DNA of 64,000 nucleotides from Cladosporium halotolerans (lineage: Eukaryota), in assembly GCF_011745625.1 (NCBI RefSeq), contig NW_027191452.1:1054001-1118000 (forward strand). The letters run 5' to 3'. How positions within the stretch are numbered: position 1 is the first letter of the stretch; each line of letters begins with the position of its first letter. Shown here piece after piece: positions 1 through 64,000 of this stretch. The notes below the pieces were generated by a model. The model ran no database searches and was not told the origin of the DNA. It saw only the letters and a list, made by a program, of their open reading frames with translations. The position numbers and the translations under genes are program-made.

Positions 1-2230
1 CCGCATGTCAGACGCCTTCATGATCGCCGTGTGTGGAGGTCAGAGCTGCATTGACAAGGCTCAAACCGCATACCTCAAGAAGCAGTCCAAAGGCCCGAAC
101 TACCTTCGTCTTCTGGCCAGCATTGTTGGCAAGAATCTGTGGGACGTTGTGCACAACGCAGATCTCAAGGACTGGAAGGATGTGATGGCGACGCTATGTA
201 CATACGCCGACAACTCTGAGTTCTCAGACCTTTGCGAAGCCCTTGGTGATCGCCTCGAGGAGGCCTACCAGCGTGATGACAGCGTCAAGGCCTTCCGCCG
301 CGACGCTTCGTTCTGTTACCTGGCTGGCTCTAAGCTCGAGAAGGTTGTCATCAACTGGGTGCAAGAATTGCAGGAGCATGAGAAGTCTGCGCTTGAGGCT
401 TCTGAGAGCGAGAATGACTTTGCTGTTCACGCAAAGGCCCTCCAGGAGTTCGTCGAGAAGGTGTCTGTCTTCAGACAGGTCACCAACTTCGAGGACGCAG
501 ACAAGTCAGCCACTGCCGACTGGAAGCTTGCACCCTTGTACAGGCTGTATGTCGAGTATGCTGATATCCTTGCCGCTCATGGGCAACTGGTCAGTGCAGA
601 GCGTTACATCAGCCTCCTTCCCGCACAATTCGAGGGCGCTGAGAGCGCGCAGACTCGTCTGAAGCAAGCAACACGCAAGGCGACCGCCAATGCAAGGCAG
701 CCTGCGGCGACAACTCAGCGCGCAGGCGCACGTCCGGTGTCTGTCGCGCCTCAGTTCCAAGCTGCTGCTCCTCTCATCAACCAGGCCACCAATGCCACTC
801 CCCTGGGAACAGCATCCCCTTACGCACCTGTAGGTGTCACTCCCGCGGCTCCGGCAGCTCCTGCAGCGCCTGCTCAACGTGGTCCCTATGCACCGGCTGC
901 AAACAGCTACACTCCCTCAGGCTATCAGCCCCCCAACGCGGCGCCCGGCCCATATGCGCCTTATGGGGGTGGCTATCAGGCTCCCCAACAGCAAGCTCCT
1001 TTGCCGCCGCCACCTCGCGCAGGGACAACCTCGCCATCCGGACCTCCACCATCTGCTGCGAAAAGCATGACCAACTGGAATGACATGCCCGACAACTTCA
1101 TTAAACCCCGTGACCCTACACCTCGCCGTGGTACACCTGCCCAGCAACCCATCGCCTCACCGTTCCCCAATGCTGCGCAGTCAATGATGTCCCCTCCGCC
1201 CCCTGGAGGCCCGCATTTCAACAAGCCCACGCCGCCTCTTCCTCCACCCCCTAAGGCAGGAGAGATGCCGCCCAGGGTGTTGTCTCCACCCGTCCAGCCC
1301 CCCATTCAAAGGCCGACATCTGCTGCAGCGAATGCTTACGCGCCTCCGCCACCTGCAGCGAACTCCACCTTGCCTACACCCACCGGTCCACCTGTCCAGC
1401 GCGGTGCCTCGCCGTTCCAGCCACCGCCTGCCGTGTCTTCCGCTGCGCCTTCAAACCGTTATGCCCCGGCACCAGGCTCTGCACCCTCTCCGGCCCCTAA
1501 CATGCAAGCTCCTCGCCAGGTTGCACCTAACCCATATGCAGCCCAGGGAGGTCCCAGCCCTTACGCGCCGCAAGGCCAGCCCCAGGCTCCATACGGTCAA
1601 CCGCCCGCTGTTGCGGCACCACCTCCAACCGGTCCGCCTCCGCAGAGGACAGGCCCGCCGCCCCAGGGTCCACCTAGAGCTGCCCAGACGCCGGTTGGGC
1701 CTCCTCCTCAAGGTCCTCCCAGAGGCGGTCCTCCACCCATGGCGCAGGCGCCGCCCCCAGTCCAGCCCACTCCTCCACCTCAGATGGAGCGCGCGACCAC
1801 GCCGGCAGCTAAGACGAAATACCCTCGTGGCGACCGATCTCACATCCCTGCCAACGCTCAGCCTATCGTTGACCTGCTCTCGCCTGAAGTCGCCCGCATC
1901 AAATCCGTGGCCCCGCAGGCGTTCAAGCCCCAAGTCGACGACATGGACAAGCGCATCAACATCTTGTTCGACCACCTCAACAATGAGGAGCTTCTCAAGC
2001 CCGACACTGTCCAGCAAATGGTCGAGATCAGCCAAGCTGTTGCGGGCAAGGAGTGGGATCGTGCGCAGGCACTGTTCACCGAGATGCAGAGCGCCAAGCT
2101 GGATACGGAGGGCACACTTTGGATGGTAAGTTGAATTCATCACTGCGACATATCACAGCACTTTGCTAACAACAAATGACAGGTCGGTGTCAAGCGCTTG
2201 ATCGCTATCGGCAGAGCAACCAAGGCTTAA
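1..2230 (+). CDS. SEC31: COPII coat protein Sec31, 5'-truncated by the window edge
   Basis: Alpha-solenoid region, long Pro-rich linker with WND motif, C-terminal domain (GDRSHIP...RINILFDHLNN). Intron 2126-2182 (GTAAGT..GCTAAC..CAG) gives the terminal exon VGVKRLIAIGRATKA*. Confidence 0.93.
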
Positions 2231-2855
2231 GGACTTTATGCAATGCGGAGTCAGCAATATAGATGAGTTTTCGTAGAGCATTGCGAGCGATGTTATGTTG
2301 CAAGGTTTTGAACGTCAGTAAAAGAATATTTCTCAGTGCGCCTTTTCCTCCTTCAGTTCCTCAGCGCATGTGGTGGGCGCGTGCCATGCTCATGGAGTCG
2401 TTCTGGCCCTGCGTATGGCCGCGTGGAATGCGAGGTAACACCCTAGCACTGTTTCACTTTATGATCTATCAGCTTTACACCTCGGGTTCCAAGAACAATT
2501 TTGTACACAGATGTCCAAAGTGCCGAGACTGACAACGCCGCTAGAGAGTCAGCTACTGCAGGTACACTTCTTCGCCACGTCAGATCCTCCGCGTGACCGT
2601 ATGCATTCGATGTGGCCCGGTAGCTGCATGAAAGGAGCTGCATGAGGTCCCCTCACCTGACGAATCGACGACTTGTGTCCGCTCGACACGTCTCGCAGCC
2701 CTCACATTTTTGAGTGCCTCATTTATAGCCAAATTGTACCATTCGTATATCCTTGCTTGAATTCGAAGCATTCTGAAACTCGCGGCGCTCATCCGACCTA
2801 CAGTACCAAACAGCCGACCTCAAACCAGCCAAAACCCGCCGAGCAAACGCCCACA

Positions 2856-3293
2856 ATGCTCTCGGACTCAGCATCCACAACCTCCACGACCGCCGTCCCG
2901 TCTTCCTCCGCCTCAACGACCCCACCAACCCCCAAACCCACACGCGCACAAGCCGAGGCCCGCGCCGCCGTGCTCGCCTCCCTCAACTCCGCCGGCCACT
3001 CGTACAGCAGCGCTTTGCAGTCCCGCGCCACGGACTTGCACAGCAACGCCGCGGCACTCGACAAGCAGCAGGCGCAACTCGAGCAGTCGAGCAAGGCGCT
3101 TGCGAAGGAGAGTGCGAAGCTCGAGCGGGAAGTTGATAAGGCGGTGAAGGATTTGAAGGGGTTTGGGGACGTGCAGAATTGGGCGGAGATGCTTGAGAGG
3201 GACTTTTGCGTGCTCGAGGAAACGATGAGGTTGGTTGAAGGGGAGGCGGAGGTGGAGAGGGAGAGTGGGGGGAGTTTGTGGAAGGGGAATTAG
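2856..3293 (+). CDS. BLOC-1 subunit 1 (BLOC1S1/GCN5L1-like)
   Basis: Coiled coil followed by K-x-x-GDVQNWAEMLERDF, matching the BLOC1S1 motif. The ATG at 2856 is in CACAATG context. Confidence 0.8.
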   Translation: MLSDSASTTSTTAVPSSSASTTPPTPKPTRAQAEARAAVLASLNSAGHSYSSALQSRATDLHSNAAALDKQQAQLEQSSKALAKESAKLEREVDKAVKDLKGFGDVQNWAEMLERDFCVLEETMRLVEGEAEVERESGGSLWKGN

Positions 3294-3512
3294 TAGATGG
3301 TGGTGTGAGGCGTAGGGTTTGGAGGGATCTCGATGCAGGATCTGGGATGGACGTTGCTACGCTTGAACGATATCATGAATTGATGACCGAGAATAAAAGA
3401 GCTCGAATCGGTCCTTTTCTGTCGCTGCGACTGCTCGATACGGAAATCATGTTGTGCTGTTACCCCTTTTCCCGTCATTTCAGTGTCGTAGTCTCATAAT
3501 CCCAGGTGGTCA

Positions 3513-4808
3513 TTAATATTCATGATCCATCACGCCGTCTTCATCCCATGAGATTCGGCCTCTCCTCACCTGCCCTCTGACCCAATGAGCATGGTAAGTA
3601 GAGTAGTCACGACGACCAGACAGCCCAAGCTGGCTTGCCACGTTGACATATCCTTCCGAATTCTTCGCGCCGGATTTTGCCACTTGCTTCAACTGTTCCT
3701 CGTCGCCCTGCCATGGGGCACGGCAGAAAGGGCAAGTGACATTCTGGCCGCGCTTCGTGGCCGCCCACTGGCTAAAGCATTCCTTGTGGATGTTGTTGCC
3801 ACAAGAAGCTTTGCAATATACGATTTCCTCACGATTGTCGGGCTCGAAGTCGACGCAGCAGATAGGACAATCACCTTCAATGGGCTTGCGATTTCCGTCC
3901 TTGACAGCATTTTCGGCCGTCTCCGAAGGAAGCGGAGGTGCGTTTTCGAAGATCTCCCTAAGCTCGGAAGAAATGAAAGCGAGCTGATATTCGAGATGCT
4001 GAGGTGCGCGCAGCACGCGACTAAGGACGTAAGCGATGTGCTTACATTGATTGCCTTTCTTGGCATGAGGGCAGTCGCACGACGGAACCTTGTCGATGGT
4101 AATGGTATACACGTTGCCGGTGGTGCCAGCCAGGCTGACTGTCTCGATGGGATGTTCTGCGTCAGAACAGGAGCGTTGGCGGTCCAAGGCAAACATACGC
4201 TGGGTCAAGGCGCGATCGCGCACCTCAAGATAAGTGCTTGGTGGGTGACTGCGCCATCTGCGCAGACGCCTTTCACCGTCTTTTGCTTGCTTTGGCTTCC
4301 CTCTTTGCTTGCCGGCGTCCCTGCCTGCGTGGCTTCCCTTACCCTTCTCTGCCGGGGTCTGCGATGCGTCGTAGGACTTCTCAAGATCACCTTTCGCCTT
4401 TTTGTGACGGGGAGCTTTGCTTGGGGGCTCATCCCCGGTCAAGTCGACCAGCTCTGTTGTCGAAGCGTCGCCACGCTTGCCTGAGGATTTGCAGGCAGCG
4501 CGTTCACGAGAGGCTTTATTAGATGCCTCTACCTCCGGCGAATCAACCCACGGCGCGTTTTCAAGAAGTGTCATTCGTTTCCGTTTCGCGCGCGTGTTGC
4601 AAATTAAGCAGTTCTCGGCGACAGCAGGCGCTATGGCAGCCGTTTGTGGTGGGAGTTTGAGGTTGACCATGTGGTCTAGCGCCTCGTTCTGATACTTTAT
4701 TGCCCGTTCGCGGCGCTGCTGCGGTTCGGAACTAGGGTAACGCGTATATACCGGCCTAGAGACCTCTTGGTCGGCAGGCTGCTGCCGAGGGATCTTGTGT
4801 TTCCCCAT
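3513..4808 (-). CDS. SWIM zinc finger plus RING finger protein (putative E3 ligase)
   Basis: SWIM motif CDCPH..CKHI and RING motif CPICC..CKASCGNNIHKEC..CPFCR. The start codon is uncertain. Confidence 0.85.
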   Translation of the reverse strand: MGKHKIPRQQPADQEVSRPVYTRYPSSEPQQRRERAIKYQNEALDHMVNLKLPPQTAAIAPAVAENCLICNTRAKRKRMTLLENAPWVDSPEVEASNKASRERAACKSSGKRGDASTTELVDLTGDEPPSKAPRHKKAKGDLEKSYDASQTPAEKGKGSHAGRDAGKQRGKPKQAKDGERRLRRWRSHPPSTYLEVRDRALTQRMFALDRQRSCSDAEHPIETVSLAGTTGNVYTITIDKVPSCDCPHAKKGNQCKHIAYVLSRVLRAPQHLEYQLAFISSELREIFENAPPLPSETAENAVKDGNRKPIEGDCPICCVDFEPDNREEIVYCKASCGNNIHKECFSQWAATKRGQNVTCPFCRAPWQGDEEQLKQVAKSGAKNSEGYVNVASQLGLSGRRDYSTYHAHWVRGQVRRGRISWDEDGVMDHEY

Positions 4809-5133
4809 ACTGTAGGATGCGCGATGGTGGTTCGGTGTGAGATGCAGGCGCTGGCTAAGGTTTGTTCATTGACGACGAGAGGTGACGGGTCGCGGAGTGG
4901 CGTGGCGAAGCATCGCGGACGTCCGGCACAGCGCGAGTATAAATTTAGGGCCATGACGCGCGGTCACGTGCCAGCAAGGTAACCGGACCGAAACTCCTGA
5001 GATCAATGTTTGCGTCTCGCCGTCATGATCCCATTGAGCGGCCGGTTTCCTTCATCGTCCATTGTCAGATGCGATACAGCGTGCTTGCGTGTGTCTCGCA
5101 GTCTCGAGTCATCGCTTGCCCACCCGCGGTGGC

Positions 5134-7184
5134 ATGAATCTCTTCCGGATCTTCGCCGCGCTGCTCATCCACATCTCGGCATGTGTAGCCCAGGATGAAT
5201 TCACACCCCTGCCAGCAGAACTTCTCTTCGACCCGCAATATGATCAGGCACTCGATTCCGGTGCCTATGGCCAGTATCCTGTACAGAATTTCTTCTCGAC
5301 AAAAACGAAGGTCCCGCGCTTCAATTTTCTCAACTGGACCTCGGAATGTTTCACTCACAACGACTTCTATTTCATCACGCCGAAGGGATGGAAAGTACCG
5401 AACCCCGGCCCGATGATCTTTGATTACCGCGGCGAACTCGTCTGGGCCCAGCACTTCGACAATGAATTCGGCGGTCAGGCGTACGACCTCATGGTGCAGG
5501 AGTATCTGGGGGAAAAGTTTCTGACCTTCTGGCTCGGAGACGATCGCATTCGTGGGCATGGCAGTGGCCAATTTCATATGGTAGGTCTCTCAGCCTATCA
5601 GATCGTGCAATGTATTATTCTGGCAGCAAATGCATCACGAAATATATCCTATGCGTCAGTATGTCAATGTTTTTGGCCGCTGACTTTTGCAAGATCAATC
5701 CAGCATATGATGAAATTCATCAAATAGGGAGTGACAATGGACGCTCTGCAGATCTGCACGAATTTATCCTCACGCCCCAAGGGACTGCACTCATCGTTGT
5801 GTTCGAGCCAATCCGTTTCGACGTCAGGCCTGCTGGACGCGAGTTTGACGATGTATGGAATCAGGTCATGTGGGACTGCCTTATACAGGAAGTTGCCATC
5901 GCCTCAAAGGAAGTAGTATTCGAATGGCGAGCTTCGGAGCATTTGGATATCGCAGAGAGTTACCACGGTGTCATCGATCGAGCCGACGGAACCCCCGAGC
6001 ACCCATATGATCCGTTTCACTTCAACTCTGTCGACAAAGACCATCTCGGCAACTACTTGATCAGCGCTCGATACAGCCATGCCATCTATTACATTTCTGG
6101 GTCGACGAAGGAGGTCATCTGGACGCTTGGTGGCAAAAACAATAGGTTCATGGACTTGTCAGCTGAGACAGCGCTTAACTTCGCGTGGCAACACGATGCT
6201 CGTTTTGTATCGCCAGATGCTTTTCCAGAGATCTACACGCCACCAGCGGCAAAGGAGGGCGTGACTACGAGACTATTGACCCTCTTTGATAATGCTGCTG
6301 AAGATTGGCATTATCAGTTCGGACCAGAAAGCGCTCGGGGAATATTGCTGGAGATCACGTATCCTACCCCCGCCGCTCCAGCCTCGAAACGGGCTCGCGA
6401 TATATACAGCAAACAAGACTCAAAGTCCGCTACGACTCTCAGCAAGCTCGATGCGGACAAGGCCGCTGCTATCAATGGCTCCAATCCAGCATATACGGTC
6501 CGTCTGATCCAAGAGTACTCGAATCCCGAGACTGGACGTGCTTCGTCACAGGGATCGATGCAGCTCGTTACCACAGAACCAGGCAAAGATCCTCACATAC
6601 TACTCGGTCACGGCATCAACGCTATCATCTCGGAATACAGCAGCAACGGCACCCTTCTCTGCGATGTACACTTTGGAGCCCGGAGCAGCTGGGAGAAGGG
6701 CGACGTGCAAAGCTACCGCGCGCTGAAGTTCAGGGATTGGGTTGGCCGACCCCATGTGTCGCCCGACGTTGCTGTCGACGGCGCAAATGTCTACGTCAGC
6801 TGGAACGGCGCGACTGGGGTTGCCGAATGGGTCCTCCAGACATCCGACGGGGGCGAGGAAGACCGATGGCTCGCTGCAAACGTCGTGAAGAAGGCTGGCT
6901 TCGAGACGAAGATAGAAATTCCCAAGGATCGACGGAGAGCACGATACTTGCGTGTCACTGCGCTTGACGGCAACGGCCATACTTGCGAGCATGGCGTCAG
7001 CGATGCGTACAAGAGGGGTTATATTTATGGCCACCAGAGGCAGACCGGCGCGAGAACATCTGCAAGTGTGCTCATATGGGGCGCTGGATCGTTCGTTGGG
7101 TTTCTTTTATTCGTCCGGATCGTGCGCCGCTGCTATGCGAGATGGCAGAGACGGCGGAGCATGGCGAGATGGAAGCTGCCATGA
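5134..7184 (+). CDS. Secreted, membrane-anchored arylsulfotransferase (ASST)-family protein
   Basis: Signal peptide MNLFRIFAALLIHISACVA; motifs DLHEF, PFHFNSVDK, YLISARYSH, FAWQHDAR, QGSMQ, SYRA; C-terminal TM. Intron 5581-5693. Confidence 0.85.
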
Positions 7185-7583
7185 TCGCGTGGGTACGCGT
7201 CAATTTGTTCGGCATGCAAGAAACATGCGGCTTGATTTTTCGCATTGTATCGATCGTAATATTACATATGTATAGACATTTATTTATCATCAAGATTTGG
7301 ATGTCCAATGCACCTTTCATTGTGGTCAAAATACAGTTTTCTTCTGGACGAAGATGGCAGTCGTATGCGAGGGTGGCTTCCGAGTGTTAGTCACCCAGCC
7401 GATCCCCCACCACTCGATCATCGCGACATGCGGGCATTCCGCCTCGATGATAACCCCAGCCAAGCAATGTGACACATCCTCGCTGTTTAACGATACACGT
7501 TATAAATCAAAGAACATCAGCCAAGTTTTAGAGAACTGCCCAAGAATCCCATCACTTCTAGCCCACCAAGCCCAGTCCCAACC

Positions 7584-8156
7584 ATGACCCCCCGACCCCA
7601 AGAATGGCACCTCCAAATCGCCACCACACCCTACCTAATCTCCACCTCCCCCGCCAAGCTCGACCACGCCTTCATCAATGCCTCCTTCGCCCACAAAGAC
7701 ATGTACTGGGCCAAGCCCCTGCCCGCAGACACCCTCGCCCTCATGCTGCAGCACTCCCTCACCCTCGGCCTGTACAAGCACCGCCCCGCGGAGCCCTCGT
7801 CGCCGCGCACGCCGTCGCCCACGCTCGAACAGCGGGATCCCATGGGCGAGAAGTGGCAGCAGATCGGGCTCGCGCGCTTCGCGACGGACCACGTGTCGTT
7901 CGCGTACCTGAGCGATGTCTACATTGCTTCGGAGCACCGCGCGGCGGGGCTGGGGGCGTGGCTTGTGAGGTGCTGTGGCGAGGTTTTGGATGGGATGCCG
8001 TTTCTGAGGAGGGCGATGTTGATGGCTAGCGAGGGGGTGGGGGAGGCGTATTATGGGAAGGTGCTGGGGATGGAGGATGTTCATGGGCAGGATGCGGGGT
8101 TGGTGTGTATGAGTCGGCGGGGGCCGGGGAGTGCGCTTGGGGAGAGTGGGCATTGA
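7584..8156 (+). CDS. GNAT-family N-acetyltransferase
   Basis: QIGLARFATDHVSFAYLSDVYIASEHRAAGLGAWL (acetyl-CoA-binding motif A). Confidence 0.85.
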   Translation: MTPRPQEWHLQIATTPYLISTSPAKLDHAFINASFAHKDMYWAKPLPADTLALMLQHSLTLGLYKHRPAEPSSPRTPSPTLEQRDPMGEKWQQIGLARFATDHVSFAYLSDVYIASEHRAAGLGAWLVRCCGEVLDGMPFLRRAMLMASEGVGEAYYGKVLGMEDVHGQDAGLVCMSRRGPGSALGESGH

Positions 8157-8341
8157 GGTTAGAGAGACGGGGGTTCGGTTGGCTGTGACGACGGGCTTGG
8201 TTGCGAGCTCGAGTTCAGTCACTGCATAGCGAGCATTGGCCATAAGGGCTTCTCGGGCTTGGCCAAGGGTGAAGCGAAAGAAGGTGTCATTGCGTAGTTT
8301 CATAATCTCGTCTGGTATCGTCCCGCGCGGCTCGGGCGTGC

Positions 8342-10289
8342 TTAAACCCTCCTCTCGGGCTGCACCTCCGCCACGTTCTCGACCATGTCCATCTTGTCCT
8401 TCTCCGAGTTGTAGTTCTCCGCCATACCGCCGACGTTCTGCGTGAGCTCCTTGCCACGCCTGCCGATCTGGTACCACGGAAGAGCAAAGACCGCGTCGAT
8501 AGACTCGAGACTCTTGTTGGCCAGCTCGGGGAGGAAGAAGTACACCCAGACCAGGCCGATGGCAGTAATACCGACAAAGAACGCCATCGTGCCTCCATTT
8601 GTCATGGAGATGAACATGCTCGGAACGGCCTTCGAGTTACCGTATTCTGGGAGTTTGTTAGGATGCGCTTAGGACGTGTGTGATTAAGTGCAGGGGCAAG
8701 CTTACGGTTCGCGAAGTGGAAAGTCATAGCGAACGAGCCACCGAGGGCACGGAGTCTGAGAGGGTAGATCTCGGAGTTTATGAGGTACTGATGAACGTGT
8801 CAGCAGTGATTTCGACCTAGTAGGATGACAAGAATGCTTACCTGAATAGAGTTCCATCCCAATGCCCATCCGAAGCCAGAGATGCTACACATTGAGTGTT
8901 AGCAAGAACGCTAGAAGTGGCAGAGCGGTCGACGAGCACTTACTATATCATGACAATGGCACCCATAGCGGCATGCTTAACCGCTCCCGTGGGAGTGTAT
9001 CCTTCATCACCAACGCCAGTGTCCAGCAGGAGGAAGATGGCCATGTAAAGCATAGCAATCAGCTGGCAGGTGATACCGATCATGAGCGAACGCTTGCGAC
9101 CAAGCCAATCGATGAGGAAGAATGCGCAAAGCATAGCCGAGACGAATTTCACGACACCAAAAATGGCGGTCGCGAACAGCTTCTCCTTCTCGCCGCTGGT
9201 GCCCATCATAGCGAAGTACTTGGCGGCGTAGATCGTAATAGAGGAGGCGCCGGACCACTGCGAGAGGAGCTGCGACATGACAGAGAGCTGCATGCGGTAG
9301 AGGTTGCCCTTGTCGGACAACAACTCGCGGATCGGACCAAACCAGGTGGTACCCTTGGTCGCTTCACGCTCGCGGTTGAGCTGGTCGTTGATGTCGATGA
9401 TCTCACTCTGGACGTACCAGTGGTGGACATCCAGGTTGCGGAGCTTGGAAAGGTTGGCGGCAGCTTTCTCGTGCTTTCCGACCTTGATCAGCCAACGGGG
9501 AGACTCGATAGCGAGGAAGCTGGCGAAGAAGATGATGGCAGCGAAGTAGATGTGCATGAGGTTGGGGACGACCCATTGCATCTGAGTCTTCTCGGAAATG
9601 TGGAGGTTGCTGCCGTAGCTGCCGAAGTATGCGAGCATGATACCAAGGTAGACGGCGCCGGAGAACATGCAGACGCAGAATCCACGGACGGTGCGAGGTG
9701 CGGTCTCGGCAAGGTAGGTTGGGGCGACGACGGTCGTCTGTCCAATGCCGACACCTGCAATGAAGCGGCCAGCGTAAACCATGCCTACAGATGTTCGGTC
9801 AGATTTCGAGCTCTCGTATTGACGTTCGTGTACAGGATGTTCTCACCAATAGATCCGTTCGAGGCTGCAGCGAGGAAGATGGTGATACCCAAGACCCACA
9901 GGAAGCAAAGCTCGCGTGTGGCCCAAAGGCGACCAATCTTGTCCGTCAGGAAGAAGGCGATGAGGGCGCCGAGGATGGAGCCCATCTGAACCATGCCGGT
10001 GATGTTGCCCAGAAGGGCTGCCTTCTCTGCCTCGCTCTTTCCAGATGCATCGTCCAGGCCAAAGGTCTCCTGGAAACTGGGCTGCTCAGCGCTGGTGCCG
10101 ATCAGACCCTCGTCAAGCCCACGGGCGGCGCCCATGAGACCGAAGACTGTAACAAGCGTCAGAACAACATCGATATTTATTTGACAAGACGTGGCTCTTA
10201 CCAAAAACGCCATACCAGAGGCGCCAGTTCAAGACAGCGTGCGGCGTGTCTTCGCCGAGCTTGTTCTTGTTGAAAAGCACCGCCAACAT
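8342..10289 (-). CDS. MFS sugar porter (quinate permease-like), multi-exon
   Basis: GLDEG, DKIGR, GRFIAGVGIG, PTYLAETAP, ESPRWL, QWSG, DWLGRK, PELANKSLESID; several short introns. Confidence 0.9.
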
Positions 10290-11865
10290 CTTGGCCGCTT
10301 GGTGGTGTAGCTTAGCTGTGGTCAAGACAAGCCAAGGCGATCAAGTACAAAGGTACAACCAAGAAGACCGGCTTCAAAGGTCAGCGAGAGTGATGAGAAA
10401 GGGCTCAAGCGATGTGGACGGAGGGCAGACGAGCCTGTCTTTAAAGTCGCCGTCGCACAGCAGCCGGCGTGCATCGATGGGCCTCGCTGGCAGACCTCGA
10501 ACCAAGGGCAGCCCCAAACATCGTGCACGCTGCTCCACACCACGAACCCACTCGCCCACTCTCCCCCAGTGCTCCATGCTCGCCCGCGCGGGGCGGAGAA
10601 GACCGACGCGGAGTAGGGTTTGTGCGCGCTCGTGGCACGGCGCCAGTGCGCCGTAACGTGGTGTTCAGGCTGCTAGAGAATGGCACGGGTGCGCGAGAAC
10701 TGCCACGCCGTGTTCACGCGAAGGCCAAGCAAAGCCAAGTCGAGGATGCTGAAAGTCTGTGGTAAGCGGGGACGGTCAGTGGTTGAGCGGTCGGATCGGC
10801 GTTTGAACAAGCTTGCGACAAGCCTGGCGGGGTTTGGAGGTGCCAGTGGAGGCGGGCCCGCCAGCAACTTGGCTGGACGCCTGCGCGCGCTATCGTACAC
10901 TACCGCTCCCACTCGGTCAACGTCCGAGTGGCAATTGGCCGGATACGCGGACGCTTCCTTTGTCCGACGAGAACGCGATGGCTCGAACTTGACAAGCTCG
11001 CCTCGCTAGTGTCAGACCGGCAGAGGCTTCCTCCACACTGACTGACTCGCCTTCATTTTCTCCACGCCTCACCTGCTCCAACCGTGCCGCTCTGGGGCAT
11101 CCGCTGGGTTTACCTTCCTCAGTCATCGTATTCCGCGGTCGGATACCCTTGTCCGTGTGGAGATATCCGGTGTGTGTGAAGCCGGCGCTCAGGTAGCGAG
11201 GCTGGTTGAGCGCCGAACATGACAGATTGTCATGTTTCAGGGAAGAGTTCCAATGCTCCATCGACCGAAGAAAGCCCTCGCATCTGCATGATTGTGCGTT
11301 GGGGTCGAGTACATTCACCAAAGCCCCAGAAAAGAACAATGGGTTCAAGTCCAACCGAGACACCCAAAGATGCAGGGCTCGGCACTTCCGTGGTGTATCC
11401 ACAACTACTGTGATATGCCCCGTTCTGAGGAGCAAGAGCCTCGGAGAAGATCCGTGTCAGGGCACTGCTCGCGAAGCGAGGTAGCCTTAGTAAACCCCAC
11501 ACGGAGAAAGGTCTGACCAGATATTGCGTGGGGCTCCTGGCACTGAATCATTGTCTTTTTCGAAGAGTCGGACGAGGAAATACATTAGGCTATTTTCCGC
11601 ACCGTTGTATTGGTGGCAGACCGTCGAATTTCTGCTCAAAGCGTCGGGGAATATTCTGGACTGCGCACTGCTGCAATGCATATGCAAAGGCATGCGAAAT
11701 GTGTGATGGCGGTAGAGATTTGGCAGGGGCTCCGGGGTAGTCATGACCGACAGGCACAAGGAGATCCGGCACTTGCCTTCTGCATCAAGCCAGCAGCTTC
11801 GTGCATAAACTCTAAGAAGACAATCGCCGAAGTTGCGTGTTGAATCCCGTAGCGTGCTTTTTCTT

Positions 11866-12948
11866 TCACCTCCCCGACATGACTCTAATGTGCTCGGCCC
11901 CGACCTTGTCCGCTTCCCCGTTGAGAGCTTTAATCTCGGCGTCGACGTAAGGAATTCCATCACTCTTCCTGGTCTGCTCGGCTATCTGCTCGATTTCTCC
12001 GGGGAAGTAGATCCGGTCGACGCCCGCCATCTTGTCGCAGGAGACGACTCTCTGATACAAGTAGTCCATGCGTTCCTTGAACTCGTCCATGCTCATGAAC
12101 AGGTCCGGTTTGAGAGCGATGAGGAAGTGACCTACGTCCGCCGGCTTCGAAGGGTCGTATGGGTTCGTGACATGTCCTGCGAAGGCACTGCCCGAGAGCA
12201 CGCCGGAGAAGACATCCATCATCACAGACAGCGCGCTGCCTTTCGGCCCTCCCATAGGCAGCATGACACCCTTCAGCGCCTCAGCCGGGTCATCTGTCTG
12301 CTTTCCTTCGGCATCAAGCGCCCAGTCGCCCGGGATCTTCTCACCCCTCCGCAGAGCCTTATAGATCTTGCCCCGCGCCGCCACAGAGGGCGCCATGTCC
12401 AGAATGAACGGCGGCTTCTCCCCGCCCGGCGCACCACACGCCAACGGCGAGACTCCCATGAGCTTCTCCTTGCCGCCCCAAACAGGCAGCGCTGGGCTGG
12501 AGTTCGTAAAGACAAGACTCATCATGCCCTCGTCCAAAGCCTGCTGCACCAGCCACGCCGACATGCCGAAGTGGTTGCTGTGCTTGACGCTGACCATGCC
12601 TATGCCGTAGACCCGCGCCATCTCGCACGCCTTCTGCATGCCCATGTGCGCCGCGACGAAGCCGAACGAGTTGTGCGCGTCGACCTGGCCGATGACGGGC
12701 GTCGTTTCGGTGAGCGTCGGTTGGGCTTTGGCGTCCAGGACGCCCTGGCGGATGCGGGCCATGTAGGACGGGATGCGGTTGATGCCGTGCGTGTCGACGC
12801 CGCGAAGGTCGGCTGCTACGAGGCATTTGGCGACGATGGCGGAGTGCTCTTTTGAGACGCCGTTGCCTTCGAGGACGGATTGGACGAAGGTGGTGGCGTC
12901 CGAGGGGGACACGTGGTGTTTGGTCGATTCTTGTGTTGGGGCTGCCAT
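11866..12948 (-). CDS. Ldh_2-family (malate/L-lactate/sulfolactate-type) NAD(P)-dependent dehydrogenase, intronless
   Basis: ADLRGVDTHG, HSNHFG, LDMAPS, GGPKGSAL, YFPGE. Likely start MAAPTQ at 12948. Confidence 0.9.
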   Translation of the reverse strand: MAAPTQESTKHHVSPSDATTFVQSVLEGNGVSKEHSAIVAKCLVAADLRGVDTHGINRIPSYMARIRQGVLDAKAQPTLTETTPVIGQVDAHNSFGFVAAHMGMQKACEMARVYGIGMVSVKHSNHFGMSAWLVQQALDEGMMSLVFTNSSPALPVWGGKEKLMGVSPLACGAPGGEKPPFILDMAPSVAARGKIYKALRRGEKIPGDWALDAEGKQTDDPAEALKGVMLPMGGPKGSALSVMMDVFSGVLSGSAFAGHVTNPYDPSKPADVGHFLIALKPDLFMSMDEFKERMDYLYQRVVSCDKMAGVDRIYFPGEIEQIAEQTRKSDGIPYVDAEIKALNGEADKVGAEHIRVMSGR

Positions 12949-13913
12949 TGTTCCAGAGCTTGATCGAATTGAAAGGGGCTTGGGAGCTCTTTTGAGTTGT
13001 TCTGTTGTATGTATAACGTTGTCGATCAGACGATCAATGTGTTGTAGCAATATTGGGAGACGGAGCTCGTAGCTGGGAATTGGTTGGGAGTTTCAAGTCG
13101 GGAAATGAATCAAATCGATCAGACTGTGCAATGAGTAAGGAACTTGATTGAGTCACGAACGTATGGTTACAGCGGACAGTCAGCCTGTTGTAGGATCCAA
13201 AGTCGTATCATGGCTCTCCGACACGCTGCGAAGTCGGACGCAGCACGCCGGCATAGGCGGCCGTGGGGAGATCACGGGGAATGCAAGTCCGAGCGAGAGT
13301 ACGGAGTCGGGCTCTCGTGATGGGACACAGGTATCATGTATCATGCGCTGCGCTCGGTGTTGACTTACTACGCGGTCTTATAGCATGCAAGGACTGTGAT
13401 ACTCTCACCTCACACACGGCTGAGTCGTGGATGTCGCGATGCCTCCGCCGGCAGACTGGGCGGCTCTTGGCTGCTGGCTGCTGCTGGCTGCTGCGGGCTT
13501 TGGCCTCAGGCTGGCCGACCGACCATCACGCGCTGCACCGTCCAGCAGTGCGCATACCGCCCAGCACCACCACCAATCATAACGCCACTTGCGACCACGC
13601 CCTCGACGTGCCGGACGCACAGCAGAGTCGACAATACATTGTCGTTGCCTTGTGACCCTCCGCCTGCCTCGCCGGCCGTGTCGTGTGCCTCTCCTCCTCC
13701 CGGCGACAGGTGAGCCGGGCAGGCGTCAAGCTGGACTCCCGACGCCTCTATAGATCGTCCGTGGAAGACATCGAGCTTGCCGAACTCCCGCCGCCCGCGC
13801 TCCCACCACGCAATTATTACTCCCGCAGCGCGCGCACCGCAAACACCCTCCAGCCCGAGACCGAAGCCCGACTCCGGCGCAGGCACAAACTCTGTGCCCT
13901 TCTCGAGGCCGAC

Positions 13914-16604
13914 ATGAAGTTTTCCCACAGCATCCAGTTCAATGCCGTCCCGGACTGGTCCTCGAATTACATCAGCTACTCCAACCTGAAGAAGCTGATC
14001 TACCAGCTCGAGAAGCAGATCAACCAGCAGGGACACCCGGACGGCGCCCCCCATGATGCCGAGTCAAGTCCGCTGCTCGAGGGCACCGCGAGCTGGAAAG
14101 ATCCGGACACCCTGTTTGCGCGCAAGCTGGACGAGGAGCTGGAGAAGATCTGCTCCTTCTACCAGCTGAAGGAGCTTGAGATTTTCGGCGAGATCGATGC
14201 CCTGCTACAGGACGAGGAGGAGTTCGAGGCCGAACACGACGGTGAGGCGGTTGGGGAGACCGGTGCGAGAAAGCAGAGCGCTTGGACAAAAGCACGGCAG
14301 CAGAGTCTTTTCCGCAGCTTCACTTTCTCGAAGAAGAGACGTGGCTCGGCATTGAGCAGTAGGGAAGCTGCAATCCCCGAGGAATACGACAGCGAAGACG
14401 ATACAAACGAACACTCTGCTCTGCGCAGAACTCGTTCTGTGATAGACGGTCCTTCTTCGAAGAGGAGCAGGGATGCTCTCAGCGCTCCCGGTGATATTTC
14501 CGATAACAGGAGCTCGACCGATCTGAGGCGTAGACCTAGCACTGCTTTCAATGACTTCGGGGACGATGCCCTCCAAGCGTTGTACGACGAGGGCATTACC
14601 CTCAAAAAGCGGACTATCAACCTCTACGTCAGTGTTTGCGAACTTCGCTCGTTTATTCAGCTCAACGAGACAGGTTTCAACAAGGTGCTGAAGAAGTACG
14701 ACAAGACTCTGGACAGGGATCTCAAGTCGAAATGGATCAAGACGAACGTGAAGCCAGCGTATCCTTTCCTGCCCTCTACCATGGATCGTCTGGGTGAGAA
14801 CCTCGCGCGGGTTGAGAAGGCATATGCCGACGTTGTCACACGTGGCGACCTGGAACTTGCCCGGCGAGAGCTCCGCCTGCACCTTCGCGAACATGTCGTT
14901 TGGGAGCGCAACACGGTCTGGAGAGAGATGATTGGCATTGAGCGAAAGGCCCAGGCTGCAAACCTTGGTATTCGGGGAACAATGCTCGGACAGGACAGCG
15001 ACCCGAACAAGGCGCGCCTGCAAGGCGACAGCGAGGAGAGTGCCACTAAAGAGGTGCAAACTCCGGTGGGTCGCTATGTCTGCCCCAAGTTCCTCTTCAA
15101 TGGGACCTTTTGGGTTTTGGTCATGACCGTGGCGGTTTTTGCCGTATTGCTGGCGGTACCCATCATGGAACAGCCAGAGCAGCAAAATTGCCTTGCTTTG
15201 GTTATATTCGTGAGCTTGCTGTGGGCGACCGAGGTATGCCAACTTACCTCCATTCCTACGAAGACTTTGACACTGACTGTGATTAGGCTATTCCGCTATT
15301 CGTGACATCTCTCCTAGTCCCGTTCTTGGTAGTTGTCCTCCAAGTCGTGCGTCAAGATGACAAGCCTCATGCTCGTTTGACGTCGAAAGCTGCCGCCTCC
15401 TACATCTTCGCTGCTATGTGGACCCCGGTAATCATGCTTCTGCTTGGTGGCTTTACAATTGCCGCTGCACTAAGCAAGTACAACATTGCGAAGATGATGG
15501 CCACCTTCACTTTGAGCAAAGCGGGTACTAAACCGCGGACTGTGCTCCTCACCTGTATGGGCGTGGCAATGTTTGCGAGTATGTGGATCAGCAATGTTGC
15601 AGCACCAGTCCTTTGCTTCAGCATCATTCAAGTAAGTCGATTCTTCCCCAGCTCCATCGTACATCACTAACCTGCTCTAGCCCATCCTTCGCAACCTGCC
15701 GTCCGACTCAGACATGACAAAAGCTCTTCTCCTGGGCATCGCTCTCGCCAGCAACATCGGCGGTGCCGCCTCCCCCATCGCGTCTCCGCAAAACTTGATC
15801 GCGCTTCAGAATATGAACCCTGCACCAGGCTGGGGCATCTGGTTCTTCATTGCCCTCCCTGTCTGCATTGTTTCCATTATCCTTATCTGGATTCTGCTGC
15901 TGGTCACTTTCCGTCCAGGTCGCAACACCACCATCGTTCCCATCAGGCCCATGAAAGACCGCTTTACTGGAATTCAATGGTTTATCACAGTCGTGACTTT
16001 GCTCACCATCGTTCTGTGGTGCGTCAGCCACCAGCTTGAAGGTATCTTCGGCGACATGGGCGTTGTGGCCATCATTCCAATTGTTCTCTTTTTCGGCACC
16101 GGCATTCTCACTAAAGAAGACTTCAACAACTTCCTCTGGACTATCATCATTCTCGCCGCTGGTGGCCTCGCCCTTGGCAAGGCCGTCAACTCCTCCGGCC
16201 TCCTGCACACCATCGCCACGGCAATCACGGACCGCGTCTCGCACCTTTCGCTGTACGCTGTCATGTGCGTCTTCGCCGGTCTCATCGGCGTCGTCGCGAC
16301 GTTCATCTCGCACACCGTCGCCGCTCTCATCGTCCTCCCTCTGGTCCAGCAGGTCGGCGCCGGAATGGCGGAGCCCCACCCCAACTTGCTGGTCATGGCC
16401 AGCGTCCTGATGGCCTCCGCTGCCATGGGCCTGCCCACATCTGGCTTCCCCAATATGACCGCCATCATGATGGAAGACCCGCAGACGGGCCAGAGGTATC
16501 TGCAGGTCAGGCACTTCATCACTAGAGGTATCCCTGCGAGTGTTGTCGCGTATGGCATTATTGTTACGGTTGGCTATGGACTTATGAGGGCTGTCGGATT
16601 TTGA
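13914..16604 (+). CDS. PHO91: SPX-domain low-affinity phosphate transporter (Pho87/Pho90/Pho91 family)
   Basis: MKFSHSIQFNAVPDW..YSNLKKLIY SPX start, LNETGFNKVLKKYDK, SLC13-type SNVAA and GFPN motifs; two introns near 15234 and 15632. Confidence 0.9.
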
Positions 16605-16861
16605 TCTGAGCATGTTAGAGTTGAGATTCATCTATCTTGACAGAGATTTGAGCATTGCGAGATTAGCATTGGAAGATATTCAGAAATAGAACATTTCTGA
16701 TACAGCACTGATCTTGTTCGGCAGTAAATTCTTTCTATAGTCTACAAACGCCCAACAAGACTTCCTCCCAACTGTGGTCATTCACAACGTCGCCTTGCCG
16801 TCATACCATCCTCGAGGTATCCCTCCTATGACTGTCCACTCTAGGTGGACCTGATCATTCG

Positions 16862-17746
16862 TCACTTGCCGTTGTACTCCCTCTCCCACCTCTCCTCGGA
16901 CATGTTAGCGACTCTGCCACCCTCATTCGCCTTCCACTTCCTTGCGTCGTTCTCCTTGTGGTACTGAAGATACGCCGACAGCTTGCCCACCGGCGAGCCC
17001 TCGCTAGCGAAGATTTCCGGGCGGTCAGCCATGAAAGCACTTAGCTCCTCAGACATCTTCGCACCAGCCACCTCGCGGTCGACCCTGTGCTTGGCGATCA
17101 ACCCAGCGCTGTCAATAGCACCGCCCTCCGCTCCCAGCTCAGTCGTCACAACCGCCTCAAGCTCCAGCTCCCCAACCCGATGGAAGAAATACACCGGCCT
17201 CTCGCCATCCCTCCCCTCCAACGCAGTCGTGATCGTATCTAACACCAGCGTCATCTCCCCTCCCTCCTCCCGCTCGACCCCCCAGCTCGCCCGCTCCGCC
17301 ACAAACCCCATCTGGAACTTGAGGTCGAACACCGACTCGCCCACGCCCGCCTCGCTCAGCACGCTCTCCACCGCTTCCCGGCCCTGTACCTCGACGGACT
17401 GCGAGGCGACATAGTCGCCGCTCTGCTTGATCTTGGCTTCCCAGACGCCTTGGGATTGTGAGGCGCTGCTGTTGTCGTCCGCGGGCTCAGTCTTGCGCCA
17501 GCGGACCCAGATGCCGCGGCGCTGGAGCTGGGAGGCGCGGTCGAAGTACTTGTCCGTGATGAGCTTGCGCGGTTGGCGGGTTAGGGTGGTGCGTGGGAGG
17601 GTGATGGCTTGCGCGGGGGAGTTCGATTTGGATTTGGGGCTGGAGGAGGAGGATGAGATGTATTGCTGCAGGAGGGCGGTGGGGAGGAATTTGCGCTCGA
17701 CTTCGAGGGTGGATTTTAGGGGTTTGATGAAGGAGAGGGGCTGCAT
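16862..17746 (-). CDS. CYTH/TTM-fold triphosphatase (thiamine triphosphatase-like)
   Basis: ExExK signature EVERKF, DKYFD, IWVRWR, WEAK, VGELELE, GKLSAY. TATATAAA lies about 120 nt upstream of the ATG at 17746. Confidence 0.75.
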   Translation of the reverse strand: MQPLSFIKPLKSTLEVERKFLPTALLQQYISSSSSSPKSKSNSPAQAITLPRTTLTRQPRKLITDKYFDRASQLQRRGIWVRWRKTEPADDNSSASQSQGVWEAKIKQSGDYVASQSVEVQGREAVESVLSEAGVGESVFDLKFQMGFVAERASWGVEREEGGEMTLVLDTITTALEGRDGERPVYFFHRVGELELEAVVTTELGAEGGAIDSAGLIAKHRVDREVAGAKMSEELSAFMADRPEIFASEGSPVGKLSAYLQYHKENDARKWKANEGGRVANMSEERWEREYNGK

Positions 17747-18096
17747 TTTGGTGGTGGGGGTTCTTTGTTGTTGTTTGTGTGGTTGGTTTGGTGGGTGAGG
17801 AGATCGGATCGGCGAAGGTCGTGTTTGTGGTGTCGTGGTTGTTGTTCGCCGTTGTTGCGGGGAGTGTTTATATAGTGCGGTGTTGGACAGTGAAAGTGTT
17901 GTACAGTGAAATGGATCAGGCAATGGCATATCGAGCTACGTTGTTGATCGTTATAGAATCAGTGAAGCAGGTAGGTGGACTACACGAAATGGCACGCGCC
18001 AAGATTCACTTTCACCGCATACATGCAGATAGTACCGGTCAATTGCATCATCAAAGAAGTATGTGATTGTCCAAAACAGTAGTCATCAGATTTCCG

Positions 18097-19650
18097 TCAC
18101 TGACCTCCTCCACCGGACAGACTATCTAAAGCCGTCCCAATGCCGGAGAGAACCGCCGTCGGATTCAAGGTCAGCAGACCAATACCCGAAGTGGCCACAC
18201 CGGCAAACAGGCTGATCAGCGGCATCAACGATGACTCCTTTTTGCCCGGTGGGGTCTGATGTAACTGCATCATCTGAGCCTGGATGGCCTGTGCGTGCTG
18301 CTGCTGTTGCTGTCTCTCGAAAGCAAACCGCTCCTCCATCTGTTGTTGCATCCTGTCCAACTTTTCTTTATCCTGTTTAGCGCGTTCAGCTTCCGTCGTC
18401 TTTTGTTCCTTCAAGAACTCTTGCATGCGCTCTTCAGCCTCTTGTCCTTGGCGCTTGAACATCTCTCGCTCCTTTTGAAGTTGCTCTTCGAGCTGTTGTT
18501 CCTTTTTCTCTTGCTCTTCTTGTTGACGGTTCAACTCGACCTGTCGGGCAAGGTGCTCGGCCATTCTCTGACGATCCCCCTCCTCCAGCGCCTGCACCAT
18601 CTTTGCGTACTCGGCAGTCTTCTCTTCGCAGAGCTTCTCGAAAGTGATCTTGAGGTTCTCTTGTGCCTCGCCAGCTCTCTGCAGCTTTTTCTCAAGGTCG
18701 TCGCGTTGCTGTTGCAAGACCTCGGCGAGTTGCAAGTCCCGTTCCTTCAAAGCCTCGTCGTACGACGATTGCAAATCGGAGATCTGCTCCTCGAACTTCT
18801 TCTTGGCGAGCGAGAGTTCCTTCTCGACTTCCTGACCGGCCGCAGTGTCTTCGAGAGATTTCTTATCGTCGATCATTTCCTTCTGGATGTCGAGGGTGAC
18901 AGGGCCCTCTTGAGCCCGACGCTCGATGAGACGCTCGACGATGGCCAGAGCGCACTCTTTGGTCCCGTCGTGACGCACGACGGTGCTTCCTCGCTCCTGC
19001 ATGAGGCCCCACCAGTCCCTGCGCGTCGTCAACTCTGTCTCCCTTGCCACGCCGGTGTCGTAGGTCAGAGTGGGCGTGTTAAGGTTGGACCAGAAGTTCG
19101 TGACGAGCGAGACATGTTTCATGGCATCTTCGCCGCAGAGCTTTTTGAACATCATCAAGTTCCTGAGGCTCGAGCCGCTCATGCGGTCATCGGTAATGCG
19201 ATGAAGGTAGATGATTCCGCTGAGCTGGACGGTAGTCTTGTAGGCCTCGCCCAACCAGAAAGCAAGCTGTTTGAGGACATCGGTATCTGAGATTGTAAGC
19301 AAGACTCGTCTGAAATGTGCTGGCAACTTTCATACCTGTTCTGTGGGTGTCATCGAAGCCAGGGGTATCGATCAAATATACTCGTCGAGTGTTCTTGTAG
19401 ATGAAAGAATGGACCTCAACATCGGCAGTGCCTGAAATTGTTCAGTATGCGAGTCCACGGAGATGATAGTAACAAACCTACACGAGCTCAGTTCGTGACC
19501 AATTTGGACGAAATCCTCGGACAAAAGCGAGATAAAAGTGCTTTTGCCAGAACCGGTGATTCCCATAAGTGCAATGAGAACATCATTTTTGCTAAACTGA
19601 CTCAACTTCTTCACCCCGCCGTCGACCCTTTTCTCCTCTTCGACTGCCAT
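18097..19650 (-). CDS. AIG1/GIMAP-like P-loop GTPase A with long coiled coil and hydrophobic C-terminus
   Basis: G1 GITGSGKS, G3 DTPGFDD, GIIYLHRITDDRM, VTNFW. Introns 19432-19481 and 19287-19335 join three ORF-track pieces in frame. Confidence 0.85.
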
Positions 19651-20740
19651 GATGAGATTAGGCGGTAGTATCCAAACTATGAATATGGCGTTGGAGTTGC
19701 TGGTTGATGGTTCGGCAAGAGGTATCAGTCGTAGGTAACTCTAAGGTATACTCACTAAGACTATCTGTGGCCACCATCAGTCGCCGGATGGTCGCATGAT
19801 ACCAGCAACTCAGCCTCGCTTCAGCCCCAACGCCATGATTGGCCCCATGTCGCACAACAGGCGTAGGATGGAGGCACAGGAGGAGATGTCTCCGCCCGGG
19901 GTCACCGGATTGAGCCATTTCACAGGCGTTTATCGCCGTGTGATGCCGCCATCGGCGTCTGGCTATCGAAATTATGCAGGCCCGTCAGGGGGCACTCCGC
20001 CATGCATGCCGCCGTGTAAGAGAGGCTGCGTGCCTCAGGTCGAGACCGGCAACTTCCTTGACTTTGCTCTCATGACACTTATCGTGCTTGCAGATTCCGC
20101 ACCCTCAGATGATATCTGACGCCGATGTTTGTTCAGCTCGATTGCCGATCGAGTGGGACAGTTCGTAAGCTGCGTGGATTGAAGGGCGTCGGAGGATGTT
20201 GTGAAGCGCCGTGCTCGGCAACCAACTCCAAAAAGGGCCGGGTGGCGCACGCTGACCTCTCCCTTTGGGGCATCGCTTCGAACAAGCGACAGCGCATCAC
20301 CAACGGTCATCGAGTTGTGTTTCGACGACGAGCTGTGCGAAAACACAGGCCATGAATATGTCATTCAGCTGCGCCCGGAACGACACCGATAGTGGCGCCA
20401 GAGACAGTGGCTCCATGGCGTGAGGCAAGTTATAGCATCTGCATTATGGGCCCAAAACAGACGCCTGTCGGAATCGCCGGCGACCCTATGGCGCCCTCAT
20501 GCAGGCAGAGAGAGTGGCTTGGGGCCATGTGCCTGAAGCGTTCGGGAATATGCAGGCCGGCATAGTGCTCTCAGGTAAGGCGAAAACCAACACCGGCTGC
20601 ATCCCCGATATGTACAAAGAAGCTCTAAATCGTGGCTCAATCCTCTCAAGACTGCTGTGCGCACGCGAGACCTCTTCAATAACGCTATGGTGCGATACGG
20701 CTTTACACGCTTGAAAGATCGTTTGGTTGACAGCGACACG

Positions 20741-23056
20741 ATGAGTAACGGTGCCATGGAGCCAGTTGCGCAAACTACCGGTGGTTCAGAAAAGACACAG
20801 GAGCCAAAGCAGCAAGTGGATCAACGCGCATTCAGAGATGGTTACGAGCCAGCAGAAGGCGACGTGTTTATCGCCGTTCTTGGAGTAACTGGAGCCGGCA
20901 AAAGTACCTTCATCTCGAAATGCACGGAGAAAGAAGTGAGCATAGGGCACAACCTACAAGCGTGTACGCAAGAGGTCGGAGTTTTTCTCTGCAAATCTCG
21001 AGACTTCAACATTTACCTTGTCGATACGCCTGGCTTTGACGACACTGATCGATCGGACACGGAGGTAAGGTGGTAGCGATTTCTTCAACATGGATGTATC
21101 GTCAAACACGATTCGCTTTCCTCGTGTGGAATTTGTCGGGAGTGTTTGAGTCAGCCCATCGCTGACCTGTTCATGTCTTTAAGGTTCTCAAGGAGATCGC
21201 ATCCTGGCTTACTGCATCCTACTCAAACTCCATCAAACTCCATGGCATTATCTATCTTCACCGGATCACAGATCCCCGCATGCAAGGCTCCGGCATGCGT
21301 AATTTGCACATGTTCAAACGCCTTTGTGGTGACCAGAATCTGGCAAACGTCGTGATGGCGACCTGCCAATGGGAACGAGTCCTGGAAGCAGATGGCGTCG
21401 AACGCGAAAGACAGCTCAAGGAAACGCACAACTTCTGGGGCTATATGGTTGAACGTGGCAGTAAGATCCATCGTCATTACAACAATCGCGAATCCGCCCT
21501 TCGATTGATCGACAGCTTGGTCAGTGGCAACACCGCCAGACCAAAGATTGTTCTCGATATCCAGGCGCAGATGGTAGATGAGGGCAAAGATCTCGCCGAC
21601 ACAGCAGCTGGTCAAGCAGTTGACGATGCGATCGCCAAAGAGCGGCAGCGTTTCGCCAAACAAATTGCTGAATCGCAAGCTGATCTGAGGGAGGCTCTCG
21701 CTTCTCGGGACCGCGAGACTGCCGATATCCTAAGGCAGCACCAAGATGAAATGAATGAACGCGTCCGTAAGCTCGACAAAGAACACTCGGCTTTGCAAGT
21801 CAGTCTGGAACGATTGCAAGAAGAGCGCTTTGCGAAAATGAAGAAAGCCTTGGAAGATGCTGAGAAGGTCAGCGCCGAGGCCAGGCAGATGATGGAAATG
21901 GCGAAAAAAGAGCAGGCACAAAACAAGAAAGCCTTGTTGGACCAGATCAGGGCCAAGGACGCTGCAGAGGCAAAGCACAAGAAGGAAATGGCCGAGCTGC
22001 AGGCCAAAGTTGAGGCGCTGCAAACCCCGAGTGCGAAACCGGCAGAGAAGCCGAAGGAATATGCGATAGCCCTTTTCGATTTCTCAGGCGAGACACTAGG
22101 CGACCTTGCCTTCAAGAAAGGCGACCGCATTCGCATCATCACAAAAAGTGAGAACGTGAATGAATGGTGGACTGGCGAATTACATGGAAAGATCGGACTT
22201 TTCCCTGCAAACTACACAACAATCGACACAGATGAACCGCCGCCGACCCCGACGAAAGCTGGCTCCGTGTCTTCACAAAAGTCACGAGTGAGGTCACCTC
22301 CGGGCATCAACAGCCTCATACTCTGGCCGTGCAGTCTCAGCCTATGGGCGGAGAAGTTCTTCTTCGTTGCCTACACTTCAGACCTGTATGGGAACTTACC
22401 AAAAGACTTCCCCATTGATCGCAAAGCCGATAACAACGGCAACCGTTGCATTATCTTCGGGGAAGGCGATTCATACTACATACACTACCATGACGCTCTC
22501 ATGCAGTGCTGGACGCAGCGGAGCGACGACTTCCTCAAACACTACCCGGAAGCTGAGAAGTACCTTACAGCGTATGAGCAGTTTGGCTGTCCACAATGCG
22601 TGTCTCTCGGTAGCAACTCCCAGTACTTCATCAGGACGGCGTGGGGCGCTTCATACAACATTCCCAAAGACGCTGAGACTTATCTCGGCAACATGGCGCT
22701 GGTAGAGAACTTCTGGTTCGGCAAGAATGGTGCTTGGGTGGCGACGAAGTATGACGGTAGTAGGTGCTGGGATCTCAAGGGACAGTATCCTGGACTCATT
22801 GAAAGGATCAGGACTGGCATAAATGGGGAGACAAGGATCTCGGTGAGTATTTATCGAACGAAGATGTCGACAGGCCAAGCTGACAACTAACTTCATCAAG
22901 ACACTCGCGATGAATCCCAAAGACGATACTCAATGGGTTCTGCTTTGGAAGAACGGACTGGCCGCATACAACATCGGCACACAATACCCTATCGATTCTT
23001 TCGAGATCGAAGAATTTTTCACCAAGAATTTTGGTTGCACGTGGGCTAATAAGTGA
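20741..23056 (+). CDS. AIG1/GIMAP-like P-loop GTPase B fused to coiled coil, SH3 and a C-terminal repeat domain
   Basis: G1 GVTGAGKS, G3 DTPGFDD, GIIYLHRITDPRM; SH3 ALFDF..LAFKKGD..WW.G..GLFPANY. Introns 21065-21183 and 22843-22900; last exon ends ...GCTWANK*. Confidence 0.85.
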
Positions 23057-23599
23057 GTGACTGAAGGGTGCTATTGTTCGCCGGGCTGATGCTGTCGACC
23101 TCGGAGGGATTTGTAGTTGCTTTGAAACGCTTCTGAATGACTATCGGATAACGAAAAACGTGTATGTCACAAATGACCTTTCTGCTGCCCTGCTGAGCAT
23201 GATGGTGTGGACCAACGTCCTGATGATGCGTGAAGGATCGATGAGAATTTTCCGGTAATTTTCGAATGCATTGTGACAAATAACGGGTCATCATCGTATT
23301 GTTGCACTGTCGAGTCGGAAATCTTGAGAGTTTGAATTGAGGCATCTTTTGGCCGCTTCTAGCCTGTAGACTATAAGCGGATTAGCGCGACGGTGCATCC
23401 CGCGGATGCCCACGGATAGATCCTACCTCACAAATATGTCCTTCGTGCCCACAAACTTCACGAGTGATAACCTCGGCTTTCAATCGAACATTGGTAAGAG
23501 TCTGCGTCTTTGAGCGCGTTCATCTTAGGGCTGTTCTACACATCAGTATAAACAAGTTGCCATCAGAAGTACAAGAACAGCTCCAAGAGGATCTTAAAA

Positions 23600-23833
23600 A
23601 TGTGCATGAAACAGATCTGCCCCACTTGCTGTAGGCTCTCACCCATCCATCATGGTCCAGCACCCCTAAAAGAAACCCGCTAACGCGTCACAGCCAAGCA
23701 ATCCTGGTTCGGATGCGGTGCCCATATCCCTAGGGTTATGGACTCTATCCCGCAGGGAGAGTGGTGCCAGTGTGCACCCAAAGTCACCGTTGATGGAAAG
23801 GAATACCCGCCTAAAGCTGGAACTGCAAGCTAG
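23600..23833 (+). CDS. 56-aa Cys/His-rich microprotein (spliced, absent from the ORF track)
   Basis: Exons 23600-23630 and 23694-23833, with intron GTAGGC..GCTAAC..CAG. Product MCMKQICPTCSKQSWFGCGAHIPRVMDSIPQGEWCQCAPKVTVDGKEYPPKAGTAS; ATG in AAAAATG context. Confidence 0.8.
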
Positions 23834-24000
23834 ATGACGAACGGTACGCCTCTTCATGCAACACGGCTTTTCTTTTGCTAAATCACCCTTTCCAGAACAT
23901 CACCTAAACATACATTCAGCTTGAAAATGCAGTCGACATCTGTGCTCTCAGTTACTCCTTGCGTGTCCTCGTATTGGCTTCATCAACAGCTCGGTTATCC

Positions 24001-25023
24001 TCACCACTGAAGCTCTTTCGACTGCGTAGACCCGCAGCCTCCCTCCTGAGCTTCTTTGCTCCAGTCATACAGTCCACCCCTCTTGACAAAAGCGTCCTGA
24101 TCCCACTTCACCTCATCAAGCGCTTTGGCTACACCAACGTCAAGAATAGAGCTCGACTGCTTCTCTTTCCCCTTTCCCTTGTCCAAAAAGCACATGTATT
24201 CATCCAAGATAAGATAGCTGGAGGCCATGATCTCGTTTGGCTCCGGAATTAAAGAAGGCAAGTGTCTGTGCTTCGCACAGAAAGCCTCGTACTCTTCGTC
24301 ACTAATCAGAAGGCCTTTGGCGTCTCGCTTGCGCTTGTCATTCTCGGTGTCGGCGGTATTGGCGTCGTTCTCGTCTTCTACGAACAAAACTTGAAAACAT
24401 TTCCAGCGCTGAGGATCAAGCTCCTCGACGATCGCCGCCATGTCTTCCTGCCAGTTGTACTTGCAGACGACAGTGTTGAGCTTGAACTTGATCCCGAGCT
24501 TGCGGCACCAGTCACGGATGCGGAAAAGCTGCTCGACGTTTTTGCCAGTGCCACGACCAATGGCTATGTTGGTCTCCTCGTTGAAGCTGTCACAAGACAC
24601 GCCCATCACATCGACAAACTCGCCATACTTGTCAAGCCAGCGCTCAGTCAGCTTTGTGCCGTTCGTGATGATAGAGACGCTCTCCAGTCCCAGGCCCTGC
24701 TTGCAGAACTGGCACAGCCAACCGAGCTTCTCGGGATATAGGAAAGGCTCGCCGCCGGCGAAGTTGATCTTGCGCATTCCGGCCTTCTTGAGGAGCGTGA
24801 GGCCGCGCATCATTTCTTTTTTGGTGGCAACATGCGAGGTTTTCTCGGTGTGGAAGCAGAACTTGCAGGTCTTGTTGCATTTGCGGGTGAAGTGGTAATT
24901 GACTGAGACGGGTTTGGTGGTAAGCTTTCTGACATAAAAGATGTAGGCACTAATAGCGAGCAGGACCAGACAGATGATGGCCTGGCCCATGGTGGAAGTT
25001 TTCAATAATTGTGTAAGAGCCAT
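24001..25023 (-). CDS. RSAD2: Viperin (radical SAM ddhNTP synthase), intronless
   Basis: SVNYHFTRKCNKTCKFCFHT, KINFAGGEPF, VSCDSF..TN..IGRG, FKLNTVV, RWKCFQ, SYLILDEYM, SILDVG, F.KRGG.Y.WSK, terminal Trp; hydrophobic N-terminal segment. Confidence 0.96.
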   Translation of the reverse strand: MALTQLLKTSTMGQAIICLVLLAISAYIFYVRKLTTKPVSVNYHFTRKCNKTCKFCFHTEKTSHVATKKEMMRGLTLLKKAGMRKINFAGGEPFLYPEKLGWLCQFCKQGLGLESVSIITNGTKLTERWLDKYGEFVDVMGVSCDSFNEETNIAIGRGTGKNVEQLFRIRDWCRKLGIKFKLNTVVCKYNWQEDMAAIVEELDPQRWKCFQVLFVEDENDANTADTENDKRKRDAKGLLISDEEYEAFCAKHRHLPSLIPEPNEIMASSYLILDEYMCFLDKGKGKEKQSSSILDVGVAKALDEVKWDQDAFVKRGGLYDWSKEAQEGGCGSTQSKELQW

Positions 25024-25528
25024 CTTGATTGTAGCGTGACGGGGTCGTTGGTTGTATCAGGATCAAGAGTGTGCGACCAGCTTATATGGATCGTCTTCGT
25101 ACTAGTTTGCTAAGCCTTGTGTGCCTAAGACATTGTTGCTTTATTGTCTGCGGCAATCAATCAGTCCAACAGACAAGAAGCAGGTTTCACAAACGTTTGG
25201 CCACTTTCAGTAGCCTGCTACGAGCGAAATGATCAATTATTGGCTTCAAAAGATGCTTTTCCTCATTCACTTGCAGATTATGTCTCAACGACATCGACTC
25301 TGCTGCACAATTCTATGGATCACAACTCGAAGGCCACAACCCGCCACGCCTCGTCAGTCGTCCGACTTCACTTGCTTAAAGAAGTGATTCACTTTCTTTT
25401 CTCAACACACTGGTGAAGAGTCTCACAAGGATACGTGCAATGTTTCAACACCTTGACAACTTGCGCCTATATCAAGGCTGTCTACGGCCAAACAGTAAAA
25501 GATTTCCACGACAACAGAATACACAACA
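25024..25528. promoter_or_regulatory. Probable bidirectional promoter shared by viperin and the NMP kinase
   Basis: 505-bp spacer between divergent ATGs, with TATA-like elements about 60 nt upstream of each start (CATATAAG on - near 25085; TATATC on + near 25468). Confidence 0.5.
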
Positions 25529-26218
25529 ATGTCTACAGCTACAAACTCGCCACCTGGCGCCTCCACAACCAAACAGCCATCCATAATCTACATCCTCGGC
25601 GCGCCAGGCGCAGGTAAAGGCACCCTGTGCTCCTACCTCACGCAACACTACGCCAACGTCTACCACCTCTCGATCGGCGACCACCTCCGTAGCCTCCTCG
25701 CTCTCCAAACAGCAGAAGCATCCCAACAGCTCCTCGGCGGCTTGTCGCAACAGGACTTCGCAGCCCGCATGCAGCGCCGCGAGCTCCTCCCCGCCTCGAC
25801 CATCGTCGCAATCACCCGCGCCGCGATCGACTCCATCGTCCCCCAAGCCTCCGCTGCCGGGCATCAAGACTCCATCATCCTGCTCGACGGCTTCCCGCGC
25901 TCGATAGAGAGCGCCCGGCTCGCGGACGCTGTGTTCGGGCTGCCGAGCTGGGTGTTCCTGTTCGACTGTCCGCGGGAGCTTGCGGCGGACCGCTTTCTTA
26001 GGCGCAGGCGCTCGACGGACGACGATATTGGGGTGTTTGGGAAGCGGTTCGAGGAGTTTGAGAGAGTGAACGGGGAGATTTTGGGGCTTTATCGTGATAG
26101 AGTTGTGGTTTTTGACACGACCATGGCGTTTGAGAAGACGTGGGAGGAGATGGAGACCTTCGATGGGTACTTGACGCAGCTGGGTGCGGTGGAAGTGGAG
26201 AATGGGATCGATGGGTAG
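25529..26218 (+). CDS. Adenylate/UMP-CMP kinase-family nucleoside monophosphate kinase (short LID), intronless
   Basis: ILGAPGAGKGT P-loop, HLSIGDHLR, LLDGFPRS, RFLRRRRSTDD. Confidence 0.9.
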   Translation: MSTATNSPPGASTTKQPSIIYILGAPGAGKGTLCSYLTQHYANVYHLSIGDHLRSLLALQTAEASQQLLGGLSQQDFAARMQRRELLPASTIVAITRAAIDSIVPQASAAGHQDSIILLDGFPRSIESARLADAVFGLPSWVFLFDCPRELAADRFLRRRRSTDDDIGVFGKRFEEFERVNGEILGLYRDRVVVFDTTMAFEKTWEEMETFDGYLTQLGAVEVENGIDG

Positions 26219-26455
26219 AAAGCGAGATGTGACTGGAGGATATAGTGGAGCTACCTCGCGGTGTCGCACTGGTCGAAAACTGGATTTTGATTGCGTGGGG
26301 TCAGTTTCCTGTGAGGACTAGTGATAGAGAAAGACGAAGTGTGTCATTTTGAGCAACTTTCATTCATAGAAGTATCGACAGGATGCATTCAGCTACACCA
26401 TCGCAAAAGCAAACGCCGGTAATGTTGTTCGGTCTTCCCTTTGATTCGTGAGACT

Positions 26456-28351
26456 TTACTCGTTCTCGCGCACATCGATGACGGTCGACTTGAACTTCCT
26501 GGCCGGCACTCTGCGGTTGAACAGAATGTCCAACTCGCGGTAAGAGCGGTGCTTGAACTCGGGCAGGAAGAAGTAAGCGCTGACCCAGCAGACGAGCGCA
26601 GTGCCGCCCCAAACGTAGCCACACTTGCCGGCCATGTTCCAGCCGGTCGGGTTGAGCATCTGTGAAGCCAGGAAGATCATGGGGATCTCGGCCACGTAGT
26701 ATGCGCCACGGCCGACACCAGTGCTTAGGGCACGTAGACGGACCGAGGAGGCCTCGGCGATGATCGAGTAGGAAATCGGGCCCATGGCGCCGGCGTAGAC
26801 GAAAGAAATGAGCACACCAAAAACAGCCTGGGCATAATTGGTTGCCGAGTTCTGCTGGATAGATGCACAGATGCCGAGAAGGATCAGGAAAGTGACGTTG
26901 ACCGCTGTGCCCCAAAGATAGATAGTACGACGGCCGCACCAGGCAGTGAGGAACCAAGATCCGATGTTGGCGATCAGTCCAAGACAGCTGTTGATCAGAC
27001 CGAGCTGAAAGGAGAAGTTGGTGTCCATACCGGCTTCTGTGAATTGTTAGTCGATACCTCCCTCGCACAGTATTACGGATCACGGGTTACTTACGCTCGA
27101 AGAAGAACGTCGCCTGGTTAGCGATGAGGTTGCCGGCAAAATTCTGTGAAGCGTACATTAAGCAAGTGATGATGGTTCGCCTCAGATCAGTGCCCTTGAA
27201 CAAGTCGAGCAGAGTAGGGTTGCCACCGAGTTTCGCTTCAATCTCGACTGTACGCTCGATCATGGCGAGCTTGTCTTGAGAGTCGTGCTTGTCGCCAAGG
27301 CGCTCGATGGACCGAAGAGCTTCGTCCCTGCGACCCTTGCGGGTGAGCCACCAGGGACTCTCAGGAGCGAAGAAAAGGAGGACAAGAAGCGGTGTCTAGA
27401 CCTGAGTTAGCGATGGGCTAATGTGCACTGTAAGGAAGAAACCCACGGGAAAGATCCATTGAAGCGCAAGTGGCATTCTCCAGGCCCACTCGTCGAGACG
27501 CTGGTTGTAGGCGTAGCAAACACCAGCCACAAGTATACCACCAATGGACCAACTCATCTGCAAGGTAGCCGTGCAAACACTTCTGAGCGCGAGCGGGACA
27601 ACCTCACTAGCGTAGGCGGGAGAGTTCGCGATGAAGATGCCCCATGGAACGCCCTCGAACGCCTGGCCGATGACGAGGACCTCGAGGGAGTCGGCCTAGA
27701 AGTCTACAGTCAGTGTCTGGGCGGGTGGAAAAGGATTCACAAAACACTCACAAAGAAGGAGATGAAGATAGTTGCGTTCATGAGTACCAGGCCCAAAATG
27801 GTGGTCCAGCGATAACCCAGCCATGTAGTAATCGGACCAGCCAAGAACACCCCAACGAAGGCACCACATTGTCCAGCTTGAAAGAGTGAAGACTGCCATT
27901 TGGTTTCGATGGCATACACGGGGTCCTCGCCAGGCTCCGAGATCAGCACACCATATTTCTCTTTGAAGTGTGGAAGAGCTACGAAGTTACCGTTAAGGAA
28001 CATATCGAATGACTCCATAACGATGGTAAAGCACATGATCTAGGGTGGAGCGTGAATCAGCTACCTGCATAGGGTTTGAGAAAAAGTGGCGACCTCCGCA
28101 ATTGAGCATCGAAGAACCTGGGGTATTGCGGAGCAGCACTGCTTGTTGAAACTTACGAAAGCCCACATGCAAGCCATCTTGTGGCTCTTGATGGCCTCCC
28201 AAACGGTCTCCTGGTGTTCGGCATTTTCACCCTCGAAGGCGTTGCTCATGAGATCCTTGTTGACCAGGACATCGGAGTGGAGAGTGTTCTTCTCCTCGAG
28301 GGCCTCCACTTCGACATCATTGCGCTTCGGTTCGACGCCGGTCGACGACAT
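26456..28351 (-). CDS. MFS maltose/alpha-glucoside permease-like sugar porter, multi-exon
   Basis: MESFD, W.GYR, PESPWWL, CGRRTIYLWG, EASSVRLRA, PEFKHRSYRELDILF. Confidence 0.9.
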
Positions 28352-30021
28352 CTTGGTTGTGTTTCGCTGTACAGAGGATGTAGTGAGATTCGATGTAGGA
28401 GGGAGTGGTGAGAAGTATCGCAGCAGGTGAAATCGCGAAGAAGGAAGGAGCGCCTGCCGCGTCATAAATGGGTTGCGCAGGCGCGCGCGCGCGCGAGCAG
28501 TCACTTCAGCCAGCGCAATGCAACGCCCACTTCCCGAGACAACAGCGCCTCGTGACAAGCATCCTTCCCAAGCCTTGGAACTCGCGTGCAAGCTATTCAC
28601 TTCGACTTGGCTAGGTTTTGGGCGTAGTGGCGTTTTCTTATTGCGAGCATTGGTGGAACTCAATGCAGTACGAGCACGGGGCATCGGTAAGGCGCCTACC
28701 CCGCGTCGCACATGCACCCCAAGGATGCCACCCCAGGGATAGGAGCAAGTGAAAGCATGGCTATCCACCTTCTCATTAGTCGCGGCCACCGTATGCGGCC
28801 TCGGCGGTGCACGCGGGCAACTCAAAGAATGACCTTGGCGCCGCAAGTGGTCCCGGGATCAGCAAGAGCAACTGTAAACTCACAGCACATGTGTCATCCC
28901 GGCGAGGTGCAGACAAGACACGAGCATCCCCACGTGGCGGCACGGACGGCAATGGCATTAGGAAGGATGTCTGTGGCTGTTTTTCCTCTGAGTCGTGAGT
29001 CGAGACGAACAAAGTCTAACCGCATCGACGCGAGTGTATGCCCATATCTTGCACAGCTGTTGCAGAATACCTTAGGCTATGGTAGAACAGCTCGCGCCGC
29101 ATATCGCCGCCTCTGCATGCCGGCAACAGACAAAGCATAAACTGCCTTGAGCTGGAACAGCCAGCAGGGGTTGCTCCGTAGCATTGCGGTGAAGGCAATT
29201 GGGGGGCAGGCACTCAGAGACCTTGAAGGGCTGAGAGGCAGCCACCGGGTGCCCACCGCCATTTTGCGGCTGACTTCTGTGTAGCCGGGTGGGCGCATGA
29301 AGGCGGTTTAAGATCACTCGGCGCGGGCTCAAGCTCGAGCTAGCACTGTTGTGTGAAGTCAAGTGTTGTGTTGCTGTGTGACCGTCACGTGAGGAATAGC
29401 GGCCAGGGAGTCACCTCTGCATATGCCCCAATATCATCACTCACTCAAGGATCCGGCCGATTTCTTTTGTCCCTACCAATCACGAGATGTGTAGACTCTC
29501 TTCTCATGGCTGTCCAAACTGCAAGCTCGCTTAGATCTGCGATGGGGCAAGATCGTGTACGCTTCATTGGTGCCTCTGTCTCATCCAGCATGAAACAATC
29601 AATCGGTGACCGTGATATCTTGCTTAATCGTATTTGCTGTAGCTTGTGCAGAGGCAACGAGCAGATGCAGAAGCTTCAGATTCTGCCCGCTGCATTCACA
29701 CAATAGCGCACTTGCGATGCTGATTATGTACCCGACAGGGTTGAGTTGAGGATCGCGGGCATCCAAAAGGACCAAAGCGTGCAGTGTGTTAACTTTTCCC
29801 CAAGAATTATTCCTCCACATCATCTAGGCATTCACAGCCTCTTCTCTCACGGCCGAGCAAGGAAAGGAATAGAATCGCACGTGTGAAATGTGGTAGGCTT
29901 CTCGCTGGCTCCTGCAATCTCGAAACCTGGAAGTCTGCGGTCATCGCCTCTGGCTTGTTCCTCGGCCCACCACGCGCGCCGGCCGCGCCTCAGCTTCACC
30001 AGACCTCGCAAAACCCGCAAC

Positions 30022-30878
30022 ATGGTTAAAGCGCTCACTTTCAAGGGCGACAAGCCCAAACCCAAGAAGCGCAAGCGCGCCCAAGAAGACAAAGATGCCA
30101 CAGAAGATGGACCGGCGACAAAACAGCTCGCTGCAGCGGACGCAGAGCCCGAGGAAGACGAGAACTGGGTGTCGGTGGACAACGTGAGCGATCTGGCTGG
30201 GCCGGTGATGGTGGTCTTCCCTTCGGAGCCGGTCGTGGCGTTGGCGTGCGATCAGTTGGGCTCTGTGTTTGCGAGCAAGGTGGAGAATATGGTCGAAGGG
30301 GTGGCCTCGAGCGCAGAACCGCACGACGTGAGGCAGGTCTTTGTCGTGACTCGCGTTGTCGGCAGTGAGCAAAATATAGTGCTCAAGGGTTGCAATGGAA
30401 GGTAAGGGCTCTACGCAATGCTAATCTTCATGGCAAAAACTAACAACTGCGTAGATATCTGGGCTGCGATAGCGTAGGCACATTGACTACCACACGCGAG
30501 GCCATCTCGCCCGAGGAGACTTTCAGCTGCATTCCTTCGCCGACCCAGCCTGGACTCTTCTCCCTCCAAACCATGCGGAAGCATTACATCAGCATAGACG
30601 CCGACGCTGCTCCGCCAGCGGTTCGCGGCGATGCCGACGAGGCATCTCCCACAACTGAGATCCGTCTACGCATGCAGGCGCGCTTCAAGCCGAGGAATAA
30701 GGTTGATAAAGCTGAGAAAGTCCGCGCAAAGATCAGCAGAAAGGAGCTGGAGGAAGAGGTTGGAAGACGTCTGGATGATGACGAAGTCAAGAAGTTGAAG
30801 AAGGCAAGGAGGGACGGAAACTACCATGAGGTTATGCTTGACGTGAAGGTCAAGGGGAAGCATGACAAGTTCGCCTGA
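30022..30878 (+). CDS. FRG1: FRG1-family protein
   Basis: MVKALTFKGDK..KKRKR, AEPHDVRQV, REAISPEE, LKKARRDGNYHEVMLD..K.KHDKFA; one intron near 30402-30455. Confidence 0.88.
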
Positions 30879-31085
30879 TTCAAATCGATACACATAATGA
30901 CTACGAATTTTCACGAATGATCATGGAGAAGAAAGGATATTCTGGGAGATTTATTCGTGTGGAAGCCTACTTGGACCCCTAATTGCCATACTCGCATTCC
31001 TTAACCTTTCGAACCCAAGACTCCCCTTCCCACAGTCTCCGGCTGAAGCCTTGCCCTCCTTACAAAATTACCTTGTTGTCATTGA

Positions 31086-31610
31086 TCAAAACCAGGCTGC
31101 CTCACCCTGGCCATTCTTCTCGAACAACTTCCTCCTGGCCTGCCACCAAGACCCTCCAGTCTGCGAACTCTCCCTGGCGAGTCTTGGTTGCTTTTTGCGC
31201 TCGACGATCACCAGCTGAGCGTCTCTGAAGCGGCGTGATAGACGCGGAAACCGCGGAGGGCTCGGAAGCAAGAACGTTCTTGGGCGGGAGTGCTCATCGT
31301 CCTCGCTCTCAGTCGTCGACGGCTGTCGATCCCCCGAGCGTGGCGCAATTTGCGTTTCTTTGACTGAAGTCTGTTTGCGTCCGTGAGCCGGGGCGGAGCT
31401 AGCTCGCTTTGGTAGCGCAGCGGATCTGAGGAGATCCAGCGATGGGTGCGAATCCGGAATGTTGAGGATATTGTGCGGATCGAACTCCTCCAGTGAATAG
31501 GAATAGTTGGGCTGCGATGGACTGATCGGCGCTGAGACTTTGGGGTGGCCGCAGCACCAAAGGCGCCAATTGGAGAAGAATTTCATCGTGCTTTGGATGA
31601 TACTGGGCAT
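31086..31610 (-). CDS. Hypothetical protein
   Basis: 174-codon ORF with Ser/Pro/Arg-rich content and no recognisable domain; alternative ATG at 31586. Confidence 0.35.
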   Translation of the reverse strand: MPSIIQSTMKFFSNWRLWCCGHPKVSAPISPSQPNYSYSLEEFDPHNILNIPDSHPSLDLLRSAALPKRASSAPAHGRKQTSVKETQIAPRSGDRQPSTTESEDDEHSRPRTFLLPSPPRFPRLSRRFRDAQLVIVERKKQPRLARESSQTGGSWWQARRKLFEKNGQGEAAWF

Positions 31611-33027
31611 GGTGGCTCACTTACAGATGCTCGCGATTTTTTGTACTATGCCTTGTTGCTTTCTGTGAATAGAGAGTTTGCTACGGGGGTCGACAAAGTA
31701 ATGGAACAGCTTCATCAAAGACCTGCTTGTGTTGCGTGTTTGCGCGCACGTCAATCGCATGCGCCGATGCAACGTGCCGGTAGAAGGAGAGTGAAGTGTG
31801 AACCCTTTGATCACATAACGATGACGCTAAGCTATGGTTCACTTACCCAAGGAGCAGTAGTGCTAGTTTGTTGGATTGATCGTTGGTATCGACTGGCGCT
31901 ACAATGCAGCCAACTGGCGGTTGTGGCGCGAACCGTTGAGTGTGTTCTCTCAGAATCCGTGTGCAAGGTCTGAGTCGAGACTTCGTTTGAATGACTTGAG
32001 GCTTGCAACTCACGGTGTGAGCAGCGGAGTACTACGATCGTTCACTTCACTCAAAGGTCTCTGCAGAGGTGCCTGAGGCCACAATGCGTGCAGAGGAACG
32101 ACGCTTCATGCAAGCATGCAAGTCTCTCAGCCAGCCTATCGATATCGTACTTCGTACATACAGCACATGCCCCTGAGCGTGACACCTAGTCTTTACACTA
32201 TTTTTCGACAGGGTGCAAACCCCGGTCTCTTGATTGCAGATGCCGCGTGCCGATCGCACAAGCTGGCTAGCTGCCCTCGCTGCCATAGCCGCCCTGTGTG
32301 CAAGGAACTTCGGGCCCGCGCTTTGGCTAACCTTGTCGTCCCAGGGGATTCATCGCAGGGAATGTCTCAGGCGCCAACCCTGTCCGTCGCGAGTGCTTTC
32401 ACATTCGGCTTGCCGAAACAAAGCGTGAGGGCATAGTGAGGGTTTCTCCTCTCCGCATGTCTGCCCAAGGAGACGGACCTTAACGCTTGCGGCTCCACGC
32501 GAGCACGCGGGCTGGTCAAGCCGCTCCCCAACCGACCGCTTGGTGCAATACGTTGCGCAAAGTTCACTCAGGGCAACACTAACAGAAACCCTTCCTGGGG
32601 CTGGTGTGCTGGCGTCTTGACAACGAGCCAAAGCGGCCAATCGAGTGGGGTCGGTCCCTGATGTCGTCGGTATTAGCTTTGCAAGGCATGCATTAGCCAC
32701 GCGCTAAGGCAGCATGTCCGCGTGGCACCATGCTCGTTTGGAGAGCTTTGTCCGTTTGCGAGCCTCAGCGCGGCTCCGTACGGCCAACCGGCAGGCATTT
32801 CACTTCCAAATCCGCCATGCCACCGAGACATTTTTTGGATGGGCCAGACGTGGAGATGTCGTGGCGCAAGTGCCGAAGCCAATCCTCGATGATCTACACG
32901 GATCTCCTGCGTCCCGCGCTCAAGGATCCCCAAGCCTCCCCAACTATAACAATCAGAGGGGATCCGTTGTCTTCGGGGTCGCGCGCGTCAGGCCCAATGC
33001 GAGCATTCAGCAGCCACCCACTGCAGA

Positions 33028-34325
33028 ATGGCGATCGCTCCAGCAGGCCGTGGCTTTGAGGTCCTCGGCGTCTACGGACTCTTTCTCGCGCTCACTACCC
33101 TGACCGTCGGCTTGCGCGCCTACTGCCGCCTCCGCATTCAGAAGGCTTTTGGTTGGGATGACTGGTTCGCGACGCTCTCTTGGGTAAGCACTGCAGCGGC
33201 ATTCTGTGCTGAGCTCATGCTGAACTGCGACAGGTTTTCTTTGTTCTACATGCTAGTTTCGCCATCACCGGCGTACACCATGGGACCGGCCAGCATGCCT
33301 GGAATATTCAACCGCCGTCCGTGCTGCCCGTAGGCTTGAAGGTATGGCGTGTTAGTCTCCTTTGCAACAGAAGTAAAACTGACGGAACAAGTTCTGGTGG
33401 CTATGCGAGCCAGTATACGTGCTCTCCAACATGGCCATCAAAGCCAGCATCGCAATCATGCTCATGCGCCTCAGCGTGCGGCGCTCCCACAAGATCATTC
33501 TCTACGTCACCATTATCATCACCGAGATCTACAGCGCCTTCTTTTTCTTCCTGTTCATCTTCCAATGCATCCCCTCCAAGTACTTCTGGACGCGCTACAC
33601 CGGCGGTTCCGGCAGCTGCTTGGACACCTCGATCGTCGTAGCCGCGACGTACGGCTACTCCGCCATCACCTGCGCCGGAGACATCATCTTCTCCATTCTG
33701 CCCGTCCTCCTCGTCTGGTCCCTCCAAATGGGCCGCAAGGAGAAAGTTGCCGTCATCCTCATCCTAGCAATGGGAGCCATGTAAGTCCCAAAACCCCCAA
33801 CCCACCACACCCCACTCCTCACTAACAACCACCCTCCCCAGCGCCTCCGTCGCCACAATCATCCGCATCCCCTACGTACACACGCTGGCCGACAAAGACG
33901 ACTTCCTCTACGCCACAACCGACATCGCAATCTGGTCCTGCAGCGAGACCGGGCTGGGCATCACCGCCGCCTGCTGCGCGGTGCTCCGCCCGCTCTTCCG
34001 CAAAACCCTCGTGGCCACCGGCTTCCTGAGCTCCGGCCCGATGTCGCGCATGGACACGCCGACCTTCGCCTCGCAGGGCAACACCAAGAACACCCGCCGC
34101 GGCTACAAGCGCAGCTCCAGCAGCGAGTGGCCCGAGGAGGAGGTGACGCTGCAGAGCCTCAAAGCGCACGGGCAGAAGCCGGGCAAGGACGGGAAGGGCT
34201 TCGGCACGACGGCCAGCGTGTGGCATCCGGACGACGAGGAGGCGGAGAGGGACGCGCAGGCGGGGACGAGCCCGCTGGGGGCGGAGATCATGGTCACGCG
34301 GACGAGGGACGTTACGCGCATTTGA
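33028..34325 (+). CDS. Pth11-like integral membrane protein (fungal rhodopsin domain, no CFEM)
   Basis: LRAYCR..FGWDDW, KASIAIMLMR, FQCIP..FW, D...ILP..VWSLQM..EK, E.GLGITAAC; three introns. Confidence 0.85.
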
Positions 34326-35155
34326 TGGGTTCTCTTTTTCCGCGGGGGTCTGCGTTCAAAAGTTGTAATTAAGTTCCTTGGGGTTGGTGGTTGGGCTGCT
34401 CCGCCAATGTGAGCAATGAACTCTGTCGAAGGTGCAGCAGCAAGGTAGTGAGGTCTGGAACAGCGCGGACAGGAGGCGAGGCAGGACTCTCAAATCGTCG
34501 AAAAAGCTCGCGCGAGCAATCCTCCCGTGCATTCGTGTGTATCTTGCTATGTTTCTGGCGAGCCCGCAGAAATTCGAATCTAAAAACTCCCTAGATAACT
34601 AGGTAGACATACAGTCGTGGCGACATCCCTGCTCACCTCCAAAAACGTGATCGCGAGTCCTACGACGCTCGCCTGATGAACCCAGACCGTGCCGAAGCAA
34701 GCTTTTTGTAACCAATTCGTTCCCGCAGAGGGAAATAGGGAAACGGTAGAGGGGAGAAAGGAAAGAGAAAAAAAAAAAGGAGAAGAACAGAAAAGAGCAG
34801 CATGTCCGTCATGAAGCAAGGCATCGCATTATTACAGGGGGCGCGTCACCATCTGGCGAGCTACGAGTGTACGGGGTGCGAGACTAGCACCGATGGCCAA
34901 AGGATTCCAGCGGTGGCGCGAGCGAGATGCAAAGGCGTGTATCCAACATAATGTCGTCAGGTCATGGGGCCGCGTGGGTTGTATGTTAATGCGTTCGAGA
35001 AGGGGCCGCTGTGGCGCCAAGTGTTTTGTGGACGGTGGCTTAGATCCGAAGCCGCATCATTGCCCTGAGAGGGTGCCTTAGCAGAGCTACCTATCCACGG
35101 CGAGGCTGTTCGGAAGCTCTGGGGTGGAGCCGACGAAGTCCGTCCAAGTCGTTAG

Positions 35156-36302
35156 TCATTGGCCGGCTCCGACTGTCAGGTCCTTCGGCGAGAGTGAGGA
35201 GCTCTTGGGTCTCCCGTTCGGATTGTAGGAGTAGCCGTACCGCTGTGTGTTGGTCTGGGGTTTCTGAGGCCAAGGGGATGGCATTTCGGGGACAAAGTCC
35301 CAGGGATTGGTTGCCAGGAGCTCCTCGCAACCCGCAGGGAGCTTCGTCGATAATGGCTCAGTCAAGGCCTGCCATGAGGAAGGCATGGCAGGGTAGCCGA
35401 TAGTTGCCGGAGTAGCATGAGATTCGCCAGGATACCTGTGGCGGTGGTAGCGAGCATCGGGAGTGGCGTACTCGCTCTGAGAGGACAAGGTATCGCTCGA
35501 CAGGTGGCGTGGAAGGGTTGGTGATGCGCCACTGGAGACACATGGTGAGATTCGGTAGTTATTGTTAGGCAAAGACGGGCGTCTCTCGTCGCCAGTCATG
35601 GCCTGAATCGGACTGTCACGTGGCGAAGTGAAAAAAGCTTGATTCATGTCTGGACCTTGAAATGCCGGTGATGTAGTTTGCTGATGGCGAGTTGGTGGTC
35701 TGCTTGGGATGGTGAGAGGGTAGGGTGCTCGTCTGTATTTGTTCGGCGCTTGTGTCATCGTATCTCTATGCAGATCGATGCCCCAATCAGCTAGCTGCTG
35801 CTCCGTCTGCTGTTGAAATGGAGTTGGCGGGTGTGAACCATTGAGGAACATGGAAGGAGCGCTGTGACTGGAGAGATCTCCCTGCCAGCAGGAGGAGACT
35901 GCCTGACTCAGAGCACCCCGAGTAGCTAAATGGCTATTGAGATAAGCCAGAAACCTTCTGTCAAAGTCTGCATCCTGGGCCGGTGGGGCAGCAATGGAGT
36001 TTCGGTAACCTGCCGGGAGAGGAATGATTTCTTCATACATTTCCTCGTTCAGAACGTCTTCTTTGGTGACACGTAATGGTCGGCCGGTGCGTTGCTCGTG
36101 GATTTCCGAAGCACGTCGTGCGGACTCAATCCGTGCATCGAGCGATCGATCGCTGCGTCGAGATGCCGCGATGTACGCTCTACGCCGTGTTAGCAAAGCA
36201 TCTGTGAAAGTGAAAGTGTGCAACTAGCCTCTCTTTGTTCTCACTCCCGGACCTTTCGGTCTTGGTTGGCTTTTCAATCGACCCTTTCCTTGTGGGAGGC
36301 AT
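35156..36302 (-). CDS. Conserved fungal protein of unknown function (ERAYIAASRRSDRS family)
   Basis: Exon 1 MPPTRKGSIEKPTKTERSGSENKER joins AYIAASRRSDRSLDARIESARRASEIH..EEMYEE in frame via intron 36180-36228. Confidence 0.75.
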
Positions 36303-39300
36303 CGATGCGGTGTTGCTCGGTCGAGGTAGGCGAGCGAATGCACAGGTTGTCAAGATGTGATCTCCCGGATGATGGGTGACCTGTGCAGCGGGTTGATGAG
36401 ATCAGCTTGTTCAAGAGGAACATCAGAATGGAGGGGGAGCCGAAGTGTATAAGACATTCTACCTGCAAGCGCGGTGCCCCACCGCAAGCTGGAGCCAGAA
36501 CAACGCCATGGAAAGCACGTATGCCAGGGTGATTTCCAGCCCTGGCAAAGACTAGTATTAGCACAAAGCCAGAGATTTGCATTGATGGCTGGAGAAACGC
36601 TAACGCGCCCACGCCGTGTTCAACAGCGTGCAACGGAGTTCCCTCCCGCTGGGGCGGCCGCCTGAGTTTGTCACCCACGGGAACGCAGCTCAACACCCTT
36701 GCAGCTTCGGCATCATCTCCACGAGATCAGATCGTTTTTTGCGGGCAATCGACGGGAGTCTTCAGGAGCTTAGATCGCTATCGGAGCCGCGCCCCTGCGC
36801 ATTTTGAAGGCAAGATCAGATGCAAGCGCAAGCTGCACAAGGAAGACCGGCCAGGTGGTGAGACTCAACTTGAACGTGCCAGAGACATCGACGCCCGTTG
36901 CAACGAACGGTGGTACCAAACCATAGCGCGCAGCTATGGAGATAAGGTGCGGCATCCCGGGTCCTGTCGCCGCTGGCGTTGCCAAGGTTCAGATACAAGA
37001 TCCGATTCGATCTAGAAAGAATCGGAACATGCTCCGTCAGACTGGCGGGGCACTGCAGGCTGTTTTTTTAGCCGCATACGATGAAGACGAGGTGAGTTCG
37101 TGTTGACATGCTCTGCCGTCATCCTCGCTCCACGGCAGTAGGCGGCCAAAGTAGCAGAGAAACGGCGGCAGTCCTACCCGGTGCACACGTCCCTGCTCGC
37201 GCATTGGCCGCGCAGTCTGCTCGTCCTGGGCAGCGGGCGGGCTCTCGAGCGAGCGAACGGCTGGCGGACAGCGGCGAGCGGACGTGAAGGAGTGAGAGAC
37301 GCTTTGTCGATCCAGCCTGGGCGCGCATTGCAAGGCACCGGGAGAGGGGCAGAGGGTGAGAGATTACAGCGGTGGTTCGGCGGTGGAGTTTCGCGACATA
37401 TCGCTTGGCCCAGATGGCAAGACGGCACGCCATGCGGCCGGTCTGCGTGTCTGCTTCACAACCCGCGCGCTGTTACACGGATCTCACGGGGCTTTCTCTT
37501 CGGCGCCCCTGTCCATCCACGTGTCCAGCATCCCCGTCGCTTCGACATAGCGCGCAGGAACGCGGAAGATGGCATGGTTGTAGGGGTGTGCCCGTGTGTG
37601 TGAGTATCGCTGCCGGGAGTGGAGCGCTCTGGGTGGCAGGGTGCCTGCCGGGCTGCCTGAGCTCGTCCCGGGCGCTGGCATGGGAACCGGCACGCGTAGG
37701 TAGTCGTATTCGAACAGGAGCCCAGCAACCGAACCCAGCCCGCCACCCTCGCAACTGCAAGTAGCGGCCAGCGTGGGCCACTGAGTGCAGCAAGAGGGCG
37801 ACGGGCACCAGGGCAGGCTTCGTCGTCCGCCTCGCGCCAGGCCAGTCGGCCGCACGCCCGCCGCCTCCCGACACCCGTTGCCCGCGCGTCCCAGACTCTG
37901 AAGACACGCACGACAGCTGGAGGGCTTCGGCCAGGCGCGGCGCCGGCAGGAGAGGGCGCGGGGCTGTGGCGGGCGGGCGGCGTGGCACGCCTCAGGCACT
38001 CGCAGTCCGTCGGGCGCTCCTCATGCGTGCGCCAAAGACGCCAGGCACCAGCTCCTCAGGCAGCCGTGGCAGGCTGAGGCCCGCGATGCACGGTAGTAGT
38101 CTCCCTCGCGGCGAGCCCTCGTTGCTGTGTCCGCGGCGGATCGTCTCTTAGCTTGGTCGCCTTGCAAGCTGCGCACGCCCACTTCGGCAGGAGGCAGGTG
38201 GCAGGTACCAACAGCAAGGCGCGATGCAGCGGACCTGGGTCCGCCGACGATAAGCTCGGGCGGCTCGGGCAGGGCGCCGGTGGGGTGGCGTGGGTGGGCG
38301 TCCGCGCGAGTCGCTGCATGAGCGGACTGCGCTCCGCGTCCGACGGACCTGAGGCCGGAGTCGGGCACGGCGATCGATGCTGCGGGCTGCGGCATTGCCG
38401 CCAACCGCCGTCCGATCGCATCGCCGGCGCCCTGCACACGCAGAGCGTGGAGCATGTGCCTGCGAGGACGTCTGTGTACCGCGCCCCGCGTAGGGCCTGG
38501 CTTCTGCTGTGCCCAGGAGGCGCACACGCGCATTGTGGTAATGCTTGCGTGAGACTACTGATGCCGGGCGGACGCTCGCCTCTTTGCCTCGAACGGCATC
38601 GCTCTGTTTTTCTGCCGAGGGCATATGCCAGCCTGCGGCATAACGTCGCCCGCCAGTGTGCCACTGAGCCTCCCGCGCCGCGAACGCCTCGCTCTTTGCC
38701 TGGACCTTTGGCCCAGGCCCAGCGGCATCACTGTCGCCCAGGCTCATGCAGTCGTGAGCCTGGCCTGGCCCACGGGGGATGACCGTGTGCCGTCCGCCTC
38801 CCGTGCACAGCAGTTGTGCGAGTGGCTCGCACCGCCCAACCCAATTGCTGCAGGGTGCAAAGTAGGGACCAAACATATGGACAGGGCGGCTTTGAGGCTC
38901 TGACTCGGGTGGCGCGTGAGTGTCGTCACTCCCGACCTTATCACTGGTGGCAGTCGCGCAAAACGTCTCCCGGCAGACACCAAATCCAAATCCATGCATG
39001 CCCCGGCTCGAACTCTGACTTCCCAAGTCGCCTGTGCCCCCGCGGCCCCGGCCAGTCAGCCCGCTGCTTGCTCTCGCCCTGGGCCTGCGTGCACCTACAT
39101 GCTCGATTACTGCCGCACCGTCGCGCGCCCCACCTTATAATCAGCCCCAGCGCGCTGCAGCACCTTTTCGTGGCTCCAAGCAACCCTCGCCGTCTCCTCC
39201 AGTGACCTGAGAGTGACCCCTGATACACCAGCCCAGCCAGCCCGGTCGCGGCGTAAGTCGAGCTCCAACTCTAAAGATCGCCTGCTGGCCCGAAGCGCAC

Positions 39301-39341
39301 CTCTTCCCTGACATGGCCACCGGATCTCCCCAACAATCAAG

Positions 39342-40190
39342 ATGATGCACCAGTTCTCCGGTGCTTCTTTTGCGGGCAGCAACAACGTTACGCCCTCTCA
39401 GCGTCAAGGCTCAGACCCCAGCGCCTCCTTCGGAATGGACGGTCGGCCCGAGAGCAGCAGCGAAGCGCACTCGAGCCGGGGAGACCACAGCAATCCGCAA
39501 GACTCTTCCCAGGGTGGGAAGAAGAAGCGGCGGGTCGAGACCAAGTGTCTCCAGTGCCAGCACCGCAAAGTTGAGTGTTCGGGCACGCGGCCTGCCTGTG
39601 ATGTCTGCAAGGAGCGAAATCTGAAGTGTGCCTGGACCGGACCAATCGGGCAAAAAGCGCTGCTGCAGGTGAGAAGCGCCTGCAAGCAATGCCACCACAG
39701 GAAGGCCAAGTGCTCAGGTGAGCGACCGACCTGCCGGAGCTGCCGCGAGCGCCACCAGACGTGCGAGTGGAACGTCGAAGAAGGCGTGACCCGGATGGAG
39801 GACCTGAAGCGAAAGCTCAAGGAGGCGACCGAGCAGCCGCAAGACCTCAACCGGCTGATAGAAGCGATGCGCAGTGGCTCAGACAACGAGTCTAGCATGC
39901 TGCTGGCGCGCTTGCGCGTCGGCCATTCGATCGATGATATTGTCAGCTCATTACCGATGGACTCGACACCATCTAGCGGAGACGAAAGGCGACCTTCCAC
40001 GACTGACGGTACGATATCAGCCAAGAGTTCTTTCAGCGGTAAAAGCTCGCTAAGTGGTAGGTCCAAAATCCGAGAAATGCGATGCCGTACAGTATTGACC
40101 GACGCGCCATGTGACACAGGCTTTCCCGCGGATACAGCCTCCAAGAATGACTCTCCTTTGGAACACCCTTTTTACAGATTTCAGTCTTGA
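39342..40190 (+). CDS. Transcription factor with two tandem Zn(II)2Cys6 clusters
   Basis: CLQCQHRKVECSGTRPACDVCKERNLKC and CKQCHHRKAKCSGERPTCRSCRERHQTC. The 3' exon structure is uncertain. Confidence 0.85.
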   Translation: MMHQFSGASFAGSNNVTPSQRQGSDPSASFGMDGRPESSSEAHSSRGDHSNPQDSSQGGKKKRRVETKCLQCQHRKVECSGTRPACDVCKERNLKCAWTGPIGQKALLQVRSACKQCHHRKAKCSGERPTCRSCRERHQTCEWNVEEGVTRMEDLKRKLKEATEQPQDLNRLIEAMRSGSDNESSMLLARLRVGHSIDDIVSSLPMDSTPSSGDERRPSTTDGTISAKSSFSGKSSLSGRSKIREMRCRTVLTDAPCDTGFPADTASKNDSPLEHPFYRFQS

Positions 40191-40460
40191 ATCGATCCTC
40201 AAACAGCCGCCACGCAGCATGGATCTCAAATGGGAGGCTTCGGATCGTGTCAGCTGAGCACAACTTATAAACGGCAGACCTGATCTCGATGCACATTTTT
40301 TCAGGACAGTATACGAGAGAGCCTGAAGTTTGGATCGGTTATAATCGAACGCAACGCAAGTTTTGAGACTGGCAAACCGCTGCGACTTTCAAACTGCGCC
40401 CCGGGGATGACGACCACCGGAGACAAGTCCGTCATGGGACCGAAAGCAAGTCTGCGCGCT

Positions 40461-41845
40461 TCAAACCCCCACCTCTTGCTGCACCCTCTCGATGGCCGGC
40501 CAGGGATACTCCGGCATGGATAATTTGGCTTCGGAAAATCCCAACATTGCGCTCGCACGCATTGCGAGTTCCAGAAATCCACTCCCGACCACGAGTCTGA
40601 ACAGCACGTCTCGGATGGCTACTCCCCAGGCTGATTGAGGGTTGAGCAGCAGCATCGGCAGCTTTGACTCTTGGCTTTGCTGCTTCTTGACATACGGCAG
40701 CCAGAGATCCTCGTACCGCTTAGTGGCCGCTGTGAAGTCTGCACCGTTCAGCAACATCTCACCGGCCAAGACGTATGCTCCCGTGATCGCGAGGCTCGTT
40801 CCAAGACCCGGGAGAGCGTGCCCGGCGTCGCCGAGCAAAACAACCCTGCCGTCTTGCAGCTTTGGCGACCTCGTCTGCGCGAACGTTGAGCAGTAGAAGT
40901 CGTCGCTCTCGCACATTGCCCGCAGGATCTCGGGAGTAAGCCAGCCGACGTCCGCGAACATCTCCTCCATGAGCTGCTTGTACGCCTCACTCCCAGAGCG
41001 GAGAGCGTCGGCAAGACGGGCCCTGTTGTTGGTGTCGCTCGGCCAAACAGTCTTCATCAGCATCGCTCTGGTGCGTCCAGCAGGGTCCGGATCGGGACGC
41101 AGAATTGCGGTCCGCCCACTTGTCGTGCTGTAGCCTTTGGCCAGCAAGCCGCCGTTGAGAAGATCGTGTTTGATGGTGAAGAAGGCGACGTGCTCTGTTC
41201 CGCCGTGGATGTGCTCGGACGGTTTGGCGCCGAGCATTTTGCCGCGGGTCTTCGAGTACAAGCCATCCGCGCCGACGAGCAGATCATACGACTCGACCTT
41301 TTTGCTCTTCGCGAAGGTCACGGTGACTTTGTCGCTGTGCTGCTCGTAGTTTTCGACTGTCTCGTCGAAAACAAGATTCACCTTGTCCAGAATTGGCCGC
41401 AGGAAGATGTCCGCAAGGTCGCCCCGGAAGATCTCGTGTTCAGACGTTATGCTCTGGACGTCAGTCCGACCAGTCGCTCTGATAGTGGCGATGTCAGTGC
41501 CGTCGCTGCGAACTAGTTGCATTCCGGCTTCGTGCGTGCTGCGGTCTCGCACCGCCTGCTCGACGCCAGCCCATTTGATGATGTCGACGGCGTTGGAGCG
41601 GATGTCTACCGGGGCCGTATCAGCATGCTTGTGGCCTCTCGACCAATCAATCAATGATTGACGCTTGCGCCTCCCAATAGCGGTCGGCAACGAGGCGACT
41701 CACCCACGCTCGCTCCTGTCAGCCGGAGTCCTGGAGCTCGCTCCACGATTGTGATGTTGGCTTTCAGATAGGCTCTGAGAAGGCAGAAGGCAAAGACGCT
41801 TCCAGCGATCCCAGAGCCGGATATGAGGACCTTAGGGGCGGACAT
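40461..41845 (-). CDS. FAD-dependent monooxygenase/oxidoreductase
   Basis: ISGSGIAG, LVGADG, VLLGDAGH; one intron near 41610-41703. Confidence 0.9.
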
Positions 41846-42481
41846 GGAGTCGTGGAAGTAGTGTGGCGGTTTTGGAGCGTGGGCGCGGCAAGAAAACGCT
41901 TCCAGCTCGGCAGCGACAGATTCGCGACATTTTGGAGCACGGGGTGCGTACCGTGGCCTTATATGCCGTGTGGGAGATGGTGCGTGTACGCGATTGCGAG
42001 CGGCGTGTCTGTATTCCTCCCTCGCGATTTTGGCTCGATGCAGCTGGGCTCGGCCGAGGCTGCGCTTCTGATTGGCTGGCGTCTCGGGTTTGCGAGACCC
42101 GGCTACCGAGAGACGCTACCCTAGAAGTGCGCAGGCAGGCCTCATCGCCAGGTGTGGGCTACACATTCGCTGGCGGGTGAGAAACCATTCGCAGTCGATG
42201 ACACTTTGTGCCCAGTACGTTGCGATGGCACACAATTGAATGATCTGGAGGCAAGGGAAAGTGATGAGACGGCGTGGCCTCACAACTACCATACCAGAAC
42301 AGCAGGGAGAAAGACATGAAGTATAATGATAATTTGGGCATTTCGAGCCCAGTTTTGACGATATAATCAATAAGATCGACGAACTCCCGCAGATATAACA
42401 TAGTTTATCTTGTCAAGCAAAACACCACGTCCGCAGCGTAGGCCCCAGGTATCATCTGTTATCAAACCGGTCAAGCTTGCG

Positions 42482-43353
42482 TTAAAGCACGTTGTCCACC
42501 TCCTCCATCTGCCCAGGCTCGACCACCACACTCTCAATGACCTGCAGCGTAGCCCTTAAAGGCAAGCCGACCACATTGTCAAACGTGCCATCAATCTTCT
42601 CGACAAGAATGCTCCCCACGCCCTGGATGCCATACCCACCCGCCTTGTCCGCGCCCTCCCTCGTCTTGACATACGACACGATCAGCTCGTCCGTCACGCT
42701 CTGGTCGAACTTGACCGCCGTCTCTTCGACGTGGTGCTCGAGCGCGTAGCCCGGGTCGACCGCGCTCTCCAGCGGCGCCATCGCCACCACCGCCGTGTAC
42801 ACCTTGTGCCAGCCGTTGTTGCCGTCGCGCAGCATCTTCAGCGTCGCGATGTGCTCGCGCTCGTTGCGCGGCTTCTCCAGGATCTGGCCCAGGTGCGTGC
42901 AGATCACCGTGTCGGCCGCGAGGACGAGAGCGGGCTCGCCTTCGGGCGAGTCGATGGTCGCGGCGTAGACATTCTGGGCTTTAGTGGTGGCGGTCGCGAG
43001 CACGTATTCGAAGGGCGGGAGCGAGTGGGATTGGTCTTCGGGGGCGGTGGAGGGGATGATTTCGAGGTCGGTGAGGCCGATCTGGCGGGGGGTTAGTCTG
43101 GAGGCTTTGGGAGCGGCGGTGGGCGATGGGGATGTCGCATGGAGCGCGACAGGCAGGGACAGCGTACCTGTGCAAGCAGTTGCTTTCTTCGCGGCGAAGC
43201 AGATGCGAGAATCACGCGCTTGCCGCGAATCATGTTAAGAGCGGGCAGATCCAGAGGGAACGGCGGGCGAGGGCCCCGCGATCCAGCGCCATTGGCTTTC
43301 TCTACAGGAGCCTGTGGCTCGTCGGTGTATGGAGGAGGGTTATCGTCGGCCAT
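42482..43353 (-). CDS. Maf-family nucleoside triphosphate pyrophosphatase
   Basis: ILASASPRR, LAADT, ILEKP, DKAGGYGIQG, NVVGLP; one intron. Confidence 0.92.
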
Positions 43354-44271
43354 GGTGGCGTGCTTTGGCAGGGACCTGGATTACGAAGGGGTGAAGGTGG
43401 GATGTAGGGTTGATGCTGCTTGATCAACCCGCACCGCGGAGCCCGCTGCAGGGCAAGGTATGACGGAATTGCCATCCAGGGTCACGGCGAGTTGCATTTC
43501 CTCTGTTCGTGATGAGCCAGCCTTGCAGGGAGTATTGGCAACGTGCGAGTCGGTACCATGCATCTGGCTGGCCCTGCCGCTTTCGCATGTCGCCTGTGTC
43601 AAGAGTTCCCCGTACACTTGCGTGGCATCAGGTGGGTTGAGGTGGAGTTGTTGCTGGCATGTTCATGTAGCCGGCTTGCTCGGAGATCGCACCCTTTCTG
43701 CGCCTACACTTCGGCTTGCCGCCTTACACGGAGGGCATTACCTGGACGGTCGTCAGGCCCGCGGTGTAGTAATGCAGTCGTCGCCCGCACAAAAGCATTG
43801 CAAGAACAAACTTTCATCTGACAAAGCAATGCGCTCTGCACAACTGCTGCACACGCGCGGTGTGGCCGTGCTCGCACCCAAATTTGCTGCATACGGCCGT
43901 TGCTCGGAGGCGCAGGGACTGGCAGGCTGCTTCCGCGCGTGAATCGGCCGAGGCTCAACTGACGTTTTTGCTGTGTTTGGATGACATCGCCGGACCCTCC
44001 ACTGCTGTGGAAGAACATCGCCCTTCTAGCGTCTGCTGCCCGCCGCCCATCGCCTCCCACGCTCGTGCATTGCCCCGTACACCGCGAAACACGCTGTCGA
44101 GGCCCATTTCTAAGCATTGCCCGGTCCACTGCCGAGGCATCGTCCATTGAGTCCCTTGAGTATTATATCAGTCCACCGTTTCCTTCCTTTCCCTCCGCAC
44201 ACTTCTTCACATCCCACTTTGACCTCACTTTCCCTCTCCACCCCTCACTTCACAACCCCACTACCGCCATC

Positions 44272-45327
44272 ATGGTGCAGAACAAGACTCTCACATACCT
44301 CGCCCACCCCAGCGAGAAGATCGTGCCCGGCGAGCACATTGGCATCAAGGACAACTCCTTCGACCCCGAGCAGGCCCCTCCCGCCGGCGGTATCACCATC
44401 AAAATTCACTATGTCTCCTTCGACCCCTACCAGCGCGGCCGCATGCGCCCTAGCCACATCAAGTCCTACACGCCCGCCTTCGAGCTGAACAGCGCCATCA
44501 CCAACGGCGGCATCGCCACCGTCCTCAAGAGCGACAACCCCAAGTTCAAGGCCGGTGACCAGATCGTCAGCCTTTTCCAGACCCCTACCGCCGAGTACGC
44601 CGCTCTGCCCAAGGAGGTCGCCGAGAGCGCGAACGTCCTCAACAACCCCTACAACCTCGACATCAAGTACTTCCTCGGTCCCCTCGGCATGCCCGGCCTG
44701 ACCGCCTACTCCTCCTTCTACGACATCGGCGCGCCCAAGAAGGGCGAGACCATCTTCATCTCGTCCGCCGCCGGCCCCGTCGGCCAGCTCGTTGGCCAGC
44801 TGGCCAAGCACGAGGGCCTGACCGTCATCGGCTCCGTCGGCGACGACGCTAAGCTCGAGTTCATCACCAAGGACCTGAAGTTCGACTCCGGCTTCAACTA
44901 CAAGAAGGAGAAGCCGCTGGACGCGCTCAAGCGCCTGGCGCCCAACGGCGTCGACATCTACTACGAGAACGTCGGCGGCGAGCAGCTCGAGGCCGCCATC
45001 ACCTGCATGAACGACTTCGGCCGCATCGTCGCCTGCGGCATGATCTCGCAGTACAACCTGCGCCCGGAGAACCAGTACCCGATCCGCAACCTCATGCAGG
45101 TCGTCGCCAAGCGCCTGACCATGCGCGGCTTCATCGTCGGCGACGCCAACATGGGTCCCCGCTACGCCGTCGAGCACCAGCAGAAGGTCCAGAAGTGGCT
45201 CAGCGAGGGCACCTTCAAGGCCGCCATGGACGTCACTGAGGGCATCGACAACGCTGGCCAGGGTCTTGTCGGTCTGTTCGAGGGCAAGAACTTCGGCAAG
45301 GCCGTTCTTGAGGTCAGCAAGTTGTAA
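44272..45327 (+). CDS. NADP-dependent zinc-independent MDR oxidoreductase (PTGR1/CurA-like)
   Basis: SFDPYQRGRM, LGMPGLTAY, SSAAGPVG, YYENVGG, CGMISQYN, GKNFGKA. Confidence 0.92.
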   Translation: MVQNKTLTYLAHPSEKIVPGEHIGIKDNSFDPEQAPPAGGITIKIHYVSFDPYQRGRMRPSHIKSYTPAFELNSAITNGGIATVLKSDNPKFKAGDQIVSLFQTPTAEYAALPKEVAESANVLNNPYNLDIKYFLGPLGMPGLTAYSSFYDIGAPKKGETIFISSAAGPVGQLVGQLAKHEGLTVIGSVGDDAKLEFITKDLKFDSGFNYKKEKPLDALKRLAPNGVDIYYENVGGEQLEAAITCMNDFGRIVACGMISQYNLRPENQYPIRNLMQVVAKRLTMRGFIVGDANMGPRYAVEHQQKVQKWLSEGTFKAAMDVTEGIDNAGQGLVGLFEGKNFGKAVLEVSKL

Positions 45328-45643
45328 ATGATCGGAAACAGGAAAACAATCCCTGATCGTGGCACTGAATCCCGCAGGGTGATTATAAAGGCATGATTTA
45401 TGTAAATACTTATAACGTAATGCAACGTTCAAGTTTCGTTCGACATTTACACTCTCTAGCATCTATTAGTTCTCATGAATAAGTTCTCGACCTCAATTCG
45501 TGCCGTAATACAGGTTATCGACAGTACTCAAACTACCCAATCAAATATACTGCCTCTCTGAAAATGAGAAACAGGTAGTCGGTCCTTGGGGTTGCGCGTA
45601 TTGAAGATCATGATGAGGGAATGATATCTTGTGGAAGATAATT

Positions 45644-48286
45644 CTAAAAGAGGAAATACGCTTGACTCAATGGCAGGGAACTCGACGGTTCCGCCTCGCA
45701 AACCATGCCATCGGCCTCGACAGTCTATAAGCTTTGTCAGCTTTACATCCCAAAAAGAAGTTCTCTGAGGGTAGAAAAGGGAACTCACGTATCTCTCCGG
45801 GTCGACCTTCATCTTCGGCCTCGCATCATTCCACTTCATATCACTTTTCCTCACACTCCTGCACCCCTTGACCGGCTCGACGCGCTTCTTCAGCCCATAC
45901 TCCTTGACCGCACCCTCAGCACCCGCCTTCGAAACCCAAGCAATCGACAGCGCAGGCTGGAAAGCGCCGAACATCGGCCTCATGATCGTTGGCTCCACGG
46001 TGGGGATGCTGGCGTTGGGGTCGCCCATCTGCGCCCAAGCGACCATGCCGCCCTTGACGACCTGCGTGGGCTTCGCGCCGAAGTTGCGCGGGTTCCACAC
46101 CACGAGGTCCGCGAGCTTGCCGACTTCGATCGAGCCGATGAGGTGCGCCATGCCCTGCGCGAGAGCCGGGTTGATGGTGTACTTGCTAATGTAGCGCTTG
46201 ACGCGGAAGTTGTCGGCGTTCGTGCCGGCGTCTTCTGGGAGGGGGCCGCGCTGGACTTTGTTCTTGTGTGCCGTGTGCCAGGTGCGCAGGATCACTTCGC
46301 CGCAGCGGCCCATGGCTTGCGAGTCGGAGGACATCATGCTGATGGCGCCGAGGTCGTGCAGTACGTCTTCTGCGGCGATGGTTTCGGCGCGGATACGGGA
46401 CTCGGCAAAGGCGACGTCTTCGGGAATGTTACGGGAAAGATGATGGCAGACCATGAGCATGTCAAGGTGTTCGTCGAGTGTATTGCCAGTGAAAGGACGG
46501 GTGGGGTTAGTGGACGAAGGAAGGACGTTGTCGTGCTCGACGACGGAGATAATATCAGGAGCGTGGCCACCACCAGCGCCTTCGGTATGGTAAGTGTGAA
46601 TGGTGCGATCTTTGAAGGCGCCGACGGTTGTCTCGACGAAGCCGCTCTCGTTCAGGGTGTCGGTGTGGATCAGCACTTGAACATCGTGCTCATCGCAGAC
46701 GGTCAGGCAGTTGTCGATAGCGGCCGGGGTAGAGCCCCAATCTTCGTGCAGCTTCAGTCCACAAACACCGGCTTCGACTTGCTCACGCAGGGGACCGGGC
46801 TCAGAATCATTTCCTTTTCCAGTAATGCCGTAGTTGAGCGGGAAGCCGTCGGATGCCTGCAGCATCTGTTTGATCAATGTGGCGCTAGGAGTGCATGTAG
46901 TTGCATTCGAGCCGGTGCTTGGTCCAGTGCCGCCTCCCAGGAACGAAGTGATACCCGACGCAATCGCATCATGTGCCTGCTGGGGACAGATCAAGTGGAT
47001 GTGCGTATCAAATCCACCGGCAGTAACGATATCGTGCTCAGCAGCGATCACATCCGTGTTGCTGCCCACCACCATGTCAGGATGCACGCCTTCCATGATG
47101 TCCGGATTGCCAGCCTTGCCAATGCCGCAGATAAGACCGTTCTTGATACCAATGTCCGCCTTGTAGATTCCAGTCCAGTCGACGATCAAGGCGTTCGTCA
47201 CGACCACGTCGAGGCAATCTTTATCAGGCCAGCCAGTAGCCTGGCCCATGCCGTCTCTGATCGTCTTGCCGCCACCGAAGGTGCACTCATCACCGTACGT
47301 AGTGAAGTCCTTCTCAATCTCAATCCAGAGATCAGTAGCTCCCAATCTGACACGGTCGCCGACCGTCGGTCCATAGATGGCGACGTAGTCTGCCCTCGAC
47401 ATCGTATAAGGTTCCAAGATCTGATCCGCGGCCGGTTCCGCAACATGTAAAAAGCCTCCTTCTTGCATCCGCTCAAGCATCCTTGCAGCAACAGACTCGT
47501 CGTGAACGTGGCCAGTAGCCAACCCGTTTCCACCTTTGATGAGCTGGTTTCCTGCAATCTGCACTAGAGTCACAGTCTTCGAATCACCCGGCTCAAATCT
47601 GACACTCGTGCCTCCGGCAATATCCAGCTTGTATCCACGCGCTCTCACACGATCGAACTGCAGCAGCGGGTTCACTTCCACGAAGTGATAGTGGCTTCCT
47701 ACCTGGATTGGCCTGTCGCCTTTCGACGTGACCTTCAGACTTATCCTCTTCCGACCTTCGCTCAGCACGATCTTTCCCTTGTCACCTTTCACGACCACGA
47801 CAGCACCCGGCTGGCGCTCCGGCTCATACACGCTCATGTCCTGTAGCGGCCATGGGAATTTGTCTTCGCTCGGCAGCGGCAGGAAGCTGCCGTACAGCGC
47901 TCGCTCCAAATTGCCGTCATCTCCAGCGATAGGGTTGTGTACTGTCACGAGGTACGTTCCATTGACGAAGTTGCCCTCGACCTGCAGCTCGGTCAGGGAC
48001 GAAGGGACGCTAGGCAGAACGTGTCGTCGGCCAAGCAGCGTCGTGCCAAGCGACATGAGGTCGGCGACGGTGTGGTCGCCATCGCGGATCAGTTCGTGGA
48101 GGACGCTGGCGATCAGGGCGAGAGCTTCGGTGTGGTTGAGGCGGACGCCGCGGGCGAGGCGGCGCTGAGCGAGCTGCCCGGTTTGGGTGATGAGGAGCTT
48201 GTCAATCTAGAGACACCATGTCAACGCTAGAAGCAGCAGCCGTGAGAGAAGGATTGCCTATTCACCTCCTTGGGTGCGAGCTGCAT
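45644..48286 (-). CDS. URE1: Urease (fused gamma-beta-alpha chain)
   Basis: Exon 1 [67 protein letters not shown]; short terminal exon ending ...AYFLF*. Confidence 0.97.
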
Positions 48287-48694
48287 GTTTCGTGCTTGTC
48301 AACTATGGAGACGCTTACGTTAAAGAAACGGCTGAGGAACGTCAGAACGAGGGTGGCCCTCGTTTTCTTGAAGCTTGAGCGGGTGGAAAATTGGCGGGGT
48401 TGCGGGGTCTGCAGAGAGACATGGGTGCAGATAAGGCTTTCAGATATGACAAACTTGCATTGGCCATTATTATTGCTGAATCAAACAAAACCATACATAT
48501 GTACGAAAAGGTATACGCTACTACAAAAGCAGAAGATGGGCGCGAACACATTCTCGACAAGAACAAGGCCATCGATCAATCAAAGCTCAATCCTCGAAAT
48601 TGACAACAGTAACGCCTGGTCGCCTTGAACTCTCTCCACCCATCTCAACTCCGAACGAAAGTCGCTTCCTGTTGGTCACTGGTGTCGCACCAAG

Positions 48695-49894
48695 TCAAGC
48701 CTCAGACTTTCTCTTCTTCTTCTTGTCCTTCTTGGGCTTGTCGCTGCTGGCATCGGAGGCGGGGACAACAGGAGCGGCGGCAGCAGCAGCAGCGGCCTCG
48801 GCCTCGGCCTCGGCCTCGGCCTCAGCGGCCTTCTCAGCCTTGGTCTTGCGACCACGCTTCTTCTTGGTGCCCTCTTCGCCAGTCTCAGCGGCAGCCTTGC
48901 GCTTCAGCTCGGGGCTGGAGCTCTTGCGCTGAGAAGAGGAGGGAGCAGGGACAGGAACGGTGGGGTTGATGCTGCTGAACTGCGGCGTGGCAGGGACGTC
49001 CTCTGCAGGTTTCGCGTCCTTCTTGGTCTTCTTCATGGCAGACTTGGGCGTCTTCTTGGCCTCCGGGCTGGCGACCTTGGGCGGAGGAGGCGGCATGGCA
49101 GGTGCGGCTTCTTCCTCAGAGGAAGACTCGCTCTCAGTGTCGCTTGCCTCGCCCTCTTTCTCCGCGGCACCGTTGGCCTGCGCCTCTTCGACGACGCCCT
49201 CACCGTTGGCGGCCTTGTAGGCAGCGACCTCACGGTCATAGTCCTTGAGCGCGCGCTGGTAGGCTTCCTTGTAAGGAGCCTGGTCCTCCTCGCTCATCGC
49301 CTTCCAGCGCTCAGTAGCGGCCTTGCTAATGTCGCCAGGCTTGCCGGGGCCGTTGCTGTCCTTGGCCATTTGCTGCGCAAGCGGGCCGCGCTGCTCCTGC
49401 AGGTAGCGGAAGTAGGCAGTCAACGGCCGCTTGGGCGCGTTCGGGTCGCGCGGCTTGTAGTTGCGCTTCTTCTTGCCGTCGGCCTCGACTGGCGCGGCGG
49501 TCGCCGGGGCCTGGCCGTCTTGCTGCTGGTGCGCGAGCGCGAGCTGTGCGAGCTGCGGTGCGGCAATGCCGTGGAAGGGCTGCTGCAGCATGGACACATC
49601 GAGCGTCGCGAGGGAAGCGTCGCCGGCGAGGACGACGTTGGTGTGGTCGATGTAAGCCTTCACGGCGCGGTCGATAGACGACGACAGCGACACATACGCC
49701 GAAGTAAGCTGGCAGGTGCATCAGCGCGTTGCTCGTGGAAAGTGCGCGATTGTTATTCGCATGTTGTGACCGGCGCGGTCGCGTCGCAACGCGCGCCGAC
49801 AGGACGACGCCGTACTTACCGCATCCCTGGTGCGCACGAACTCGTGCACGTCGATCGTGATCTTCTTCGTTTCGTCTACCGTGTCGTTCGCCAT
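48695..49894 (-). CDS. HMG-box chromatin protein with Lys-rich tail
   Basis: RDPNAPKRPLTAYFRY..W..MSEEDQAPY; exon 1 MANDTVDE..EFVRTRDA. Confidence 0.88.
48793..48823. repeat. (GGCCTC)n coding microsatellite (Glu-Ala repeat) inside the HMG gene
   Basis: About five tandem GGCCTC units next to a GCA run (poly-Ala). Confidence 0.7.
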
Positions 49895-50397
49895 TGTGAA
49901 TGCGGCTTTTTGCAGCGCAGACAAGGCAGCGTTGTTGAGATGTTGCAGGTGGTGGGTGAAGTCGAGAGGGTGTCGGGCGCAACGCGGAATGCGACGGGTA
50001 ATCGAATTGGTGAGAATTTGACGGTCGGGGGCGAGGGGTCGCGCTGGCGCTGGCGCTCGTGCACGGTGCCTTTTGATTAAGCACCGCTCGTCAGATGACG
50101 CCAGCTGGGAGCTCATTTTGCACTGGGACAGCTAGAAGTTTGATTGAAAGCCCTGGCAATTCCGGGGCTCCCAGCCATCGCATTTTAAACCATTCGGCGC
50201 TGTCTGCCACCCTCTATTCGATGGCATCTGTTGTGCAACGTCGCTCGCGGGGCGGTGTCAGAGCAACCGCCCAACGACAAGGATAACATGCATCTTCCCA
50301 GCCTCCTTCACATCTTGCAGCGACTTTGTGACCTGTCTATATTCATCTTGGTTACATTTGCGATAAGACTCGCTGCCAAATAAGCTACTGTACAATC

Positions 50398-52419
50398 TCA
50401 GATAATGCCTTCCTCGGACACGTTCACCTGCACTTTGAGTCCCCACGCCGGATCGCCACTCCAATTCTTTTTCTTGCCTGCCTTCTCGATTTTTCTGATG
50501 TTGTCCTCGATAGTCTTCTTGAAATGGGACGGGTCGTTCTTGACTTTTTGCAAGGAAATCGTTAGCACAAGCCCAAGCTTGTTCTTCTTCTTGCCCGCGG
50601 TCCAGGTCCAGTCCGCCGAGAACAGGACTTTGGGCCTAGAGTGGTGGATTTTGCCGGTCGGGTACAAGCACGTGATCAAGTATCCAACCCGACCAAGATA
50701 TTGTGCCCACCAAACGTCCTTAGCACTGATGATGCTACGGAGTGCCTCACGGAAGTCCACTTCGCGAGGCGGTAGCTCACCACGGTATCGCGCCTGTAGC
50801 ATGAGCGCCAACCTTGCGCGATCTTGGTGAGAGACGCCGTGCGTCGAGGACATGATGCCAGTCGAAGTGCTGTACAGCGCCGCCGTCGAAGCCGTCTCTT
50901 TGGACATGAACATGTGGACGTACATGACATTGGCGAAGGCGTCGATGACATGATGTCCAAACTCATGGGGGAACGACCTGGAGCCGTCGTGCGAGTTCTC
51001 GGGAATTGCGCTTTCGAGCAGGTCCTGAATGTGCTTCCTGTTTCCAGGTACGAAGTTGCGGGTGGATACTTCCAGAGGTGCCTGCTTGCGAATTGACACT
51101 GGTAGGTCTCGGAAAAGGTAGCCCTCGCGAACGCCTCCCTGGCAGAAGTGTGCCTCATCGATGCCGAGAGGAATGGCTTCGGCCAAGGCATTGACCAGAA
51201 ATGCGACTGACGGGACCTGTGCCCTGCGTCTGTCTGACACTCGGAAGACGTTTTCAGCAGCTTTCGCGATCTCTTTGATTTTCTCAGTGTCTTGGAACTT
51301 GTCCCGGCCGACCGTATATCCCTGTGAAGAGTCAGTCAAGCACGCGATTTCTCTCCAATTTCGTAGAACTGCTCACGTTAATAATCGAAATCGGATAGTA
51401 GTGCTCATCTGTTTGGTCCAGATACAAGAGCAGGTATCCCCACCCTCGGAATCCGCCACCAGACAGGTAAATACGGAAGCCGCCGTCTGCTTTCGCCTGC
51501 TCCTTGAGGACATCAGGGATCTCAAGGTTATCGTAAGCGTGTCTGAAGTTCGCGATCATCTCCTTTCGAAACTCGTCCACAGACTTCTTGGCTTCATCCT
51601 TGTCTTTGCCGTCCTTGAGTTCCTCTAGTTTCTTGGTGAGAGCGGCCGCTCCATACGGGAAACTGAAAGCTCCCCGAGGACTTGTCCGAATGTTGCCGTC
51701 CTGGCTGATAATCCAGCTGATCTGTGTGCTGCCGCCGCCAAGGTCCATTACCAGACCCTCCATGGCCATGAAGCCACTCGCAATGCCCAATGCGCCGACC
51801 TGACCTTCATCCTCCTTATCGAGCAGCTTCACATCCCAGCCTGTAGCGGCTTTGATAGAGCTCAGCAGCTGCGCAGAATTCTTTGCCACTCGAGTTGCCT
51901 CAGTTGCGAGGACGTGAATCTGGTCGTCGGCTACCCTGAAGTCCGAGCAGATAATCTGAAAGCGACGCAATGCGTTGCAAACAGCATCGATTGTCTTTTT
52001 AGGGATTGGTATCTGCAAGCCAGTGGAGTCGTCGAATTGAGCATCGTACAGAGAGATGGAGGAGCGATAGACCATGACAGCAGGCATGATGCGTGTCATT
52101 GGCTCCGAGAGATCTGAAATCGAGAAGCGAATACCGTTGCTATTTCGTTTTGTCAGTCATCCCACTGGACTACTTGGAACACAGCCTGCACGACGGCATG
52201 GTCTCACCTGCCCATATCCACAATTCCAACAAGCCTGTCACGATGGCCGCTCCATGGTGGGTGGGGACGTTCACCGGCCATTGTGGAAGCCCTGTACGGG
52301 CTTGGGGATCCTTGCGAATGAGGACTCCATTCAATGCTCTCTGCTTCATCTGGTGTGAGGATTTCTTCAAAGTCCGACATGTCGGACAATGTCAACTCTT
52401 CCATTGCTTCGTACGACAT
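50398..52419 (-). CDS. RTG2: Ppx/GppA-family protein, retrograde regulation protein 2-like
   Basis: GIVDMG|SNGIRFSI, ATEATR, DLGGGSTQ, LSGGGFRGWG, GGVREG; two introns. Confidence 0.85.
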
Positions 52420-53670
52420 GATGTGCTTTGGAATCTGGACTCATCCACACAAAGCGAAGTCTGCTTCTGGCAAGCAAATGCACTCTCTCGGTACAGCGTC
52501 GCGGTAGGGTCTTACTTCAATGCTTCAGTTGAGAGTTCGAAGTTACTCGGTGGGAATTGGATGTACAGTAGTCACAATGCTAAACACAGTAAGGTGAAGT
52601 GTCTGCTCAATGGTCACGGAAGGTAGGCATTCAACGTGGATTAACGAGGTGAGTAAGAAGATTGGAGCGACGCAACTGCTCACTCCGACTTGAGTACCTT
52701 GGTGAGGTGCTGCGTTGCCAAGTGCTCCTCCATGCATGAGCTTGGAAGTGGGACCATCCCCGCGATGCGGCAAGCCCCGACTGGTCGATCCAGACCAAGG
52801 GGACGCCAACCCCCAGCCACACGCGCCACGGAGAGCGCTCTGGTGGTTTTCCGCGTGCTGTGTCCACGTGATTTCAATTGATGATATCCTCTGTTCGCAG
52901 CGGGCCGCCAGTGTTGGCCCATGAACGGTTTGGAAGCCCTGTTCCATGTCGCGGTGTTCCACATTGCCTTCATTGAAATGTCATTTTCTTCGTCCAGGAA
53001 CGTCACCTGCCCCTTGTCACCTCGACAGTGGTTCGGCTTGCATTGCCGTGGGCCCCGTTTGCGAGATCTGTTCAAATATTCCGCCTGAGATGTGCTTCCC
53101 ATGGTCTCTCATAGGTGGTAAAGACTCGGAAAACCACAACCTGATGAACGGCGTTCCTGGGAGATGGTTCAGCCGCCAAGCGAGGACAAACTTTGAGAGT
53201 GGTCCACCGCTCACTTTCACTCCACTTAAATTATCTGGAGATCCATTCCGGTCGTTTTCCGTTACCGTGTGTCTCCACCATCCATGTCATGAAATCAATT
53301 GCTAGCTCTGCAATGTTACATTCGCTGACTCGCATGCGAAAATGCTTCCCCCAGGCACGTGGCAGCCTCACGCCCAGGCCACCGAGCGGATGATCGTACC
53401 AATGGCATCGATGGATGTGTTCCACTGGGGTGACTCTGAGCCGACTCCTCAATGACGTTCGCCTCTTTCAAAGGCCGAAGGTAGGTATAAAATGTTTGAG
53501 GGTCTTTACGGCATTGACGAAACGCCTCGCTAGAGATTGTTCAGACTACTTTGCATTGTGCCAAATCGAGCTCTTCGCGTCTATACATCGAATTATTTCT
53601 CCATCTCCGCTATCACTTGCTAGAGTGGCGCAATTCCTAGTTTTCGATTGCACCACGCCATATCCCGCTC

Positions 53671-55971
53671 ATGCTGTTAAGGGCAATATGCTGGGCGCTA
53701 GCGGTCCTACCAGCCAACTCGTCCTCAAACAAAAGACATACGCGAACCAAAACAAACGTCTGGAAGCTCGGCTCTTATGAAGTCAACATTGAGCATGAAA
53801 GCATAACACTTTCCCATGGCAACGAGACGATCTGGTCAACTGCTTCCACCTGGCCAATCATCAGTGCTAGCCACGGAGAAGATATTGTAGAATCATCAGA
53901 CGGCGCATTCAACATCACGAATGTCGAAAAAGACAAGTGCCAGGGTCAGAACGTCAGCGGCATCGATTTCGCACCACTGGACAACGCAAACTTCTCCACA
54001 TCGATCGTGATCTCAGGACACCTTCTTGACTGCGGTACCAAAACCGCCCCTTACTCTCTGAAACTGTGGCTTCCGGAGGACCTGCCGAACCGTGTATCAT
54101 TCCGAATCGAAGTGAGCGACGAAAGCACTTCCAATACCACCCTCAATAAGGTCTTCCTGAATCTCCCTTCCACCCAAGAGGAGGGTGTATATGGACTAGG
54201 AGCTCAAGCATCTTTTGGCTCGCTGAAGAATCAGACCGTCCCTGTCTTTACCCGAGAGCAAGGTGTCGGTCGCGGAGATGAGCCCATTACAAGCCTCCAG
54301 AATGAGGACGGCGAGTTCCACGGTGGCGACAGATATACCACATACACCGCTAATCCGTCATATGTCACCACCAGCGGAGGATTCTTCTATCTCACTGAGG
54401 AATCGACGGGGTATTCAACCTTCAACTTCACAGAACCAAACTCGGTCGAGATTCGATATGACAGTCTGAGCGTCGAAGGTGCATTTGGCAGAGGCACCGA
54501 CATGTTCGAAGCTGTCGAACTGCTCACCCAGTACACTGGAAGAATGCCTGCGCTTCCCAAATGGGTTGACCAAGGTGCCATTCTGGGCATCCAAGGCGGT
54601 GAGGAGAAGGTGCAATCAATTGTGCAGCAAGGACTCAATCATAGCTGCCCTATTGCAGGCGTTTGGCTGCAGGATTGGGAAGGTATACACGAGCAACCTG
54701 GGCCTTACGTGAACATCAGTCGCCTGTGGTGGAATTGGGAGTCAGATGAAGAGTTGTACCCCAGATGGACGGAGTTTGTACAGAACTTGCGAGATGACTT
54801 CAACGTCCGGACGCTCAGCTACGTCAACACGTTCCTCACGAATGTCAGCACCAAGGCATCAGGCTATCAGCGCAATCTCTACGAAGAGGCGGACAGGCTT
54901 GGCTACTTTGTTCTCAATACTACCACCAATGGCACCGCGGTCATATCCTCCGGCCCAGGGTTAGAAGCGGGAATCGTCGACATCACGAACCCCGATGTTC
55001 AAGCGTGGTTCGCAGAGATCATGCGTGACCAAGTCTGGAACGCAAACATCAGCGGCTTCATGACCGACTTTGGCGAATACACCCCTGTGACCCCAGACGT
55101 CAGCCTCTTCGGTATGGTCCGCGACGCTTACTACTACCACAACCGCTACCCTTACCTTTGGGCGCAACTCCAGCGCAGGATCGTGGAAAAGCTTGGCCTC
55201 GAGTCCGAAGCGCTGCTGTTCCACCGCTCGGCCTCCACAGGCTCGGCCAAATACACCAATCTTTTCTGGGTCGGCGACCAGAACGTCGGATGGGGAGTCA
55301 ACGACGGGCTCAAGTCAGCCGTCACTAGCCAGGTCCACATGGGTCTGTCGGGCTATGCTCAGCTGCACTCGGACATCGGCGGATACACGACCACTCTCAC
55401 GTACGACGACTACAACTTGACCAGGTCGGCCGAGCTGCTAGGCCGTTGGGGCGAGATGGCGGCAGTCAGCAGTGCTGTGTTCCGCAGCCACGAGGGTAAC
55501 ATCCCATCTGTCAATGCGCAATTTTACTCCAACGCCTCGACTTACGACTGGTACGCGTATAATGCGCGGATGTTCGTTGCTCTAGGGCCCTACAGACGCC
55601 ACATCCTGGAGACGGAAAGTGAGACAAAAGGTTGGCCACTCTTGCGCGGGCCGGTAATGTATCATCCGAGCGACTTGAGGACCCATCACATCAGCTATGA
55701 AAGCTTCTACCTCGGCGCTCACTTGTATGTGGCTCCTGTCCTCGACCCCGAAGTCAGGGAATTGAGCGTCTACTTGCCAGGAGACGTGAGCAGGAGCTTC
55801 ACCCATGTCTGGACAAATGAGACATTCCATGGAGGGCAAGACGTCAAGGTTCCCGCCCCGTTGGGAAAGCCGGCGGTCTTCCTGGTTGATGATGCCGTCG
55901 CTAGAGTCTCAGAGCTGGCACCCTTCCTCGAGTTTGTTAGGAGAGAAAACGGCACGGCCATTTGCGTATAG
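53671..55971 (+). CDS. Secreted GH31 glycosidase, YihQ/sulfoquinovosidase-like, intronless
   Basis: Signal peptide; EQGVGR, GIQGG, WLQDW, RLWWNW, FMTDFGEY (nucleophile), WVGDQ (acid/base), HSDIGGYT, RSHEGN. Confidence 0.88.
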   Translation: MLLRAICWALAVLPANSSSNKRHTRTKTNVWKLGSYEVNIEHESITLSHGNETIWSTASTWPIISASHGEDIVESSDGAFNITNVEKDKCQGQNVSGIDFAPLDNANFSTSIVISGHLLDCGTKTAPYSLKLWLPEDLPNRVSFRIEVSDESTSNTTLNKVFLNLPSTQEEGVYGLGAQASFGSLKNQTVPVFTREQGVGRGDEPITSLQNEDGEFHGGDRYTTYTANPSYVTTSGGFFYLTEESTGYSTFNFTEPNSVEIRYDSLSVEGAFGRGTDMFEAVELLTQYTGRMPALPKWVDQGAILGIQGGEEKVQSIVQQGLNHSCPIAGVWLQDWEGIHEQPGPYVNISRLWWNWESDEELYPRWTEFVQNLRDDFNVRTLSYVNTFLTNVSTKASGYQRNLYEEADRLGYFVLNTTTNGTAVISSGPGLEAGIVDITNPDVQAWFAEIMRDQVWNANISGFMTDFGEYTPVTPDVSLFGMVRDAYYYHNRYPYLWAQLQRRIVEKLGLESEALLFHRSASTGSAKYTNLFWVGDQNVGWGVNDGLKSAVTSQVHMGLSGYAQLHSDIGGYTTTLTYDDYNLTRSAELLGRWGEMAAVSSAVFRSHEGNIPSVNAQFYSNASTYDWYAYNARMFVALGPYRRHILETESETKGWPLLRGPVMYHPSDLRTHHISYESFYLGAHLYVAPVLDPEVRELSVYLPGDVSRSFTHVWTNETFHGGQDVKVPAPLGKPAVFLVDDAVARVSELAPFLEFVRRENGTAICV

Positions 55972-56133
55972 AGGCCGTAGAACGTGGGCGAAAGAATATG
56001 ACTACAAAGAGTAACTTTTAGTACGAAAGAAAACAACCCATCGAGAGCAATCGATCTATCAACGTTCTCTTAAGACTATGATGTTCCAAATGTGGAGAGT
56101 ATAAACGCCATTCTGGCTAAGCGGTAAGGTATA

Positions 56134-57806
56134 TCATGGCGCGTACCGGAATCCCTCCACGCCTTCCAAAGCTGGTCTCTTGCCCTCGTCAGCAAGTCGA
56201 TTCTGGCGCTTGAAGTACATCGACAGAGAGAAGGTGACAATGCAGTAGAGTATCTGCAGAGTGATGGTTGTCCACATCCCTGGCAGATACTGCGGCGCGT
56301 CCTGGCTTCTGAAGATAGTGCTGCCGCAAATACCTCCGATCGCGCCACCACTAATGCTGGCAGCGGCCACAAGGCCTCTCTTCTCCGGGCGGGCGGTTTG
56401 ATTCTGCCCGTACGCCAGCGAGCTGGGAATGTTGGACTGGCAACCGTAGATCGCAAGGAAGAGGCCGACGTAGCGTGCCGCAGGCACCACCGCGTAAAGC
56501 ACCATCAGGAGTCCAAGGACTGCCACAGCAGCTTGGAACACCATGACTGGCCAACGTATCCGCATTTTGTCGGAAACCCAGGCTGAGATGCAGCTGCAGA
56601 TGATTGCGAAGACATACGGAGGTGACTGCAATAGCTGACTCTCAGCGTAACTGAACCCCATTCCATCGCGCAAAATGACTGGCTGGAAGAAGGATAGCGA
56701 GTATACGCTTGTGCCAGCGACGAAGTACTGAAAGGCGCTGTTTCGGGTCAGTCACGGTATCTTCACGAGATTGACGACAAAACTTACTAAAGGCCGACTT
56801 TCCAATCGATGAGCATGATCAGTGTTTCTTTGAAGCTCGCGTGCTTGATCTCTTTACTTTCTTTTTCGAGACGGACTCTCGTCTGAGCGATGTGCTTTTG
56901 GCGCTCGGTAAGAAAGGTGGCCTTTTCCGGGAACTCAATCAAGAATAGCGGAGACAGCAGTCCAGCAACTATGGTTACCGCGCCCTCAATTATAAAGATC
57001 CATCGCCAGCCCTGTTGGTAGTCCGAGTCTGGGCCGCCGGCTCTTATGAGCGACAAAGCGTATGCAAATATAGGTCCAAACCCAGCAGCAATCATTGAAG
57101 CCATGTACTACCATCAGTCAGTGCTGTGCCTTCTTCCCAAGTTTTGTTCAACCACATACGAAGATTGAGACCCTTTGGGCGGTCTCGTATGTCCGATACC
57201 AGGAGGCGATCACGAAAATTGCACCGGGAAAAATGCCTGCGATTGTTAGTATGCCAGCATCCCAAGCGAACATGGAAATGACAGTATACCCGCTTCGAAT
57301 AAGCCCAGAAGCACTCTCAGCACAGCAAGGACTTCCCATCGCTGGATGAAGCCCATCCCAAGAACGCAAGCTCCCCAAGAGACCGCAAGAAAGCTGAGCC
57401 ACCAACGAGCGCCGATACGACGGATGGCGTAATTGGATGGGATCTCAAACAATGCATATGAAATGAAAAACACCAACAATGTGATCGAATAGCGCGGTCC
57501 GACGCTTAGTTGCACATCCTCATCCAAGCCCGCGATATACGCAGCAGAGATGTTGCTCCGATCAAGCATTGCAAGTCCAAATACGATGCAAAGCATTGGG
57601 AAGACGCGCAGGTCAACCTTCCGTCTGAAGCAGTGAGCCAACTATCTTGCGCCGCTCGAGAGTAGACAGACTTACACCAGCTTCTTTTCCTCCTCGGCAG
57701 TCCAGTCTCTTTCAGAATCATCCTCGCGATTTGACGCTGTTTCTGAGACAGTCTTTTCCAGTGGCGACTCGTAGCCGCCTCGCTTCTCGTCTTCGACGGC
57801 TGACAT
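56134..57806 (-). CDS. MFS anion:cation symporter (Dal5/Tna1-like), multi-exon
   Basis: RKVDLR, LDRSNI, FEIPSN, GLFEAG, GWRWIFIIEG, FRY.P terminus. Confidence 0.9.
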
Positions 57807-58662
57807 TCTGATAATCTAGTGCGACGCAAAACGCTGGGAAACCGTAGGATGAGTGAAAAATGCAGGAAGACTCATTTGATATACCTACAGGGTTGCAGTC
57901 GGCGTACAGACCTTGGCCGCTTGCCCGCCTTGGTGATCGTCCCACGCCAGCCGGCAGATGATGTGTACCCCGAAGTGGGTATCGATCTGCACAATAGGTC
58001 ACCAGCGATGATAACGTTCGAGGTTGACGATAAAAGCGTCGCATTATTTGGAGCACTGAAGAACGCCAAGATCGGCACATGCGGGGGAAAGAACTCCGAC
58101 ACCCCTTCGGCACCAAATGCGCAATACATACTTCGTTGCCCGACGACTTGTATCAACTTTGCAGTACGAGAAACAGGCAATTTCGCTGCTATTGGGCGTC
58201 CGTCTGAGACGAGGGTGAATGCATGAAGCCTTAGTATCATCCAATGCGCAGAACACGAATGGCCGCTTGCGGTTCGTCGTCGTGACAATCAGCGAAGCTG
58301 ATGGGCAGTACGACATTCACGCAGCATTGGAGGAATGATCAAAAATGAACCCAAGCTTGTGACTGCTTCTTCTCGGTCATTTCAGAGGCACATGCATGAC
58401 ACCCTTGAGATGCAATAGATTTGACGACCTTGTTTGACGTAGTCACATCAACATGGACGGCGGTAACGTATGCCAAAATCCGATAAAACCGGCGCATGGT
58501 GATCTAATGCTTACCTGAGATGCCCACCTTACTTGACACACGCATTCTAAGTGAGGAAAGCTCGATGTTAACAGTCTCACGTCTATGGATTAACTTACGT
58601 GAATGCTCTTGCGTTGCTGATCGTCACAAATTACGAACACGTTTGTCTACCAATCTCGCAAA

Positions 58663-59661
58663 ATGTCGCTGTTCAAGCCACTGGCTTCTGAATTTGCCGC
58701 TCTCAAAGATACTGTCGTCGTGATCAGCGGTATGCTCATCACAACCGCATTGAGCGACTCGGTTCATAGCTGACTCTCGCACTAGGGGGGTCTACAGGAA
58801 TCGGAGCTGCGACTGTAAAACTACTCCTGGACAATGGTGCCTCGGTCGTCCTTGGTGACACCAACGAGCCTGCTGGCAGGGACCTTTGTGACTCTAGGCC
58901 GAATGCCATCTTCACCAAATGCGACGTCACCAGCTACAGTGATATTTATGGCCTGTTCAAGCTCGCTTTCGAAAAGCATGGTCACATCAATCATGCCATC
59001 TCCTGCGCTGGTATATTTGAGCAGGGTAATTGGTTTGATCCAAGCCTGACCATTGACAACGTCAAGGACGACCCAGGCAACACCAAGGTCTTGGATGTCA
59101 ACGTGTTGGGGACTCTGCATTTTGCTCGCATCGCCGCAGTCTTCCTGCGCGCACAGAAGGCCGAGCTCAGTAACAGAACTCTGACTTTTCTGTCAAGCGT
59201 CAACGCATTCCGTGACAGCCCAGGTTTGTTCTTGTACCAGACATCCAAGCACGCGATCCAAGGCATACTACGTTCGACTCGAAAGACCCTTTTTGAGCGC
59301 GACGGCATCCGAGTCAACGCGGTCTGTCCCGGGGTCACGGAAACACCTATGACGGCTGCTATTATACAGCCATTCAAAGACGCCGGCCTTTTCTGGCAAC
59401 CGCCGGAGGCTGTTGCTGACGTTATTCTGGGCATTTTGACGTCTCAAGACATGAATGGTAAGGCTTTCTATGTGGAAGGTGGAGACGGCTATGAGTTTGA
59501 AGACAGCCTCTACACCACGCAACCGCAATGGTTGGGCGAAGAACCGACAAGGAGACTGCGAGCCAATACTGAAGCGGTGCGAAAGGTGTGTTCTCGCGCT
59601 GCATCCGCTCGTCCTGCCGCCAGACTTACACTGCTCCCAGGGCGTCCTCATACCGAAATAG
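58663..59661 (+). CDS. Short-chain dehydrogenase/reductase
   Basis: Spliced VVISGGSTGIG, CDVTSY, CAGI, YQTSK catalytic motif, RVNAVCPG; two introns; terminal exon GVLIPK*. Confidence 0.9.
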
Positions 59662-60937
59662 ATGTGCATCCTGCGGCCCGTCCGCCCACATTTGCAAAGA
59701 GCTTCCGGAGAAGACTTGAAGGCAGATCTGCGTCGCGTGGCAGTTGCAAGCTCGAGATTGCCGGCAGGTTCTCGTGTTTGGTTTCGCCACGCTGCGTGAG
59801 CTGTGCTCATTCGCCTTTTCCACGTGGCTTTAGCTCTCCGAACATGCCCGAAGAACTTTCAATAGTTCAAAAACAGCTCATCATGGCTATCAATCTGTGC
59901 TGATGTCTCCACTGCTGGGTCTCGATCTCATGCTGCTCCAGTTGCCCCGTGGGGAAATCCTCTGCGGCTCAAACGTGGGGGCAAGCTTCAGACGTCGCCG
60001 TTGTTCCAGACCAGGAACCAGGAACGGCTGCTCTGCTCGCTGTGCTCAGCATGAAAGTAGCATTTCTGGTCGATCGAGTTTCAGCGAGATACCATCATTT
60101 GCAAGCTAGACATTATCGCTCTGTCTGCAAGAGGCTGGTTCCTCAATCTCGGATGGGCAAGTCACCATGTTGGCGGAAGACACTCCGAGCTAATGCAAAT
60201 CACAGGACGATCTCCACGTGTATTGAGCATGGAAAGACGGTCTCTAGCCTGCGGTGTTACGGTTATACCATCCGTTGTTCCTCAACCATGCACAGACGAC
60301 GCGCCGTGTCGGACACGTGGGACCAAACATGGAAATCGACGCCGCTGAGCTCATATAAAAACCTTCTCCGCGTCAGGCCTTCCACTGCTGGTCTCCCGCG
60401 ACACAAACCAGCTAACGCCAGCTATTGGTGTGAAGTCGACCTGCCGGATATAAGTTCTCTCCCCACGGGGCTCGAGCGACCCTGCAGAACATTTCCGGCC
60501 CAGACTTCCCCTCAGCGAAGGGCGCAATAGCCTCATGGCGCTCCTCACGTCCGATTCTCGTCGCTTGCGCCTGCTGAGGCTACCAACCTAGCAAAATCTA
60601 GCGCGTACCCCGGCATCTTCCTGCAAGTCTGTTCGTCTCTAGCAGTTGCGATGATGTCGTCGTATTCACTCCCATATGCTCGGCGTCGTGAAGCCTATCG
60701 GGGGCAATTGTGGATTCATCGACCCGAGACTGTCACCGGCTCCTTGGTCGAGTGCGGTCGCTGTGTATATAGTATGCTCATCATCGCCGTCGTCGCTTCG
60801 TCGAAATTAGTTTGCCGAAGCCATTGATCCCTTGGGGTTACTTGGACTTTCTAATCTACGGATTGTTTCTCTGAAGGAGCATCTCCTTCCAACAAGTGCA
60901 TCGACTCTGCTGGGCATCATTAGGCCAAAACGTAACG

Positions 60938-62670
60938 ATGTTCGGCATGGCGAACCTCCAGGGCAAGGCCCTCTACAAGACCATGAGCGCGGCTTGCGGC
61001 GCAGCTTTCATGTTCGTTCATGGTTGCTTTTCGGTAGTAATCATTAACGATGCTGACATTGACTTAGGCTCTATGGCTACGACGCCGGTGTTCTCGGAGG
61101 CTTTCAAGAAACACCACAATTTCGTGAGGCCATTGGTAACCCGGAAGGCGCCTTCACGATTCCGCTCATTGCATCATCATACAACCTGGCTGCTGGTGTG
61201 ATGTCTTTGTGCACTTCATTCTTCGCAATGCAGCTGGGTCGGAAAGGCACCATCCTCCTCGGCAACTTCCTTATTTGCGTCGGAGCCGTTCTCCAAGCAT
61301 CCTCTTACTCGGTCCCTCACATCCTCGTCGGCCGCATCGTCACTGGTGCGGGCATCGGCTGCATCGCAAGTTCGGTTCCCACGTACATGGCTGAGATGTC
61401 GCTCGAGGCCGGCGAGCGTGGTCCAGAAGTTTCCTACCAGCTGGCTCTCCTGATCTCAGGTGTTGCCCTTGCCTACTGGATCGATCTGGGCTTCGTGCAA
61501 GGCCTCGAGGAGCACCCCTGGCTGTGGAGAATTCCTCTCGCCATGCAGAGCTGTTTCGCCATTTTCTCGACCGCTTTGTTGTGCTTCCTCCCAGATACCC
61601 CCAGATGGTACTACGCGCGCAATCGCTTTGACGAGGCCGATAGATGCCTTGCGAGACTCCACGCGTTGCCTGTTGAGCACGAGCTTGTGCAGCAGCAAAG
61701 AGAGGAAGTCCTTGCATCGCTCAAAGAAGAAGAGAGCGACTCCAGCTCCTTCAACTTCTGGCTTTTGTTCTGGGATAACTCTGAGCTTCAATTCGGCAGG
61801 CGTCTTCGAACTTCTTTCCTCATTCTGTGGGCTCAGCAATTCTTGGTGAGTTGATTGCCTCGTCCGCCGGGTAAATCGAGCAACGATGCTAACGCACACG
61901 GCGATTAGGGTATCAACATGCTCGTCTACTTCTCAACCCAGATCTTCTCCAACCTCGGCTACTCGCCCATGCTTTCCGGCGTCCTCGCAGGCGTCATGAA
62001 CACGATCTTCGCCATCGCCTCGTTCCCGCCCATCTGGTTCATCGAGAAGCTCGGCCGCCGCCCCATGATGTTCTGGTGCGCGCTGGGCTGCGGCGTCAGC
62101 ATGATCATCTACGTCGGCCTGACCACCGTCGCGAACCCCACCACCGCCACCAACTGGGCCGCCGTCGCCTTCATCATCCTCTACAACGTCGTCTTCGCCT
62201 TCGGCTGGCTCGGCACCTGCTGGATCTACGGTACGCTCTCCCTCCCAACCACCCCACCCCCCAAACCCTCAAATCTAACGCATCCCTTTCCAGGCCCCGA
62301 AATCGCCCCCCTCCGCTACCGCCACGTCGCCGGCAGCCTCGGCGCGGCCGGCGAATGGTTCTCGACCTGGGTCATGGTCTTCGGCGGCGGCACTGGCATC
62401 GCGGCCGTCGGCCCCAAGATCTTCATCTGGCCGCTGGTCTGCTGTTTCCTCGCGGCCGCCTACGTCTGGTACTACTGCCCCGAGACGACGGGCCGCACGC
62501 TCGAGGAGATCGACGTGCTGTTCGCGAAGCCGGGCCCGCACCGCGAGGCGCTGGAGCGCGCGGCGGCGGAGAGCGCGAGCAGGCGCGGCTCGGTGAATAG
62601 TGGGAGAGGAGTGTTTGAGAAGGCGGGCGCGGAGCAAATTGAGACGAAGCGGGAAAAAGAGGTGTTGTAG
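60938..62670 (+). CDS. MFS sugar porter (STL1-like), multi-exon
   Basis: YGYDAGV, LGRK, GRIVTGAG, PTYMAE, PDTPRW, QQFLGIN, EKLGRR, PETTGRTLEEID. Confidence 0.9.
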
Positions 62671-63139
62671 ATGGTGGGGATGGAGAAGGTTGGATGGGAG
62701 AAGTGACAGCTTGGCTTGAGAGACTTTGGACGAGCTACTGTCAATGTGAACATATTGCCAACGCAGATGTGTTCAAGTGATTGTCCAGTCTAATGTCGCC
62801 CTGTTGTTAGCTGATGTGCGGTTGGAGTTTTGAGAGATGTGTGTAGTCGACCACAGTGTCTATGACCGATTGAATCCGTTGAGGCCAGAAGTAAACTTTA
62901 GTGAGCCCGCAACTACAGGACACCTTCGCCCGCGTGAGAAGTCGCATCCTTTCAAAAAGCAACACAAAAGGCAGCCAAAACACAGGCAGAGTAGCGACAT
63001 CGCTTTAATCTTCTTTTCCTTTTTCTTGTTCTCAATTTGTCGTACATGCTAAATGATACACTCATATTCCAGCCCCTCCTCATACGACTTCTTACACCCG
63101 AAACGCCCCAACTCCATTCCCATATCCTCTGCTGAGCTT

Positions 63140-64000
63140 TTACTCTTCAGCAACCCAGCCGTACGCAAGACCAGTCAACAGACCCGCACCAGCCCACAGA
63201 GCAGACCAGCCGAGCGCGCCAACATACTCCGTCCCCTCGATCGTGCCGAACACGCGCACGAGCGTGTTGACAAACGAGCTCAGGACCAAGATCACAGTCC
63301 GCTTGGCCAGGACGCGCGTGCGCGCGCTGAAGCCATCCGCGCCGAAGCCAAGGTTGTACGCGAGGGTCTGGCCGAGCGTGGCGGTCTCGGAGTCGAACTT
63401 CGGCGGCGCGGCGACGGCGTCGAAGGCGCGGAGCAGGCGGTTCGAGGCCGCGACGGCGGGGACGAAGAGGAAGCGCGTGGTCGCGAGGCCGGCGGGCGCG
63501 GCGAGCAGGACCTGCAGCGGCAGGTTCTCGTCGCGCGGCTGGTGCAGGGCGCGCAGGTTGTCGAAGTGCGTCACCATGTAGACGGGGAGCCAGGTGTAGG
63601 CGGAGGTGTAGAGGGTGACGGCGTAGATGGCGGCGCCGAAGACGGTGACGAGGCTCAGGACTTGCCAGTCGCGGACGATCTCGCGCGAGGCGGCTTTGGT
63701 CAGTTTGGCGTCGGTGGGGGAGGCGGAGGCCTGGGTGAAGAGCGCGAAGGGGAGGGCGACGCTGAGGAGGTCCGTCGCGAGCGCGGGCAGGACGGCGTAG
63801 TCGTGCGCGGTGTAGAAGGCATTGAGGAGGTAGTAGAATGGCAAGTTGCTAAGGAGCGTGAGAGCGGTGAGGTCGAGCCCTAGACGGTGTCAGTTGCAAT
63901 GACCAAGCAGTGCGCGCATGTTTCGCGTTTCTCCCGCTTACAGTTGTAGCCAGAAAAGAAGGCGATGAGCAGCGAGACGACCTTCCACGCGACGACGGCG
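63140..64000 (-). CDS. Hypothetical multi-pass membrane protein, 5'-truncated by the window edge
   Basis: Hydrophobic ORF with strong GC3 bias, PPKFDSETATLGQT motif, and an intron near 63880-63941. Confidence 0.7.

Follow-up and report, generated by a model that had tools for sequence, protein, structure and literature searches.

The GIMAP/AIG1 GTPases have a patchy distribution and are missing from model yeast; they are recognised by a GxxxxGKS motif in G1, a Thr in G2 and DxPG in G3 (PMC7053062). In vertebrates, these proteins (also named IAN) comprise anchored and soluble paralogues with C-terminal helices, encoded by clustered genes. Cytosolic GIMAP7 switches on the anchored GIMAP2, and is itself inhibited by GIMAP6 via the G-interface (PMC9111091). 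Together with Toc34/159 and septin-like TRAFAC GTPases, they form the paraseptin clade, in which Toc33/Toc34 and Toc159 are membrane-bound paralogous GTPases dimerising with an arginine finger. Two co-encoded paralogous TRAFAC GTPases, with proposed membrane-near dimers and variable accessory parts, are also known from the bacterial double-GTPase conflict systems (DO-GTPase/GAP1; PMC7159879), and GBP1-type proteins combine a GTPase with a long helical stalk and a CaaX end. With regard to fungi, the immune receptors of the Sordariales were surveyed in 2025; head-to-head NLR pairs proved rare (13 of 225 two-gene clusters), and the authors set aside a large MMR_HSR1/AIG1/Septin orthogroup without studying it (PMC12258605); the latter is probably the family of the two genes presented here. 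Our literature search found no description of head-to-head GTPase pairing. Such genes recur back to back in many filamentous fungi, which suggests a switch made of two proteins, as yet uncharacterised and similar to the GIMAP GTPases of animal immunity.

The pair under study, annotated in Cladosporium halotolerans as WHR41_00394/00395, lies in a window of 64,000 nucleotides (contig NW_027191452.1, positions 1,054,001 to 1,118,000), to which all coordinates refer. Its two divergent genes, A and B, have the following parts:

18097..19650, minus strand: gene A, GIMAP/Toc-like GTPase of 484 aa (exons 19650-19482, 19431-19336 and 19286-18097), with a long helical region and then a hydrophobic C-terminal tail
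19540..19563, minus strand: G1/P-loop of A, residues 30-37
19183..19185, minus strand: Arg123 of A, putative counterpart of the arginine in the GIMAP conserved box and possible arginine finger
18118..18231, minus strand: C-terminal hydrophobic Gly-rich segment of A (about residues 441-478), which includes a T-x-N-P turn and may serve as a membrane anchor
20687..23056, plus strand: gene B, GIMAP/Toc-like GTPase of 730 aa (exons 20687-21064, 21184-22842 and 22901-23056), with a helical region, an SH3 domain and a five-repeat C-terminal domain
20882..20905, plus strand: G1/P-loop of B, residues 66-73
21277..21279, plus strand: Arg158 of B, counterpart of Arg123 of A
22066..22209, plus strand: SH3 domain of B, residues 421-468, PF00018 above cut-off
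22321..23035, plus strand: C-terminal domain of B, about residues 506-724, five units each of three strands and a helix

Both reading frames are intact, and the translations are those of database proteins P0225 (A) and P0001 (B). An additional intron of A, 19481-19432, had been left out of the sequence-only reading. An alternative start of B at 20741 would give 712 aa instead of 730 aa; the upstream ATG is kept in relative L001, and an RNA contig extends to 20667 on this side. The starts lie 1,037 bp apart with the upstream ATG and 1,091 bp apart with the second one, the latter matching the earlier estimate of about 1.09 kb. A single DNA contig from a strain about 1% different covers 17751-23600 whole, and the arrangement is therefore no assembly artefact. 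A and B are identical at 147 of 378 aligned residues (about 40%, E 5e-84). Every shared motif listed in the sequence-only reading was found in both, and the coiled coil that it proposed appears in the models as long helices over residues 237-427 of A and 267-403 of B. The tree and the distribution of the family back the old duplication that it suggested. The 8-nt offset of the post-G3 introns, which lie after nt 265 in A and after codon 108 in the 712-aa model of B, is real as well, but gives no date for it.

The proposal that A and B are AIG1/GIMAP-like GTPases is borne out by structure searches, in which both models have a fold nearest to GIMAP and Toc33/34. With Foldseek, GIMAP7 (3zjc) is the best match of both, followed by GIMAP2 and Toc33/34. 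In an unbiased fold search, 9edr_G (Z 16.3), Toc33 (Z 16.2, rmsd 3.4, 188 aligned residues), GIMAP7 (15.6) and Era/EngB (15.0-15.3) come so close that the margin for GIMAP/Toc is small, Toc33 and GIMAP7 tying with 9edr_G, Era and EngB. The G-domain fold of A and B is closest to members of the paraseptin clade; it is that of a TRAFAC GTPase, and no STAND family (NB-ARC/NACHT) scored above the cut-off in either protein. Both contain GxxxxGKS in G1, Thr in G2 and DxPG in G3. An invariant Arg follows the hydrophobic strand after G3 and may correspond to that of the GIMAP conserved box, which lies between G3 and G4 and from whose published consensus (PMC7053062) it was placed by eye, the remaining R-F/Y-T-x-E consensus being lost; all 51 rows of alignment A6 have Arg at the site of A, and all 21 rows of alignment A2 have it at the site of B. 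The alignments with GIMAPs reach as far as G3; where GIMAPs have a G4 of TxGD, NKxD or TxCD type, the family may have its T-T-M-W-D/E/small site, from which A and B stray further. At the G5/IAN RxxxFNN position, B has YNN without the Arg four places upstream, and A has HDG.

The two proteins nevertheless differ from GIMAPs by their low identity (15-19%), by a diverged IAN motif and by an apparent divergence of the conserved box and G4. Pfam AIG1 (PF04548) is absent from both at E 0.001; its gathering score is reached by 3 of 13 relatives (P0051, P0054 and P0198). Septin (PF00735) appears below cut-off in exon 1 of B only (E 0.058), with no match for the full proteins. The family also has a far longer stalk than GIMAPs, strict head-to-head pairs and CaaX, SH3 or five-repeat tails. 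From the Toc GTPases, A and B are set apart by their fungal host, the lack of a translocon context, the long coiled stalk, the variable tails and the pairing of the genes. GBP1 and GBP5 are among the fold matches, and many A/B relatives share the GTPase, stalk and CaaX build, yet GBPs rank below GIMAP/Toc, only P0144 marginally passes Pfam GBP, and A and B lack a CaaX. DO-GTPases differ by their Walker B glutamate and by operons that include GAP1 and effector genes. In A and B, G3 is DTPG, and neither a GAP1 nor an effector gene turned up among their neighbours, in a scan run without GAP1's own profile. A prokaryotic origin was rejected: among the matches listed, the bacterial loci (at least 57) align across G1-G3 only, at E 5e-6 or weaker. 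So was a viral one, 0 of 25 viral stretches being confirmed; AIG1-family giant-virus proteins rank first in the viral fold search, which returned nothing for the C-terminal domain of B. Some relatives appear as two-GTPase 'fusion' proteins, which may be gene-calling merges.

The sequence-only reading had B ending in an SH3 domain plus repeats. The SH3 passes Pfam PF00018 with E 1.5e-13 in P0001; it is missing from the Cryoendolithus and Bathelium orthologues (P0030 and P0035, without PF00018 above cut-off), and the domain is an insertion restricted to a lineage. SH3 domains are frequent binders of endocytic and cytoskeletal partners. The repeats are real yet degenerate: HHalign gives probabilities of 86-96% among units 2, 3 and 4, of 0.4-37% for the seven remaining unit pairs (of 10), and of 1.9% at most in 20 control comparisons. 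The domain as a whole has no Pfam match, and PDB structure searches with the B model gave match lists taken up by the GTPase part. It also occurs alone, as free proteins of 200-245 aa, and the model of one free homologue resembles a beta-lactamase-fused actinobacterial domain (TM 0.68). The five-unit build of the model recalls the N-domain of Fvan-cmp, a fungal polyglycine hydrolase (PDB 7TPU), with five units of about 44 residues, 15 strands and 5 helices (PMC9912923); this likeness, seen by description, is a lead, and no sequence match accompanies it. Three other assignments were rejected: WD40, whose matches are summed weak local similarities; tectonin, with an Atlas score of 0.77-0.79 that is within chance; and methionine aminopeptidase, a local CPxC coincidence.

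Between the two genes lies the region that may control both:

19651..20686, no strand: shared upstream spacer of 1,036 bp, candidate bidirectional promoter, from RNA/DNA coverage
20469..20505, no strand: 37-bp non-coding element, 30 of 37 positions kept upstream of a B-like gene in L001

None of three RNA runs has contigs over 19744-20559, a stretch covered by one DNA run. The 37-bp element scores 39 in its comparison with this one relative, a value reached by none of 1000 shuffles and by none of the 59 other blocks of the window; the spacer holds no repeats beyond short chance-level matches. Transcripts of both genes were found in all three RNA runs examined, from environmental material without known challenge, and all four introns of A and B appear spliced, as joints in run X16.

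A lack of co-expression and of conservation in related species had been named as what would refute the original proposal, and neither was seen: the two genes are transcribed in 3 of 3 runs and the pair is kept across taxa. A-type and B-type genes bear consecutive locus tags in four other Dothideomycete taxa (Cryoendolithus, Rachicladosporium, Oleoguttula sp. and Bathelium), and another pair lineage does so in four Chaetomiaceae; in Thelonectria olida and Fusarium vanettenii, A-type and B-type proteins are not adjacent. Among metagenome loci with enough flank, 19 of 34 hold a head-to-head pair and 15 have no such partner. Counted by gene, 47 of the 69 family members with at least 2.5 kb of upstream flank sit in head-to-head pairs, and neighbouring family genes are oriented head-to-head in 26 cases, in tandem in 13 and tail-to-tail in 4. 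Tandem arrays prevail in an intron-pattern group clustering with Gymnopilus/Pleurotus proteins, where 5 of 15 genes are paired. The nearest relative is the own partner for 5 of 50 paired genes, and partners co-diverge (r 0.56 vs -0.09 +/- 0.11, reached by 0 of 2000 re-pairings). Four loci (L003, L004, L010 and L016) carry two pairs each, in which CaaX or Y-type clade partners recur without swapping, beyond what host kinship alone explains. A single ancestral pair giving two deep clades was dropped, the tree backbone (ML topology only) being without resolution.

The pairs are old and have been passed on jointly, mostly with unlike C-termini. The sequence-only reading had noted different C-termini in A and B, which are complementary. 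Of 20 pairs in the family, a CaaX end is found in exactly one partner in 15, in neither in 5 and in both in none, giving p 0.013 with related pairs counted as independent and with ends read as open frames without intron modelling. A itself has the hydrophobic tail described earlier (peak hydropathy 1.86 over 19 residues), a pattern found in A-type relatives; the predicted model has low confidence in this region. Of the 50 paired genes, 48 carry DTPG as their G3. An acidic-versus-small asymmetry at the G4-like position, seen in 17 of 25 pairs, lacks significance (p 0.089) and was no longer counted as evidence. Co-divergence, faithful pairing in two-pair arrays and one anchor per pair suggest a division of labour, and we regard a heteromeric mechanism as probable, in the form of a co-regulated heterodimeric GTPase switch with an anchored and an adaptor partner, similar to GIMAP2/GIMAP7. 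A membrane scaffold gated by GTP would then have A and B as its subunits, the two genes being co-regulated through their shared spacer. In the GTP-bound state, they would dimerise via the G-domain interface, Arg123 of A and Arg158 of B each being lent to the partner's active site, as in GIMAPs, Toc34/159 and algal septins. The tail of A would keep the complex on the membrane, as the CaaX lipid anchor would in other pairs, the SH3 and five-repeat domain of B would bring ligands, and hydrolysis would let the assembly go.

Linkage could instead serve co-regulation only, A and B each forming homo-oligomers without mutual binding. The conserved spacer element and the existence of unpaired and tandem family members fit this view, as does the retention of all catalytic motifs and of the Arg in both proteins, with which each could act alone. 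It is quite unlikely in our opinion, given the co-divergence, the faithful two-pair arrays, the single anchor per pair and the fact that GIMAP, Toc and septin paralogues do heterodimerise.

The sequence-only reading had likened the locus to sensor/executor or allorecognition pairs. In its strongest form, a non-cognate allele or sensed ligand would free the tail of A to permeabilise a membrane. Linked head-to-head paralogues do recall plant NLR pairs and the greenbeard pair doc-1/doc-2 of Neurospora/Sordaria, which are diverged linked paralogues in a filamentous fungus; the Gly-rich tail could form a pore hairpin, and in the RNA of run X16 A departs from the window sequence by about 4% and B by about 2%. 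Against a polymorphic locus stand alleles that are 98-100% identical in 10 of 10 same-cluster comparisons, where a 90% cluster bound would miss divergent alleles, compared with about 35% between doc haplotypes. Against a killer stand the absence of any NLR, HET, HeLo or gasdermin match in A and B, and the four-residue CaaX that replaces the tail in most pairs, which suits anchoring, the simpler role, and not pore formation. Both versions thus lost ground, and we consider this explanation very improbable. Identity with doc-1/doc-2 was rejected: the highly polymorphic DOC proteins (828-920 aa, Sordariales only) belong to a different family, and the DOC papers contain no GTPase or P-loop term. 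A Podospora non-self transcriptome was likewise set aside, its lone MMR_HSR1 mention concerning down-regulated ribosome biogenesis genes.

If the anchored-plus-adaptor heteromer is accepted, cell-autonomous defence or stress surveillance, in which a compartment that is damaged or invaded would be marked or remodelled, comes slightly ahead of development. The defence reading is drawn from the variable accessory domains of the family (SH3, ankyrin, ubiquitin-like and five-repeat), from their faster divergence in B-type relatives (55-70% vs 86-91% for the GTPase), from a viperin gene 945 bp downstream and from HET genes flanking 2 of 16 pair loci scanned. Taken whole, a heteromeric switch acting in defence or stress surveillance is our best explanation, held tentatively and with somewhat more doubt than belief. 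The same heteromer might instead be a septin-style scaffold for developmental tasks or membrane upkeep (conidiation, septation, lipid droplets or autophagy), which we judge rather unlikely. Transcription in environmental RNA without known challenge, low allelic variation and the usual cytoskeletal and endocytic partners of SH3 domains are in its favour. So is Magnaporthe MGG_02992, a B-type protein with the same C-terminal domain: it is detected in conidia and, by a second-hand account, an insertion mutant reportedly affects conidiation or conidial morphology (PMC2989938); the mutant evidence there is this one cited line. For core machinery, a family so patchily spread and in several copies, with exchanged tails and pairs set in arrays, would be unusual, and the viperin neighbourhood also speaks against this view.

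Returning to defence, a stronger version would see in these pairs an undescribed, widespread fungal immune system and counterpart of animal GIMAP/GBP immunity. A tail-exchangeable receptor GTPase, in B through an SH3 and five-repeat tail binding a ligand, possibly a glycan or peptide, would switch on a membrane-anchored partner, which would act on a compartment by coating, remodelling or rupturing it, the pair here sitting beside the viperin gene; we hold this to be unlikely. An ancient and common anchored-plus-adaptor head-to-head pair would, if true, add a new module to the biology of the fungal cell, and possibly to its immunity, and offer a simple, genetically tractable two-gene model for GIMAP heteromers, which are poorly understood in animals.

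The neighbour scan took in 82 of 134 listed ORFs, 19 of these from unpaired loci; two HET genes among the 63 pair-locus ORFs, for which there was no control set, were not counted as defence-island enrichment, and pair-locus neighbours are mostly housekeeping or unannotated. In the window, the other neighbours of A and B are a kinase gene and one gene without family assignment.

The divergent genes A and B, which encode head-to-head paralogous GIMAP/Toc-like GTPases, constitute a real, expressed and conserved two-gene module. They lie in fungal DNA carrying spliced genes, and both models, assembled by GT-AG splicing, are open to the stop:

19650-19482, 19431-19336, 19286-18097, minus strand: gene A, 484 aa
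20687 or 20741-21064, 21184-22842, 22901-23056, plus strand: gene B, 730 or 712 aa

Their products are identical to WHR41_00394 (P0225) and WHR41_00395 (P0001) of the C. halotolerans annotation, which possibly stems from the same genome and so provides no independent support. A and B share 147 of 378 residues across the GTPase and the stalk (the long helical region behind the G-domain), only a single 180-bp stretch is alignable at the DNA level (67%), and no third copy is present within the window. The 8-nt offset of the post-G3 intron, noticed in the sequence-only reading, is correct. All four introns were seen as joints in contigs of RNA run X16, one being confirmed by each of X17 and X18. 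Parts of both genes are covered in the three RNA runs compared (five are recorded as RNA), and the spacer stretch 19744-20559 has no RNA contig in these three, while a DNA run covers it; the contigs, which come from related strains (about 96-99% alike) sampled as metatranscriptomes, indicate presence only, neither level nor strand. Both introns of B end in AAG (21183 and 22900), a rarer acceptor that is spliced nonetheless. A 37-bp spacer element is common to the window pair and one relative.

AlphaFold models of A and B comprise a G-domain followed by a long helical stalk (mean pLDDT 82). Foldseek placed GIMAP7 first for both, with GIMAP2 and Toc33/34 next (13-19% identity). In an exhaustive structure comparison, 9edr_G (Z 16.3, rmsd 3.0, 169 aligned), Toc33 (Z 16.2, rmsd 3.4, 188 aligned), GIMAP7 (Z 15.6, rmsd 3.8, 193 aligned), Era and EngB are tied, so that the margin for a clade call is small. 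With Pfam, MMR_HSR1 scores over the cut-off and AIG1 under it. Motifs G1-G3 are canonical, and all 51 alignment rows share an Arg behind the post-G3 strand (A R123, B R158); as placed by eye, it stands at the R-F of the GIMAP conserved box (consensus from PMC7053062). The IAN consensus is not retained, and the GIMAP G4 consensus appears not to be either. P0226, an allele of A predicted in one strain, carries His at Arg123, representing a natural null allele or a sequence error. Since A and B resemble an anchored/soluble GIMAP pair, yet two tests of AIG1 membership came out negative, we file them as a fungal branch of GIMAP/Toc-like GTPases. Two family GTPase domains per chain occur in P0054, P0274-P0278, P0283, P0286, P0279 and other database proteins, either as real fusions or as merged gene calls.

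The pairing noticed in the sequence-only reading is conserved in relatives, consecutive A-type and B-type locus tags being found in four further taxa, where these records reveal adjacency and leave orientation invisible: Cryoendolithus antarcticus (one pair, plus a second A copy without a partner among the matches found), Rachicladosporium CCFEE 5018 and Oleoguttula sp. CCFEE 5521 (two pairs each), and Bathelium mastoideum (in two assemblies), a distant Dothideomycete. In Chaetomium globosum, C. fimeti, C. tenue and Chaetomidium leptoderma, consecutive locus tags mark another pair lineage; by contrast, those A- and B-type proteins that were identified for Thelonectria olida and Fusarium vanettenii do not adjoin. 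A metagenome scan yielded, in the best 80 of 267 confirmed stretches, at least 70 loci with 113 family genes. In this same set, a head-to-head pair occurs in 19 of the 34 loci whose plus-strand gene has 2.5 kb or more of sequence upstream, and 47 of 69 genes are so paired, counts that include a few near-duplicate loci such as L005/L015. Adjacent family genes there are head-to-head (26), tandem (13) or tail-to-tail (4), and paired P-loops are 690-2,284 bp apart (1,296 bp in the window). Tandem arrays belong mostly to one intron-pattern group, clustering with Gymnopilus and Pleurotus proteins, and all four tail-to-tail cases are junctions of two pairs in four-gene arrays. In these arrays (L003, L004, L010 and L016), two different head-to-head lineages stand tail-to-tail with 1.46-1.61 kb between cores.

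Pairs move as units, and their partners are asymmetric. In 25 pairs (26 locus pairs from the best 80 of 267 stretches, minus the truncated L002, L041, L055 and L069, plus three named pairs), the nearest relative is the gene's own partner for 5 of 50 genes. Matched-partner distances in 23 pairs, L060 and L061 being dropped, correlate with r 0.56, versus -0.09 +/- 0.11 in 2000 random re-pairings, of which none reached 0.56. Kinship adds to this co-divergence; two-pair arrays nonetheless retain partner lineages. SH-aLRT support is 99 for the A clade and 83 for the B-type group, the tree backbone being open. A CaaX end, an established prenylation signal (PMC10282164), is present on one partner in 15 of 20 metagenome pairs from the same best 80 stretches, on both in none and on neither in five (nominal p 0.013, the pairs not being independent). 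In two of these five, L005 and L015, the minus-strand partner ends in Pro/Gln/Tyr repeats and then a cysteine run; this tail sits in the lineage that is otherwise unanchored, and the partner that usually carries CaaX has lost it, which may be an anchor swap.

For the window pair, the hydrophobic tail of A (hydropathy 1.86, modelled at low confidence) may serve as the anchor in place of CaaX; A-type relatives out to Fusarium share its G...T-x-N-P pattern. B carries an SH3 domain, absent from its Cryoendolithus and Bathelium orthologues, followed by a confidently modelled domain of five units of three strands and a helix. Its layout recalls the five-repeat N-domain of polyglycine hydrolase (PMC9912923). 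An Atlas structure, a beta-lactamase-fused actinobacterial domain, matches the model of a free homologue with TM 0.68, and profile comparison shows units 2-4 to be homologous. Near-complete copies were collected in 85 proteins: 74 with a GTPase, two stalk-bearing fragments and nine free proteins (200-245 aa). At L041, two head-to-head GTPase genes flank a separate five-repeat gene (1189-1635, minus strand); here the module takes a split form with three genes. Cys-rich tails resembling the start of a zinc finger, which we judge by eye to be ZZ-like, occur on minus-strand genes at L003 6927, L004 7081, L010 7140, L016 7235 and L037 6723.

Control of GIMAPs operates through homo- and hetero-oligomerisation. 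C-terminal anchors are found in GIMAP1, 2 and 5; GIMAP2 is activated by cytosolic GIMAP7, and GIMAP7 is inhibited by GIMAP6 via the G-interface (PMC9111091). Arginine fingers are common to Toc34/159, GIMAP and ancestral septins (PMC10996617). By analogy, the window pair may work like an anchored/soluble GIMAP pair: A and B would be co-transcribed and assemble, GTP-dependently, on a membrane held by A, B would bring in cargo, and hydrolysis would release the assembly. In the open-access full text searched, no paper turned up that describes a paired fungal GIMAP-like GTPase module; the nearest mention is orthogroup OG0000027, left out of an NLR survey (PMC12258605), which probably represents this family.

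With regard to function, several points favour a role in defence. The tails are exchangeable (SH3, ankyrin, ubiquitin-like, five-repeat), accessory domains of B diverge faster than its GTPase, the closest families have immune roles, bacterial double-GTPase conflict systems (PMC7159879) offer a parallel, and a viperin gene lies beside B:

24001-25056, minus strand: viperin, passing NCBIfam NF038283, 945 bp downstream of B
25499-26218, plus strand: diverged nucleoside monophosphate kinase, head-to-head with viperin

The gene directly downstream of A (16862-17746, minus strand) has no match in Pfam or NCBIfam. Some evidence favours a developmental role instead: neighbours of other pair loci are mostly ordinary, and the Magnaporthe B-type protein MGG_02992 is present in conidia and tied, second-hand, to conidiation (PMC2989938). 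Allorecognition, to which the sequence-only reading had likened the pair alongside sensor/executor systems, is the weakest reading, given that all 10 alleles compared, drawn from 90% clusters, are 98-100% identical, versus about 35% for doc haplotypes (PMC4831770). HET-domain genes adjoin GTPase pairs at L022 (13108-15330, minus strand) and L032 (3821-6307, plus strand).

What the first reader, a model, noticed from the sequence alone, without database searches (positions are those of the whole stretch)
24001..26218. Viperin head-to-head with an NMP kinase, paralleling vertebrate RSAD2-CMPK2
Seen: intronless viperin (-) and an intronless ADK/UMP-CMP-family kinase (+) whose ATGs are separated by 505 bp. 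Known: vertebrate RSAD2 is divergent from and co-induced with CMPK2, a thymidylate-kinase-type enzyme, and some prokaryotic viperins are linked to nucleotide kinases. Inference: this fungus recruited a different kinase family into the same architecture, which would be convergent evolution of a ddhNTP-producing module. Viperin-kinase linkage in fungi may already be noted in comparative surveys.
Basis: partly seen in the sequence, partly recalled or inferred. Interest (0 to 1): 0.85.

Follow-up and report, generated by a model that had tools for sequence, protein, structure and literature searches.

The report
Fungal viperin paired with dedicated nucleotide kinase
A Cladosporium-like fungus carries the antiviral enzyme viperin back-to-back with its own highly diverged nucleotide kinase; the pair is real and conserved, but this kind of fungal pairing has already been described in print.

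Summary
There is a 340-aa viperin ORF at 24001-25023 (-) and a 229-aa NMP kinase ORF at 25529-26218 (+), head-to-head across a 505-bp spacer, and both ORFs are uninterrupted.

The kinase is a short AK1/UMP-CMP-type enzyme (Pfam ADK). It is not thymidylate-kinase/CMPK2-type and not a URA6 orthologue:
- It scores 69.6 bits on the UMP-CMP model (cutoff 207.6).
- It scores 70.9 bits against yeast URA6, where a canonical relative scores 263.8.
- It lies outside the canonical clade in my tree.

The same head-to-head pair recurs on two other fungal metagenome contigs. L002 has 51% kinase and 72% viperin identity. L005, Exophiala-like, has 33% and 52%.

Shomar et al. [quoted passage not shown] They call the fungal ones CMPK1-type and convergent, and tie them to ddhUTP production.

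New minor points:
- This kinase lineage is separate from the Trichoderma and Exophiala ones.
- An invariant Lys sits at the base-selecting position of the viperin.
- The 8-mer AGCAAACT is shared by all the spacers.
- A spliced convergent transcript overlaps the viperin 3' half.

No function was tested.

The parts
24001..25023 (-). Viperin CDS, 340 aa plus stop, no intron
   Evidence: ORF. NF038283 scores 260.1 bits against a cutoff of 180. PDB viperins match at E 5e-114 to 2e-91.
24931..24987 (-). N-terminal hydrophobic helix of the viperin, residues 13-31 (GQAIICLVLLAISAYIFYV). Probable membrane or lipid-droplet anchor.
   Evidence: Translation checked. It lies before the part that aligns to solved viperin cores. 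The anchor role is inferred from eukaryotic viperin N-tails discussed by Shomar et al..
24856..24879 (-). Radical-SAM cluster motif CNKTCKFC (CxxxCxxC), residues 49-56
   Evidence: C49 and C56 are invariant and C53 nearly invariant in 34 fungal viperins.
24745..24762 (-). FAGGEP SAM-binding (GGE) motif, residues 88-93
   Evidence: These residues are invariant in alignment A2.
24148..24189 (-). Beta-8 loop of the nucleobase pocket, FLDKGKGKEKQSSS. Lys282 aligns with the Arg of the FLDRN loop of T. virens viperin.
   Evidence: Alignments to 7n7i and 9dfw. K282 is invariant in 34 of 34 sequences. The role of this position comes from Shomar et al. section 5. That this Arg is their Arg257 is my inference from loop position.
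25024..25528 (.). 505-bp divergent intergenic spacer, the presumed shared promoter region. GC 0.45.
   Evidence: Promoter function is inferred, not tested.
25104..25111 (-). AGCAAACT, an 8-mer shared by all the viperin-kinase spacers examined. Candidate cis-element.
25529..26218 (+). Diverged short NMP kinase CDS, 229 aa plus stop, no intron
   Evidence: ORF. PF00406 scores 60.8 bits. AF2 model pLDDT 86.3. Foldseek matches AK1 and UMP/CMP kinases at TM about 0.8.
25598..25624 (+). P-loop GAPGAGKGT, residues 24-32
   Evidence: G24, P26, G27 and K30 are invariant in A1.
25691..25777 (+). NMP-binding region carrying a lineage-specific insertion: about 9 extra residues relative to yeast URA6 and 11 relative to the Trichoderma-type kinases
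   Evidence: Alignments. It is a loop at residues 59-73 in the model.
25886..25900 (+). DGFPR motif (residues 120-124), followed by Ser128 where yeast URA6 and the canonical kinase L044 have Gln
   Evidence: That this position contacts the base is recalled, not tested.
25991..26026 (+). Short LID segment RFLRRRRSTDDD with conserved Arg155, Arg159 and Asp165. There is no long-form LID insert.

Best explanation
This is a two-gene nucleotide-analogue module of a Cladosporium-like ascomycete.

The viperin is membrane-anchored by an N-terminal helix. It is a radical-SAM dehydratase that converts a pyrimidine NTP into the chain-terminating 3'-deoxy-3',4'-didehydro-NTP. The substrate is most likely UTP, possibly also CTP.

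The divergently transcribed neighbour is a dedicated, fast-evolving short NMP kinase of the AK1/UMP-CMP superfamily. It is additional to the housekeeping URA6. By analogy with CMPK2 it raises the local UDP/CDP supply, and hence the UTP/CTP supply, when the module is switched on. The 505-bp spacer would serve both genes as a shared promoter.

Shown here:
- gene identities
- intact catalytic motifs
- the kinase's non-orthology to URA6
- conservation of the head-to-head pair in two other fungal lineages

Inferred: substrate, product, the kinase's role, co-regulation, and an antiviral purpose.
For: Viperin:
- NF038283 scores 260.1 bits against a cutoff of 180.
- It aligns to T. virens viperin 7n7i at E 1.7e-112.
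- CxxxCxxC and GGE motifs are present.

Kinase:
- The P-loop, R54, DGFPR, LID arginines and R173 are conserved in 27 of 27 aligned relatives.
- It has a confident NMP-kinase fold.
- Its best solved match is yeast uridylate kinase 1uky, E 1e-18.

Not URA6:
- TIGR01359 scores 69.6 bits against a cutoff of 207.6.
- A canonical metagenomic UMP-CMP kinase (L044) scores 263.8 bits on 1uky and is 27% identical to the window kinase.
- In a 100-row tree the canonical clade (33 rows, SH-aLRT 99) excludes the window clade (20 rows, SH-aLRT 97).

Pairing:
- Of 80 loci fetched with the kinase alignment, tblastn finds a viperin in 2 (L002 and L005). In both it sits head-to-head just upstream of the kinase.
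- Two kinase/viperin database pairs share a longest-contig length: P0008/P0083 at 53451 and P0007/P0184 at 4978.

Literature: Shomar et al. detected ddhUTP from two fungal viperins and report the linkage to CMPK1-type kinases.

Shared 8-mer in the spacers.
Against: - No whole genome is held, so I could not show that a canonical URA6 exists in this organism.
- Two related kinase loci have at least 3.3 kb of upstream sequence and no viperin. L004 is 42% identical and its reading frame is broken. L007 is a kinase domain inside a 1611-codon open frame.
- Cladosporium fusiforme has a 73%-identical viperin but no kinase hit appeared.
- The base-contact position after DGFPR is Ser rather than Gln, so pyrimidine specificity is not assured.
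- The viperin pocket has Lys rather than the Arg (UTP-type) or Cys/Lys (CTP-type) residues described, so the product is a prediction.
- RNA contigs cannot show co-regulation.
Confidence: 0.72

Rival explanations
1. The kinase does not feed substrate to the viperin. Instead it works on the product side. It would be specialised to re-phosphorylate ddhUMP/ddhCMP, or to handle another base, so keeping the analogue in the active triphosphate pool.
For: Human CMPK1 is about 82-fold less efficient on ddhCMP than on CMP (PMC10436258, passages read), so a housekeeping enzyme is a poor recycler. The window clade has a conserved insertion in the NMP-binding region and Ser at the position where URA6 has Gln. 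It is far more diverged from canonical kinases than a simple extra copy would need to be.
Against: There is no direct evidence. Divergence can equally reflect relaxed or arms-race selection. The vertebrate precedent (CMPK2) is described as substrate supply (Shomar et al.).
Confidence: 0.13
2. The module is real but not antiviral in fungi. The ddh-nucleotide or nucleoside would serve metabolic regulation or antagonism of competitors.
For: My search for 'viperin' plus 'mycovirus' returned 6 papers. Judged from their listings alone, none concerns a fungal viperin acting on a mycovirus. A fungal viperin product has been reported to inhibit NAD-dependent enzymes, as cited in PMC10436258.
Against: The chemistry and the kinase linkage are conserved with systems shown to be antiviral in animals and bacteria (Shomar et al.). 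The viperin differs much more between Cladosporium species (73%) than a nearby housekeeping enzyme does (92%), as immune genes often do.
Confidence: 0.1
3. The kinase is simply the housekeeping URA6/ADK and its adjacency to the viperin is incidental.
For: Its best solved match is yeast URA6. The genome could not be searched for another copy.
Against: It scores 69.6 bits against the 207.6-bit family cutoff. It scores 70.9 bits on URA6 where a canonical kinase scores 263.8. It falls outside the canonical clade. The same neighbourhood recurs in two other lineages with kinases of different clades.
Confidence: 0.03

Closest known systems
Fungal viperin with neighbouring CMPK1-type NMP kinase (Shomar et al. 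2023, bioRxiv 10.1101/2023.09.13.557418; T. virens viperin, PDB 7N7I)
   Same: It is a eukaryotic distal-clade viperin next to a short NMP kinase that is not CMPK2-type. The viperin core aligns to 7n7i at E 1.7e-112.
   Different: The window kinase is only 32-36% identical to the Trichoderma kinases and forms a separate starred clade. It scores 69.6 bits on TIGR01359, against 126-130 for the Trichoderma ones. The viperin pocket has an invariant Lys where T. virens has Arg. Whether the Trichoderma proteins I used are the viperin neighbours could not be checked, because I had no fungal genome context. The paper text does not mention orientation or promoter.
Vertebrate RSAD2-CMPK2 pair
   Same: Viperin sits beside a nucleotide monophosphate kinase, presumably co-regulated, with the kinase thought to supply the NTP substrate (as summarised by Shomar et al.). 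The divergent orientation in vertebrates is recalled, not checked.
   Different: CMPK2 is thymidylate-kinase-type. The window kinase scores 18.8 bits on PF02223, below the cutoff of 27. I saw no mitochondrial-type N-terminal domain: the 17 N-terminal residues are disordered in the model. There is no interferon system in fungi.
Prokaryotic viperins (pVips) with adjacent nucleotide kinases
   Same: The window viperin passes the NF038283 model. Kinase linkage is reported for 12% of bacterial and 5% of archaeal viperins (Shomar et al.).
   Different: Those are operons, mostly with CMPK2-related kinases. Here there is a eukaryotic divergent gene pair, a eukaryote-type N-terminal helix, and a different kinase family.
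Yeast uridylate kinase URA6 / human CMPK1 (UMP-CMP kinase family, TIGR01359)
   Same: Same fold and catalytic motifs. URA6 is the best solved sequence match, with Foldseek target-normalised TM 0.81.
   Different: The window kinase is about 27% identical to a canonical member. It scores 69.6 bits against a cutoff of 207.6. It has an insertion in the NMP-binding region and a LID three residues shorter. It lies outside the canonical clade.

Membership tests
Viperin (radical-SAM ddhNTP synthase) | Passes a curated viperin family model | tested here: met
   NF038283 scores 260.1 bits against a cutoff of 180. The vertebrate 'exception' model TIGR04278 scores 354.4 bits, below its cutoff of 450.
Viperin (radical-SAM ddhNTP synthase) | CxxxCxxC [4Fe-4S] motif and GGE SAM-binding motif | tested here: met
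   CNKTCKFC at residues 49-56 and FAGGEP at residues 88-93. Both are conserved in A2.
Viperin (radical-SAM ddhNTP synthase) | Viperin-specific C-terminal extension that closes the NTP pocket, aligned through to the last residue | tested here: met
   The alignment to six solved viperin-like chains runs to residue 340 and ends in the shared terminal Trp.
Viperin (radical-SAM ddhNTP synthase) | Described base-selecting residues of the beta-8 loop (mouse Cys314/Lys319 for CTP, T. virens Arg257 for UTP, or Asn for promiscuous) | tested here: inconclusive
   The window has Lys282 at the position aligned with the Arg of the T. virens FLDRN loop. I take that Arg to be Arg257 because of its loop position. 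Lys282 is invariant in 34 of 34 clade members. This is none of the three residues named in the text of Shomar et al.. The variants in their supplementary figures could not be seen.
Viperin (radical-SAM ddhNTP synthase) | Makes a 3'-deoxy-3',4'-didehydro-NTP | not testable with these tools
   Needs expression and LC-MS.
Short NMP kinase (Pfam ADK PF00406; AK1/UMP-CMP type) | Family model, P-loop, NMP-binding Arg, DGFPR, LID arginines | tested here: met
   PF00406 scores 60.8 bits against a cutoff of 26.8. G24, P26, G27, K30, R54, D120-P123, R155, R159 and R173 are invariant in 27 sequences.
Short NMP kinase (Pfam ADK PF00406; AK1/UMP-CMP type) | NMP-kinase fold without the long LID insert | tested here: met
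   AF2 pLDDT 86.3 and pTM 0.83. Top Foldseek hits are AK1, AK5 and UMP/CMP kinases at target-normalised TM 0.77-0.84. Long-form adenylate kinases align only to about residue 161.
URA6/CMPK1 orthologue (UMP-CMP kinase family TIGR01359) | Reaches the curated family cutoff and groups with canonical members | tested here: not met
   It scores 69.6 bits against 207.6. 29 of 50 metagenomic kinase ORFs reach the cutoff, but 0 of the 55 nearest relatives or representatives do. The canonical clade excludes it.
URA6/CMPK1 orthologue (UMP-CMP kinase family TIGR01359) | Is the only such kinase in the genome | not testable with these tools
   No genome is held for this window.
CMPK2 / thymidylate-kinase family (PF02223) | Passes the thymidylate kinase model | tested here: not met
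   PF02223 scores 18.8 bits against a cutoff of 27. TIGR00041 scores 17.5 bits against a cutoff of 83.25.
Conserved viperin-kinase gene pair | The same adjacency and orientation in independent genomes | tested here: met
   L002 and L005 are head-to-head. Among the seven loci L001-L007: 2 are paired, 3 are uninformative because the contig ends less than 450 bp upstream (L001, L003, L006), and 2 lack a viperin (L004, L007).
Bidirectional (shared) promoter | Co-regulation of both genes from the spacer | not testable with these tools
   There are only hints: a shared 8-mer and low-depth RNA contigs on both genes in one run.

The most novel reading that the evidence does not exclude
The window-type kinase is a distinct, fast-evolving lineage of 'viperin kinases'. 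Its remodelled NMP-binding site is adapted to ddh-nucleotides, recycling ddhUMP/ddhCMP that housekeeping kinases handle poorly. The pair is switched on through a conserved AGCAAACT element bound by a dedicated factor. Together this would amount to an inducible, interferon-independent antiviral regulon in filamentous fungi.
Probability: 0.1. Interest if true: 0.7.

Novelty: new member of a known kind. Interest (0 to 1): 0.3.

Why it matters
Viperin with a partner kinase is one of the few immune modules kept by genetic linkage from bacteria to humans. Fungi are the case where the partner kinase was replaced by another family. This locus is a clean, intronless, compact example in a common airborne mould. 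It is easy to clone for testing three things: whether the replacement kinase really boosts ddhUTP/ddhCTP, what base the Lys-type pocket selects, and whether fungi induce the pair on virus infection. The general idea is published, so the value is as a test case and for the small additions, not as a discovery.

Tried and rejected
- **Whole-genome search for a second UMP-CMP kinase.** No genome is held, so the 'sole URA6' test stays open.
- **Complex prediction, viperin 36-340 with kinase 14-215.** The verdict was 'no answer', score 0.00, with controls not run. This is evidence neither way.
- **Tree references.** The best 150 of the 1.84-billion-protein representative search were mostly multi-domain adenylate-kinase repeat proteins. 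None of the 47 single-domain ones reached a curated family cutoff, so they could not act as labelled URA6/ADK references. I took canonical UMP-CMP kinases from metagenome loci instead. No long-form ADK1 or CMPK2 sequence was available to me, so the tree has neither and is unrooted. Whether the three fungal kinase lineages share one origin is unresolved (backbone support 78-83).
- **PDB entries 9DFU, 9DFW, 9DGW, 9DFN.** No paper was found in the library, so their organisms and ligands are unknown to me.
- **Pfam on the small convergent gene's second exon and on the C-terminal part of the upstream GTPase-SH3 protein.** Nothing significant.
- **Uncovered parts in RNA runs.** No X22 contig lies on 24920-25434, and X23 and X24 cover little. 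These gaps are not evidence of silence.
- **Earlier notes of this scan.** There was nothing for this genome. The 8 viperin notes returned were all prokaryotic and did not bear on this locus.
- **ISRE resemblance.** A vertebrate ISRE-like look of CACTTTCTTTTC in the spacer was considered and dropped as a chance resemblance. Only AAAGAAAG is shared with the other spacers, and that is low-complexity.
Full report
**What is there.** With the standard code and ATG starts, one search lists a 340-aa ORF at 24001..25023 on the minus strand and a 229-aa ORF at 25529..26218 on the plus strand. The 505 bases 25024-25528 separate the two start codons.

The minus-strand protein passes NCBIfam's viperin family model: NF038283 scores 260.1 bits against a cutoff of 180. 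The vertebrate-centred TIGR04278 scores 354.4 bits, below its cutoff of 450. The protein aligns from residue 29/36 to its last residue with six solved viperin-like enzymes at E <= 1e-100, among them T. virens 7n7i. It has the CNKTCKFC cluster motif, the FAGGEP motif, a hydrophobic N-terminal helix and the terminal Trp.

The plus-strand protein is a Pfam ADK member (60.8 bits). It scores only 18.8 bits on the thymidylate-kinase model that would fit CMPK2, whose cutoff is 27. Neither ORF needs an intron. The alignments are continuous, and RNA-type contigs show no joint inside either CDS while showing spliced joints in both flanking genes.

**Which organism.** No genome is held for the window. 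A fungal Zn2Cys6 domain lies at 39342-40187. The Ldh_2 enzyme at 11869-12948 is 92% identical to Cladosporium fusiforme's and 90% to C. allicinum's. The window therefore comes from a Cladosporium or a close relative. In one search, parts of the stretch are held by runs labelled as air, dust and urban metagenomes. I laid only X21-X24, so I make no habitat claim.

**What kind of kinase.**
- All catalytic landmarks are invariant across 27 aligned relatives: P-loop GAPGAGKGT, Arg54, DGFPR, LID Arg155/Arg159, Arg173.
- The AlphaFold model is confident (pLDDT 86.3). It matches short NMP kinases (AK1, AK5, Dictyostelium and yeast UMP/CMP kinases) at target-normalised TM 0.77-0.84.
- By sequence the best solved match is yeast uridylate kinase 1uky, at 70.9 bits, E 1e-18.
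- It is not a URA6 orthologue. It scores 69.6 bits on TIGR01359 against a cutoff of 207.6.
- A canonical metagenomic UMP-CMP kinase (L044) scores 263.8 bits on 1uky and is only 27% identical to the window protein.
- None of the 55 nearest single-domain relatives or representatives reaches the TIGR01359 cutoff. The best is 180.8 bits and the Trichoderma proteins score 126-130.
- By contrast, 29 of 50 kinase ORFs from the more distant metagenome loci do reach it.

I built a 100-row IQ-TREE 'quick' tree using 27 of those 29 ORFs. L027 was left out as a near-duplicate of L026, and L060 because it is truncated. In that tree:
- the canonical clade (33 rows, SH-aLRT 99) excludes the window clade (20 rows, 97);
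- it also excludes an Exophiala-type clade (5 rows, 100) and a Trichoderma-type clade (6 rows, 99);
- the backbone between these three is weak (78-83);
- the tree has no ADK1 or CMPK2 rows and is unrooted.

One origin versus several origins for the fungal lineages is therefore open.

Relative to URA6, the window clade carries about nine extra residues in the NMP-binding region and a LID three residues shorter. It has Ser where URA6 has Gln four residues after DGFPR. That this position touches the base is my recollection, not a test.

**Is the pairing conserved?** I scanned metagenome contigs with the kinase alignment and received 80 loci. tblastn with the window viperin hits 2 of the 80.
- **L002** has 51% kinase and 72% viperin identity. 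The viperin ends its N-terminus about 490 bp upstream of the kinase ATG, on the opposite strand.
- **L005** has 33% kinase identity, with an acidic tail like the Exophiala aquamarina protein P0026, and 52% viperin identity. The layout is the same with a spacer of about 800 bp.

Among the seven closest loci (L001-L007):
- two are paired;
- three are uninformative because the contig ends 168-438 bp upstream of the kinase match (L001, L003, L006);
- two have at least 3.3 kb upstream without a viperin. These are L004 (42% identity, reading frame broken, contig ends within the kinase) and L007 (a kinase domain within a 1611-codon open frame).

There is also indirect evidence. Two kinase hits and two viperin hits share the same longest-contig length: P0008/P0083 at 53451 and P0007/P0184 at 4978.

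Against a universal pairing, C. fusiforme has a 73% viperin but no kinase from it appeared. That search finds only proteins that share exact 5-residue words with the query.

**What is already known.** Shomar et al. 2023 (bioRxiv 10.1101/2023.09.13.557418) is the key source. I read passages and section 5. The paper:
[quoted passage not shown] - shows that the T. virens and an Aspergillus viperin make mainly ddhUTP.

The paper text does not mention orientation, promoter, Cladosporium or mycoviruses. My search for 'viperin' plus 'mycovirus' listed six papers, and judged from their listings alone none concerns a fungal viperin.

**The viperin pocket.** Shomar et al. name mouse Cys314/Lys319 (CTP), T. 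virens Arg257 (UTP) and an Asn (promiscuous) in the beta-8 loop. In the alignments, the T. virens loop reads FLDRNGQQ and the window reads FLDKGKGKEKQ. I take the Arg of FLDRN to be Arg257 because of its loop position. The chain numbering differs by a tag, which I could not verify. The window's Lys282 at that position is invariant in 34 of 34 fungal relatives, including those of L002 and L005. The solved but, to my searches, unpublished 9dfu/9dfn chains also have Lys there. A Lys could hydrogen-bond the uracil O4 as the Arg does, so I predict UTP preference. This is inference.

**The spacer.** The window, L002 and L005 spacers share three 8-mers, against 0.21 expected from shuffles. One of them, AGCAAACT, occurs once in the window spacer (25104-25111, minus strand) and twice each in the L002, L005 and L001 spacers. 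It occurs nowhere else in those three loci. Background counts:
- 3 in the whole 64-kb window, against 2.07 expected;
- 8 in 560,661 bases of the other 76 loci.

None of 1000 first-order Markov resamples gave a three-way shared 8-mer with five or more copies in total, and 24 of 1000 gave three or more shared 8-mers. The motif was found post hoc. It rests on three lineages, and L001 is a close relative of L002. I treat it as a candidate element only.

**RNA.** I laid 4 of the 24 listed runs.
- X21 behaves like DNA. It covers introns and the spacer without joints.
- X22 and X24 carry spliced joints, so they hold RNA.
- In X22, contigs lie on the viperin CDS at 24605-24919 (depth 2.66) and across the kinase start at 25435-25578 (depth 2).

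Contig depth is a poor measure, and the strand cannot be read from contigs.

Two plus-strand GT..AG introns, 23631-23693 and 23844-23895, both with CTAA-type branch sites, define a small spliced plus-strand gene. Its ATG is at 23600 and its stop at 23831-23833, giving about 56 aa, rich in Cys. Its contigs run on into the viperin CDS, to 24560 in X22 (depth 176) and to 24308 in X24. Either its 3' UTR overlaps the viperin's 3' half in antisense, or the assembler merged two convergent overlapping transcripts.

**Mechanism and verdict.** The best reading (0.72) is the published one. The viperin is a membrane-anchored ddhUTP/ddhCTP synthase. Its partner is a dedicated, non-housekeeping pyrimidine NMP kinase expressed from a common divergent promoter to sustain substrate supply.

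A product-side role for the kinase is a live alternative (0.13). It is prompted by the 82-fold handicap of human CMPK1 on ddhCMP (PMC10436258) and by the remodelled NMP site. A non-antiviral use of the product (0.10) and incidental adjacency of a housekeeping kinase (0.03) are less likely.

The complex prediction gave no answer and is recorded only under Tried and rejected.

The finding is real and tidy, but it is a new member of a described kind. The new details are the distinct kinase lineage, the Lys-type pocket, the shared 8-mer and the convergent transcript. I score interest at 0.3.

Noticed in passing
window 23600-24560 (+): A small spliced plus-strand gene. ATG at 23600, intron 23631-23693, stop at 23831-23833, and a second intron at 23844-23895 after the stop. 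The product is about 56 aa, Cys-rich, with no Pfam hit for exon 2. Its RNA contigs continue into the viperin CDS, to 24560 in X22 (depth 176) and to 24308 in X24. This means either a convergent overlap or an antisense transcript over the viperin 3' half.
   Followed up: partly
window 25104-25111; L002 spacer positions 194 and 288; L005 spacer positions 221 and 514; L001 positions 137 and 234: The 8-mer AGCAAACT recurs in every viperin-kinase spacer examined and nowhere else in those loci. 0 of 1000 resamples matched this. It is a candidate shared cis-element, found post hoc from three lineages.
   Followed up: partly
window 24001-25023 versus 11869-12948: The viperin is only 73% identical to the best Cladosporium fusiforme protein, while the nearby Ldh_2 enzyme is 92% identical to that species' copy. 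Both C. fusiforme proteins report the same 3.44-Mb contig. So the viperin is either evolving fast or is not orthologous. No C. fusiforme kinase appeared among the kinase hits.
   Followed up: no
window 20687-22890 (+): The upstream neighbour is a GTPase (MMR_HSR1-type G domain in a first exon-like ORF) followed by a coiled coil, an SH3 domain and a 230-aa tail with no family match. It is not a neighbour of the viperin in L002 or L005.
   Followed up: partly
window 24340-24360 (viperin residues about 222-228): A 7-residue acidic insertion (NTADTEN) relative to all solved viperins. It is shared by the fungal clade in alignment A2.
   Followed up: no
L004 3371-3983: A 42%-identical relative of the kinase whose reading frame shifts after the P-loop, with no viperin in the 3.3 kb upstream. 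It is either a decaying unpaired copy or an assembly error.
   Followed up: partly
window 26456-28036 (-); L002 3543-5452 (+): A sugar (MFS) transporter gene lies next to the pair in both the window (beyond the kinase, intron 27037-27094 confirmed by RNA) and L002 (beyond the viperin). This may be coincidence or a remnant of synteny.
   Followed up: no
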